DNA of 64,000 bases from Haliotis rubra (Eukaryota), in contig NW_025766026.1 in NCBI RefSeq assembly GCF_003918875.1, positions 1,488,001 through 1,552,000 of the forward strand, written 5' to 3'. The notes under the pieces are model-generated. The model saw only the letters and a list, made by a program, of their open reading frames with translations, was not told where the DNA came from and did not search any database. Numbering within the stretch: position 1 is the first letter of the stretch; each line of letters begins with the position of its first letter. Positions 1 to 64,000 of this stretch are shown piece after piece. The position numbers were made by a program, and so were the translations under genes.

Positions 1-1580
1 AACAGACACACCATCATAACACTATTACAGTACTGTGATCTATGCATGGTAACAGGTACACCGTCATAACATTATTACAGTACAGTGATCTATGCATGGT
101 AACAGACACACTGTCATAACACTATTACAGTACTGTGATCTATGCATGGTAACAGACACACCGTCATTAACAGTGATCTATATTACAGACACACCATCAT
201 AACACATTATTACAGTACAGTGATCTATGCATGGTAACAGACACACCGTCATAACATTATTTACAATCCAGTGATTCTATGCATGGTAACAGACACACCG
301 TCATAACATTATTACAGTGACTATGCATGTAACAGACACACCGTCATAACATATTACATGGTAACATCTATGCATGGTAACACACCGTCATAACATTATT
401 ACAGTACAGTGATCTATACATGGTAACAGACACACCGTCATAACATTATTACAGTACAGTGATCTATGCATGGTAACAGACACACCGTCATAACATTATT
501 ACAGTACAGTGATCTATGCATGGTAACAGACACACCGTCATAACACTATTACAGTACCCGTCATAGTGATCTATGCATGGTAACAGACACACACCGATCA
601 TAATGGTAACTACTATTACAGTACAGTGATCTATGCATGGTAACAGACACACCGTCATAACATTATTACAGTACAGTGATCTATGCATGGTAACAGACAC
701 ACCGTCATAACATTATTACAGTACAGTGATCTATGCATGGTAACAGACACACCGTCATAACACTATTACAGTACGGTGATCTATGCATGGTAACAGATAC
801 ACCGTCATAACATTATTACAGTACGGTGATCTATGCATGGTAACAGACACACCATCATAACACTATTACAGTACTGTGATCTATGCATGGTAACAGATAC
901 ACCGTCATAACATTATTACAGTACAGTGATCTATACATGGTAACAGACACACCGTCATAACACTATTACAGTGCGGTGATCTATGCACACACACCGTCAT
1001 AACACTATTACAGTACGGTGATCTATGCATGGTAACAGACACACTGTCATAACACTATTACAGTACAGTGATCTGTGAATGGTGATAGACACACCGTCAT
1101 AACACTATTACAGTACAGTGCATGGTAACAGACACACCGTGAATGGTGATAGTAACAGACAGTGATCTATGCATGGTAACACACACCGTCATAACATTAT
1201 TACAGTACACACACCGGTATCTGTGATCTATGCATGGTAACAGACACACTGTCATAACACACCGTCATATTATTACAGTACGGTGATCTATGCATGGTAA
1301 CACACACACTGTCATAACATTATTACAGTACGGTGATCTATGCATACGGTGATCTATAACAGACATAACACCGTCATGGTAACAGACAACATTATTACAG
1401 TACGGTGATCTATGCATGGTAACAGACACACCGTCATAACATTATTACAGTACAGTGATCTATGCATGGTAACAGACACACCGTCATAACACTATTACAG
1501 TACAGTGATCTATGCATGGTAACAGACACACCGTCATATCATTATTACAGTACAGTGATCTATGCATGGCAACAGGTACA
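1..1580. repeat. 50-bp minisatellite (about 30 copies, runs off the left edge)
   Basis: Unit aacagacacaccgtcataacattattacagtacagtgatctatgcatggt recurs at a 50-bp period (1, 51, 101...), with scrambled units at about 170-380 and 1130-1390. Confidence 0.97.
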
Positions 1581-1599
1581 ACTGAGGTTCTGTTCAACG

Positions 1600-1760
1600 G
1601 AGTGAATTTAGATTTACGCCGATTTTAGCAATATTCCAGCAATATCACGGCGGGGGACACCAGAAATTGGCTTCAATAAGTTGTACCCATGTGGGGATTC
1701 GAACCCGGGTATTTAGAGTGACAAGCGAACGCATTAACCACTAGGCTACCCCATCATCCC
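1600..1760 (-). mobile_element. tRNA-derived SINE (family 1), full length
   Basis: Minus strand reads GGGTAGCCTAGTGGTTAA (A box) ... GGTTCGAATCCCC (B box); 10-bp TSD ctgttcaacg at 1590-1599 and 1761-1770. Confidence 0.92.
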
Positions 1761-1770
1761 CTGTTCAACG

Positions 1771-4470
1771 ACAATACTTTTCACCACAGCAGCATCAACA
1801 ACACATTCACTCAATCATTCTTAAACCAACAGTAACGTGTGCATGTTAACAGGCATACCGATTTGACATTTTCAAATTGGTAACAGGTATACCACCATTA
1901 GATTAATAAATCATACACTGTGACAGATTAACCCGCCTCTGTACACTGATGCTGGTCAAAGTAGTCTTTGACGGAGGCATCCTGACATCATCATGCAGAC
2001 GAATATAACATAAGAGAACCCCAGTGGAATATATCTCGGACAACACCGCAATATCAATATTAACCTGGTTTTGTCCTGTCTTCATCTCATTGGGTTCCTT
2101 GCGATGTTTGTATTACGCTTTGTCAGGCATGTTGATCCACAATGTGTTTGCAGGCAAATGCGTTATTAATACTTCTCCTTGTCGATCGCTTACTTTGATG
2201 GCGTCTTTTAAAGGAAATATTTCTTGCGGTTAGCTGTTTGAAGAAATTTCAAAGGAATTTGATGAAAGGAATTTCAGACAAAAAACCAAAACAAGCGAAG
2301 TTCTTGAAACCAGGAAACCGTAAACGACCATGCAGTGCTTACAGAAATCACGAAATTGTGTTGGTTTGTCCCTAGTTCCTAATGGTATCCTCTCGTGTTA
2401 GGATGCATGTGACTGACTGACTGACTGAGTTTGGTTTTACGCCGCTTTTAGCAATATTCCAGCAACATCACGGCGGGGGAACACCAGAAATGGGCTTCAC
2501 ACATTGTACCCATGTGGGGATTCGAACCCGGGTCTTCGGCGTGACGAGCCAACGCTTTAACCACTAGGCTACCCCACCGCCCCTAGGATGCATGTGATAT
2601 GAGTGAATCATTATTGTGATATGATAATGTATCGTGTACATAGCTGATCAATTGGGTTATTAGACATCTTACTGAGGTGCACATAGCTGATGAGTAAGAT
2701 TATAGAATGAGACACCAATACAGAGGTGTACGTAGCTGGTGAGTCAGGTTCCAGAAAGATGCTACGCTGTATAACCAGGAATCCTAAGTAACTATTCTTC
2801 CTGAATGACTTTGTAAATACTTATCGCGTTTTCATGATCTAGGGCAGCCTGTTAGAGGTCAGGCAATGTTGGCTATTGCTAAAATATTATATTGATAAAA
2901 CATTCTTCAGAAGATTTTAAGTCTTCTCCATCGCTTTTAATTCCATATTGAGTCTGGCACTATGTCCTCCTCAAATGTTCTACAGAGAAACAAATGTATT
3001 TAAGAAGGAACAAATGCGGCCTTTTGAAGATTAGAATGATTAATTGGTTTCTTTAAAGTCTACCTCAACTTGACCAGCATATGGCTCATGCTTTCATTGA
3101 CCGGTGTGGTACACAAACAGCTAGCACCGTCATCAATGTAGTCTAATTGCTGGTTAATATTGAATGTATACTTAGATCAAAAAAAATGTCTGGAAGTGAC
3201 GAGAAGTTCCGCAGAGCCTCCAGGTACATGGTTCACGTACAAGAGAAACCTCTTATCGAAGAAGTGTTCTTTATCCACCTTCACCGAACGTTATACATTT
3301 GTACAAGCTTCACAAGACAGCACGCACTTGGTGTACAGTGGGGAGAGGAAGTTCCCGAAAACACGTCTCCTACTAAAGAAGATCCTCAGTTGATGTGGGT
3401 TTCTTTAGTATTGATTGTGTTTGATCTCAGAAGACACATGGCCAATTTCCATTGACTTGGGTCTGTTTCGATCCCAGTTAAGCTATGTGTATCCAAACCC
3501 ATCCATTGCAATGTCAAAGGTAAAGGTGCGAGTCAGTCCTGGTCTATAATGAACGCGTTATGGAATCAAATTCCGTAACTTTTCAACTCGTGTCTGATAC
3601 CAGAATAGATCAAATCTTCGCCTCTTGATTGAAAAAGGAATCCTGTCATCAGGCCGGATATATAATGAAAATATTTATAAATATAAACCACAAACCTGAT
3701 GGGACAATGGAAAGGTTCAGTTATCGATATGGTATGGAATGAAGTATACAGTTGATTTTTGAACTGTTGAAACAATGACAACGTTTACTTGTGTTTGATA
3801 AAATATTAGTCCCTATTGACTGAAAGCATGATATCAGGATACCTAACTATAATTGGTCGCTGTATGCACAAAACAGTTATTCCAGATGGAAGTTTACAAC
3901 TCTGATAAGTACTTGGAAACGTTATGTTCCTTCTTTTCAAACAACTTAAATCAAAGGACTGGTGTATGTTCCCTTCTCAAACACCTTAGAACCATCCCGA
4001 GGACAATGAGGACATTATCTTGTTTTGAATGCATCGTTGTTGTTGTTTTTTAAATATGTCTCAGACAATGTATGTCCTGTCGAATGTATCAGCACCACAC
4101 GCACAAATGAAATACTAAACTATTAATGTCTATATATTCTGTTTAACCTTTCTGTGTTTTTACATACTTCCTCATCATCCATTTTGTTTGTTTAATTTGA
4201 TCTGAACAGTCTGGTTCTTCAGAATTTAGAAATAATATGAGCTCACGTCTCATGCAGTCGGTCGTCTCTCGTATTATATCGGTTAACAGAGATTTCTTAC
4301 GACCATGGAATGGGATTTGTCACTATTATAGTCTTGGCCATATACATTACTGATATATCCGATAGTTCCTCTCCAATTTCCCTCAGGGCTGAAATTTTCT
4401 CTAATAATGTTTCAATCATACGTGTTCTATAGTCCTTGTTCGCTTGGCACATCATAGATCTCCCAATCTA
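1771..4470. repeat. Large-array unit U1 (most diverged, partial copy)
   Basis: Shares ordered landmarks with later copies: catgcagacgaatataacataagagaa (about 1992 vs 17733, 26408, 33677, 44634), gttagagg..aggca (2851 vs 18451, 27169), aacagtctggttcttc (4205 vs 29764, 35354). Confidence 0.85.
2413..2583 (-). mobile_element. tRNA-derived SINE (family 1), young copy with (CTGA)n tail
   Basis: A/B boxes on minus strand; 14-bp TSD taggatgcatgtga at 2399-2412 and 2584-2597; empty site gatgcatgtgatatga in sister units (e.g. about 18166). Confidence 0.95.
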
Positions 4471-5199
4471 ACAGGGCTTCTTCACAAAAGTAATAGTTGA
4501 TAGGCTGCTATCATAGTCGTTCTGTGAGATACTCACCATATGGGACTGTCTGTATGTGTAGCATGACCAGCACATGGTATGGCTTTGAAGTCGTGGATGG
4601 AAATTGACCTGGCGTCAGCAGTGAAGCTACTCATTTAGATTTTGAGGAACATATCTAAATACAAGATGGAGCTACAGAATACGTTGTTAAATAGTTCATA
4701 CATTATAGCAATGTCAAAACTGGTCAAAAATCAAAACTGGTCAAGTTATAGCTAAACATCTTGTTACGGTTAATAATTTGCCGTGACAAAAGGTTTAAAA
4801 GTCCCCTTTGAAGCAACAAAATAGAACACAGACAAGTCTAAAATATTCAATAATATATTGGATAAACAATGAGCAAATTACAATAAATGACAATACAGAT
4901 TTCTAGTACAATGCAATTGAGTTACAAATCTAAAATATTGGCCCACCAGAGCCTTGTCATTCGCAGTGAGAACAGATATACTGATTGAAGGTTGTTTACA
5001 ATGACAGTTGTTGAATAGACAAACACGGTCTTGAAATGTTGACAGACCTGACGATGGCAGACAGATGTGTATCAGCTTGATGACGGCAGATGACTCATAA
5101 CAATATTTTCTGTTCAATGCTTTATATAACCATTGTTATGTCATTCATAGTGATACACAAAGTTTAATACAGTGTGTCAGTTGACATACCGCAGGGGGC

Positions 5200-5950
5200 A
5201 GTGTTGTGGTCTATATCTAGACTTGTGCTATATTCAGACAGACTTCTGGAATATACTACATCCCTCCTCTGATGTAGAGAACATAATAGAAAGATCAGGT
5301 AGCACCTCCCTGATATGTCAAGCATGTAGCTCTCTTTGCTTCATGACATTCAAAAATCTATAGGTGATGTTCAGGTAGTCAAATAAAACTAAACAGATGG
5401 TAACCTAGCCATTCACTGCAAGTTGGCTGGTCAGTAAAAAGGGGGGTTGGCATAAAAAAGGAAAAGATTTGTGACATTTGTCGTGGCCAGAGCCCAGAGG
5501 AGTCTGAACCAAAGCAAGGGAGTCATTTACAATTTTGACCTTGATGTGAACATTGAGGAAATAGTTCATAGAGGATAAGATTGTTTTGCGTGGCAAGGAA
5601 ACAAAATACCACTTCAGTTCTGCTATCATATGCAACCCATCATCTTCTTGAACATGTGAAAACAATCAGTCATTCCGGGTAGGTCTTTTTGTTCCCCTAG
5701 AAGCTACAATTATTGTTAACACTTTGGCCACGTTTCATCTCAGTGTACAAGTAGGACTCCTGTATGCAGAAGCTGTAGTGAGGATCATCAGGTTGAAGAC
5801 TATAAGGCTAGGGTGTTTCAAAATGTCGTAATTGTGGATGTGATCACAGTGCTGCCTCTAAAGGCTGTAAAAATATAGAGAAGACACATATGTCTAAAGA
5901 ACTAGAGTAGAAAAAGAAGTTGCCAGCTGCTAGAATTATCAAGGTAAAAA
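5200..5950 (+). pseudogene. Decayed ORF1 (gag-like, three CCHC knuckles) of an I-group (I/Nimb-like) LINE
   Basis: Manual translation gives SLNQSKGVIYNFDLDVNIEEI (about 5505-5570), YNYC*HFGHVSSQC, PVCRSCSEDH and KCRNCGCDHSAASKGC (5700-5870), with stops and frameshifts. Confidence 0.8.
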
Positions 5951-5959
5951 ATCCTTCAT

Positions 5960-6628
5960 CCATATATGCATCCGCTACCAAGGTTAGAAATATCATATTT
6001 AAATTAGGTTTGGGTATCACACACTTACGGAGATAAAAACGTTTTTGTTAAAATGTTTTTTCAACGACTGAAAGATAATTTTCGGCAAGTTTGCCATAGT
6101 GATTTATCTGAGAGCCCCAAAATGTTTACGTATTGTAATTTTAAATTAACGATTTCTTGTGAAACATACTTAACTCATATTACTGTATCCAAATATAGAT
6201 CTTGTTTATCACGATTTAGGTTAAGTTCCCATAGTTTAGAAATTGAAAGAGGCCGTTACTATAACATTCCCCGGGAACAAAGAACATGCAAAATGTGTAA
6301 CTTAAACGTAATTGAAAATGAATATCACTTCTTACTTATCTGTCCAGCTTACATCGAATTAAGACGTAAATATCTGTTGTCGCAATTCTATGTTTTCCCC
6401 AATATACTAAAATTCAATTCGTTGTTATCATCCAAAAATGAAGACATTTCCTTGAATACTGCTTAATATCTGTTTTATGCATTCGAAAAAAGGAAATCAA
6501 TTTTGTCATATTAAGATTGCATAGATTATACATGCTTTCATTGTTATCATTTTATTTCATGTCTGCACCGATGAGGTGTTTTTGTACTCATAGGCCCGTG
6601 GCCTCATAGTATCAGAAATAAAGATTTG
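5960..6628 (+). mobile_element. 5'-truncated 3' end of a CR1/L2/RTEX-like LINE nested in the I-group LINE
   Basis: ORF 6053-6466 has RFRLSSHSLEIERGRY...CKMCNLNVIENEYHFLLICPAY (C-terminal CCHC); 3' UTR has hairpin aggcccgtggcct followed by aataaa. Confidence 0.82.
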
Positions 6629-9250
6629 AAGATACGCATCCGCTGTGACAAGCCATGTTTCAATGGCGATACTGATATCTCCAAAGGTAATGTCTCTAAA
6701 CAGATTGTTGAAATAGCGGAGGCATCTATTGGAATGTCTTCTGCAAATAAACATCCAACTCTAGCCAACAAACCCTGGTGGAATCAGGAATGTCAAAAGG
6801 TCAACAGGGTCTAGAAAAAAAGTTTCAATAAAGCAAGTCAAACATGACTACCTTGCGATTTGGCAAATTTTCGGAAAAAAGGCGTTCCAGCGTATTGTTA
6901 TTTGTACCAAACCCCCAAGTTGGAAGTCATTCATCTCTACAATCAGTGGATGGGTTTACGCCACTAAAGTCAATTTGGTCTAGGATAAAAATAATGAATG
7001 GCGCAAATAACAGGTCTTCTGTTATTGCTATGCAAGCAGTCACAATACTTCCTTCAAGGATTTCAAGGAATCCTTCGGAGCCGAGTTTCTGCCAGGTATT
7101 CCACTGGTCACGACTGATGTTTTATCAGATTAGATATAAATACACCAATTACATATGACCTTAAGGGGGCATTTTCTAAAGCCCACAACTCTTCACTCGG
7201 AGCAGATGATTTGTGCTATGAGGTGTTTAAGCATATACCTGATTCTGCTCGTGAAGTTATTCATAATTAGCTTTTGAATAAGTGCTGGTAATCTGGATCT
7301 TTTCAAATGGCTTGGAGACATGCCATAATCATACCTGTACTGAAGTCAGATAGAGACCCCTCTCTACTAGCACCGTATGGGACAGTATCTCTTGCGTTTA
7401 AATTATGTCAAATTATGGAGAGAGTATTTACCAACCGCTTGAATTAATATCTTCAGAAAAACAAAGTTTTTTCAAGAATTCAAGCAGGGTTTCGAATGGG
7501 TCGCTCATGCACTGATCAGCATGTAAGACTAAAGACAGACGCTCACAATAGCAATTGACAACCATAATTTGTCACAGAATCAATTCAAACATGCTTAGAG
7601 GTAGGTAATGTTTGGTGTTCAAGATGGGGTTTCAAAATATCCCATTCAAAATTAGGAACTATGATGATCACTCGTCGGAAAATCCCATCGAAGTTATCTC
7701 TTGGGAACCATTACCTGGGTGTTGTATCAGAATTCAAATTCCTCGGAGGGTATTTTGACCAGAGACTTGCATGGTCAAAACATATAAACTGTCACTGCAG
7801 CCGTTGTAACAGTGTTCTAAATCTATTGACGTGTGTGTTCAAAACACAATGGGGAGCAGATAAATCTGCCATGATATTGCTGCATAAAACACTTATCCTA
7901 TCGAGAATCAACAATGGCTGCCATGTATACATGTCTGCTTCTAAAAGACCTCATTAAGCTTGATCACGTTCAGTCTAGAGCTCTTAACATTTGCTGTGGT
8001 GTTTTTGTAACAACTATAGTCTAGGCTCTTCAGGTTGAGTGTTCTGGCATGCTCATGTTCCTAAGACGTCAACAGACCTCCCTTAAGTGCTTTATGAATG
8101 TGGACAGCTACCATTCAGTCACGTATCTATTTAATGACTGTGGAGTATGTCATGAATGGTCTCATGGCAAGATCCCGTTTGGTTTAAGCATTCAGAAATT
8201 GGCAGCACAACTGGTAGTTGTTCATTTGAATCTAGTGGATCCATCTACACCATCTGAAACTGCTCCTTGGCTTCTCCTTAAACTGAGTTCCATTATCAAG
8301 AAGGTTATGAATCCAAATGTGGTACGAGCAATTTACAAGGCCTTCCGGACGATTTTTAGGTGAAACGAAACTTGCCTTCAGTAATTGTACTCGCTTAGCC
8401 GGACCCCGCGCTTCCGGACCCGGACAGAGACGTTTCAAACCATTCCCATAGATTTCCATTAAAAAAATGATCCAGTTATCCGGACGGAAAGATCTGGGCA
8501 CATGTGCATGTGTACATGTATGTTTCACGTCAGTGTTGTTTACCGGACGACTAAGTGTATTCAATGTTAATCTCTCGGCAGGCGTTTGCGTTTGCTGTAT
8601 ACATACTGACGCCTCCATGGATTCACCCATGATCCGTACAGCTGGAGCTTTCTTAATCCCTGATTATACTATCGCCGATGTATTCAGCCTCATGATTATA
8701 TATCGCTATTTGCAGCAGAACTTATAGCAATTCCTCAAGCACTGAGATGGATGGATAAATATAATCATGAAACATATTCGGTCTTTTTTGACCGATGCAT
8801 CGGAAGCCATTAAGGCTATTCATTCTGGAGTTAATGGGTCCAGAATTGGTATTATTTACGAAATTTTGAAACTCGACACAATTATGAATATTTTGAGATT
8901 TTCAATGTGCCATTGTGAAGTACATATGTACAGATTCTGTCCTTCTGTGGCACAAAATTGTAAAATTCGCCATCGTAAGAGACGTGATGAAGTTGTTTTA
9001 ACTAGACTCCGTCTTGGTCACTGTGCACTGCATGCCTACACAAGTATCACCTCTCTGTGACCAGTGTGGTGATAAAACGCCTGAAATATTATGTGTTGGC
9101 ATGTCGCTGTTATGTTAACATCAAACAAAATCTTAGAAGTGCCGCTCTCGAGAAAAGTGATACATTTTCGCGTGCTGCAATGTAGGGACCCAACATACAA
9201 AGGGCTATACTAGGGTACATGACGGCATCAGGCAAGTAGGAGACAATCTA
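6629..9250 (+). pseudogene. Decayed ORF2 (RT + RNase H) of the I-group LINE, RT core deleted
   Basis: KPWWNQEC; WRHAIIIPVLKSDRDP; QAGFRMGRSCTDQ (about 7480-7520); FKFLGGYFDQRLAWSKHI...WGADK; RNase H CIHTDAS; RRDEVVLTRLRLGHC. Jumps from RT domain 2-3 to domain 6 near 7555. Confidence 0.88.
8335..8590. mobile_element. Probable non-autonomous DNA-transposon fragment interrupting the LINE just before RNase H
   Basis: GC-richer segment with repeated ccggac motifs breaks LINE homology; only weak terminal similarity (aaggccttccg vs reverse complement of cggcaggcgtt); no clear TSD. Confidence 0.4.
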
Positions 9251-9680
9251 AGCAAACCTTATCGGGTAGAAACATAAAACCAAATATATTTATTGCTTTT
9301 AAATCGTTTTAACATTTCTCTTTATGTTTGATTTTCTGCTCTTTTATTGAACGATCATAATATGATTGTATGTGTTTCTCTTGACTCTTTCAAAACAAAT
9401 TGGTGGCTTTATGTTTTAGTACATTTCACAAATCAGAGGATCCTGTCATTTCTTATAAATATCTGAATACAATGAAAACATTTTCATGATGAATATAATT
9501 CATTGGTGTAGTGTGTCTACATATATTTACGATAGTTCAACATGAAGTAATGTGTTCTGATCCTAGTCTTCCTTATACTATACCACCGCCAACTCACATT
9601 ACATCTCAAGTTACAAGAAAAGAAAAGATTGTGTTACCTTGGATACTCAGCCAAGGTGAATCTCTGTCTTTATTGTTATA

Positions 9681-9834
9681 GTGAGTGAGTTAAGTTTTAC
9701 GCCGCTTTTAGAAATAATCCACCAAAATCACGACGGGGGACACCAGAAATATGCTTCATTGTACCCATGTTGGGAATCGAACCCGGGTCTTCGACATGAC
9801 GGGCAAACGTTTTAAACCACTAAGCTACCGCCCC
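9681..9834 (-). mobile_element. tRNA-derived SINE (family 1)
   Basis: Same body as 2413-2583; near-perfect TSD cttta(t/c)tgttata at 9668-9680 and 9835-9847. Confidence 0.9.
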
Positions 9835-9857
9835 CTTTACTGTTATAATCACTGTTT

Positions 9858-10032
9858 GTCGAGCCTGGACCAGACAATCCAGTGATCAACAAAATGAGCA
9901 TCGAGCTACCCATTTGAATTTCGATGACATGTGTCAACCAAGTCAGCGAGCGTGACCATCCGATCCCGTTACTCGCCTCTTACGACAAGCATGGGTTGCT
10001 GAAGACCAGTTCTAACCCGGATCTTTACCGGT
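9858..10032 (-). mobile_element. SINE family 2 (non-tRNA head), 5' portion
   Basis: Homologous to 59895-60085 (caatccagtgatcaaca...aaccaagtcagcgagc); minus-strand head aaagatccgggttagaactggtcttcagcaacccatgcttgtcgtaagaggcga. Confidence 0.75.
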
Positions 10033-11269
10033 TCAAATTTCACATACTTACGTATTACCGGTGTAAGCAGAATTACTAAGGTATAAAACCTGAGCTGGTT
10101 ACAATGTGGCTGAAATGTTGCCGACTGAACTTGTGGAATTTATTTCGGTGTCGGCAGTTTAAACGAAACAAATTCTTATCTGGCTTGGACGTTTTCCACC
10201 TCAGAACGTAACACCCGTCATTTACAGATCAATATAGAGGACATGTATCTATCAGTTCATTAGCTGTTCAATTTAATATATCTGGTGTTCAAAACAAAAT
10301 GCAGTGCATTCCTTCTCTGTTTACAAAGTGTCTTGTAACTGGTCTCGGTTTAATTGTGCCAGTTGTTCGTATGCAATATATTCTGTCTACATGGTTGACG
10401 TAAGCCTCAGTATAAGACAACATCAAGATTGTAGACTTATAATTCAGTCGTAATGTATTTGACATGTACACCCCAGAATTCAGTAGCACTCATCCTATCA
10501 GTTATGTTATTCTGTACAACCCGTATTCTGGTAAGAGAGATTTAAAAATGATATTGGTAGAACGGCGTCAGGCACATACTTATTCACACAGGCAGACCTT
10601 CTGGTTGACATGTTTTTATTTTACTGCTTACGATTTATTTGAATCAGCAAATAGACGAGACAAATATTTCTTTGACTTTTAATATCATAACAAAAAAACA
10701 AAACAAATCTATGTATAAACAAAATATGTCACTCCCAGTTGATTTGGATATCCAATTTAATATATTTCAAAAACTTCATATGTCTGGTGTTAAATACTAC
10801 ATGTAGTCTTTCAACCTCTATTCACAAATAAAATACAGCTTAAAAAGCTCTCTTCTCAATTTGATTGTGCTTGGTGTTGGTATGCAACATATTCTGCCTA
10901 AAATAGTTGACTGTAATCTTCAGTAAACCTTAATAGTAAGATTGTAGACTGATAATTTAGTCATAACTCTGAAATACACCCCGGAATTATGTAGGACTTC
11001 ATCCTATTATTTGTGATATTTTGTACAATCCATATTCTAGTGATAGAAAATTTTAAAACGTATACAAAGATTTCTATCATTCATGACAGCTCTTCTCAGT
11101 TTTATAGTGCCAGCTGTTGCTTTATGTAACATATTGGTTGACTGTGAACGGTAACATCACGACTGAAGACTTTTAAGTCAGTTAGAATGTATTTCTCATT
11201 TAAAGCCCCGAATTCTGCAGAACTTCATCCTACTATTTATATCATTCTGTGTAACCCGTATTCTGGTAA

Positions 11270-11502
11270 CTATGGAATCCTGGAAGGGACATTGTCGCGT
11301 TGTCGCCCTCTCAAATACAAGCAAAATGAAGCAAAATTAACCAAAACGCGACACGCGACATCGCGACAACGCGACATTTCGCCCATTTGTCGCATTGTCG
11401 CGATGTCGCGTGTCGCGTTTTGGTTTATTTTGCCAGATTTTACTTGTTTTTGAGAGGGCGACAATGCGACAACGCGACAATGCCCCTTCTCGGATTCCAT
11501 AG
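11270..11502. mobile_element. Foldback MITE (nearly whole-length palindrome), 4-bp TSD GTAA
   Basis: ctatggaatcc... pairs with ...ggattccatag; internal gcgaca/tgtcgc repeats are mirror-symmetric; gtaa at 11266-11269 and 11503-11506; empty site tattctggtaagagagattt at about 10524. Confidence 0.93.
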
Positions 11503-11631
11503 GTAACAGAGATTTTAAAAATGTATAATTCCATCATACAGTGTGGGATAAATGCGATAAATGTCGATTATAATCAACGCCGCGTTTAACGCCGAGTCGC
11601 TTTACCTCTTCTTGGGATGAAAACTACCTTC

Positions 11632-11737
11632 TCGATTCCCCACATGGGTACAATGTGTGAAGCCCATTCGGTCCCCTGCCGTCATATTGATGGAATATTA
11701 CTAAAAGCGGCGTAAACCATACACACTCACTCACTCA
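11632..11737 (+). mobile_element. 5'-truncated SINE family 1
   Basis: tcgattccccacatgggtacaatgtgtgaagccc...aaaagcggcgtaaa...cactcactca inserted in ctaccttct|acctatccatc, which is uninterrupted at about 19660 and 20625. Confidence 0.85.
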
Positions 11738-11842
11738 CCTATCCATCGTGTTTTCATTCACAGAATTCGAAGTTTAGACATAAAATCAGTTCAAGTTTGT
11801 TCAGTTCTACTGGTGACCTCTTAGCACATAAACTTTGAAGAT

Positions 11843-12116
11843 GGCCGGTGGTGTAACCTAGTGGTTACAGTGTGTGCTCCTCACGCCGATAGTTCGTGTT
11901 CGATTCCTTAATATGTGTGAGTGAGTGAGTTAATATTTAGCGTCACATCGGCAATATCTCAGCCATATCGTGACGAGAACAATTTATAAATGAAAGATGA
12001 ATACATTTTCAATATTAAAATCTGTCGACGTCACAATGTGTGAAGCCGGTTCTTGGTGTACTCCCGGTAATATTGCTGGATTAATGCCAAAAGCGGCGTA
12101 ACACCCAACTCACTCA
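11843..12116 (+). mobile_element. Old SINE family 1 with a nested family-3 fragment (about 11917-12030, minus)
   Basis: Degenerate A/B boxes (gtaacctagtggttac, gttcgattcc), interrupted by gtgagtgagttaatatttagcgtcacatcggc..., resumes at acaatgtgtgaagcc. Confidence 0.8.
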
Positions 12117-12757
12117 AACACTTAACTTTTATAAAAGGTCTCGGACTTGAACTAAGAAAAATGCAACATTTTAGAATTAATCTTTACAGTCAAGCAATTG
12201 AGCTGATGCTCTAAATTGTTCTGTTGTTTCAGTATTCAAAGGTACCAGCGATGATGTATTCTGGTGTTTTCTTGAGGTGATATCGTGTTTTACGACATTA
12301 TCAGAAAGAAATCCATTGATATTAGATGTGACATTTCTAACAATCTGGTCATCCCGTCTCCCTATCGTCTTCCGAGTCTCCACGTCCCTCATCAACCGGT
12401 TCAGACAGCACTTAATCAATATGTTATTTTAGACCTCTGTTTGTCACTTTGGCGTGCACGGAGTTCGTTAGCACACAACATTAGAATCACCTCGTCAGGC
12501 GTTAATGCTATTTGAGAAGAGATTTCACCCAAAGTGTCAATTATATACCTTACTTGATAATTCAAAGATAGTCATCGCGTCATACTGAAAGGCTAGAAGA
12601 CCACACATATCGTGTGACCTAAAAAGTCGCATTGGAATTCTCTTTCTGCATAACAAACCCACTGATTGAGTTAACATTGTGCAGTGACATGTGTTTTGAT
12701 CGCACTAAGTTAAATCAGAACGTTAAAAGGCTGCTCGATGCTGTCTTAAATCTGATT

Positions 12758-12898
12758 GGGGACGGTGGGGTAGCCTCGTCACGCCGAAGACCCGAGTTCG
12801 ATTCCCCACATGGATACAATTTGTGAAGCCCATTTCTGGTGTTCCTCGCCGTCATATTGCTGGAATATGACTCAGCGTAAAACTAAAAGTCGCTACTT
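12758..12898 (+). mobile_element. SINE family 1 with internal deletion
   Basis: ggtggggtagcc|tcgtcacgccgaagacccgagttcgattcccc...; imperfect flanking duplication gatgctgtctt..a.ctgatt. Confidence 0.8.
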
Positions 12899-13089
12899 GA
12901 TGCTGTCTTTAAACTGATTAAAATCTGGGACAACACTTCAACACTTGTCATATGAAAGTGTCCTATAGAAAATACACAATGGATGGAATCTGAGCTGTGT
13001 GTAAATGTCACAGCCACGTTTACAAATGGTAAAGGAATCACACATATCGCCCTTAGGGAAGCCTGAAGAGACATGATTAGGAACGGACA

Positions 13090-13805
13090 TGAAAAAATTT
13101 ATAATTTTATGTCGTACACACGCAATACTAAAGTTTGCGGGATATTAAACTAAATAGAATTAAATATTTTTTCAAAAAAGTCAGGATAGGCAATCTCCAG
13201 AAGAATATCACAACACTAAGAACAAGTACACAGCTACGTGCAAACAAACACGAAATGAATATTTTGAATGTAAACAAAAACGTTTGGAAGACAGTAGCAA
13301 TGATTCAAAACAGTTTTGGTTGGAGTTAAAGAGTTTTAATCCGAAAAAGACTGAAAATAGTATACATATTGAAGAGTGGTATATATACTTTAAACACTTG
13401 TTTGCATTCCCAGATAAGGACTGTTATATCATCACTAACAAGTACAAACATTTTAATACTTCAGAATTTATCAATGTTAATATTCCATGCAACATTACAA
13501 AGAAAGAAAGATAAATAATATTTGATAAAATGTAAAAGTTACTACTCGGGCGAATATAAATGCATGCATGTTTTATGTACTATAGGCCTGTCTGACTGAC
13601 TGACTGAGTTTAGTTTTACGCCGCTTTTAGCAATATTCCAGCAATATCACGGCGGGGGACACCAGAAATGGGCTTAACACATTGTGCCCATGTGGGGAAT
13701 CGAACCCGGGTCTTCGGCGTGACGAGCCAACGCTTTAACCACTAGGCTACCCCACCGCCCACTATAGGCCTGTGGTCTCTTCAGTACAGAATAAAGGTCG
13801 ATTGA
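13090..13805 (+). mobile_element. Internally deleted CR1/RTEX-like LINE fragment specific to U2
   Basis: NDSKQFWLELK...IHIEEWYIYFKHLF (tether region between EN and RT); 3' end gtactataggcctgtggtct...aataaa resembles the LINE tail at about 6583-6625. Confidence 0.6.
13592..13760 (-). mobile_element. tRNA-derived SINE (family 1), young copy with (CTGA)n tail
   Basis: 13-bp TSD actataggcctgt at 13579-13591 and 13761-13773; intact A/B boxes. Confidence 0.95.
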
Positions 13806-16800
13806 TATACAACCATTTTTAATCCTTTTCATGCCCCTTCAGCGCTTCAGTACTTTAACACACCGACACTTGAGATTTACTTGTCCGTCAGCGTCTTGTC
13901 CGATTTGGTTACAGAAAACAAAGAAATTAATAATAAACAATGGCTATTCCATTTTATTTTAAAGTTCACAGACGAGCTACCTCTTGACATTAGAACTACA
14001 ATGTATTGTGTGCAAAATAAAAACAACAGCAGATTACTTTATCTGGCGCTGGTAAAACTGTAAAAAGGACTTCCTCGTCTGAGAAATTTGATCCTAATGT
14101 CGCGCTAGAGAGATTGCCAGGTTAAAGCCAACTACGCAACTTACATGTATGCATCAAATCTGAATTGTTCTCCTGATTGTAAGATGGTCACAAAGATACC
14201 GGTAATGAAGATATTTAAATGCAAACATGACACCTCCGAGCAAGGGATAATATAATTCTTAGGTATATAACTTCATCGCCAGAATATTGCCAGTCTCGAA
14301 TATCCACCGCAATAGCCAGTTATTTACACACCACCAGAATATGAAATCAAAGAAACCACTTATCCAAGTCATCATGTTCCTGATTAAATGTATTCCAGAA
14401 AATGCAGGGAACTTATCTGCAAAACGGTTTACAATAAAAGTGATTTTTCATTCATCATGTTCCTTGATGTTGTCAATATGCATGGCGTTCAGGCGCCTGC
14501 TGTAGTTAAGAGCAAATTCATGATGACGCCAACAAATTTACTGTACTAAACAATATTGACCAAGGTCTTCTGGGACGGAAAAACCTTTCAGAATATATGT
14601 AACATTGTTTAACGCTATGATTGTCACCCGCGAAGGTTCCGGGCCAAAGTAGTTCAACAGGATTCCGTAAGTGTCTAACGCAAGTCATCTTACTCCGACG
14701 TCGTTGATGGTTGCTCGTATCAAAAGTATAATTGTCTTGTCCAGTCTCGATTGTTCACATGCTGCTGTCCTACAGCAGGGGTATTGCTGATTGATAAACG
14801 ACAAACAGAATGTTACATCTTACACAGCTGATATGGGCCGAACGTAATGTATGTAAACTAGTAAATGGAATAAGATTCGATCTCCAGACAACTGTCTACA
14901 CTAGCTAATCCCCAAGACGTGTGGCAGTCACACGAGCCGTCGGTGGTGACAAGTGGTAAGAGGTCGTTGTCCTTTGCAACTGTGGTTACCAAAATACCCC
15001 TTCAGTGAGGCAGGGATCGTCAGAATGTAGTGGTTAGTGATCGTGCGTGCGTTCAGTTGCACATTACACGACATATTTATGTAAACTGATTAAAACAATA
15101 TCCTCTATTACTGGTTATTCGTCCAGTTGCACTCTCTCGCAGCTCGTGCCTATACTTGGTAAACGACGAAAGATACATTACTTGCTTTTCGCCACCGTGA
15201 TATTTCTGGAATATTGCTAAAAGCGGTGTAAAACTAAACTCACTCACTCACGAAGTGTAATAATGCTAATGGGCTCATGCAATCTAGTGGTTGATAGTGT
15301 GAATTCATCATCGGAAATACACGCAACCAGCCAAGTGTAATACACTGTAACCATCCGACCACGCGTGGTCCGAGCTTATGAGAGAAATGGAGTACTGGGT
15401 ACCAACTCTGACTTTGATTCTCCACTACCAATCTTTACCGATGGAACATCTTTGGTGGATGCGCATAGTACGTGTGACAGTGATGGTCGTTTATATTGTC
15501 CCTGACGTGAACCGACATCGAGAATGACCCCAAGCTTCCTATATGATCAGGCTTAAGAGGAAAACCATTAACGAAATGGATTCTTGATGCACTTTCGTTC
15601 ACTAGTCAATCTGCTGTATTGCCTGTTCAAAATTAACAGCCTTTGAGTTGTTTTCAGAACTTGATGTAACCCTGGTGGCTATGGTGATTAGTTTGATGAC
15701 AACCTGCAGCGATAACAACGTCAATGTTGGTGACGGATGTCTAAGGGATCGGCCATTAGAATGACATGTTTGTGCTTTTTGTCGACATTGACATGTTTCT
15801 CACCTCCTAGGATTGACGAAATGTATTTGACATCCCTATTAAACAGCTTTAACTGTTTATTTTTTAGCCAGAAGTTGCTTTCTTCGGGGACACATTACCG
15901 CGTCTGTAATTATCAAACGGATGTCTCTGACAAGGAGATTACTTCAGAAAATATTTTGCAATTAGTTCTCAGTGTCGATAGATTCACTACACAGCAAACC
16001 CGATGAATGAAGCATCGTCTTATATCGTGTGGATCAGAGAGGGAATAGCTTCACACACTATGGCTGTCGTTAGAAACGCCCCCGAGGAGATTCCTGATTA
16101 GAGCACGTCCTCAGGAATCCATGCTTGTCGTCGAAGCAACCAAATGGATCGGATCGACGACGTGGTCGTTGCTCCCAATATCGATCATCTTTCTTCTGAT
16201 CCAGGCTTGATTCTTTACAGCCCGCCGTCATATCGCTGAAGTATTGCTGACAACATAATTCTTTGAAGGTATTTCCAAAGTCTAGAAGCGACTTAAATTC
16301 ATGGCTAAGGTACATGGGCGATTGGGTGATATTGTGCCACAACGGAGTGAATCCTTCTTCATGCTATAAACCACTTACGTGCTTTGACCAGATTCGACAA
16401 TTAACAGGCATGATACAGGTGGAAAATGCTATATTAGGCAAATAGTTCTAGAAAAAGAATTGTTTTTAAATTTATGAACAACGAACGAAGTTAGCAGAGA
16501 GACATTGGGGAAACTATAAATATTGATTCATGGTATAAATTCTTTATACCCATACTTATATGTTATTGTAAAACAATGCTAGCAAATGTGTTAGCAAATC
16601 CACCAACAGAACGTGCCGTACAGAATGACTCAAGATTACTGGACATAGAAAGAAAAAACAACGTCCGTGATTTATCTGTTCCAAGAAATTTGAGTATTTT
16701 CCCGGTTAGACGGAGTTGTTAGAAAGAATTTAATTGACAGATGTTTCATGTTGTTGTCGTGCGTTAAATATTATCCTAAAGAAACAAGACAGATTTGAAA

Positions 16801-19800
16801 AACCTTGAAAAAGTAGGGTTGTTTGAGAGTGAGATAGAAATGCACAGATGTTCGTCCGCGCTTTGCAATATTCCTAAAAACTCAAATTCATTTAGTCGCT
16901 TCCCACAGTAAGCATGTTTTGATGGAGTTGACAGAGCTTTTCGACTGACACGTGGAGGATATTCCAAATGTGATGCAACAGAACTCAATATAATATTCCA
17001 TGGAGGTTCCAATTTTGGCTTATACCGTGTGCATGTGTTTGTGACGGGTTTGGAACAGGATACGTTCCCTTTTTCTCGATTATCTGATACCATTAATGTT
17101 CGATGGGTATTAATCAACACATGTTTATGATATAATTGGAATCATAAAATGGCGATTCTTTAAGATTGGGAAATTGTTTTGTGACATTTATATATATTGA
17201 ATGAATAGCTATAAAGAAGTGCGGAACTCATCCTTCCTTTCTGGAAGTTAAGTCAGCTAAGTCCAACGACTGACTGATATTGAGACGTTCACTGAGTATC
17301 ACCACCGTTAATACGTCATAAAAGGGGTGAACTCGATTCAGAAAAACACTGTGATGAAAGAATAACATGGACTTTGATTCCACACCACTGTTCCTGCTAT
17401 ATGATCACAATCTTCAAGGTTTGTTACAGCCCATTCTTAGATATGACTGAAATACAGTTCAACCCAGTGCCAAAACAAACTCATTCATCAGTCATTCTCA
17501 AAAAGACAGAAACCGACACACCGATTGACATTGTTCAAGAACAGTGGTCAATGCATGGTAACAGAAACAGTACTGTTAGGTTATTATTATTATTCAGGTT
17601 AACGACACCGTGAAAATAACAGAAAATAATTAATGCTTGACAACAGGTACACTACTGTTTTAACTAACGGAGCATCTGTTCTTGGAACATTACCGCTGAC
17701 GGAAGTTCTCTGGTTGAGGCACCCTGACATATCATGCAGACGAATATAACATAAGAGAATCCCAGTGGAATATACCTCGGGACAACACTGCGACATCAAC
17801 ATCAGACCCGGTTCTGTCCTGTCTTCATCTCATTCAGTTCCTTGCAAATGCGTTCGCTATATTTGTATTACGCTTTGTCAAGCATGTTGATCCATAATAA
17901 GTTTGCTTGTATATGCGTCAGGAATACTTCGTCTTGTTGATCGCTTACTTTGATGGCATTTTGTAAAGGAATATTTCTTATGGTTAGCTGTTTGAAGAAA
18001 TTTCAATAGAATTTGATGAAAGGAATTAAGAAAAGATCAAAAACAGGAGAAGTCCATGACTCCATGAAACTGTAAACGACCTTGCAGGGTTTATATAAAT
18101 GAATGTGATCACGAAATGGGTTTGTGTTGATTTGTGCTCAGTTGATAATGATTTCTGGTGTTGTGATGCATGTGATATGAGCTGATAATGCACTGTTGAG
18201 ACTGGGAGACTCATGTTGAGGTATGCGGAGCTGAGGAGTTAGATGATATGATGAAACACCAACTATAAGGTACACATGCCTGATGAGTTAGATTACAGAA
18301 GAAGAAAACCAATACTGAGGTATATGTAACCGATGAGATAGGTTCCAGAATGGTGCCGTACAGTGTGACCAGGAATCCCCAATATGTAACTCGTCTGAAT
18401 GACTCTTTACAGATTTACCAACACCACGTTTACATGATCTTGGACAGGTTGTTAGAGGCCAGGCACTATTAGCTATTGATTTAACTGATTTCTTACTTCA
18501 GAAAGGTTTTGTAAAGGTTCTCCATCTTCTTCATTTCCACTGTTAACCTTGCATTATGCCCTCCTCAAATGTTATTGTTTATCCACCTACAGCCAAGGTT
18601 ATACAAACTTCACAAGACAGCATGTGCTTAGTGTACAGAGGAGAGAGGAAGTTCCCGAGAACACTGAAGAAGATCTTTCAGTATTTGATTGGTTAAGCAT
18701 TGATTGTGTTTGATCTCAGGTGGCACCTGACCAATTTCCCTTGACTTGGGTCTGTTTCGATTCCACTTGAGCTGTGTGTATCAAGAACATCCATTGCAAT
18801 GTCAAAGGTTAAGGTGCGAGTCAATCCCGGTCGACAATGAACAGCCGCTGCGTTATGTTACTGTTACTGCCCACTAATATTGAAGTGACGTTAAACACTT
18901 TTATTGACTGGTACAACGCTTTTGGGGTATGATATGATGCGGGCTAACATCACTGAATCAACTTCTTTAACAGTTCAATTCAAGAGGGCTTTTAATTGAA
19001 ACAGAAACTATCATCTGGATATATCATAAAAATATGTATGAATATGAACCACAAACCTCATCAGGCAACATTAACGTAAAGGTGCGTTTATCAATATGTC
19101 ATGGAATAAAGAATGCATTTGATTTTGTGCTTTTGTGTTACATGACATCATAACTACAATTGTCGCTATATTTGAAATACAATGACGTCAACTGGAAGTT
19201 CACTGATGTCTTGAGACAATGGATCGTATAATGTCAATCATAAATCATACCAGGGCCTCCATGTTCAGCGTAGTTCAACAAAAAATATTCGAAAGTTCTT
19301 TGAAAGGTTGATTCTTTGATTTAAAAATAATGTACATCAAAGGATAACAGTCCTTTCCTCCTGGTAGCTCCCCCACTTACTTTACGTTTCAATTCAGCCA
19401 GAATACATTTCCCATTTAAAACAGAATTCTGTACCACTGCATCCTGTTATATATGTTATTCTGTGCAATCACTATTCCGGTAATAGAGAATGTATAAATA
19501 TATACACATAATTCCATCATTTAGTGCGGGGTAAATGTTCCTTTTTTAATATCACGTTAAACCCATTTAACTCTATGGGGTAAAGCTGGTGAGGGGTAAA
19601 TGCATATGGATTTATTAACGTCATGTTAAACACATGTATCCCCTCTTTGGGGTAAAGCTACCTTCTACCTATCCATCATTGTTACAACAACATTTGACAG
19701 TTTCGCAGTATTCATAATTTTGAAATAAAATCAGTTGCAATCTATCTAATTCATGCCAATGGTTTCTTATAACATAAACTTTGAAGAAAAGTCTTGAACT

Positions 19801-21119
19801 TGATCTGAGAAAAATACCCATTCAAATTCGTTGGCCATGTTTTTTTGCAAAGCCAGATTGTATTTTTATGGAGGTATTCACTAGTCTCCCACAAGGTACA
19901 AGTTTTACTATTAAGACGATGATGTTTTCAGATATTTTCTTTGTTCCAGCTCCATGAGGTGAAAAACATATCGTCAGGACATCGTATTTAGGACATTATC
20001 AGAAAGAAATCCATTGCTATTAGATGTGACAATTCTACAAATCTGGCCATCTCGTCTCCCTATAGTCTTCCGATCCTGCACGTCCCTCGCAACTGGTTCA
20101 GACAGCACTTAATCAATATGTTATTTTAGACCCGTGCTTGTCACTTTAATCTCATAACTAAAAACCCAACATTTACTGAAAGCCCTTCTATTAATGAAAA
20201 TGGCATGTCTCTCCCATTTGATTTAGTTGTTAAATCAAATGTATGTCTGGTGGTTGATATGTAATATAGCCCTTCAACCTCTATTCACAAATAGCATGTA
20301 CCTTATAGAGCTCTCTTCTAAGTTTGATTGTGCCAGTGTTGGTATGCAACATATTCTGTCTAAAATTGTTGACTGTAACCTTCTGTTATGAGTAACAGTA
20401 AGATTGTAGACTGATAGTTCAGTCATAATGTCTTTCACATATACGCTCCGGAATTATGTAGCACTTCGTCTTATCATGTATGATATTCTGCACAATCCAT
20501 ATTCTGTTAATAGACAATTCTAAAAATGTTTACTTAGAATTCCATCATTTGGTGCGGGGTAAATGCATATTGATTTATTAAACGTCATGTTAAACCCATG
20601 TATCCCCTCAATGGGGTTTAAGCTACCTTCTACCTATCCATCTTGGTTACTGCCACATTTGACCGTTTCACAATATTCAAAGATCTCACCAGGATCTGAG
20701 AAACATACAGATTCAAACAACGAGGCTATAAAGCCATATTTTATGTCGCTGTTATTTTGTCTCAGTATTCCAAGGTACCAGTTTCACTATTTAGGCGATG
20801 ATGTTTCCACACTTTTTCTTTCTTCCAGCTCCATGAGGTGAAAAAAATATTTTTGGACATTATCAGAAAGAAATCCCTTGCTATCAGATGTGACATTTCT
20901 CACAATCTGGTCATCCCGTCTCCCTATCGTCTTCCGAGTCTCCACGTGCCTCGCAACTTGTTCAGACAGCACTTAATCAATATGTTATTTTAGACCTCTC
21001 CTTGTCACTTTGGCGTGCATCGAGTTCGTTAGCACACAATATTAGAATAACCTTGGCAGGTCTTAATGCTAATTGAGAAGAGGTTTCACCAAAAGTGTCT
21101 CTCCGAACGAATATTCTTT

Positions 21120-21930
21120 ACTTGATAATTCAAAGATTTATACCATCGGCACCTGTTGAAACAAGGTATCTCGCAAAGCAACTAATTGTGTGAATATTGT
21201 GCAGCGGATTGTGTTTCAGGTGAACTATGGACAAGGGGCTTCACCAAAAGTATGAACGAATATTCTATATATTTATTGAGTCGTACTGAAAGGTGTTAAA
21301 ACCTCGACTATCGTGTAAGCTAAGTACGCAAGGGGATCTCTGTTCACACACCATCGGCACTATGGAACAAGGGGCTTCACCAAAAGTATGAACGAATATT
21401 CTATATATTTATTGAGTCGTACTGAGAAGGTGTTAAAACCTCGACTATCGTGTAAGCTAAGTACGCAAGGGGATCTCTGTTCACACACCATCGGCACCTG
21501 TTGAAACAAGGTATCTCGCAAAGCAACTAATTGTGTGAATATTGTGCAGCGGATTGTGTTTCAGGTGAACTATGGACAAGGGGCTTCACCAAAAGTATGA
21601 ACGAATATTCTATATATTTATTGAGTCGTATTGAAAGGTGAGTCGTACTCGACTATCGTGTTAAAACGCTCGGGGATCTCTGTTCACACACCATCGGCAC
21701 CTGTTGAAACAAGGTATCTCGCAAAGCAACTAATTGTGTGAATATTGTGCAGTGGATTGTGTTTCAGGTGAACTATGGACAAGGGGCTTCACCAAAAGTA
21801 TGAACGAATATTCTTTACTTGATAATTCAAAGATATTTATGTGTTTAAAACCTGAACACATGGACCAGCCAATGCATATGTACAGCGGAATGTGTTTATG
21901 ACTATGGTGCCGCCGGTTATGTTTATGACT
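21120..21930. repeat. Local scrambled tandem repeat of an approximately 200-bp segment (about 4 copies)
   Basis: ggggcttcaccaaaagtatgaacgaatattct recurs at about 21235, 21371, 21580, 21784; single copy in U4/U5. Confidence 0.85.
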
Positions 21931-22417
21931 GCCGCCGGTTTTAATACTGATGAATGCTGAGTCCAACAGACACATAACCATGATATAGCAAACACTCGAC
22001 TTCTTAGTGTAGATTTCTTACTGATGTGGAAAGGGTTTTGTCCTTTCTATTTACACAAGCCTTACTCCAGACCGTGACTTACTATCTTTAGATCACCTGA
22101 TTCAAAGCTGAGACGTGTATAACCCTTGTCATATGAAAGTGTCAAATAAAAAATACATAGTGGCTGGAATCTATGCTATAAGGAAATGTCACCAGACACA
22201 AATACTAATGGCAGAGGAATCACGAATATTTTGTTCTGCATTTCTCCCGTTCGAGTAAACGCCCAGGGACATTAAAACAAGTAGTTTCTCTTTAGATACA
22301 GGCAGATGTCGTTAAGACACTGATACATGATGTGTACTTGTTCAGTTTGACAAGCGTGTTATCGTGTATAATTTGGTAGAGAAAATAACAAAGGATTATC
22401 TATTCTCTTTTAAATTT

Positions 22418-22635
22418 GACGAACTACCTCCTTGCCAGTACAACTTCAATATACTGTGTGCAAAACAACAAAATAGATTAAATACTACACTCTCAGACGA
22501 GCTACCTCAGACGAGATACCCTTGCCAGTACAACTTCAATGTACTGTGTGCAGAACAACAAAATAGATTAAATACTACACTCTCAGACGAGATACCTCCT
22601 TGCCAGTACAACTTCAATGCATTGTGTGCAAAATA
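22418..22635. repeat. About 77-bp tandem repeat, 3 copies
   Basis: ccttgccagtacaacttcaat...tgtgtgca occurs three times; two copies in U4 (about 31775-31900), one in U2 and U5. Confidence 0.85.
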
Positions 22636-25519
22636 AAAACGACAGCAGATTACTATATCTGGCGCTGGTAAAGCTGTTAAAAAAGACACCCTCGTCTGAG
22701 AGATTTGATCCTGATGTCGCGCTAGAGAGATTGCCAGGTTTAAGCCAACTATGCAACTTATGCATCAAATCTGAATTGTTCTTCTGATTGAAAGATGCTC
22801 ACAAAGATACCGGTAATGAAGATATTTAAATGCAAAACATGACTCCTCCGACCAAGGGATAACATAATTCTTAGATATATAACTGAATCGCAAGAATATT
22901 GCTAGTCTCGAATATCCACCGGAACAGCCAAATACTTACACACCACTAGAATATGAAATCAAAGAACGACTTACCCTAGTCATCATTTTCCTGATTAAAT
23001 CTATTCCAGAAATCGCAGGGAACGTCTCTGCAAACACAACTTACAATAAAAGTGATTTATCATTCACCATTTTATTTGATGTGGTCAATATGCATGGTGT
23101 TCTGGCGTCTGCTGTAGTTAAGAGCAAATTAATGATGACGCCAACAAATTTCACTGTCCTAAAAATACTGACTAAGATCTTCTGGTACTGAAAAAGGTTT
23201 CAGAATAAAATGTGCTACATGTTTTAACGCTATGATTGCGACCCGCGGAGGTTCGCTACTGTAGTAGGTCCTCAGCAACTTATGCTGTGATAGTGACCCA
23301 CTTAATCGATCGTATGATCAGATTCCGTAAGTGTCCAACGCAAGTCTTACCCCGACGTCGTTGATGGTTGTTTATATCAAAACTGTATTGTCTTGTCCAG
23401 ACTCGATTGTTCACATGCTGCTCTCATACAGCAGGGGTATTGCTGACTGATAAACAGCAAACAGAATGTTATATCTTACACAGCTAATGCGGCGAACGTA
23501 ATGCATATAATCTGGTAAAAGCAAATATTATATATCTCCTGACAACTGTCTACACTAGCTAACACTCACGATGTATGCCAGACACACGAGACGTCAGTGG
23601 TGACAGATCGTGAGAGGTCGTTGACATTTGCAACATATCCATGTAAACAATATTCTTCTATTACTGGTTATTCGTCCAGCTGCACTCTCTCGCAGCTCGT
23701 GCCTATACTTGGTAAACGACGAAAGATACATTACTTGCTTTTCGCCACCGTGATATTGCTGGAATATTGCTAAAAGTGGGGTAAAATAAACTCACTCACT
23801 CACGAAGTGTAACAATGCGAATGAGGTAATGCAATCTAGTGGTTGAAAGTGTGAACACATCGTCGGAAAGACACGCAACCAATCAAGTGTAATACACTGT
23901 AACCATCCGATCATCCGTGGTCCGAGCTTATGAGAAAAATGGAATACTGGGTACCAACTCTGACTTTGATTCTCCACTGCCAATCTTTACCGATGGAACA
24001 TCTTTGGTGGATGCGCATAGCATGTGTGACTAGGATGGTCGTTTATGTTGTCAGTGACGTGAACCGACATCGAAAATGACCCCAAGCTTCCTATATGATC
24101 AGGCTTAAGAGGAAAACCATTAACGAAATGGATTTTTGATGCACTTTCGTTCACTAGTCAATCTGCTGTATTGCCTGTTCAAAATTAACAGCCTTTGAGT
24201 TGTTTTCAGAACTTGATGTAACCCTGGTGGCTATGGTGATTAGTTTGATGACAACCTGCAGCGATAACAACGTCAATGTTGGTGACGGATGTCTAGGGGA
24301 TCGGCCATTAGATTGGTACATTTTTGTGCTTATTGTCGACATTGACATGTTTCTCACCTCCTAGGATTAACGAAAGGTATTTGACATCCGTATTAAACTG
24401 AGTCAACTTTTTATATATTTTAGCCAGAAGCTGCTTTCTTCGGGGACACGTTACCGCGTCTGTAATTATCAAACGGATGTCTCTGACAAGAAGATTACTT
24501 CGGAAAATATTTGCAATTAGTTCTCAATATGAGAAGACCTGATAGACTTACTACATAGCAAACCCAATGAAACAAGCATCGTCTTATATCGTGCGAATCT
24601 GAGAGGGAAATAGCTTCACACACCATGGCTGTCGTTAGAGACGCCCCCGCGGAGATTCCTGATTAGAATCAACCATTTGGTTCGGATGACGACGTGGACC
24701 GTTGCTCCCGATATCAATTCTTGACTTGATTCTATCCGTCACATCGCTGACATATTGCTGACATTCTTTGAATGTATTTCCAATCTCGTTTTTATTTCTA
24801 GAAGCGACTGAAATCCATGACCAAAGGTATTATGGTGATTGTGCGGTATTGTTCCACAACAGTGTAGTTCCTTCTTCATGATATCATCCACTTAAGTGCT
24901 TTGCCCAGAGTCGACTATTAACGGAAATTGGGTAGGTGGGAAAATGCTGTGCTAAGCAACTAGTTCTAGTATCAGTATTGTTTCTAAATTGATGAAATAC
25001 AAAGGAATTAGCAGAAAGACATTGAGGAAATTATAAATAGTGCCTCGAGGTATCTAGATCGGAAAGATCCCAAACAGTAGTCATTTTGTTGACTTTCGTG
25101 ACGCCTGGGGCCTATATTCTTACCCGGAATCCTCTTGTGTCAAGAAGAGTTGACGGTCATCCGACAAGATCATGTCCTATAATGCAACTTACATGAAGTA
25201 GTGCGGTGTTTTCCGACAGATATGTGGAGGACATTCCAAATGTGATGCAATAAAGCTCAATACAATGTTTCATGCAACTTCCTATTTTGGCTTATACCGT
25301 GTGGGGATACCTTTGCATGTGTCTGTGACGGGTTCCACAGATGAAAATGGATACGTTCCCTTTTTCTCGATTATCTGATACCATTAATGTTTGGTGGGTA
25401 TTGATGAACACGTGTTTATGATAAAACGGACGATTGTGGAAAATGGTTTGTGACATTTATATATAGTGGATGCTGAAGAATAGATGAGCGGATCGCGTCC
25501 TTCCTTCTTCGGAGTCACT

Positions 25520-25900
25520 TTCTGGAGACAGCATAGTGCCATGACTGTCTGACTGGGCTGGGCGTAAGAAGACCTAATGTTTAACAGTCATTACATTGCC
25601 GAAACAAATACCCGCAGGAATCATATAAACTCAGTTTGGATTTATGTCAGTCGAGAGAAAATCACCACGTATGTGAAGTGTATGCAGTGGCTGTCTGGTG
25701 GAGTGTATGCAGTGTTGTATCACTCAACCTGTCCCTTAACGCCGACTAGGTTTTGGTTTGTCAGCCCCATACACCGAAGTGGTATGCGTCTAAACTATAC
25801 ATCCTTGTGGTCTTCCTCCCACACCGAGCTGACACACCGCGATGTAACTGCAATGCTGTTCAAATTGGCGTAAAACCCATCTCACACACTCTCTCACTCG
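25520..25900 (+). mobile_element. Old SINE-like insertion (family 4) specific to U3
   Basis: Absent from sister units; ends cttcctcccac...cgcgatgtaactgcaatgctgttcaaattggcgtaaaacccatctcacacactc, resembling the shared SINE tail. Confidence 0.55.
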
Positions 25901-28294
25901 TAGAAGGTGTGGTACAGTTGCACCGTTGATGAACCACGCTGAGTAAAGTGTAACCAATGTTACCATGGCTGACTAAAAATCGGTAAAATCTATTCAGAAA
26001 AATACTGTGAATAACGTGGACCCTATGTTCATCAATCACAACACTGTTACGGATATGTGGTAACGGTCTTCATGCTTTGTTACCACCCATGTTCGTGTGT
26101 TTGGTTCACATTCTTAGTTGTGACTGAAATACTGTTCAACACAGTGTCAAAACAAAACTCATTTGCTCACTTATTCTTAAAAACACAGAAATTAACGCTT
26201 GGAAACCGACACACCGATTGGACATGGTTCAATTACATAGATCAATGCATGGTAACAGAAACAGCACTGTTAGGTTATTAAAGCAGAGTAACGACACCGT
26301 GACAATAACAGACGTTAATAAATGCATGATAACAGGTACACTTCTATTGGAATAAACAGAGCATCTGTTCTTGGAACATTAACGCTGATGGAGGCACCCT
26401 GACATATCATGCAGACGAATATAACATAAGAGAATCCCTGTGAAACATATTCGGAAAACACTGCGAAATCAACATTAGACCCGGTTCTGTCCTGTCTTCA
26501 TCTCATTGAGTTCCTTGCAAATGCGTTCGCGATGTTTGTATAACGCTTTGTCAAGCATGTTGATCCACAATATGTTTGCAAGCAAATGCGTCAGGAATAC
26601 TTCTTGTCGATCGCTTACTTTGATGGCATTTTGTAAATCAGATATTTCTTGCAGTTAGCTGTTTGAAGAAATTTCAGTGGAATTGATGAAAGCAATTGAG
26701 AAAAGATCAAAAACAGGAGAAGCCCATGACACCATGAAACTGTAAACGACCTTGTAGGGTTTATATAAATGAATGTGATCACGAAATGGGTTTGTGTTGA
26801 TTTGTGCTCAGTTGATAATGATTTCTGGTGTTGCGATGCATGTGATATGAGCTGATAATGCACTGTTGAGACTGAGACTCTCATGTTGAGGTGTGCGGAG
26901 CTGATGAGTTAGATTATACGATGTAACACCCACCATACGGTGTACATGGCTAATGAATTAGATTATAGAATGAAACACCCATACTAAGGTGTTCTTGTAT
27001 TATGAGTTCGATTATAGAATGAATCACCGAAACTGAGGTGTATGTAGCCGATGAGTTAGGTTCCAGCATGAAGCAGTGCAGTGTGACCAGGGATCGCCAA
27101 TATGGAACTTATCTAAAAAACTCTGTAAACATTTACCAACACCACGTTTACATGATCTTGGGCAGGTTGTTAGAGGCCAGGCACTATTAGCTATTGATTT
27201 AACTGATTTCTTACTTCAGAAAGGTTTTGTAATGGTTCTCCGTCGTCTTCATTTCCACTTCCAGCCTCGCAATATGTCCTCCTCAAATGTACTTCTTTAT
27301 CCACCTACAGCCAAGGTTATACAAACTTCACAAGATTGCATGCACTTGGTGTACACAGGAGAGAGGAAGTTCCCGAAAACACGTCTCACACTGAAGAAGA
27401 TCTTTCAGTTGGTATGTGATTGGTTAAGCATTGATTGTGTTTGATCTCAGGTGGCGCATGGCCAATTTCCCGTCACTCGAGGCTGTTTCGATTCCACTTG
27501 AGCTGTGTGTATCCAAACCCCTCCATTGCAGTGTCAAAGGTAAAGGATGCGAGTCAATCCCGGTCGATAATGAACAGCCGCTGCATTATGTAACTGTTAC
27601 TGCTCACTAATATTGAAGTGACGTTATACATTGTTATCGATTGGTACAGCCCTTTTGGTGTGTGATATGTTGCCGGCTACCATCACTGAATCACATTCTT
27701 TAACAACTCGTCTCTGATACTACCCATATTAAAAGGGAATCATGTCTTTTGGATATATCATGAACATATATATTAATATAAACCACGACATATCATATGT
27801 AAAGTTCAACAAATAATTCTGGAAAATATTTTGAAAGGTTTTATTCTTTCATTTAATTTGTGGTATTTTCTGTTTTCAAACATTCGCCATTTCTTCATAA
27901 CAGTAGAACAAAAAATGTCAATGAATGGAATGTAGTATGAATTTGAATTCGTACTCTCGTAACCGTGACAAAGGAGACTTCTGTTTGATAAATCTGTGGT
28001 CCTACTTTACTGATAGCATGAAACCATGGTTCGTAACGACAATATGTCGCTGTATACAAAATACAGTTACCTCTACTGGAATATGACCGATGTTCAATTA
28101 ACAATTCTGGAAAGTACTTCGAAAGTAGAAACTTATTTCATTTTTGAAGAACGTAAATCAAAGGATTATAGTAGTTTCTGTCATACACCCACCACTTCGT
28201 CAATAAGGAAGAATGCAAGAATGGATGACAACGATAATGCCTCCGTGAATGTATCTTTCTGCTTTTACTGTCGAAATATGTCTCAGACATTATA

Positions 28295-29620
28295 CAAGCA
28301 CCGTGCCAAAAGTGTTGCTATGAAAATGGCCGGCGTTCTCAGTAGAGGTTCTCACCTGAAATTTTCAAGCAATAAATACGACTTTAAAATTTTTTTTTTC
28401 TTACCTTGTTTTGACTATCATGTGGTGATATAACCTCTCTGAAACCCTACACTCCTCAATCTCCGTGGAATGGAATGGTATAAACTAGATATATACACTG
28501 GAGTCAGGCTTTGCCAGATCCTAGTTACACTGTCTATGAGGTCCTGGCGTGTTTCGAGGCCGGCGGTTTCTTTATTAAGTTTGACACATTTCCACACATT
28601 TTCTATAATGTTAAGGTCTGGAGATTGTGCAGGCCAGACAAAAGTAGGGAGGTTGTTTGCTGTTTTCCACTCAGTGGTCAGTCTTGACCTATGGGATGTA
28701 GCATTGTCATCTTGGAAAATAAATTCATTATTTCCAAACACTTTGGTCACAACAGGCCATAAATGTTCATCAATAAGTTCAATATAGTGTTGTGGGTTCA
28801 GGGTACCCTCAACTGGTACAAGTGTTCCAACGCCATCCTTCGTTATGCACCCCCAAAACATACAGCTAATCCGAGCCAGTACCCACACTCGGATCTCCAC
28901 TTCTCCTAAGATTTTCTCCAGACATAAACAGACTTGTTTTTTTCCAATCGCCACCTGAGTTTCATCAGAGAAAATTTTCCTCCATGTCTCTTATTCCTAC
29001 ACCAAGCAATCCTCTTTCTTCTGTTCACCTTAGAATTTGTGATAGTTTTCCGAATAGCACATTTTCGAAAACCATAGAAATGCAGTCTTCTTTGAACAGT
29101 TCTTTTAGCTAATACTTGATTGTATACATTATTGAATTCATGAGTTCAAATCTATCAAAGACTGCCTACGATTACCTTGCACCATACGACAAGTCGGCGA
29201 TCACTTCTCTGGTCAGACAATTTGGACCTCCCACTTCTAGCCTTGTTTTCTGATGAACCGCAGGCAGAAAATTTCTTCTACACTCTAGAGACAGTAGATT
29301 CATGTATCCCCCAAATCTTAGCTATGTTGCAATTTTTTTCTCCACTATGTTTAAAACAATATTAACCTTTCTTTCAACCTGGGAGTCAATTCTCTTCTGA
29401 CAGCAGCCATGATTTCATCTCCAGCGTAAACAGGATGTCGTCTGCTCCACCTACTTCCTGTAGGTGCTAGGTGAAAAAGTAACACACAAAATATAATCTT
29501 ATACCAACATTTATTTCTGGATGTAAACAGTGTAAATTTTTGTATCCAAATACCTAACGGCCATATCAGCTCAAATACAGTGGCAGCCATTTTTCTTGCA
29601 ACACTTTTGGCATGGTGCTG
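28295..29620 (-). mobile_element. Tc1-family (DD34E) DNA transposon, full length with TIRs and TA TSD
   Basis: TIRs caagcaccgtgccaaaagtgttgc / gcaacacttttggcatggtgctg; TA on both sides; exact empty site cagacattatatatttcc at 35193-35210. Confidence 0.95.
28418..29410 (-). pseudogene. Frameshifted Tc1 transposase
   Basis: Start MAAVRRELTPRLKER; IFSDETQ (about 28955-28975); MFWGCI; FQDDNATSH...WPAQSPDLNIIENVW with 34 residues between the second D and E; N-terminal half broken. Confidence 0.93.
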
Positions 29621-30115
29621 TATATTTCCTTAATTGCGAAACTGATTCGGACAAATCGGCATAACACGCTCAAATACATAGCCCGTTGTCCATAATTATA
29701 TTCTATATGACCGTTCTGTTTTCCACACATTTCTGTAACATACATTTTCTTTGTGTTTTTTCAAACAGTCTGGTTCTTCTAAATTAAGAAATATTCATTG
29801 CAACAATGATACATAATTATGCGATGGTTCCGATCGGATTCCTGCCATAAAGGGTCGAACACACTTCTCATGCGATCTGTCCTCTCTTGTGGCACATCGT
29901 TTAGCAGAGATTTCTTTTGACCAAAGAATGGGTTTTGACGCTATTTTAGTCTTGGCCAGACACATTACTGATATCTCCGATGGAAGCTCATTTGTTCGTG
30001 TACACCTGTTGAACAAATGACGTTCTGCCCGAAATGATTATATTTTACTATTACGATTTTTTTGAGTCAACACTAAATCTGTTTCAGTAGATAGACGAGA
30101 CAAATCTTTCTCTGG

Positions 30116-33100
30116 CTTTTAATCTCATAACTAGAAACCCAACATTAACTGAAAACCCTTCTATTGATAAAAATGTCACGTCTCCCCAAGTTGATTTAGT
30201 TGTTAAATCAAATGTATGTCTGGTGGTTGATATGTAATCTCTATTCACAAATAGCATGAAGCTTATAAAGCTCTCTTCTCAGTTTGATTGTGCCAGTTGT
30301 TGGTATGCAACACAGTCTGTCTAAACTGGTTGTCTATAATTTTCAGTTAAGAGTAACAGTAAGATTGTAGACTTATAATTCAGTCATAATGTATTTCACA
30401 TATACGCTCCGGAATTATGTAGCACTTCATCCTATCATTTAGGATATTCTGTACAATCCATATTCTGTTAATAGACAATTCTAAATACCTAAACACAGAT
30501 TTCCATCATTTGGTGCGGGGTAAATGTATATTGATTAAACCCATGTATCCCCTCTATGGGGTAAAGCTACCTTCTACCTATCCATCTTTGTTACAACCAC
30601 ATTTGACCCTTTCACAATATTCAAAGATCTCACCATGATCTGAGAAACATAACCATTCAAACTCCGTTGCTATGTTTTACATAGCATCTGCATTGTCAGA
30701 TTGTACTTTGAAATGCTATATTTTATGGAGCTGTTATTTTGTCTCAGTATTCCAAGGTACTAGTTGCACTACTAAGGCGATGATATTTCCACACTTTTTC
30801 GTTGTTCCAGCTCCATGAGGTGAAAACAATTACTTAGGACATTATCAGAAAGAAATCCATTGCTATTTGATGTGACATTTCTCACAATCTGGTCATCCCG
30901 TCTCCCTATCTTTTTCCGAGTCGCCACGTGCCCGGTAACTGGTTCAGACAGCACTTAATCAATTTGTTATTTTAGACCTCTGCTTGTCACTTTGGCGTGC
31001 ACCGAGTTCGTTAGCACACAATATTAGAATCACCTTGTCAGGTCCTAATGCTATTTGACAAAGGGCTTCACCAAAAGTGTGAACGAACATTCTTTACTTG
31101 ATAATTCAAAGATATTTATTGAGTCGTACTGAAAGTCGTTAAAACCTCGAATATCTCTGTTCACACACCATCGGCACCTGTTGAAACAAGGTATCTCGCA
31201 AAGCAACTAATTATGTCAATATTGTACAGCGGAATGTGTTTCAGGTGAACAATGGACCAGCCAATGCATATGTTTATGACGGGTGCCGCCAGTTTTAATA
31301 CTGATGAATGCTGAGTCCAATAGACACATAACCATGATATAGCAAACACTCGACTTCTTAGTGTAGGTTTCTTACTGATGTGGAAAGGGTTTTGTCCTTT
31401 CTATTTACACAAAACTTACTCCAGACTGTGACTTACTATCTTTAGATCACCTGATTCAAAGATGATAGGTGTATAACCCTTGTCATATGACAGTGTCAAA
31501 TAAAAAATACATAGTGGCTGGAATCTATGCTATTAGGAAATGTCACCAGACACATTTACAAATATCAGAGGAATCACGAATATGTTGTTCTGCAATTCTC
31601 ACTTTGGAATAAACGCTCAGGGACATTAAAACAAGTAGTTTATCTTTAGATGCAGGCAGCTGTCGTTCAGACACTGACACATGATGTGTACTTGTTCAGT
31701 TTGACCAGCGTGTTATCGTGTATTATTTTGGTAGAGAAAATAACAAAGGTTTATCTATTCTCTTTTAAATTTGACGAACTACCTCCTTGCCAGTACAACT
31801 TCAATATACTGTGTGCAAAACAACAACAGATTAAAAACTGAACTCTTAGACGAGCTACCTCCTTGCTATTACAACTTCAATGCATTATGTGCAAAATAAA
31901 TACAAAATCAGAAAACTGTATCTGGCGCTGGAAAAAGGACACCCTCGTCTGAGAAAATTGATCCTGACGTCGCGCTAGAGAGATTGCCAGGTTTAAGCCA
32001 ACTATGCAACTTATGGATCAATTCTGAATTGTTCTTCTGATTGAAAGATGCTCACAAAGATACCGGTAATGAAGATATTTAAATGCAAACATGACACCTC
32101 CGACCAAGGGATAATATAATTCTTAGATATATAACTTCATCGCCAGAATATTGCCAGTCTCGAATATCCACCGAAACAGCCAAATATTTACACACCACCA
32201 GAATATGAAATCAAAGAAACGACTTATCCAAGTCATCAGTTTCCTGATTAAATCTATTCCAGAAATTGCAGGGAACTTCTCTGCAAAACGATTTACAATA
32301 AAAGCGATTTTACATTCATCATGTTCCTTGATGTGGTCAATATACATGGTGTTCTAGCGCCTTCTGTAGTTAAGAGCAAATTCATGATGACGCCAACAAA
32401 TTTCACTGTCCTAACAATATTGACCAAGGTCTTCTGGAACTGAAAAGGGTTTCAGAATATAATGTGCTACATTTTAACGCTATGATTGTGACCCGAGCCG
32501 GAGTAGGTCGTCAGGAACTTATGCTGTTGTAGTGACCCACTTAATCGATCTCATGATCAGATTCCGTAAGTGTCCAACGCAAGTCTTACCCCGATGTCGT
32601 TGATGGTTGCTCATATCAAACCACTGTATTTTCTTGTCCAGATTCGATTATTAACATACTGCTGTCCTACAGCAGGGGTATTGCTGATTGAAAAGCAACA
32701 AACAGCTAATATGGGCCGAACGTAATGCATGTAAACTAGTAAGTACAATATGATTCGATCTCCAGACAACTGTCTACACAAGTCGTGAGAGGTCGTTGTC
32801 TCTGACAAGGAGATTACTTCAGAAAATGTTTTGCAATTTCTTCTCAATGTCGGCCGACTCGACAGACTCACTACACACCAAACTCTATGAAAGACTCATC
32901 GTCTTATATCGTGTGGATCTTAGGAGTAATAGCTTCTCACACCATAGATGTCGTTAGAGACGCCCCCGCGGAGATTCCTGATTAGAACAAGTCCCCAGGA
33001 ATCCATGCTGGTCGTCAAAGCAACCAAATTAATCGGATTGACGACGTGGTCGTTGCTCCCGATATCGATCACGTTTCTTCTGATCCAGGCTTGATTCTTT

Positions 33101-35685
33101 ACAGTTTGTGATATTTATATATATTGAATGAATAGCTATAAAGAATAGCTCTGCGGAACCCGTCCTTCCTTTCTGGAAGTTAAGTCAGCTAAGTCCAACG
33201 ACTGACTCATATGGATACGTTATCTGAGTATCACCACCGTTGATACGTCATAAAAGAGGTGAAATCGATTCAGGAAAACACTGTGATGAAAGAATAACAT
33301 GGACCTTGATTTCACACCACTGTTACTGCTATATGATCACAATCTTCAAGGTCTGTTACAACCCATTCCCAGATATGACTGAAATACTGTTCAACCCAGT
33401 GCCAAAACAAACTCATTCACTCAATCATTCTCAAACAACACAGAAATTAATGCTTGGAAACCGACACACCGATTTGACATTGTTCAAGAACAATGGTTGA
33501 CGCATGGTAACAGAAACAGTACTGTTAGGTTATTAAATTAGAGTAACGACATCGTGACAATAACGGAAAATAATTAATGCTTGACAACAGGTACGCTACT
33601 CTTTTAATTAACAGAGCATCTGTTCTTGGAACATTAACACTTACGGAAGTTCTCTGGTTGAGGCACCCACACATATCATGCAGACGAATATAACATAGGA
33701 CTGTCCCAGTGGAATATACCTCGGACAACACTACAGTATCATTATTAGACCCGGTTCTGTCCTGTCTTTATTTCACTGAGTTCCTTGTAAATGCGTTCAT
33801 TATATTTGTATTACGCTTTGTCAGGCATGTTGATCCACAATATGCTTGCAGGGAAATGCGTCAGGAATACTTCGTCTTGTCGATCGTTTACTTTGATGGC
33901 ATTTTTAAAAGAAATATTTCTTGCGGTTAGTTGTTTGAAGAAATTTTAATGGAATTTGATGAAAGGAATTGAGAAAATATCAAAAACAGGAGAAGTCCAT
34001 GACACCATGAAACTGTAAACGACCTTGCAGGGTTTATATAGATGAATGTCATCACGAAATGGGTTTGTGTTTATTTGTGCTCAGTTCATAGTGATTTCTG
34101 GTGTGGTGATGCATGTGTTATGAGCTGATAATGCACTGTTGAGACTGAGACTTTCAGTTTGAGAGAGTGAGTGAGTTATTATTTAACGTCACATCGGAAA
34201 TATTTCAGCCATATCGTGATGAGAACATATGTGACATTGAAATGGAATAAATGTATATTATAAAAACCTGTCGACGAAGGACAGTAAAACAACTAGAATA
34301 TCACAATTACAACTAAAACTAGTGTGGAAAATTAAAACTATAGATCGCCAACAACTGAAGGTAGATCACTCTCAGTTTGAGGTGTGTGGAGCTTATGAGT
34401 TAGATTATATGATGTAACACCCACCATAAGGTGTATATGCCTGAGGTATTGGATTATTGAATGATACACCCATACTTAGGTGTTAGGTGTGCCTGTCTGA
34501 TGAGTTAGATTATAGAATGAGAAGACCAATACTGTAGTGAACGTAGCCGATGAGTTAGGTTCCACAATGATGTCGTACAATATTCTTTAACAACTCGTGT
34601 CTAATACTGCCGAGACCAGTCTTCGCCTCTCCATTAAAAATTGAACAATGTCTTTTGGACATAACATGAACATATTTATAAATATAAACCACAAACATAT
34701 CATATCTAAAGCTCAACAAACAAGTATGGAAAATACTTTGAAAAGGTTAATTCTTTCATTTAATTTGTGATACTTTCTGTTTTCATACATTCGCCATTTC
34801 TTCATTACGGTAGAACAAAAAAATGCCAGTGAATGAAATGCAGTATGAATTTGATTTCGTACTTCCGTGTGTACCCTGACAAAGGACACTTGTGTGATAA
34901 ATCTGTGGTCGTACTTTACTGATAGCATGAAACCATGGTTCGTAACGACAATATGTCGCTGTATAGATAATACAGTTACCTCTACAGGAATATAACCGAT
35001 GTTCATTTAGCAATTCTGGAAAGTACTTCGAAAGTAGAAACTTATTTCATTTTTGAAGAACGTAAATCAAAGGATTATAGTAGTTTCTGCCATGCACCGG
35101 TCACTTCGTCAATTAGGAAGAATGCAACAATGGATGACAACGATAATGCCTACGAGAATGTATCTTTCTGCCTGTACTGTCGAAATATGTCTCAGACATT
35201 ATATATTTCCTTAATTGCGAAAGTGGTTTGGACAAATCGGCATAACACGCTCAAATAAAGCCCGTGGTCCATATACTGTATTTGACCTTTCTGTTTTTCA
35301 CACATTTCTGCAACATACATTTTGTTTGTCGTTTTAACAATTAATTTGATCCTAACAGTCTGGTTCTTCTAAATTAAGAAATATTAATTGCAACAATGAT
35401 ACATACTTATGCCATGGTTCCGATCAGATTCCTGCAGTGAAGGGTCGAGCACACTTCTCATGCGATCTGTCCCCTCTTGTGGCACATCGTTTAGCAGAGA
35501 TTCCTTTTGACCAAAGAATGGGTTTTGTCGCTATTTTAGTCTTGGCCAGACACATTACTGATATCTCCGATTGCAGATCATTTGTTAATGTACACCTGTT
35601 GAACATATAACTTTCTGAAATGTTTTCATTTGATCGTTTTACGAAAATTTGTTTTGGCAGATAGACGAGACAAATCTTTCTCTGG
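30116..35685. repeat. Large-array unit U4 (shortened by three internal deletions)
   Basis: Landmarks at 30838, 31980, 32760, 33268, 33660, 34687, 35183, 35354; jumps at about 32797, 33105 and 34580 relative to U2/U3/U5. Confidence 0.9.
34164..34367 (-). mobile_element. Family-3 retroposon 3' end (SINE or truncated LINE) specific to U4
   Basis: gtgagtgagttattatttaacgtcacatcgg...acaactgaaggtagatc; TSD act(t/c)tcagtttgag at 34150-34163 and 34368-34381. Confidence 0.88.
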
Positions 35686-38620
35686 CTATTAATCTTATAA
35701 CTAAAAACCCAACATTTACTGAAATCCTTCTATTGATAAAAATGACATGTCTCTCCCATTTGATTTAGTTGTTAAATCAAATGTATGTCTGGTGGTTAAT
35801 ATGTAATATAGTCCTTCAACCTCCATTCACAAATAGCCTCTATTCTAAAAACCTATACACAGAATTCCATCATTTGGTGCGGGGCAAATGCATATTGATT
35901 TATTAATCGTCATGTTAAACCCATGTATCCCCTCTATTAGGTAAAGCTATCCATCTTTGTTTCAACCACATTTCACCGTTTCACAATATTCAAAGATCTC
36001 ACCATGATCTGACAAACACACCCATTCAAACTCCGTGGCTATGTTTTAAATAGCATCTGCAGTGTCAGATTGTACTTTGAAAAGCCATATTATATGGCGC
36101 TGTTATTTTGTATCAGTATTCCAAGGTACCAGTGTCACTACTTAGGCGATGATGTTTCCACACTTTTTCGTTGTTCCAGCTCCATGATATATTAAGGACA
36201 TTATCAGAAAGAAACCCATTGCTATTAGATGTGGCATTTCTAACCATCTGGTCATCCCGTCTCTCTATCGTCTTCCGAGTCTCCACGTCCCTCGCAACTT
36301 GTTCAGACAGCACTTAATCAATATGTTATTTTAGACCTCTCCTTGTCACTTTGGCGTGCATCGAGTTCGTTAGCACACAATATTAGAATCACCTTGGCAG
36401 GTCTTAATGCTATTTGAGAAGAGATTTCACATAAAGTTTCACTCGGAGCGAATATCCTTTACTTGACAATTCAAAGATATTTATTGAGTCGTACTGAAAG
36501 GAGTTAAAACCTCGACTATCGTGTAAGCTAAGTACGCAGGGGGATCTCTGTTCACACACCATCGGCACCTGTTGAAACAAGGTATCTCGCAAAGCAACTA
36601 ATTGTGTGAATATTGCACAGTGGATTGTGTTTCAGGTGAACAATGGACCAGCCAATGCATATGTTTATGACGGGTGCCACCGGTTTTAATACTGAGTAAT
36701 GCTGAGTCCAACAGACACGTAACCATGATATAGTATACAATCGACTTCTTAGCGTAGATTTCTTACGGGTGTGGAAACGGTCTTGTCCTTTTTATTTACA
36801 CAAAACTACTCCAGACAGTGAATTGTTATTTTTAGATCTCCTAATTCAAAGCTGAGAAGTGTATAACCCTTGTCATATGAAAGTGTCAAATAAAAAATAC
36901 ATAGTGGCTGGAATCTATGTTGCTTGGAAATGTCACCAGACACATTTACAAGTGGCAAAGGAATCACACATATGTCGTTCTGCATTTATCTCGTTGGAAT
37001 AAACATTCAAAGACAATGAATCATGTAGTTTCTCTTCAGGCAGATGTCGTTAAGACACTGACACTTGATGTGTTCTTCTTAAGTTTGACCAGCGTGTTAT
37101 CGTGTCCAATTTTGGTGTAGACAATAACAAAGGTTAATCTATTCTCTTTTATACCTCTCAGACTAGCTACCTCCTTGTCATCAGAGATCCAATACATTGT
37201 GTGCAAAATAAAAACAACAGCAGATTACTATATCTGGCGCTGGTAAAACTGTAAAAGAAGACACCCTCGTCTGACAAATTTGATCCTAATGTCGCACTAC
37301 TAGGATTGCCAAGTTTAAGCCAACTATGCAACGTACATGTATGCATCAAGTCTGAATTGTTCATCTGATTGAAAGGTGCTCCCACAGATACAGGTAATGA
37401 AGATATTTAAATGCAAAATGATACCTCGGACCAAGGGATAATATAAGTCTTAAATGTATAACTTCATCAACAGAATATTGCAAGTCTGGAATATCCACCG
37501 ATACAGCCAGTCATTTACAAACCACCAGAATATGAAATGAAAAACACACACTTATCCAAGTCATCATCTACCTGATTAACTCTATTCCAGAAATTGCAGG
37601 GAACTTATCTGGAAAACAATTTACAATAAAAGTGATTTTTCATTCATCATGTTCCTTGATGGGGTCAATATACATGGTGTTCAGGCACCTGCTGTAGGTA
37701 AGAGCAAATTCATGATGACGCCAACAAATTCCACTGTCCTACAAATACTGACCAAGGTCTTCTGGGACGGAAAAAGGTATCAGAATATAATGTGCTACAG
37801 TTTAACGCTATGATTTTCACCCGCAAAGGTTCCGGGTCAGAGTAGGTCAACAGGATTCCGTAAGTGTCTAACGCAAGTCATCTTACCCGCACGTTCTTGA
37901 TGGTTGCTCGTATCAAAACTATATTGTCTTGTCCAGTCTCGATTGTTCACATGCTGCTGTCCTACAGCAGGGGTATTCCTGATTGATGAACGACAAATAG
38001 AATGTTACATCTTACTCAGCTAATATGGGCCGAACGTAATGTATGTAAACTAGTAAATGCAATAAGATTTTATCTCCAGACAACTGTCTACACTAGCTAA
38101 TCCCCAAGACGTGTTGCAGTCACACGAGCCGTCGGTGGTGACAAGTGGTAAGAGGTCGTTGGCATTTGCAACTGTCGTTACCAAAATACCCATTCAGTGA
38201 GGCAGGGATCGTCACCATTTAGTGGTTAGTGATCGTGCGTTCGTTCAGTTACACATTGACCTCTATATTTATGTAAACTGGTCAAAAAACAATATCATCC
38301 ATTCCTGGTTTTTCGTCCAGTTACACTCTCTAGCAGCTCGTGCCTCTTGACTAAACAACGAAAGATACATTACTTGCTTTTCAAAAGTACCTATCTGGAT
38401 TGTATAATTTTCTTTTTCAAAAACAAAGCAACCTTTAGCTATAGCGCAAGGTGTATTAATTGTATCTGGGCCAGTGGTTGATAGTATGATCACATCGTTG
38501 GGGAGACATGCAAGCAGCCAGGTGATCCATTGTAACCATCCAACCCTCATTGTGGTCAACGCTTATGACAGAAATGGTGTACTGAATACGGACTCTGACC
38601 TTGATTCTCCACTGCCAACA

Positions 38621-38781
38621 TGGGCGTTGGGGTAGCCTAGTGGTTAAAGCGTTCGCTCGTCACGCTGAAGACCCGGCTTGGATTCCCCACGCGGGTACAA
38701 TGTGTGAAGCCCATTTCTGGTGTCCCCCGCCGTGTTATTGCTAATATATTGCTAACAGCGGCGTAAAACCCTACTCAATCA
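38621..38781 (+). mobile_element. tRNA-derived SINE (family 1) specific to U5
   Basis: ggggtagcctagtggttaaagcg...; TSD ctccactgcca at 38607-38617 and 38782-38792; empty site at about 15419 and 23972. Confidence 0.92.
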
Positions 38782-40981
38782 CTCCACTGCCAGTCTTTAC
38801 TGATGGAACATGTTAGTTGGATGCGCATAGTACGTGTGACTGGGATGGTAGTTAATGTTTGTCAGTGACATGATCCGGCATCGAGAATGACCCCAAGCAT
38901 CCTGTATGATCAGGCTAAAGAGGAAAACCATTAACGAATTCTTGATGCACTTTTCATTGTTAATCTGCTGTATTGCCTGTTCAAACTTAACAGCCTTTGA
39001 GTTGTTTTGAGAACTTGATGTAACCCTGATGGCTATGATGATTAGTTTCATGGCAACCTGCAGCGATAACAACGTCAATGTTGGTGACGGATGTTTAAAG
39101 GATCGGCCATTAGATTGGTACATTCGTATTAAACTGAGTCAACTTTTTATATTTATAGCCAGAAGCTGCTTTCTTTGGAGCCACTTTACCGCGTCTGTAA
39201 TTATCAAACGGATGTCTCTGACAAGGAGATTACTTCGGAAAGTATTTTGCAATTAGTTCTCAATGTCAGAAGACGCGATAGATTCACTACACAGCAAAGT
39301 CCCCAGGAATCCGAAAGGCATGGTGGTCGTCGAAGCAACCAGACGGCTCGGATTGAAGACGTTGTCGTTGCTCCCAATATCGATCACCCTTCTGCTCATC
39401 CAGGCTTTATTCTTTACAGCCCGTCGTAATATCGCTGAAGTATTGCTGACAACATTCTTTGAAGGTATTTCCATGCTCGATTTTCTTTCTAGAAGCGACT
39501 GAAATTAATGGGTACATGGGTGACTGTGTGGTATTGTGCCACAACTGAGTGATTCCTTCTTCATGCTATAAACCACTTACGTGCTTTGCCAAGATTCGAC
39601 AATTAACAGGCATGATACAGGTGGAAAATGCTATATTAGGCAAATAGTTCTAGAAAAAGAATTGTTTTTAAATTGATGAAACACAAACGAAATTAGCAGA
39701 ATGACATTGAGGAAACTATAAATAGTGATTCAAGGTATTTGATTCACGGTATAAATTCTTTATACCCATACGAATATGTTATTGTAAAACAATGCTAGCA
39801 AATGTGTTAGCATATCCACCAACAGAACGTGCCGTACAGAATGACTCGAGATGACTGGACATTGAAAGAAAAACAACGTCCGTGGTTTATCTGTTCCAAG
39901 AAATATGAGTATTTTCACTGTTAAACTGAGTTGTTAGAATGAATTAAATTGACAGATGTTTCATGTCGTTGTCGTGCGTTAAATATTATCCTATAGAAAC
40001 AAGACAGATTTGAAAAACTTTGAAAGAGTAGGGTTGTTTGAGAGTGAGATAGAAATGCACAGATGTTCGTCCGCGCTATGCAATATTCCTAAAAACTCAA
40101 ATTCATTTAGTCGCTTCCCACAGTAAGCATGTTTTGCTGGAGTTGACAGAGATTTTCTACAGACATGTGGAGGACATTCCAAATGGGATGCAATAGAGCC
40201 CAATATAATGTTCCATGCAACTTCCTATTTTGGCTTATACCATGTGGGGATAACTTTGCATGTGTTTGTGACGAGGATAGGCTCCCTTTTTCTCAATTAT
40301 CTGATACCATTAATGTTCGATGGGTATTGATCAACGCATGTTTATGATATAATTGGAATCGTAAAATGGCGATTCTTTAAGATTGGAAATGGTTTTGTGA
40401 CATTTATATATTTTGAATGAATAGCTATAAAAAATAGCTCTGCGGAACTCATCCTTCCTTTCTCGAAGTTGAGTCAGCTAAGTCCAACGACTGACGGATA
40501 CGGAACGTTCACTGAGTATCACCACCGTTGATACGTCATAAAAGGGGTGAACTCGATTCAGGAAAACACTGTGATGAAAGAATAACATGGACCTTGATTT
40601 CACTACACTGTTACTGTTATATGATCACAATCTTCAAGGTTTGTTACAACCCATTCTTAGATATGACTGAAATACTGTTCAACCCAGTGCCAAAACAAAC
40701 TCATTCACTCAATCATTCTCAAAAACACAGAAATTAATGCTTGGAAACCGACACACCGATTTGACATTGTTCAAGAACAGTGGTTAATGCATGGTAACAG
40801 AAACAGGACTGTTAGGTTATTATTATTATTATGTTTTACTGATTAAAGATGAAAATGCAGCAGAGAGGGTTCGGGTGATCCTGGCACAGTCAGGCTGGTC
40901 AGGCTCATCATCAGCTCAGGGCCGTCGCCCCCTCTACACGCAGCCCAGACAGCGAATGGGAATTCCCCAAGGAAACACTGC

Positions 40982-43900
40982 CTAGTCGAACCCACCAAGA
41001 ACTTTCCGGAGAATATGAAGGCTCCCCAACACTGCAGCCTTCTGCATTACCCACAGTGTCAGAAGGGCTGTGCTCCCGGTGGAGAACCCGGTCACTCTCC
41101 TGATCTGCGCCAAGAGATCAGGAGGTACCAAACCAAGGGCACCGAGAACAATGGGGAGCCTGACGACAGTGAACTTGGAATGCAAGCGAGACATTTCAAA
41201 GGCGAGGTCCGCATATTTATCATGCTTTTCCTGAATCTTGCCAATCATATTGCTGTCAAAAAGGGACAGAAAATGCATTGATATAAATACATTCATTGGC
41301 TTTATCTAACAGGACAAGATCAGGTTTGTTGGCAGGAATTCTTCTGAGGCTGTATATAGGCCTGTTCGACAGAAGTTTGAAAGCATCATTTTCCATGACG
41401 CCTTGGACATGTTCAGGGTCGTACCATGGATGGACCTCGGAGCTAAAGCCACAGACATGGCGGAGACGGTAGTAAAAGCAACGAGCCATGTCATCATGTC
41501 GGTTAAGATATGTGTTGTGCCAAAGAAGGGCATCCACTGACAACATGTTGTACAGTCTCTGTAAATTCATTACATAGTCGACATTTCAGATTGATATTTT
41601 CTTTAAGAATCACATTTAGGCAATTACGAGTGGGAAGTGACTGGGCCTGAGCAGCAAAAAGGAAGCCCTCAGTTTCACATTTAAGACCAGCCGACTTCAT
41701 CCAGGCGAAGAGTCGGTGGGATTGCTATTCTGTTCCACACACTGCATGTACACACGATGCAATGGCTTCTCAGAAAGCTTCTCCACAAAAGACCGACTCT
41801 GGGCAGACTTGGTGAAAGACTTCACCTGGTTTACTCCCATTGCTGTACCGTCCAGCAGTACATCGGCATCAGCAAAATCAACCTCAAATTTCTGAATTGA
41901 TTGGCATATATAAACGGTTAAGAGATGAACGAGGGTGGTGGGCTCTGTTATCAGACATGATCCTTCTGGTCATACGGTCAAGTCTCTGGATGCCTTGTTT
42001 TGTCCAGTCAACTGCTCCAAAGGAATAGGAAAGGACTGGCACGGCAAAAGTATTGGTGGCTTTGACCTTGTTTCGAGCATTTAGCTCTGAGCTCTAGATT
42101 TTCTTTAAGCGGGCTTTGTACTCGGCCCGAAGTTTGTCTTGAATTTGGGCATTCTGGAGCTTGTCTCGAACTTGCATTCCAAGAAAGGTGTAGGCCTGAT
42201 CTTCCACAAGATGCTCAATAACTCCTCCCCCCTGTAACTTGACCGATCCACCATTAACTACCTTGCCACGTTTCCAAATGAAGAGTTTTACATTTGTCGA
42301 GCCCAAATGTCATGCCAATATTATTAGAAAAAGACTCGACAAGGAGAACCTGTTCTTTCAAATTGGTATCTCCTTTGGCAAGGAGCTCGATGTCATCCAT
42401 GTAAAGGAGATGAGTAATTTAAGCGGTGTTTAGGATCTGTGCTGTGGAGGTCCGGGATGGTAACCCTCCTCTCTGTTGAGCAGAAAGCTCAAAGGATTTA
42501 GAAACAAACAAAAACGCAAAGGACTGAAGGAGTCCCCCTGGAAAATTCCCCTTCTGATTGGAATAGATTCCGAAGTCTGCACCTGCCCTTGCGAGTACAT
42601 CTCAAGTTGAGTCGACCAGTAACTCATTAAAGACTTGAGTAAATCAAGTAGTCGCTCCGGGAGGTCAATACAACAAAGAGATTTCAGAACCCATTCATGA
42701 GGGACAGAGTCGTATCCTTTTTTGTAGTCAATCCAGCACATGGAGAGGTTGTGGTAATATGTTTTAGCCTCTTCCAAAATCATTTTCTGTACAAGAAGTT
42801 GATCCTTGCACCCCCAGCATTTCTGCTCTCTGTAAATTATATCATTGGAAAAGAAGTAAGATGACACGAGACTTGTTAAACACCCTGTGAATATTTTATA
42901 CTGAGTATTCAAACATGTTTTGGGGATCAATCAAGTCTTCTTTTTGGGAAAGAGTATTGTGCGACCTTTGCAGAACCATGGATGAACATCACCAGTGTCA
43001 ACAAGAGAATTGAAACAGTGTCGTAATGGTGTTTGGACACAGGGGAACAGTTTCCAGTACCGGTTTCGAATGCCATCAGGCCCTGGGGCTGTATTAGATT
43101 TGGACTTTTTGATGAAACTTTTCAGGCAATCTGGTGAGATGTAACAGACAAACGACCTAGTTACTTTCTCATGCATTGCATGGCCATAATCACGGACCTA
43201 TGGTGCCTCCAGGTTACAGTCGCCGGGTACAGACCACAACTCTTTCCAGAACCTTTCATTGGCATCCATGCGAGGCCGTTTATCATGCTCACCATCACCG
43301 TTTGTTTTCAGTTGCCTGTAGAAGTGTTTTTCATTATTTCTAAAAAAAATTATTTTGTTTGATGAATTTATTTTTTCCCATTTTTTCTTTCTTTCAGTCC
43401 AAACCTTTATTTTTGCCTAAAGGGAATCGACAATTTGGAGAAGTATCTTTTCTTTCGTTGTTTTGTATATCAGTTTTAATTTTCTCCAAATTGCCTTTTT
43501 CGTTTAGACATGGGATTCCCTGATGATCTTAATTTCAGGCAAAGCTCTATCCAGGAAATGTATTTTCTATTTTCTGTTAGTTTCACATGAAACCGTTTTT
43601 TCTTTGATGTATTGTTCTTAGTATTGGGTGTGTTTTCTTTGGAAACTGTGTGAAGTTCCTCCAAGGTACGAGCGGCAGCATAGACACAACAATTCACTTC
43701 ATGTAATGAACAGTCCGCAGAAAGTTTCATAGAAATAATGTCATTTAATGAATTAATTTCATTTTTGGGAAAAGATCAGTTGTTTGTTTAATTGGCCTCC
43801 GTTTTTCTAAAGGTAAATAAGATATTTCATCATAAATAGAATGAAACAAAATATACACAGGATTTTTGGAAAGATCTGCAACTGAGGAAGAGGAAGAGTG

Positions 43901-44260
43901 AGGCTCCGAAATTTCGGGGCCAACTGGCTCAATGCCGGAAGAGTTTCCATCAGGAAGAGGAGAGAGGTCAACGCGGACGTGCATCAGAAGTTTTGGGTCT
44001 GCTGCCACTTGAGCATTCTGCTCATGCAAAGGTTCCTGACGGGCATCTGTTATGGGGGGAACTTGCTCACGGGGCAAGGGATTTTTAAGCTGCCGGAATT
44101 GATCTTGGAGATTTTGCTCTGTCAGGAAAGCATACATGGGCATGGCATTGTCCCAATGCAGCCCATCCTGTTGCTCTTGCACACTCTAGTAGTGTGGTTT
44201 TCAGATGGTTTGACCAAGATAGTTTTGATCGGGTGCTGTGCCTTCCCCTGGGGCAAGTCC
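40982..44260 (-). pseudogene. Disrupted single ORF (RT + CCHC + RLE) of the R4/Dong-like element
   Basis: APGPDGI; WIDYKKGYDSVPHEW; RGIFQGDSFSPL; HLLYMDD (about 42392-42415); KCRLCNEFTETVQHVVSGC; RHD; ANKPDLVLLDK; KHDKY; MQKAAVLGSLHILRKVL. Many frameshifts; start position approximate. Confidence 0.9.
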
Positions 44261-44387
44261 CATCTCCAGTAAGGTTGGTTTGACTACCGGAGGAAGTCTG
44301 ACTGGGCTGCGGAGTTGAAAGATGATATTCTCCTTGGCTTTCGGTAACCCAGTGTAAAACCAGCTTCGGGGGGTCAGCCTAACTGGG

Positions 44388-44462
44388 TGATGTGCGTTTA
44401 GTTCAGGGAATAAAATTCCCCTAACTAGGCTCACCACGGAGAGGCGTACATCATCAGGCCCC
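44388..44462 (-). ncRNA. Candidate HDV-like self-cleaving ribozyme at the retrotransposon 5' end
   Basis: Minus strand GGGGCCT GA TGATGTAC GCC TCTCCGT GGT GAGCCT AG TTAGGGGAATTTTATTCCCTGA ACTAAAC GCACATCA can be drawn as P1, P2, P3/L3, P1.1, P4, J4/2 in HDV order; one mismatch each in P1 and P2. Confidence 0.6.
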
Positions 44463-46150
44463 ATAATTATTATTATAATTAATAATATTATTATTCAGGG
44501 TAACGACACCGTGATAATAACGGAAAATAACCAATGCTTGACAACAGGTACACTACTATTTTAATTAACAGAGCATCTGTTCTTGGAACATTGAGGCTGA
44601 CGGAAGTTCTCTGGTTGAGGCACCCTGACATCTCATGAAGACAAATATAACATAAGAGAATCCCAGTGAAATACATTCGGAAAACACTGCAACATCAACA
44701 TTAGACCCGGTTCTGTCCTGTATTCATCTCATTGAGTTCCTTGCAAATGCGTTCGAGATGTTTGTATTACGTTTTGTCAAGCATGTTGATCCACAATATG
44801 TTTGCAAGCAAATGCGTCAGGAATACTTTGTCTTGTCGATCGCTTACTTTGATGGGATTTTTAAAGGAAATATTTCTTGGGGTTAGCTGTTTGAAGAAAG
44901 TTCAAATGAATTTGATGAAAGGAATTGGGAAAGTATCAAAAACTGGAGAAGTCCATGACACCATGAAACTGTAAACGACCTTGCAGGGTTTATATAAATG
45001 AATGTGATCACGAAATGGGTTTGTGTTGATTTGTGCTCAGTTGATAATGATTTCTGGTGTTGTGATGCATGTGATATGAGCTGATAATGCACTGTTGAGA
45101 CTGGGGCACTCATGCTGAGGTATGCGGAGCTGAGGAGTTAGATGTCTGAATGACTCTGTAAACATTTACCAACACCACGTTTACATGATCTTGGACAGGG
45201 TATTAGAGTCCCGGCACTACTAGCTATTGATTTAACTGATTTCTCACTTCAGAAAGGTTTTGTAAAGGTTCTCCTTCCTTTCATTTCCTCTGTTAGCATT
45301 GCATTATGCCCTCCTCAAATGTTTTTGTTTATCCACCTACAACCAAGGTTATACAAACTCTACAAGATTGCATGCACTTGGTGTACACAGGAGAGAGGAA
45401 TTTCCCGAAAACATGTCTTCCTCTGAAGAAGATCCTTCAGTTGGTATGTGTTTGATCTCAGGTGGCACATGGCCAATTTCCCGTCACTCGAGGCTGTTTC
45501 GATTCCACTTGAGCTGTGTGTATCAAGAACATCCATTGCAATGTCAAAGGTAAAGGATGCGAGTCAATCCCGGTCGATAATGAACAGCCGCTGCGTTATG
45601 TTACTGTTACTGCCCACTAATATTGAAGTGACGTTAAACATTTTTATCGATTGGTACAACAGTTTTGAGGTGTGATATGTTACGGGCTACCATCACTGAA
45701 TCAACGTCTTTAACAGTTTGTTAACTCGTGTCTGATCCTACCGAGATGAATCCTCGGCTCTTAATTGAAAAGGGAAACTATCATCTGGATATATCATAAA
45801 AATATGTATGAATATGAACCACAAACCTGATCAGGCAACATTAACGTACAGGTGCGTTTATCAGTATGTCATGGAGTGAAGTATGCATTTGAATTTGTGC
45901 TTTTGTGTTACTTGACATCATAACTACAATTGTCGCTATATTCACAGTACAATGACGTCAACTGGAAGTTTACTGATGTCTTGAGACAATGGATCGTATA
46001 ATGTCAATCATAAATCATACCAGGGCCTCCATGTTCAGCAAAGTTCAACAAAAAATATTCAAAAGTTCTTTGAAAGGTTTATTCTTTCATTTAACAAGAA
46101 TGTACATCAAAGGATAACGGTCCTTTCCTCCTGGTAGCTCCTCCACTTAC

Positions 46151-48590
46151 TTAACGTTTCAATTCAGTCAGAATGTATTTCAAGAATTCTGTACGACTGC
46201 ATCCTATTATTCATGTTATTCTGTGCAATCAATATTCCGGTAATAGAGAATGTATAAATATATACACATAATTCCATCATTTAGTGCGGGGTAAATGCAC
46301 ATAAGTTCTTTTTTAAATATCACGTTAAACCCATTTAACTCTATCGGGTAAAGCTACCTCTACCTATCCATCATTGTTACAACCACATTTGACCGTTTCG
46401 CAGTATTCAAAATTTTGAAATAAAATCAGTTGCAATCTATCTTATTCATGCCAATGGTTTCTTAAAACATAAACTTTAAAGAACTTGATCTGAGAAAAAT
46501 ACCCATTCAAATTCGTTGGCCATGTTTTAAATTTGCAAAGCCGGATTGTATTTTTATGGAGGTATTCACTAGTCTCCCACAACGTACAGGTTTTCTATCA
46601 AGACGATGATGTATTCAGATATTTTCTTTGTTCCAGCTCCATGAGGGGAAAACATATCGTCAGGATATCGTATTTAGGACATTATCAGAAAGAAACCCTT
46701 TGCTATTAGATGTGACAATTCTCACAAATCTGGCCATCTCGTCTCCCTATCGTCTTCCGATCCTGCACGTCCCTCGCAACTGGTTCAGACAGCACTTAAT
46801 CAATATGTTATTTTAGACCTCTGCTTGTCACTTAGGCGTGCACCGAGTTCGTTAGCACACAGCGTTAGAATAACCTTGTCAGGCGTTAATGCTGTTTGAG
46901 AAGAAGTTTCATCCAAAGTGTCTCTCGGAACGAATATACTTTACTTGATAACTCAAAGATAGTTATCGAGTCTTACTGAAAGGCGTTAAAACCTCAAATA
47001 TGCAGAGAGAATTTACTTGTTTTTGCACACACCATCGGCATACATTTGATATGAGGTATCTCGTAAACCAACTAATTGTGTGAACATTGTGCAATGCCTT
47101 GTGTTTCAGGTGAACAGTTCAATAGCCACTGCATATGTTTATGACGGATGCCACCGGTGGGGCAGAATAAGCTCACCTTTTGGCGAACCCCTGGTATGAT
47201 CATTTTGAGAATGATTCATAAACACATGCTCTGACATCGTATTTTATGGTGTCAATCACACGATTGTCTAGTCCAAACTCGATTGTTTATAACCGTGTCA
47301 TCATGTACTAATACTGCCGAATGATGCGTCAAACAAACACGTTCTCATGATAAACCTGGTATTGTACAGTCGACTCTGCTTTTAGCTGTTAACAGAAGTG
47401 ACAAGGATTTCTATTCATACTAAACACCCCCAGATGGTAATTAAATGGCCACTTGATACTATGTTTAGATCACCTGATTCAAAACCGAGACGTGTATAAT
47501 ACGTGTCATATGAAAGTGTCAAATGAAAAAATACATAGTGGCTGGAATCTAGGTTATTTGGAAATGTCACCAGACATATCTAGAAATGGCAAATGAATCA
47601 CACATTTGCCGTTCTGTAGTTCTCACGTTGGAATAAACACTCAAAGGCAATAAAACAAGTAGCTTCTATTTTGATGGAGACAGCTGTCGTTAAGACACTG
47701 ATACTTGATATGTACTTGTTATGTTTGTCAAGCGTGTTGTCTTGTCTGATTTTGGTACAGAAAACAACAAAGGCTAATCAGTTCTCTTTTAAATCTCACA
47801 GACAAGCTTTCTCCTTACCATTACAACGTCAATGCATTGTGTGCAAGACAACAACATAGATTAAAAAATAAAGCTTTATTCAAAAGGCTTCTTATATAAG
47901 AACTTTAGTTCTTGATGTCGCGCTAGAGGGGCTGGCAGTTATAAACAAACTATGCAGTTGATTCATCAAACCGGAATGATGCGCACTATGGCATGTACGA
48001 TGATGATCTATATATGCAAGCATGATCTCAGACCAAGGTACAACTCGTGACAAAGACTGCATCAGGTTTAAATGTATAACGTCAGTGCTAGAGATTAACC
48101 ACCCTCGACTATCCACTTCAACCCGCTGAATATATATTATCCACCAGAATATGAAATCAAAGAAACAAATAACCTAGATCAACATGTTCCTGCGCAGATC
48201 TATGAAAAGGAATTGTTGTGAACATAAAAAATGTGCTGAAGGATTTACGATAAAAGTGGGTTTTTTTACATCATTTTCATCTTGCGCTGGGTCTGAAAGC
48301 AAATTGCGTCTATGTTTACTTCAACACATTTCACTTTGTTTGTGAAATCATATTCAACAATGCACTTATAATATCTGCTGCATTTCTCTTTCTATGATTG
48401 CGGCCAACGGAGGTTTCGGGCAAGAGCAGGTCCTCAAGAACCTATGCTGTTTTAGTGACCCACTTAACATTGGGTCGGATTCGGATGATCAGATCCCGTA
48501 AGTGTCGATCGAAAGTCATCTTCCGATGTTGTTGTGGTCGCTCACATCAAACACTGTATTGTCTTGTCCAGACTCGATTGTTTACATAGA
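46151..48590. repeat. Large-array unit U6 (partial, increasingly diverged, right end of array)
   Basis: Landmarks at 46678, 47028, 47505, gatgtcgcgctagag (about 47914), accagaatatgaaatcaaagaaac (about 48143), old SINE at about 48395. Confidence 0.85.
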
Positions 48591-49655
48591 CTGACTGCTG
48601 AGGTTTTGTGTATGTAGGCATTAGTGTATATTGTCTTAAAATAATATACTCTATGTACAGCAATATTCAGTCGTGAATTTCAATCAAAGGAATAGCCACA
48701 GAATACACTCAATGCCTGAGAGGTGTATGACAAGGTGAAAACCTGTCGCCTTTGTTATTCTCTCTATTCCTTAATGATATTCCTTAATGACCTGGAGGAA
48801 TTTCTAACTGAAAGGAAATGTAATGGTATTGTTATTGGGGATCTGTCCCTGAATGAGTGTGTTGAATTATTTGCATTTCTATTAGCCGATGATTCTGTTG
48901 ATTTAGATACAAATAAGGATGACTTTCAAAGACTTTTCTGTACATTCCGAGCCAATAGGTTTTGCGATACGTTGAACCTAAGGAACGAAGCTGACAAACG
49001 TAAGCTTCTTACATTTGATGGAACAAAGAGAGAGTACTTCAGTATGTTTGTTATTACTGTACTGCTTTAGAAAATGTTAATCACTATACGTACCGTGGGT
49101 TAAGATTGTTTGATGCAATGAAAATCCTCATCCTAATTTTGGGTTCAGAAATATGGGGTTTTGGAAAAGATTCATCTTGATTTATTAGAAAACTGTAACT
49201 TATTAAAAACGGTACTCTACTTTATATGTTGTATGCAGGAATGGGATGTAAATAACTTTACGTTACTGGGATTGACTTAAATGGTTACTTTCTGGATAAA
49301 ACTAATCACTGGAAAAATCGTCAAAATATCCCTTATTGTGTAAAAGGTATTGCTTGATAAATACAATAACAATTCTTCCAATAAAATGGTTACAATGACC
49401 TTTGGATACACCAATCGCAAATATATTTTAATTGTATGACTATGATCAGTTACTCTGACATTGGCACTCTGTTATTGACGCATCTTCAAAATCTAGAGTC
49501 TATAAACTTGCATGAATTAAAACAGAATTCTACCGAGATAATTTTCCCAATATAACTATTCATTTTAGATTACCATGTCAGGCTTTCAAATGAAAAGGGT
49601 CGCTGGACAAAAATACCAGCAGTTGAAAGGAATGTCCATTCTGTGCATGCAATGA

Positions 49656-49716
49656 GTGAGTGAGTTAATATTTAACGTCACATCGGCAGTATTTCAGCCA
49701 TATCGTGACGAGAACA
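49656..49716 (-). mobile_element. Very short family-3 retroposon 3' end
   Basis: TSD tgcatgcaatga at 49644-49655 and 49717-49728. Confidence 0.88.
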
Positions 49717-49805
49717 TGCATGCAATGACATTGTCGACTGGTATCAGTATCTTAATTTGTGAATCGTCTGTTGCCTATCGCTCAAAATATATATTCTTTT
49801 TCTAT

Positions 49806-49899
49806 AATGGACTTCACATAATGTACCCATGTCAGAAATCGGACACGGATCTTCGGCGTGACGAATGAACGCTTTAACCACTAGGCTACCACACTGCCT
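49806..49899 (-). mobile_element. SINE family 1, 5' half
   Basis: tcttcggcgtgacgaatgaacgctttaaccactaggctacc matches the family-1 head. Confidence 0.8.
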
Positions 49900-51076
49900 G
49901 TAAACAAATAGAGGTGGTTGGGTATTATGTTTGTTTATATGAATGCCCTCTTTGGAACTAAGGGACTAAAGCTTAACTTAAAATGTAACTTTAAGCTTTA
50001 AGTTTCATCACATAAAACTATAACGCACGTGTGTCTAACTACAAAATATTCACAAAAATTCAACATGTACAACTGACGTGTAAAAACGTATAAATGGATA
50101 AATATACTTATAACAATATGCTTAACATAACTAATTTCGATCTGTGTAATATTGCTTAGAAACAAATAGAGCAAAATACGGTTTCCTATATGTTTAATTA
50201 GATGTAAACACATTGGTTATGGCTGGGAACGTCTGTTTCTAAAAGGACATTGTTATGTACCAAAAATCGCTAATCTGGAAACTTTTTCATCGGGTAAGTT
50301 TTACTGGGAACGATACCACAATTATCCTTTGGGGATTGAAGCCTTCAGCTGTTGCTGAATGATGAATCCTCTGTGGGATAGATTCGTCTTAATGTGTAGT
50401 GTGATCTCATTTGAAATAAAAAACACATGATAAAGAGGTTATTTGCCAGGTCGAGCTGCATGCCGACCGGTCATAAAGACTCTTCCAGTTTATTACAATA
50501 ACATCAAATCATACAGCAAATTAACAGTTATTGGTTGTGTTTCCTTCTTGCAATTATAGTTCCGATCACTCGTCACACGGCACGGATACCGAACTCCAGC
50601 CTATGTCTCCTGCTATAGTGGCCACGGAGCACTCACGCGAGATATAACGTCATTTTACGAGATTTTGTAGCCATTTTAAATAAAATGTCACATGCAATGC
50701 TGTCGTAAGTACGGGTTGTAGCTACTCACGTATAGAGACAATATTTGATTACATTGTCCGTAGATGAGGAACAGGTAGCATAATTCCTGTTTTTCAGGGT
50801 TTACGGAGAGTCATTCATTATGTGTAAGTGTTGTCCGCCACATTTAAACCTAGGGTGGAGGCTTATATTCGTTAGAGTCTATGGATCCTCTAGAGACTAT
50901 TATGAGGAACCTATATAGTGTTTTGAAATTGCGTCATGCAGGTTTTATGGATAAACTTTTCCTCTCGTCAGACGTCGTGCGCCATTAAAGCAATGTGTCA
51001 CTGTGGCTTGTTTGGTTCCAGCAGACCTCCATGGCAAATGTTTGCCTGTTTGGTTCCTGTACACCAGCATGACTTA

Positions 51077-51613
51077 TAGTCCGGCGGCGTGTCTGATTTC
51101 TGTACTGGCTAGCGAACAGTTATCGCCGCGTAACAGTTGTCGCCAATACATCAGTATCACACGTGTGCAGTTCCGGTCAGTTACAATTCCGGTATTTTTT
51201 TTCCTGCCGTAATTGACGACAATACAGAACAGCAAAAGAAAATTCTTCACGGCAAGTAACATAAGAGAAAAATTAAAGATAAATTAATTAGCTATTAATT
51301 AATTATTCCAGGTAACTGTATGATATAAATATATAATATTTCACGAAGGGCATGAGAAATTCTGAATGGCGATAACTGTTATAACTGTTACTTTTGAGAA
51401 AACATCTTTTTATACTTCCATGATTCCCTTCCACCGCGTTATATAGAAAAAACATGATCGGCAGCCGTGAACGGGCTGGACACATCGGTGAATAGCTAAT
51501 TAAGTATCATAATTAATTCTGTTTCATTAATTTAAAGATAGGCGGAGTAATTTTGTAAATATCGCTAAAATATGGCGATAACTGTTCGCTAGCCAGTAGA
51601 CCTCGGCGGCCTA
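51077..51613. mobile_element. Non-autonomous DNA transposon (MITE) with subterminal inverted repeats
   Basis: tactggctagcgaacagttatcgcc (51103-51127) is the exact reverse complement of ggcgataactgttcgctagccagta (51574-51598); termini TAG...CTA flanked by TA. Confidence 0.8.
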
Positions 51614-51732
51614 TATTTACGGCGACTCGTATGGTTCCACTAAATCTTCACTGCTACTGGTTCGGTTTCTGTAAACAAAGCGGTTTATACACTCCATGCA
51701 GTATTGTGACCCTCATCTGCTTGGATTTACAG

Positions 51733-51876
51733 GGTACCAGCAGCCAAATGAACGCAACTCCGTACCATTAAAAGCAGAGCTTTAGATTAGTGGACATAGC
51801 TCCACGCATTCAAACCTGCGATGACATTATATCCGTAGCATTAAAAACACTTTGTGGGACAAGGCCCCACTTATGA
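51733..51876 (+). pseudogene. Truncated paralogue of the lectin-like exon at 58176
   Basis: tttacag acceptor then aaatgaacgcaactccg...cattcaaacctgcga...tttgtgggacaaggccccacttatga, alignable with 58176-58318; cut by a retroposon. Confidence 0.5.
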
Positions 51877-52150
51877 GTGAGTGAGTGAGTTAATATTTGA
51901 CGTCACATCGGCAATATCTCAGCCATATCGTGACGAAACCAATTTATACAATTAAAAATGAAAACATTTTAGAGAGTAAAACCTGTCGACGATGGACAGT
52001 AAAAATACTAGAATATGTCAAACTAAAAGATTTTAATTAAAGAAGACAATACAATATAAAACACGGGCTATAGATTGCCAACAACTGAAGGTAGATCACC
52101 ATACTAGGAACCATGGGGACTTACAATAATTTTGCTACCTGCATGGATCC
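51877..52150 (-). mobile_element. Family-3 retroposon 3' end
   Basis: gtgagtgagttaatatttgacgtcacatcggcaatat...acaactgaaggtagatcaccatact...ccatggggacttaca, homologous to 59021-59323. Confidence 0.85.
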
Positions 52151-53369
52151 TCCTTAATGTGTGAGGAAATCCACCATAGAGGTTTGTCACTTTAATGAAA
52201 CCCAAGAGAACAGATATGGTACCAATGAAACAAATCCATTATCAGGATAAAGTCTGCCTTCCAAACAATGATCACAGGATTCTGGCCTGAACAAGGGACG
52301 CAACTGTGCACAACGATTGCGTTTTCATGGCACCCTTTGCTTCTGCGCAGTTGTACAAGAAAACAAAACATTCGAAGTGTGGTGAATTAACAGATGTCAA
52401 AATAGTATCACCTCCGCAACAAACAGAGTGTGAAACAAAGAATATAAGCCACAAGAATCGAACACTCTTTGAAACACTTAGGTTCAACATTGGGAAGTCT
52501 ATGGAGAAAGCTGTTGTATGATCATGCAGCCACTGATTGTTAACTTAATGTACTGTTACGGTAAAGCCGAGTGTCCCCAGTGACTGTCTATTAGCGTGTT
52601 TATACAGACATACCCTACGGCGGAAGGCAGACCCCCGACGGTCTGGCGTTATAAAGACGTTTACCATTATCACGAATGGTGGAGAGATCGTTAATGATAA
52701 GGAACTAATCTGACGTCGTTTGTTGATAGCCTGTAGCTAATGTGTGACAAAACAACCTCTGAAACTTCCGACACTGGTTACACACGCACGTTCGATTGCC
52801 CGCCACTGAACAAACACACGCGTAAGCAGTAAACTAATTATAGCTATTGTTCCGTTACATTTGGGAACGTTTGACTGATTTAGCTGGAGGAATATTATAT
52901 GAAGTTCAACCGTGTCGAAATCATCAATTACTTATATCAGTCTCATGGTAATTGATAAGAAATAAAGGCGAAGAAAAGATGGGAAAAGACAATCACATCA
53001 CCATGGTAACCACCACTTCTTGTTCTTATTGTATCAATGATCTTCAAATTGACGTCATTATCCAGTTGAGCTGACAGCCAAGCAGATCGGAGCGTGTGAT
53101 CTTCTCTCTGAGGTCCTAGCTCTACTTAATGTTGGCACAGACATGACGCCTGATTGTAGTGTCTAGACTAGATGGAGGTGACGCTGACACCTCGACTCGA
53201 GGACACCATGGTTGCCTGGAGAATGTAATCTTGAACGTTCTCGGTAACAGTCGTACAGAGAGAAGCTCCACACAGCTCATTTAAGTGATGAGACTGTTAC
53301 ACTCCAACAAACACCTGCGATCATGTTCCATTGTTTGGTGGAACAGGAACCTGCAGGAATTATCAACAA

Positions 53370-53470
53370 TAATCATCATCATGACCATCATCATCGTCAG
53401 CATTATTATGAACAACATCATAGTCATCGTCATCATGATAATCGTCATCATCATCACCACCATCATCACA
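53370..53470. repeat. Degenerate (CAT)n microsatellite
   Basis: catcatcat-rich run; expanded version at about 61320-61460. Confidence 0.9.
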
Positions 53471-54134
53471 TGCTTTATCGCACATCTGTTCAGTTTGTGT
53501 CAGACTTGGAAGAGAGGGACTATATTTTTACGACACTTTTACCCATTTCAAGGCGGCAATGCCTGGAAAAGCATTCACACATCGTACCTGTGTGAGAAAT
53601 GGAACCCGGGTCGTCAGTATGAAGAAAGAACTCTACAACCGATAGGCTACTTCCAGAATAGTATACACATGTGTATAATTATAAGCTCGACTTGGAATAT
53701 GATTGTCTAGATGAATATTAATACTGGTATAACCTGAGAGTATAAGGAAGTATTACCTCTCAGAATGTTTCATTTCTTCTATGACTTAATCAAAAACGAA
53801 CGCATTGGTATAAGAGGCAATCAGTGAAAGAGCTCGTATTTAATCTAAATAGAGAAGTGCCGTCTTGCAGCTCAGGTTACTTCTGATTACAGTGAAACAA
53901 TTTGTCATAAATGACAGCTCAGCAAATCTCTAAATTATATATTGTCCTGAAAAGTGTAACACACTCATATATCAATTTCTGTCATTTGTGCTTCAATATA
54001 TTGTTGTTGGTCTTCTTCTTTGATATGCCAGACAAATTGGATATGATACTATTTTATCAGGCAATATTATGGTGGGCATGTAGTCCGTATCATTAGCTAG
54101 AAAACAATTTGGTTTTGCCAATATTTTACGTACA

Positions 54135-54950
54135 TCATAGGTTGAAAGCCAAATCTGCCAGAAACTTCATGAAACCATTGCTAAGACCTTGAAGCTTTTG
54201 AGTGAGTGAGTGAGTGAGTTTATTTTTGAAGCTTTTGACCAAGGTTGTATGACGCTCATTGAAATCCTCGTACAAAGAACATTCACCATCGAACAACACA
54301 ACTGGTGATACTAAGACACCAAAAGCTGGAGCTATTGGAACGTTGCTCGACAAATAAGTCAAGTTGTCTAACGGAAAGTTAATATCCTCTTTCGTGTCAT
54401 ACAGTCTTGTGGAGAGTTTTTATCACTCTGAATCTACATGCATAGATCTAAATATCAAACAGATAAGACGGTTTCATCAAACATTTTCTGAAGGATTTTT
54501 ACCCTGGATTTTAATATCTCTTCCCATGCTGTTCGAATATACGGTAACAGTAAACAGGACCCTAACCCATAAATACTCCAGATTGAAGCAGTTGTACTTA
54601 TTGATTGGATTGTCCTTACAGCCTTGTCTGGATCAACCCCTCCATTCCAGCGAAACCGAAGATCGCACCATGGCATTATTCAGGGTCTTTTGCCCATCAA
54701 GTGAACACATGTGTTTATTATAAACAATCACGGACTTCTGTCGTATTCTGTAAACACAAGAACCACGAGGTGTATTGTATGACGACAGGAAAGGAAAGAT
54801 GACTACACAAAAAGTTAACTCATCTCCTTTCTCAAACAGCTTGGTGCGGAGAGGTTTCGTTTTGAATCTGTGAAGAGGTCTATTGATTTCCAATTCCGAA
54901 AACCTGGTCCGGGAATTACGACATTCTTAATGTGTTGTAAGTTCCCACAG
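54135..54950 (-). mobile_element. Penelope-like element RT/thumb fragments (two successive degenerate pieces)
   Basis: YLDL...STRLYDTKEDINFPLDNLTYLSSNVPIAPAFGV and LRTKLFEKGDELTFCVVIFPFLSS both resemble the PLE motif LYDKRDDFNF.IVNFPFL.SNIP...YGV. Confidence 0.72.
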
Positions 54951-56535
54951 CTTATCACTGCGCGTGTGTCGGTGAAAGGCGATAACACGTACTTCGTACA
55001 ACTAAATGTGTTTCATAGAAATTATGCAGATGCTAAAAAGATAGAAATATGGCTTTATTGGAATAAAAGTGGACAGGAAAGCGTTGAAGGCAGTAGGCAT
55101 ATCAGAGCAATACGTTTTGAATTGTTTTATTAGGATCATGGTATGACCAAAGGCAACACAAGCGCAGAATAGCAAGAAGATTATTCTTCCAAAGAGTATA
55201 GCACAATTTGTCAATGTCGTTATCTATACTTTTAGTCTTTAGAATTTGTGCAGAAAAAAGTTGAATGTTAGAGCTAACAGAAACACGGCTAACAGAAGTG
55301 CGGTTTGTTTAGATATTTAAAACTATTGAATGCATATCCATGCATATACGCTAAAGTGCAATAGCAACATTTTTTATCGTTTTATTCCCAGCCTGTTACT
55401 CTTGCAACGTTTCTTGAACGGTCGATATTATTTGAAATAAAGCTCAACATACTCCAGTGCATCAACTGAATTTAACACCTGGTAGGAACAGTTCAGTCTG
55501 TTTATTACCAGGAAACGCCAAGGATTGTGATCAAGTATGAAGCACACCTCTACCACTGAATATTAAAGACAGCAAATTGACAAATTGACCATTCCCAACA
55601 CGAGTAACTTGGCTTCATCCAATGAATGTTAAAGATGTTGGTTCGGCAACAGTAACAAGTGGAGTGATGTGCCGCCAAATCAACCCCTGACAGACCCGAC
55701 TCTCTACCATTGATTCCAATCTTGCGTTTCCTCTGTGTGTCTGATGCAATGTCTCCCTTGTGCCCAGTCCCACTGTTGGATGGCGGTAGGGGGAATGATC
55801 AAAGGAGATCTTATAACCCTCCCTGTAATATAAAGGACAACTAATCGTTTATTGATCACGCCAAGGCAGGAATCAATCAACAGCTACTTCAGCAACCCTT
55901 GTGGTGATGTTCAGGATATATTTGGTTTGAATTTTCTCAAGCGAACATTTGAGTTTTATCAGATTTTGGGGTTCTGCCATCTGAAAGATTCCAGTGGTTG
56001 GGATGATTGTATGTGATGTATTTCCAGTGACTGATCACAGTGTATGCATCGTGTGTGACGAGCCACATGTTCCGATAACGCCAATAGCTCTTGAGGGGGG
56101 TAACTGTCTCAGAGGAAGACTTGTGCAAGAAGCGGAGAATTAAGAATGTTTAAACTGATTTATCATAAAATATCTTTCCAGGGTTTTAATAACAATCAAG
56201 GGCGATGTGAGTTTGCTTTATCGCTGCACTGAACTCTATTCCATTTAGCCCGCCAGCTAAATTTTGGAGAAACGTTCAACGCTAATATTTCGTAGACGGT
56301 CACTATTTTGGTGAACTTATAATATATATTAAGTGCTAACCGACAGAATTTATAATTATATCACGCATAAAGTGGCCTTGTATATATTATTGTATTATTA
56401 GTATATATTATTGTAGTGTTTTGCCTTCATACAAGATATTTGTGTTACAATATTTTGTCCATGGCATTTTAAAATGATCACAATATTGTTAGAACATGTT
56501 TGGATGGCATGCTGTTTCTCTTGTTTACCGTTCAG

Positions 56536-58640
56536 GGGGATGGAGTAAATACCGTTTTACGCCGCACATGATATCCCGGAAGCCTGTGCACAGTTTCGTC
56601 TGCAACAGGTAAATTAGTGGCAAAAAAGCATTATCAACTGTTCGGGTAGCCGAGTAGCGACTTCACGTCAACAAATTGCCAACGTTTTGTCATCTCTTGT
56701 GACACGCAGAAAAAAGGAAGGGTTATGTTCATACCCACGATTCTCATTTAAGCTGGCTCATTCGACAAGCATGTGATACACTGAATTCTGAATCCCTACA
56801 GTGAATAAGGAGGTGACTATATTGCATGCATTCTTTTCAAGGACTACCAAAACTTGACCGTGCAGAAAAGCTGTAATGTATAACTGTATGACATATCATG
56901 AACTGTTGAATCGATCCAATTGAATTGAGAATAACCAATCTCGACAATACAGATTCCCTGTGGCATGAAACATAAAACAGAGATGAAAATTGTGTCAATT
57001 TATCACAAGGAAATCAGTGATGACACAACATACTCGCGAAAAAGGTAAGCATGTGATTCACTACCAGTAATATCAAGTAATATTGTCATCACACGTTCAA
57101 TGTTCATGACCAAGGAACCAGTTACGACAATCCCTTCCCTAAATGTCACTTAATTTCAATTTACAAAATTTGGAATGACTTTGTGTATTTGGATTTACGA
57201 AATGCTTTGCAATAATATATCTATATCAACGTGATGAAGGAAGTTGGCTTAGTGAATGGGCTTTGTGTAATGTGTCCATTAAAATGTATCCGGAAATAGA
57301 ACCGGGTCGATTCGCTACATCACCGCCTCTCTCATTAATGGTGCTTGTCGATCATTCTCCCTGTGATGTAATTCAATCACATTTCTTGCCAAATGAAACT
57401 ATAGTTCAATGTAGAAATGTTCGTTGAGATCAAGTTGTCTGTATGTCGATCTCTATAAGCTCTCATCTCAAGGTCTTGCAATCACTAGCGGTATTTGTAG
57501 CTCTATCAGAACACACTGACGCAACCATCACATAGCACGGTTGAGATTACATGACACCTCCCCGAGTAGGGCTTCTATTCCCGGCTGTGTTCAGATGGCA
57601 GTGTAATTATGTTCTTCAGTCAAACTTACACATATTACACTACAACAAATCACCGTCAGTAATTACCTTCACCTTCCTGACGGATTGACCTCATTTCTGT
57701 TGTAGAGCCAAGTGTGTTATCGGCAATACCAGGAGAAACATCCTCTGGCTGGCGACAAGACCTCCTTGTTTCCACTGATGTAACCACTTGGGCAGAACGT
57801 CATTGCCATAAATCGACATTGGTTGTGATTTTAACACATCCGAAGCAGCTTCATGTATAATAACGTACCCAATGCATTGGAAACCACTTCTTCGTCAGGT
57901 AAATAATGCAACGCAGGCTGTGAAGGAGAGATTATTCTTGTAATCACTTAGGGTCTGATTGTGGATGACTTCCTTCTGTCATAAATTGTCCCACAGAGGA
58001 AGCGAGTGAATGAGTTCAGCTGCAGTCAGCGTCAGTTATCTTCACCACATGTACTGACTTAAGTCCATGATTGTGAACCTCGATCTTGGTTGACACACTT
58101 GGTTGTCATGTCTCAAAACAAAAAAGAAAAGTTGTTTGTTGCCTAAAAGAATCAGGTCGAATTTTTGATTTACAGGACGCCAGCAGACAAATGAACGCAA
58201 CTCCGCAAATTAATAACAGAGTTTTAGATTGGTGGACATGACTCCATGCATTCAAACCTGCGATGGTATAATGTCCATAGCACTAAAGACGCTTTGTGGG
58301 ACAAGGCCCCACTTATGACATGAAGCATCCAACAATAAAACCTGGGAAATGCCTCATTAAACCTACTCCCCCGTCGTGTAACAACATTCTCCGGTCCCAC
58401 TACTATCCCCATCCAGTTTATAGTGTCTCTACTTCCATGGTCTAATACACCTCAGTACTCGTGGAAATAATGGACAACGCATTATGTACAGCCGTTTATG
58501 AGAGTCATGGTACATGTGGGTGAGCGAGGTTCCGGGTTAGGCATATTTTCTGACACCAGCGCAACGTGTCGGACTTTAGCCTTCAGATATTCAGATAGTG
58601 GACAGAACTGGACCAATTATAGGTACCATACTGCGTTGGT
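56536..58640 (+). pseudogene. Decayed spliced gene with C-type lectin domains and an F5/8 type C (discoidin) domain
   Basis: Four AG-bounded blocks: 56536-56608 GWSK...HSFVCN|gt; 56802-57044 DSLWHET*NRDENCVNLSQGNQ**HN|gtaag; 57706-57898 TTWAERHCHKSTLVVIL|gtaaat; 58176 onward EF*IGGHDSMHSNLRW...LWDKAP then LAFRYSDSGQNWTNY. Confidence 0.55.
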
Positions 58641-58808
58641 GTATTCTGCTCTCATAAAAGAATATGAGGTCATTACACCCAAAGAAGTCCCCGAATAATG
58701 ACTAGATATAATTATTGCAATCACAATCTCAAATTTGACAAGTGTACCACATGTGAAGGGGCTTGATGACTATCGAATAAAATCCTTTTGTGTATTTGTA
58801 CGCTTTGT

Positions 58809-58955
58809 GGCTGTGGGGGTAGCCTAGTGGTTAAAGCGGCCCTGGTTCTATTCCCCAGATGGGTACTATGTGTGAAGCTCATTTCGGAGACCTCCCTGTG
58901 ATATGCCAGGACTGTTGCCAAAGGCGGCGTAAAACCCAACTCACTCTCTCACTCA
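58809..58955 (+). mobile_element. Diverged SINE family 1
   Basis: ggggtagcctagtggttaaagcg...ggcggcgtaaaacccaactcactc. Confidence 0.82.
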
Positions 58956-59020
58956 CATGCGTTGCACTCTCAAAAGAAATGGGAGACCGACACCATGTCC
59001 CATTTCAAGGATAGAGAAGA

Positions 59021-59323
59021 GTGAGTGAGTGAGTGAGTTAAATGTTTACATCGCATCGGCAATATTACAGCCATATAGCGATGAAAAGAAGGTAATCAAT
59101 TTAAATAACTGTCGACAAAGGACAGTAAAACCAACTAGACTTTCACAGATATATACTTAAAACAACTAGTAATTAAATCTAAAATACTTTAACTATAGAG
59201 GACGATACAATATAAAAAAACAGGCTATTGATCGCCAACAACTGAAGGTACATCACCATACTCAGGTCCATGGGGACTTACAGTGCCTTTGCTACCTGCG
59301 TGGACCTTAGTTGGATTTACACC
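59021..59323 (-). mobile_element. Family-3 retroposon, longest copy in the window
   Basis: TSD gatagagaaga at 59010-59020 and 59324-59334; (GTGA)n tail. Confidence 0.9.
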
Positions 59324-59894
59324 GATAGAGAAGATGACGTGCAGATACACGTGTATATTCAAATTGCAATGCAATTTAACCTAGGAATCAATGCACAAGG
59401 TTTGAAACCATATTAAAATGTAATAAAATAACAGCTGTGTTTACACAGCTAGATTAACAAATTAAAAGAAACACTGCAGAGCAATTACAATGTCGGCACC
59501 AAATTATTCAATGACTGTACAATTACATGGCAGTATTAAATACAATAGCAGTGGTAATATTACCTATAAAGTTCTGATAACAATCTTCATCTCGCAGCAC
59601 TTGTGCACAAGCCTCTGAAGTAGATTTATTGATCTTCACACAACCACACGTCTCGATGTAATGTAAGATGGGAGAGGCATGCACTTTCCCACTTATATAG
59701 AGTACGTACCTTCTGTGTACATAAGTTCCGTATAAAGATCAATAAATCTAAATGTGTTCCAGAAGGTCACACTTGACTTAAATACAACATCAAAATATAC
59801 TGCCTTCCACACCATTGCTAACATTAGATAGTAATACACTCCAGACAACTAATTATTGGTAGTAAATATGAATTTTGGCAGAAACAATGTAATA

Positions 59895-60085
59895 GTGTGA
59901 GTGAGTGAGTTGAGTTTTACGCCACAATCAGCAATATTCCAGCTGTATGGCTGCGGTCTGTAAATAATCGAGTCTTGGCCAGCCAATCCAGTGATCAACA
60001 GCATGACAATCGATCTACGCAACTGGGGTGCGATGACATATGCCAACCAAGTCAGCGAGCCTGACCACCCGATGCCGTTAGAAGC
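59895..60085 (-). mobile_element. SINE family 2, 3' portion with (GTGA)n tail
   Basis: gtgagtgagttgagttttacgccacaatcagcaatattccagct...caatccagtgatcaacagcatga...aaccaagtcagcgagcctgaccacccga. Confidence 0.85.
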
Positions 60086-63000
60086 CTCCTTAATGTGTAA
60101 GGAAATCCGCCATAGAGGTTTGTTACTTTAATGAAACCCATGAGAACAGATATGGTGCCAATGAACCAAATTCATTATCAGGATAAAGTCTGCCTTCTAA
60201 ACAATGATCACAGGATTCTGGCCTGAACAAGGGACGCAACTGTGCACAACGACTTGCGTTTTCATGGCATACTTTGCTTCTGTGCAGTTGTACAATTCCC
60301 TAAAGAAAAAAAAAACATTCGCAGTGTGGTGAAATAACAGATGTCAATATAATATCCCCTCCACAACAAGCAGAGTGTGAAACAAAGAATATAAGCCACA
60401 AGAATCGAACACTCCTTGAAACAATTCGGTTCCACATTGGGAAGTCTATTGAGAAAGCTGTTCAATGATCATACAGCCATTGATTGTTGATCTAATGTAC
60501 TGTTACGGTAAAGCCGAGTGTCCCCAGTGACTGTCTGTGAGCGTGTTTATACAGACATACCCTACGGCGGAAGGCAGACCCCCGACAGTCTGGCGTTATA
60601 AAGACGTTTACCATTATCACGAATGGTGGAGAGATCGTTAATGATAGGAACTTATCTGACGTCGTTCGTTGATGGCCTGTAGCTAATGTGTGACAAAACA
60701 ACCTCTGAAACTTCCGACACTGGTTACACACGCACGTTCGGTTGCCCGCCACTGAACAAACACACGCGTAAGCAGTAAACTAATTATAGTGATTGTTCCG
60801 TTATATTTGAGAACGTTTGACTGATTTAGCTTGAGGAATATTATATGAATTTCCACCGTGTCGAAATCATCAATTACTTATATCAATCTCATGGTAATTG
60901 ATAAGAAATAAACCGCAGGCGAAGAAAAGAGGGGACAAGACAATCACATCACCATGGTAACCACCACTTCTTGTTCTTATTGTATCAATGATCTTCAAAT
61001 TGACGTCATTATCCAGCTGAGCTGACAGCCAAGCAGCCCGGAGCGTGTGATCTTCTCTCTGATGTCCTGGCTCTACTTAATGTTGGCACAGACACGACGC
61101 CAGATTGTAGTGTCTAGACTAGATGGAGGTGACGCTGGCACCTCGACTCGAGGACACCATGGCTGCCTGGAGAATGTGATCTTGAACGTTCAACGTAACA
61201 GTCGTACAGGAGAAGCTCCACACAGCTCATTTTAGTGATGAGGCTGTTACACTCCAACAAACACCTGCGATCATGTTCCATTGTTTGGTGGAACGGGAAC
61301 CTGCAGGAATTATCAACAATAATCATCATCATGACCATCATCATCATCATCGTAAACATTATCATGAACAACACCATAGTCATCGTCATCATCATCACCG
61401 CACAACATCATAGTCATCGTCATCATGATAATCATGATAATCATCACCACCATCATCACATGCTTTATCGCACATCTGTTCAGTTTGTGTCAGACTTGGA
61501 AGATAGGTACTATATTTTTACGACACAATTACCCAGGTCAAAGCGGCAATGCCTGGAAAGGATTTCACACATCGTACCTGTGTGAGAAATTGAACCCGGG
61601 TCGTCAGTATGACGAAATAACGCTACAACCGCTAGGCTACTTCCAGAATAGGATACACATGTGTATATTTATAAGCTCGACTTGGACTATGATTGTCTAG
61701 ATGAAGATTAATACGGGTATAACCTGATAGTATAAGGAAGTATTACCTCTCAGAGTGTTTCATTTCTTCTATGACTTAATCAAAAACGAACGCATTGGTA
61801 CAAGAGACAATCAGTGAAAGAGCTCGAATCTAATTTAAATAGAGAAGTACCGTCTTGCAGCTCAGGTTACTTCTGATTACAGTCAAACAATTTGTCATTG
61901 ATGACAGCTCAGCAAATCTCTAAATTATATATTGTCCTGAAAAGCGTAACAGACTCTCTTATATCAATTTCTGTCATTTGTGCTTCAATATATTGTTGTT
62001 GGTCTTCTTCTTTGATATGCCAGACAAATTGGATATGATACTATTTTATCAAGCAATATTATGGTGGGCATGTAGTCCGTATCATTAGCTAGAAAACAAT
62101 TTGGTTTTGCAAATATTTTACGTACATCATAGGTTGAAAGCCAAATCTGCCAGAAACTTCATGAAACCATTGCTAAGGCGTTGAAGCTTTGAGTGAGTGA
62201 GTGAGTTTAGTTTTGAAGCTTTTGACCAAGGTTGTATGACGCTCATTGAAATCCTCGTACAAAGAACATTCACCATCGAACAACACAACTGGTGATACTA
62301 AGACACCAAAAGCTGGAGCTATTGGAACGTTGCTCGACAAATAAGTCAAGTTGTCTAACGGAAAGTTAATATCCTCTTTCGTGTCATACAGTCTTGTGGA
62401 TAGTTTTTATCACTCTGAATCTACATACATAGATCTAAATATCAAACAGATAAGACGGTTTCATCAAACATTTTCTGAAGGAGTTTTTACCCTGGATTTC
62501 AATATCTCTTCCCATGTTGTTCGAATATACGGTAACAGTAAACATGACCCTAACCCATGAATACTCCAGATTGAAGCAGTTGTACTTATTGATTGGATTG
62601 TCCTTACAGCCTTGTCACGTTCAACCCCTCCATTCCTGCGAAACCGAAGATTGCGCCATGGCATTATTCCGCGTCTTTTGCCCATCAAGTCTACACATGT
62701 ATTTATTATAACAACCACGGACTTCTGTCGTACTTTGTAAACACAAGAACCACGAGGTGTATTGTATAACGACAGGAAAGGAAAGATGACTACACAAAAA
62801 CTCATCCCCTTTCTCAAACAGCTTGGTGCAGAGAGATTTCGTTTTGAATCTGTGAAGAGGTCTATTGATTTCCAATTCCAAAATCCTGGTCTGGGAATTA
62901 CGACATTCTTAATGTGTTGTAAGTTCCCACAGCTTATCACTGTGTGTGTGTCGGTGAAAGGCGATAACACGTACTTCGTACAACTAAATGTGTTTCATAG

Positions 63001-64000
63001 AAATTATGCAGATGCTAAAAAGATAGAAATATGGCTTTATTGGAATAAAAGTGGACAGGAAAGCGTTGAAGGCAGTAGGAATATCAGAGCAATACGTTTT
63101 GAATTGTTATATTAGGATCATGATATGACCAAAGGCAACACAAGCGCAGCATAGCAAGAAGATTATTCTTCCGAAGAGTATAGCACAATTTGTCAATGTC
63201 GTAATCAATATTTTTTAGTCTTTAGAATTTGTGCAGAAAAAAGTTGAATGTTAGTGCTAACAGAAACACGGCTAACAGAAGTGCGGTCGGCGGGGAAACC
63301 AGAAATTTAGATATTTAAAACTATTGAATGCATATCCATGCATATACGCTAAAGTGCAATAGCACCATTTTTTAAGCGTTTTATGTCCCAGCCTGTTACT
63401 CTTGCAACGTTCCTTCAACGGTCGATGTTATTTGAAATAAAGCACAACATACTCCAGTGCATAAACTCAATTTATCACCTGGTAGGAAAAGTTCAGTAAG
63501 TTTATTACCAGGAAACGCCAAGGATTGTGATCAAGTTTGAAGCACACCTCTACCACTGAATATTAAAGACAGCAAATGCCTTCATTATACAAGACCATTC
63601 CCAACACGAGTAGCTTGGCTTCATCCAATGAATGTTAAAGATGTTGGTGCGGCAACAGTAACAAGTGGAGTGATGTGCCGCCAAATCAACCCCTGACAGA
63701 CCCGACTCTCTACCATTGATTCCAATCTTGCGTTTCCTCTGTGTTTCTGATGCAATGTCTCCCATGTGCCCAGTCCCTCCGTTGGATGGCGGTAGGAGGA
63801 ATGATCAAAGGAGATCTTATAACCCTCCCTGTAATATAAAGGACAACTAATCGTTTATTGATCACGCCAAGGCAGGAATCAATCAACAGCTACTTCAGCA
63901 ACCCTTGTGGGGGTGTTCAGGAAATATTTGGTTTGAATTTTCTCAAGCGAACATTTGAGTTTTATCAGATTTGCGGGTTCTGCCATCTGAAAGATTCCAG
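60086..64000. repeat. Second segmental duplication, copy B (runs off the right edge)
   Basis: Colinear with 52149-55994, including the (CAT)n tract and PLE fragments. Confidence 0.95.
62128..62950 (-). mobile_element. Penelope-like fragments, duplicate of 54135-54950
   Basis: Same sequence in copy B (TKLFEKGDEF, CVVIFPFLS, LSSNVPIAPAFGV). Confidence 0.7.

Follow-up and report, generated by a model that had tools for sequence, protein, structure and literature searches.

The closest described systems are Bombyx mori Dong and Ascaris R4, which belong to the same clade as the element studied here, share its TAA target and carry a ribozyme at the exact 5' junction, with its predicted cut at the first element base (PMC3774820; Ruminski et al. 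2011 cited there). For Bombyx Dong, the co-transcription assay in that source records self-cleavage at the TAA junction with release of a 21-nt TAA leader (PMC3774820), which bears out the premise of an earlier, sequence-only preliminary description of our locus that non-LTR elements can cut themselves free with 5' HDV-like ribozymes. The 5' ribozymes of R2 likewise form a double pseudoknot with a P1 of 6-7 bp, are released from co-transcripts and have a proposed role in cap-independent translation (PMC3774820, PMC6765202, PMC12203849); they differ from the present case in that R2 targets 28S rDNA, is often cut upstream in the 28S sequence and has a long J1/2, whereas here the predicted ribozyme is 74 nt long, with a 2-nt J1/2 and a reading frame that is open from the cut. 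Trypanosoma cruzi L1Tc begins with an HDV-like head of ~75 nt (Pr77) and, as here, is a LINE found in tandem (PMC6765202), but it is an APE-type element and its head doubles as an internal promoter. The HDV-like ribozyme of Faecalibacterium prausnitzii (RF02682) has a consensus with UCU in L3, an AG partner for P1.1 and two bases between CUAA and the 3' strand of P2, all as here; unlike the present one, it is bacterial, has a 7-bp P1 and occurs outside retrotransposons. The action of 5' HDV-like ribozymes in R2, R4 and Dong elements is already known, and is extended here to a large, recently active, TAA-specific family. This family differs from Bombyx Dong and Ascaris R4 in host lineage and sequence, and its ribozyme is a prediction from sequence.

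The window, that is, the whole 64-kb stretch of Haliotis rubra DNA that was analyzed, contains a non-LTR retrotransposon of the R4/Dong clade on the minus strand (44461-40832; all features below are on this strand unless marked otherwise), with TAA tracts on both flanks. The degenerate target tract 5' of the element lies at 44463..44495, followed by a single extra junction G at 44462, and the downstream tract at 40817..40831. In our judgment, the head of this family is very probably an HDV-like ribozyme, likely cutting between the last TAA and the first G, and the copy in the window a poorly cutting relic with three private substitutions and a broken ORF. That single ORF (40982..44461) comprises a conserved, putatively Myb-like N-terminal domain, reverse transcriptase (RT), a CCHC knuckle and a restriction-like endonuclease, and a 3' UTR ending in AAAACA follows it (40832..40981, from the sequence and the family copies). 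In the window copy the ORF is interrupted by many stops and frameshifts, the RT and zinc-knuckle matches are in fragments, and ~168 bp are deleted near 41894 relative to other copies. The longest family frame seen has 1213 aa, with RVT_1 and zf-RVT matches; it also contains a PD..(D/E) motif, which we take to be that of the endonuclease. R2 proteins are its closest solved structures, and among its 1068 homologs the best 120 are 33-39% identical to it.

R4/Dong elements are described as having a single ORF, a restriction-like endonuclease and a TAA target (PMC7998251, PMC3812793), and as carrying an N-terminal divergent Myb/SANT-like domain without zinc fingers (PMC7998251). The ORF plan and target of our family fit this description: RT, CCHC knuckle and restriction-like endonuclease lie in one ORF, and at least three TAA units are present in the last 30 bases of the 5' flank in 98 of 102 5'-complete copies. 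The junction itself reads AATAA/GGG in 67 of these 102, the others mostly gaining or altering a few bases; such a mixture of uniform and slightly changed junctions is expected from cleavage at the exact 5' junction (PMC3774820). Copies number in the hundreds in the genome, where a search with the 5' 331 bases gave 457 first-look candidates and the ribozyme core pattern 303 matches (55 for its reversed control). The family is young, with ~95% column identity. For family counts, 160 matches were reduced to 119 distinct copies and then, by leaving out 17 with truncated or partial heads before counting, to the 102 5'-complete ones; one copy on another contig is the same insertion as the window copy and was dropped from most counts, leaving 101. 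Some copies were chosen by their 5' sequence or core pattern; for some counts, copies selected by RT alone are given as well. Upstream of RT matches, 48 of 99 loci gave no match to the 5' end; these look 5'-truncated or rearranged and share no common alternative head.

The predicted ribozyme spans 74 nt (44388..44461) and was delimited as a descriptor match with its cut 5' of G 44461, which we number base 1 (G1); HDV-like ribozymes cut 5' of the first P1 base (PMC4908430). P1 has 6 bp beginning with a G-U pair (44461-44456 with 44432-44427, bases 1-6/30-35) and is fully paired in the majority form, one private mismatch being found in the window copy. A P1 of 6 or 7 bp is typical of these ribozymes (PMC3774820), G1 being paired to U or C. 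P2 has 8 bp (44453-44446 with 44395-44388, bases 9-16/67-74; all eight in the majority form, against a usual minimum of five), and P3, from the family alignment, has 3 bp (44445-44443 with 44435-44433, bases 17-19/27-29). P2 and P3 are pseudoknotted with P1 and paired in 96.5% and 98.6% of alignment cells, respectively. The 7-nt L3 (44442-44436) has, by family counts, a conserved first U and sixth G, as needed for the reverse wobble, and its bases 2-3 form a two-pair P1.1 (C-G plus U-A) with AG at 44426-44425 (bases 21-22/36-37). P4 is a hairpin of 7 bp with a 3-nt loop (44421-44415 with 44411-44405, bases 41-47/51-57); its loop is variable, and in 10 copies a G-U pair is changed to A-U. J4/2 (44396..44401) reads C-Y-R-A plus two extra bases, and its first base, C61 (44401), is the candidate catalytic C, which by analogy with Bombyx Dong and R2 would serve as general acid.

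Some details of this architecture are atypical. J4/2 is two bases longer than in the CRRA descriptor (PMC6326823), and J1/2 has 2 nt, where spacers of 0-1 nt reportedly left ribozymes with little activity or none (PMC4908430). Neither the U-A pair in P1.1 nor the pair of extra J4/2 bases is unprecedented, because the RF02682 consensus has both. A second register (P1 7, P3 2 and P2 9 bp) may be compatible with the sequence as well, and the two are not separable because the bases involved show no variation. C62 is present in 42 copies, for which a second J4/2 register (C62-A-A-A) fits too, and either C could serve as the catalytic base in these subfamilies. Even in those majority-type copies that have T62, C61 is paired with G37 at a probability of ~0.9 in the nested ensemble, a model that leaves pseudoknots outside; nested folding thus favors a misfold in the T62 subfamilies. 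A hammerhead reading of CTGATGA at 44457-44451 was rejected by eye, as no GAAA with matching stems was seen.

All of the segments named in the preliminary description are present, and its central claim, an HDV-like fold at the exact R4/Dong 5' boundary, agrees with our results: the first P1 base is the first non-TAA base of the element, and the family keeps the fold. Its numbering began one base early, at the extra junction G 44462, and it put the cut 5' of the G run; the predicted cut lies instead inside that run, between 44462 and 44461. The U-A pair of the CT/AG P1.1, which it took as compensatory, is no peculiarity of this element, since the RF02682 consensus likewise has UCU and AG; P1.1 also shows no covariation within the family.

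Among the family copies, the majority form closes every helix of the HDV-like double pseudoknot, including P1, P2 and P3, whose failure to pair in the family consensus had been named beforehand as one outcome that would count against a ribozyme. All 19 core pairs (P1, P2, P3 and P1.1) together with U20, G25, C61 and A64 are kept, with no indels, in 69 of the 101 copies; for copies selected by RT only, 30 of 42 keep these pairs and bases. By position, G1 is found in 95 of the 101, U20 in 99, G25 in 100, C21 and T22 in 99 each, and A36 and G37 in all; J4/2 begins with C in 98, continues with T/C and then A/G, and has the following A in 99. Six substitutions are present in at least 10 copies: C/T at base 23 (L3 position 4), G/A at 41 (P4, G-U to A-U), A/T at 49 (P4 loop), T/C at 62 and A/G at 63 (both J4/2) and A/G at 69 (P2, U-A to U-G). 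All six are tolerated by the fold model, whereas of the 30 changes that affect paired positions in one copy only, 24 disrupt the pairing. The chance of six out of six being tolerated is 0.002-0.025 under a tolerance list that is our own and was drawn up after the site had been seen.

Covariation across copies had been proposed as a check, and it can be answered in part. When 50 of the 102 copies, picked to include variants, were aligned, 97.2% of cells paired, compared with 24-48% for slid controls, and so pairing is kept; double-sided changes occur in 2 cells only, a level reached by 19-57 of 500 shuffles, the remaining changes being one-sided and consistent. The fold is kept by the family but cannot be proved by covariation because the family is too young. 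In two older copies, C stands at the first and at the last wobble position of P1, which in one of them consists of six Watson-Crick pairs; in a second organism, one contig carries differences at positions 4 and 7 of L3. Other sources of covariation were tried and set aside. A search of this genome for R4 families at a greater distance used a TAA-plus-canonical-core pattern, whose 18 matches comprised 3 of this family and 15 of a different element; among 150 places scored with a 39%-identical homolog as the query, what came back seems to be this family again; and the oldest-looking copy recovered one close relative only. In 80 related metagenome loci, about six of which appear to hold a 5' end, no descriptor match of score 10 or more was found upstream of the ORF, and an Rfam scan of 12 metagenome loci gave no HDV match.

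How far the fold could be chance pairing in a GC-rich 5' end depends on which copy is considered. The descriptor, which is our own and was composed once the site was known, matched only the ribozyme site on both strands of the 64-kb window. In 994 dinucleotide shuffles, matches of any score arose at 0.23 per window, those reaching the window copy's score of 6.0 at 0.13 and those reaching the majority-form score of 11 at 0.002. Taken alone, the fold of the window copy is only modestly beyond chance. Chance would also suit the results of nested-only folding, which was not better than for shuffles (z -0.01 to -1.5), and of Rfam. An Rfam scan of window positions 38000-48000 gave no HDV match; a 201-base search with a majority-type copy did return RF02682 as the top match, at E 0.12 and 19.4 bits, where the gathering score is 44. 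The Infernal-type search that had been suggested earlier therefore points to the right kind of model for the majority type, below threshold, and leaves the window copy unmatched; for neither copy did an Rfam HDV-like match reach gathering score. This threshold test is insensitive, because another HDV-like family of this genome, canonical in appearance, falls short of it as well, at 28.3 bits. What makes the ribozyme call convincing is the position at the element's first base together with the family: in five of five full-length copies (~4.7 kb each, both strands) the sole descriptor match begins at element base 1. Since the motifs of L3, P1.1 and J4/2 are also in register and the clade offers a published precedent, we give chance pairing hardly any credence. 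A different explanation gives the 5' 100 bases another function for which they would be conserved, that of an internal promoter, a protein-binding site or a translation element; the HDV-like fold would then be a non-cutting vestige, or its cutting incidental. Conservation does continue, equally high, past the ribozyme end to about base 100, codons 26-34 having no subfamily differences, and the atypical J4/2, short J1/2 and strong nested alternative fold could be read in the same way. In L1Tc, the initial 77 nt reportedly serve as promoter and ribozyme at once (PMC3383444), so that a promoter would be compatible even with cleavage. However, P1 starts exactly at the element boundary and the common variants leave all of the catalytic and pairing positions alone, as the fold predicts, and so we regard this explanation as very unlikely. 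Coding constraint was also considered as the source of ribozyme conservation and rejected, codons 1-25 having 1 synonymous and 5 non-synonymous subfamily differences.

If the family ribozyme is real, the window copy might still cut usefully, despite its three differences from the majority form. These are at bases 31, 38 and 68 (44431, 44424 and 44394), each in 1 of 101 copies and each contradicted by nearly all of the depth in a deep run of the same species. L3, P3, P1.1, P4 and C61 are unaltered, and mismatches are reported at the top of P1 in about a quarter of R2 ribozymes, and in P2 in a third (PMC3774820). The mismatches here, however, are a C-A in the middle of the 6-bp P1 (44431) and an A-C at the second pair of P2 from the core (44394), and P1 mismatches are associated with lost cleavage in other HDV-like ribozymes (PMC3774820). 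The change at 44424 adds to P4 a 5-bp helix in which both C61 and the partner of P1.1 are taken up, with a nested ensemble probability of 1.00. In energy, P1+P3+P4 falls from -17.9 kcal/mol in the majority form to -11.3 in the window copy (a loss of 6.6) and P2+P3+P4 from -17.5 to -12.8 (a loss of 4.7), while the competing helix gains 4.3, from -0.8 to -5.1. A window copy that still cuts usefully is thus improbable; with P1 and P2 broken, the likely catalytic C buried and the ORF dead, its boundary is intact and its ribozyme probably impaired. The preliminary description had taken the 5' end to be intact, which holds for the boundary, and had noted the P1 and P2 mismatches and a competing TAGTT/AACTA helix. 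The mismatches are real but private (44431 and 44394), and the strong form of the helix, though present, is peculiar to this copy through 44424. With its six subfamily variants and many decayed copies, this 74-nt natural ribozyme makes up a series for probing fold tolerance.

For the family, then, the preferred reading remains a 5' ribozyme. If Bombyx Dong and R2 are a guide, transcripts arriving from a flanking gene or an upstream copy would be cut 5' of G1, leaving an uncapped RNA with a 5'-OH, and every new insertion would receive a copy of that end. From G1 onward the ORF frame is open: in 56 of 101 copies it stays so through 116 codons, while the other two frames close at codons 2-3 and ~12, and it is open in all six subfamilies. 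The first in-frame ATG is codon 119 (44141..44143), within the conserved N-terminal domain. This domain is common to 94 of 102 homologs and was matched at residues 76-147 (E 3e-8); Pfam gave no name for it. Codons 81-119 have 14 synonymous and 4 non-synonymous subfamily differences. The position of the domain and this synonymous excess place the start upstream of the first in-frame AUG, so that a non-AUG start is implied for the family ORF, and translation would begin without AUG within the first 75 codons. Because the pre-AUG part alone scores 4.6 bits, within the range of shuffles, the case for coding there rests on the whole domain and the codon pattern.

One candidate start is CTG at codon 34 (44361..44363), in an A(-3)/G(+4) context, the motif being found in 85 of 101 copies. 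Ruminski et al. 2011 reportedly deals with translation initiation by such ribozymes. Cap-independent initiation of this kind has been proposed for R2 and L1Tc (PMC6765202, PMC12203849). P2 is followed directly by CCCAGT and, further downstream, by ACTGGG (44387-44347); the two motifs, each found in 92 of 101 copies, lie on either side of a variable loop and could form a further helix beside the ribozyme, around the candidate CTG. Codons 35-60 (~44360-44285) are hypervariable, with 25 non-synonymous and 3 synonymous subfamily differences and no stop or frameshift in the six subfamilies. Inside the ribozyme, two tandem out-of-frame ATGs begin a 9-codon upstream ORF (44454-44425) that ends at a TAG overlapping the 3' strand of P1 and P1.1.

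Many copies are arranged head-to-tail: 41 of 101 (14 of 42 among the RT-selected) directly follow another copy's 3' end, mostly 9-12 bases away. Because of this arrangement, a downstream ribozyme would also trim the 3' end of the upstream copy, and in such arrays the next copy's ribozyme would release RNA one unit long, with three to four UAA units at its end. An origin of the tandem copies from uncut dimer RNAs was considered and set aside; in four of four arrays compared, neighbors differ at 12-22 of ~250 bases, as much as between subfamilies, which fits separate insertions better. Tentatively, and with more doubt than belief, we suggest that one compact ribozyme (6-bp P1, U-A P1.1, six-base J4/2) could do three jobs: make the 5' cut; launch AUG-independent translation, in a frame open at the cut site, of a protein whose DNA-binding domain starts 43 codons upstream of the first AUG; and, in arrays, form the upstream copy's 3' end of three to four UAA units. 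If so, the arrays would be self-processing sources of unit-length templates. The AUG-less start of an R4/Dong ORF and tandem ribozymes that make both ends of the template RNA are the more useful leads from this locus; a search of the open-access literature gave no account of either.

Some further observations concern other elements. A second, much larger family in the same genome has a canonical HDV-like head, with 2884 genome-wide matches to its core pattern compared with 11 for the control (loci L051-L080, for example L057:1484-1540). The descriptor is passed by 20 of its 30 loci, about five bases take the place of P4, and the bases that precede P3 and follow CUAA change in concert (C/G in 22 of 30, A/T in 3 of 30). 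An ORF downstream has weak zinc-knuckle matches and suggests a two-ORF LINE, presumably I/LOA-like. Among the metagenome relatives, two that are flanked by TAA (L163:369-470 and L201:3155-3260) share a 5' motif consisting of a 3-bp stem, a 6-nt TCCTCA loop and RCCCA plus GG, with pairing to an upstream TGGGT; this is possibly an HDV-like variant outside the descriptor. Two others have tRNA-like sequence upstream of the ORF (L134:84-167, an Rfam tRNA match above gathering, and L155:about 145-220, by eye), a hint that some members of the clade may have heads derived from tRNA or may target tRNA genes. Within the window, the 3' UTR of the R4/Dong element repeats, at ~40918-40900, the 9-mer CTGATGATG of the ribozyme P1-P2 junction, which may be chance. 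Elsewhere, a minus-strand fragment at 28418-28990 resembles a Tc1-type transposase, a plus-strand fragment at 6008-6466 resembles the C-terminus of another LINE ORF, and positions 1-1575 are a tandem array of ~28 copies of a 50-bp unit.
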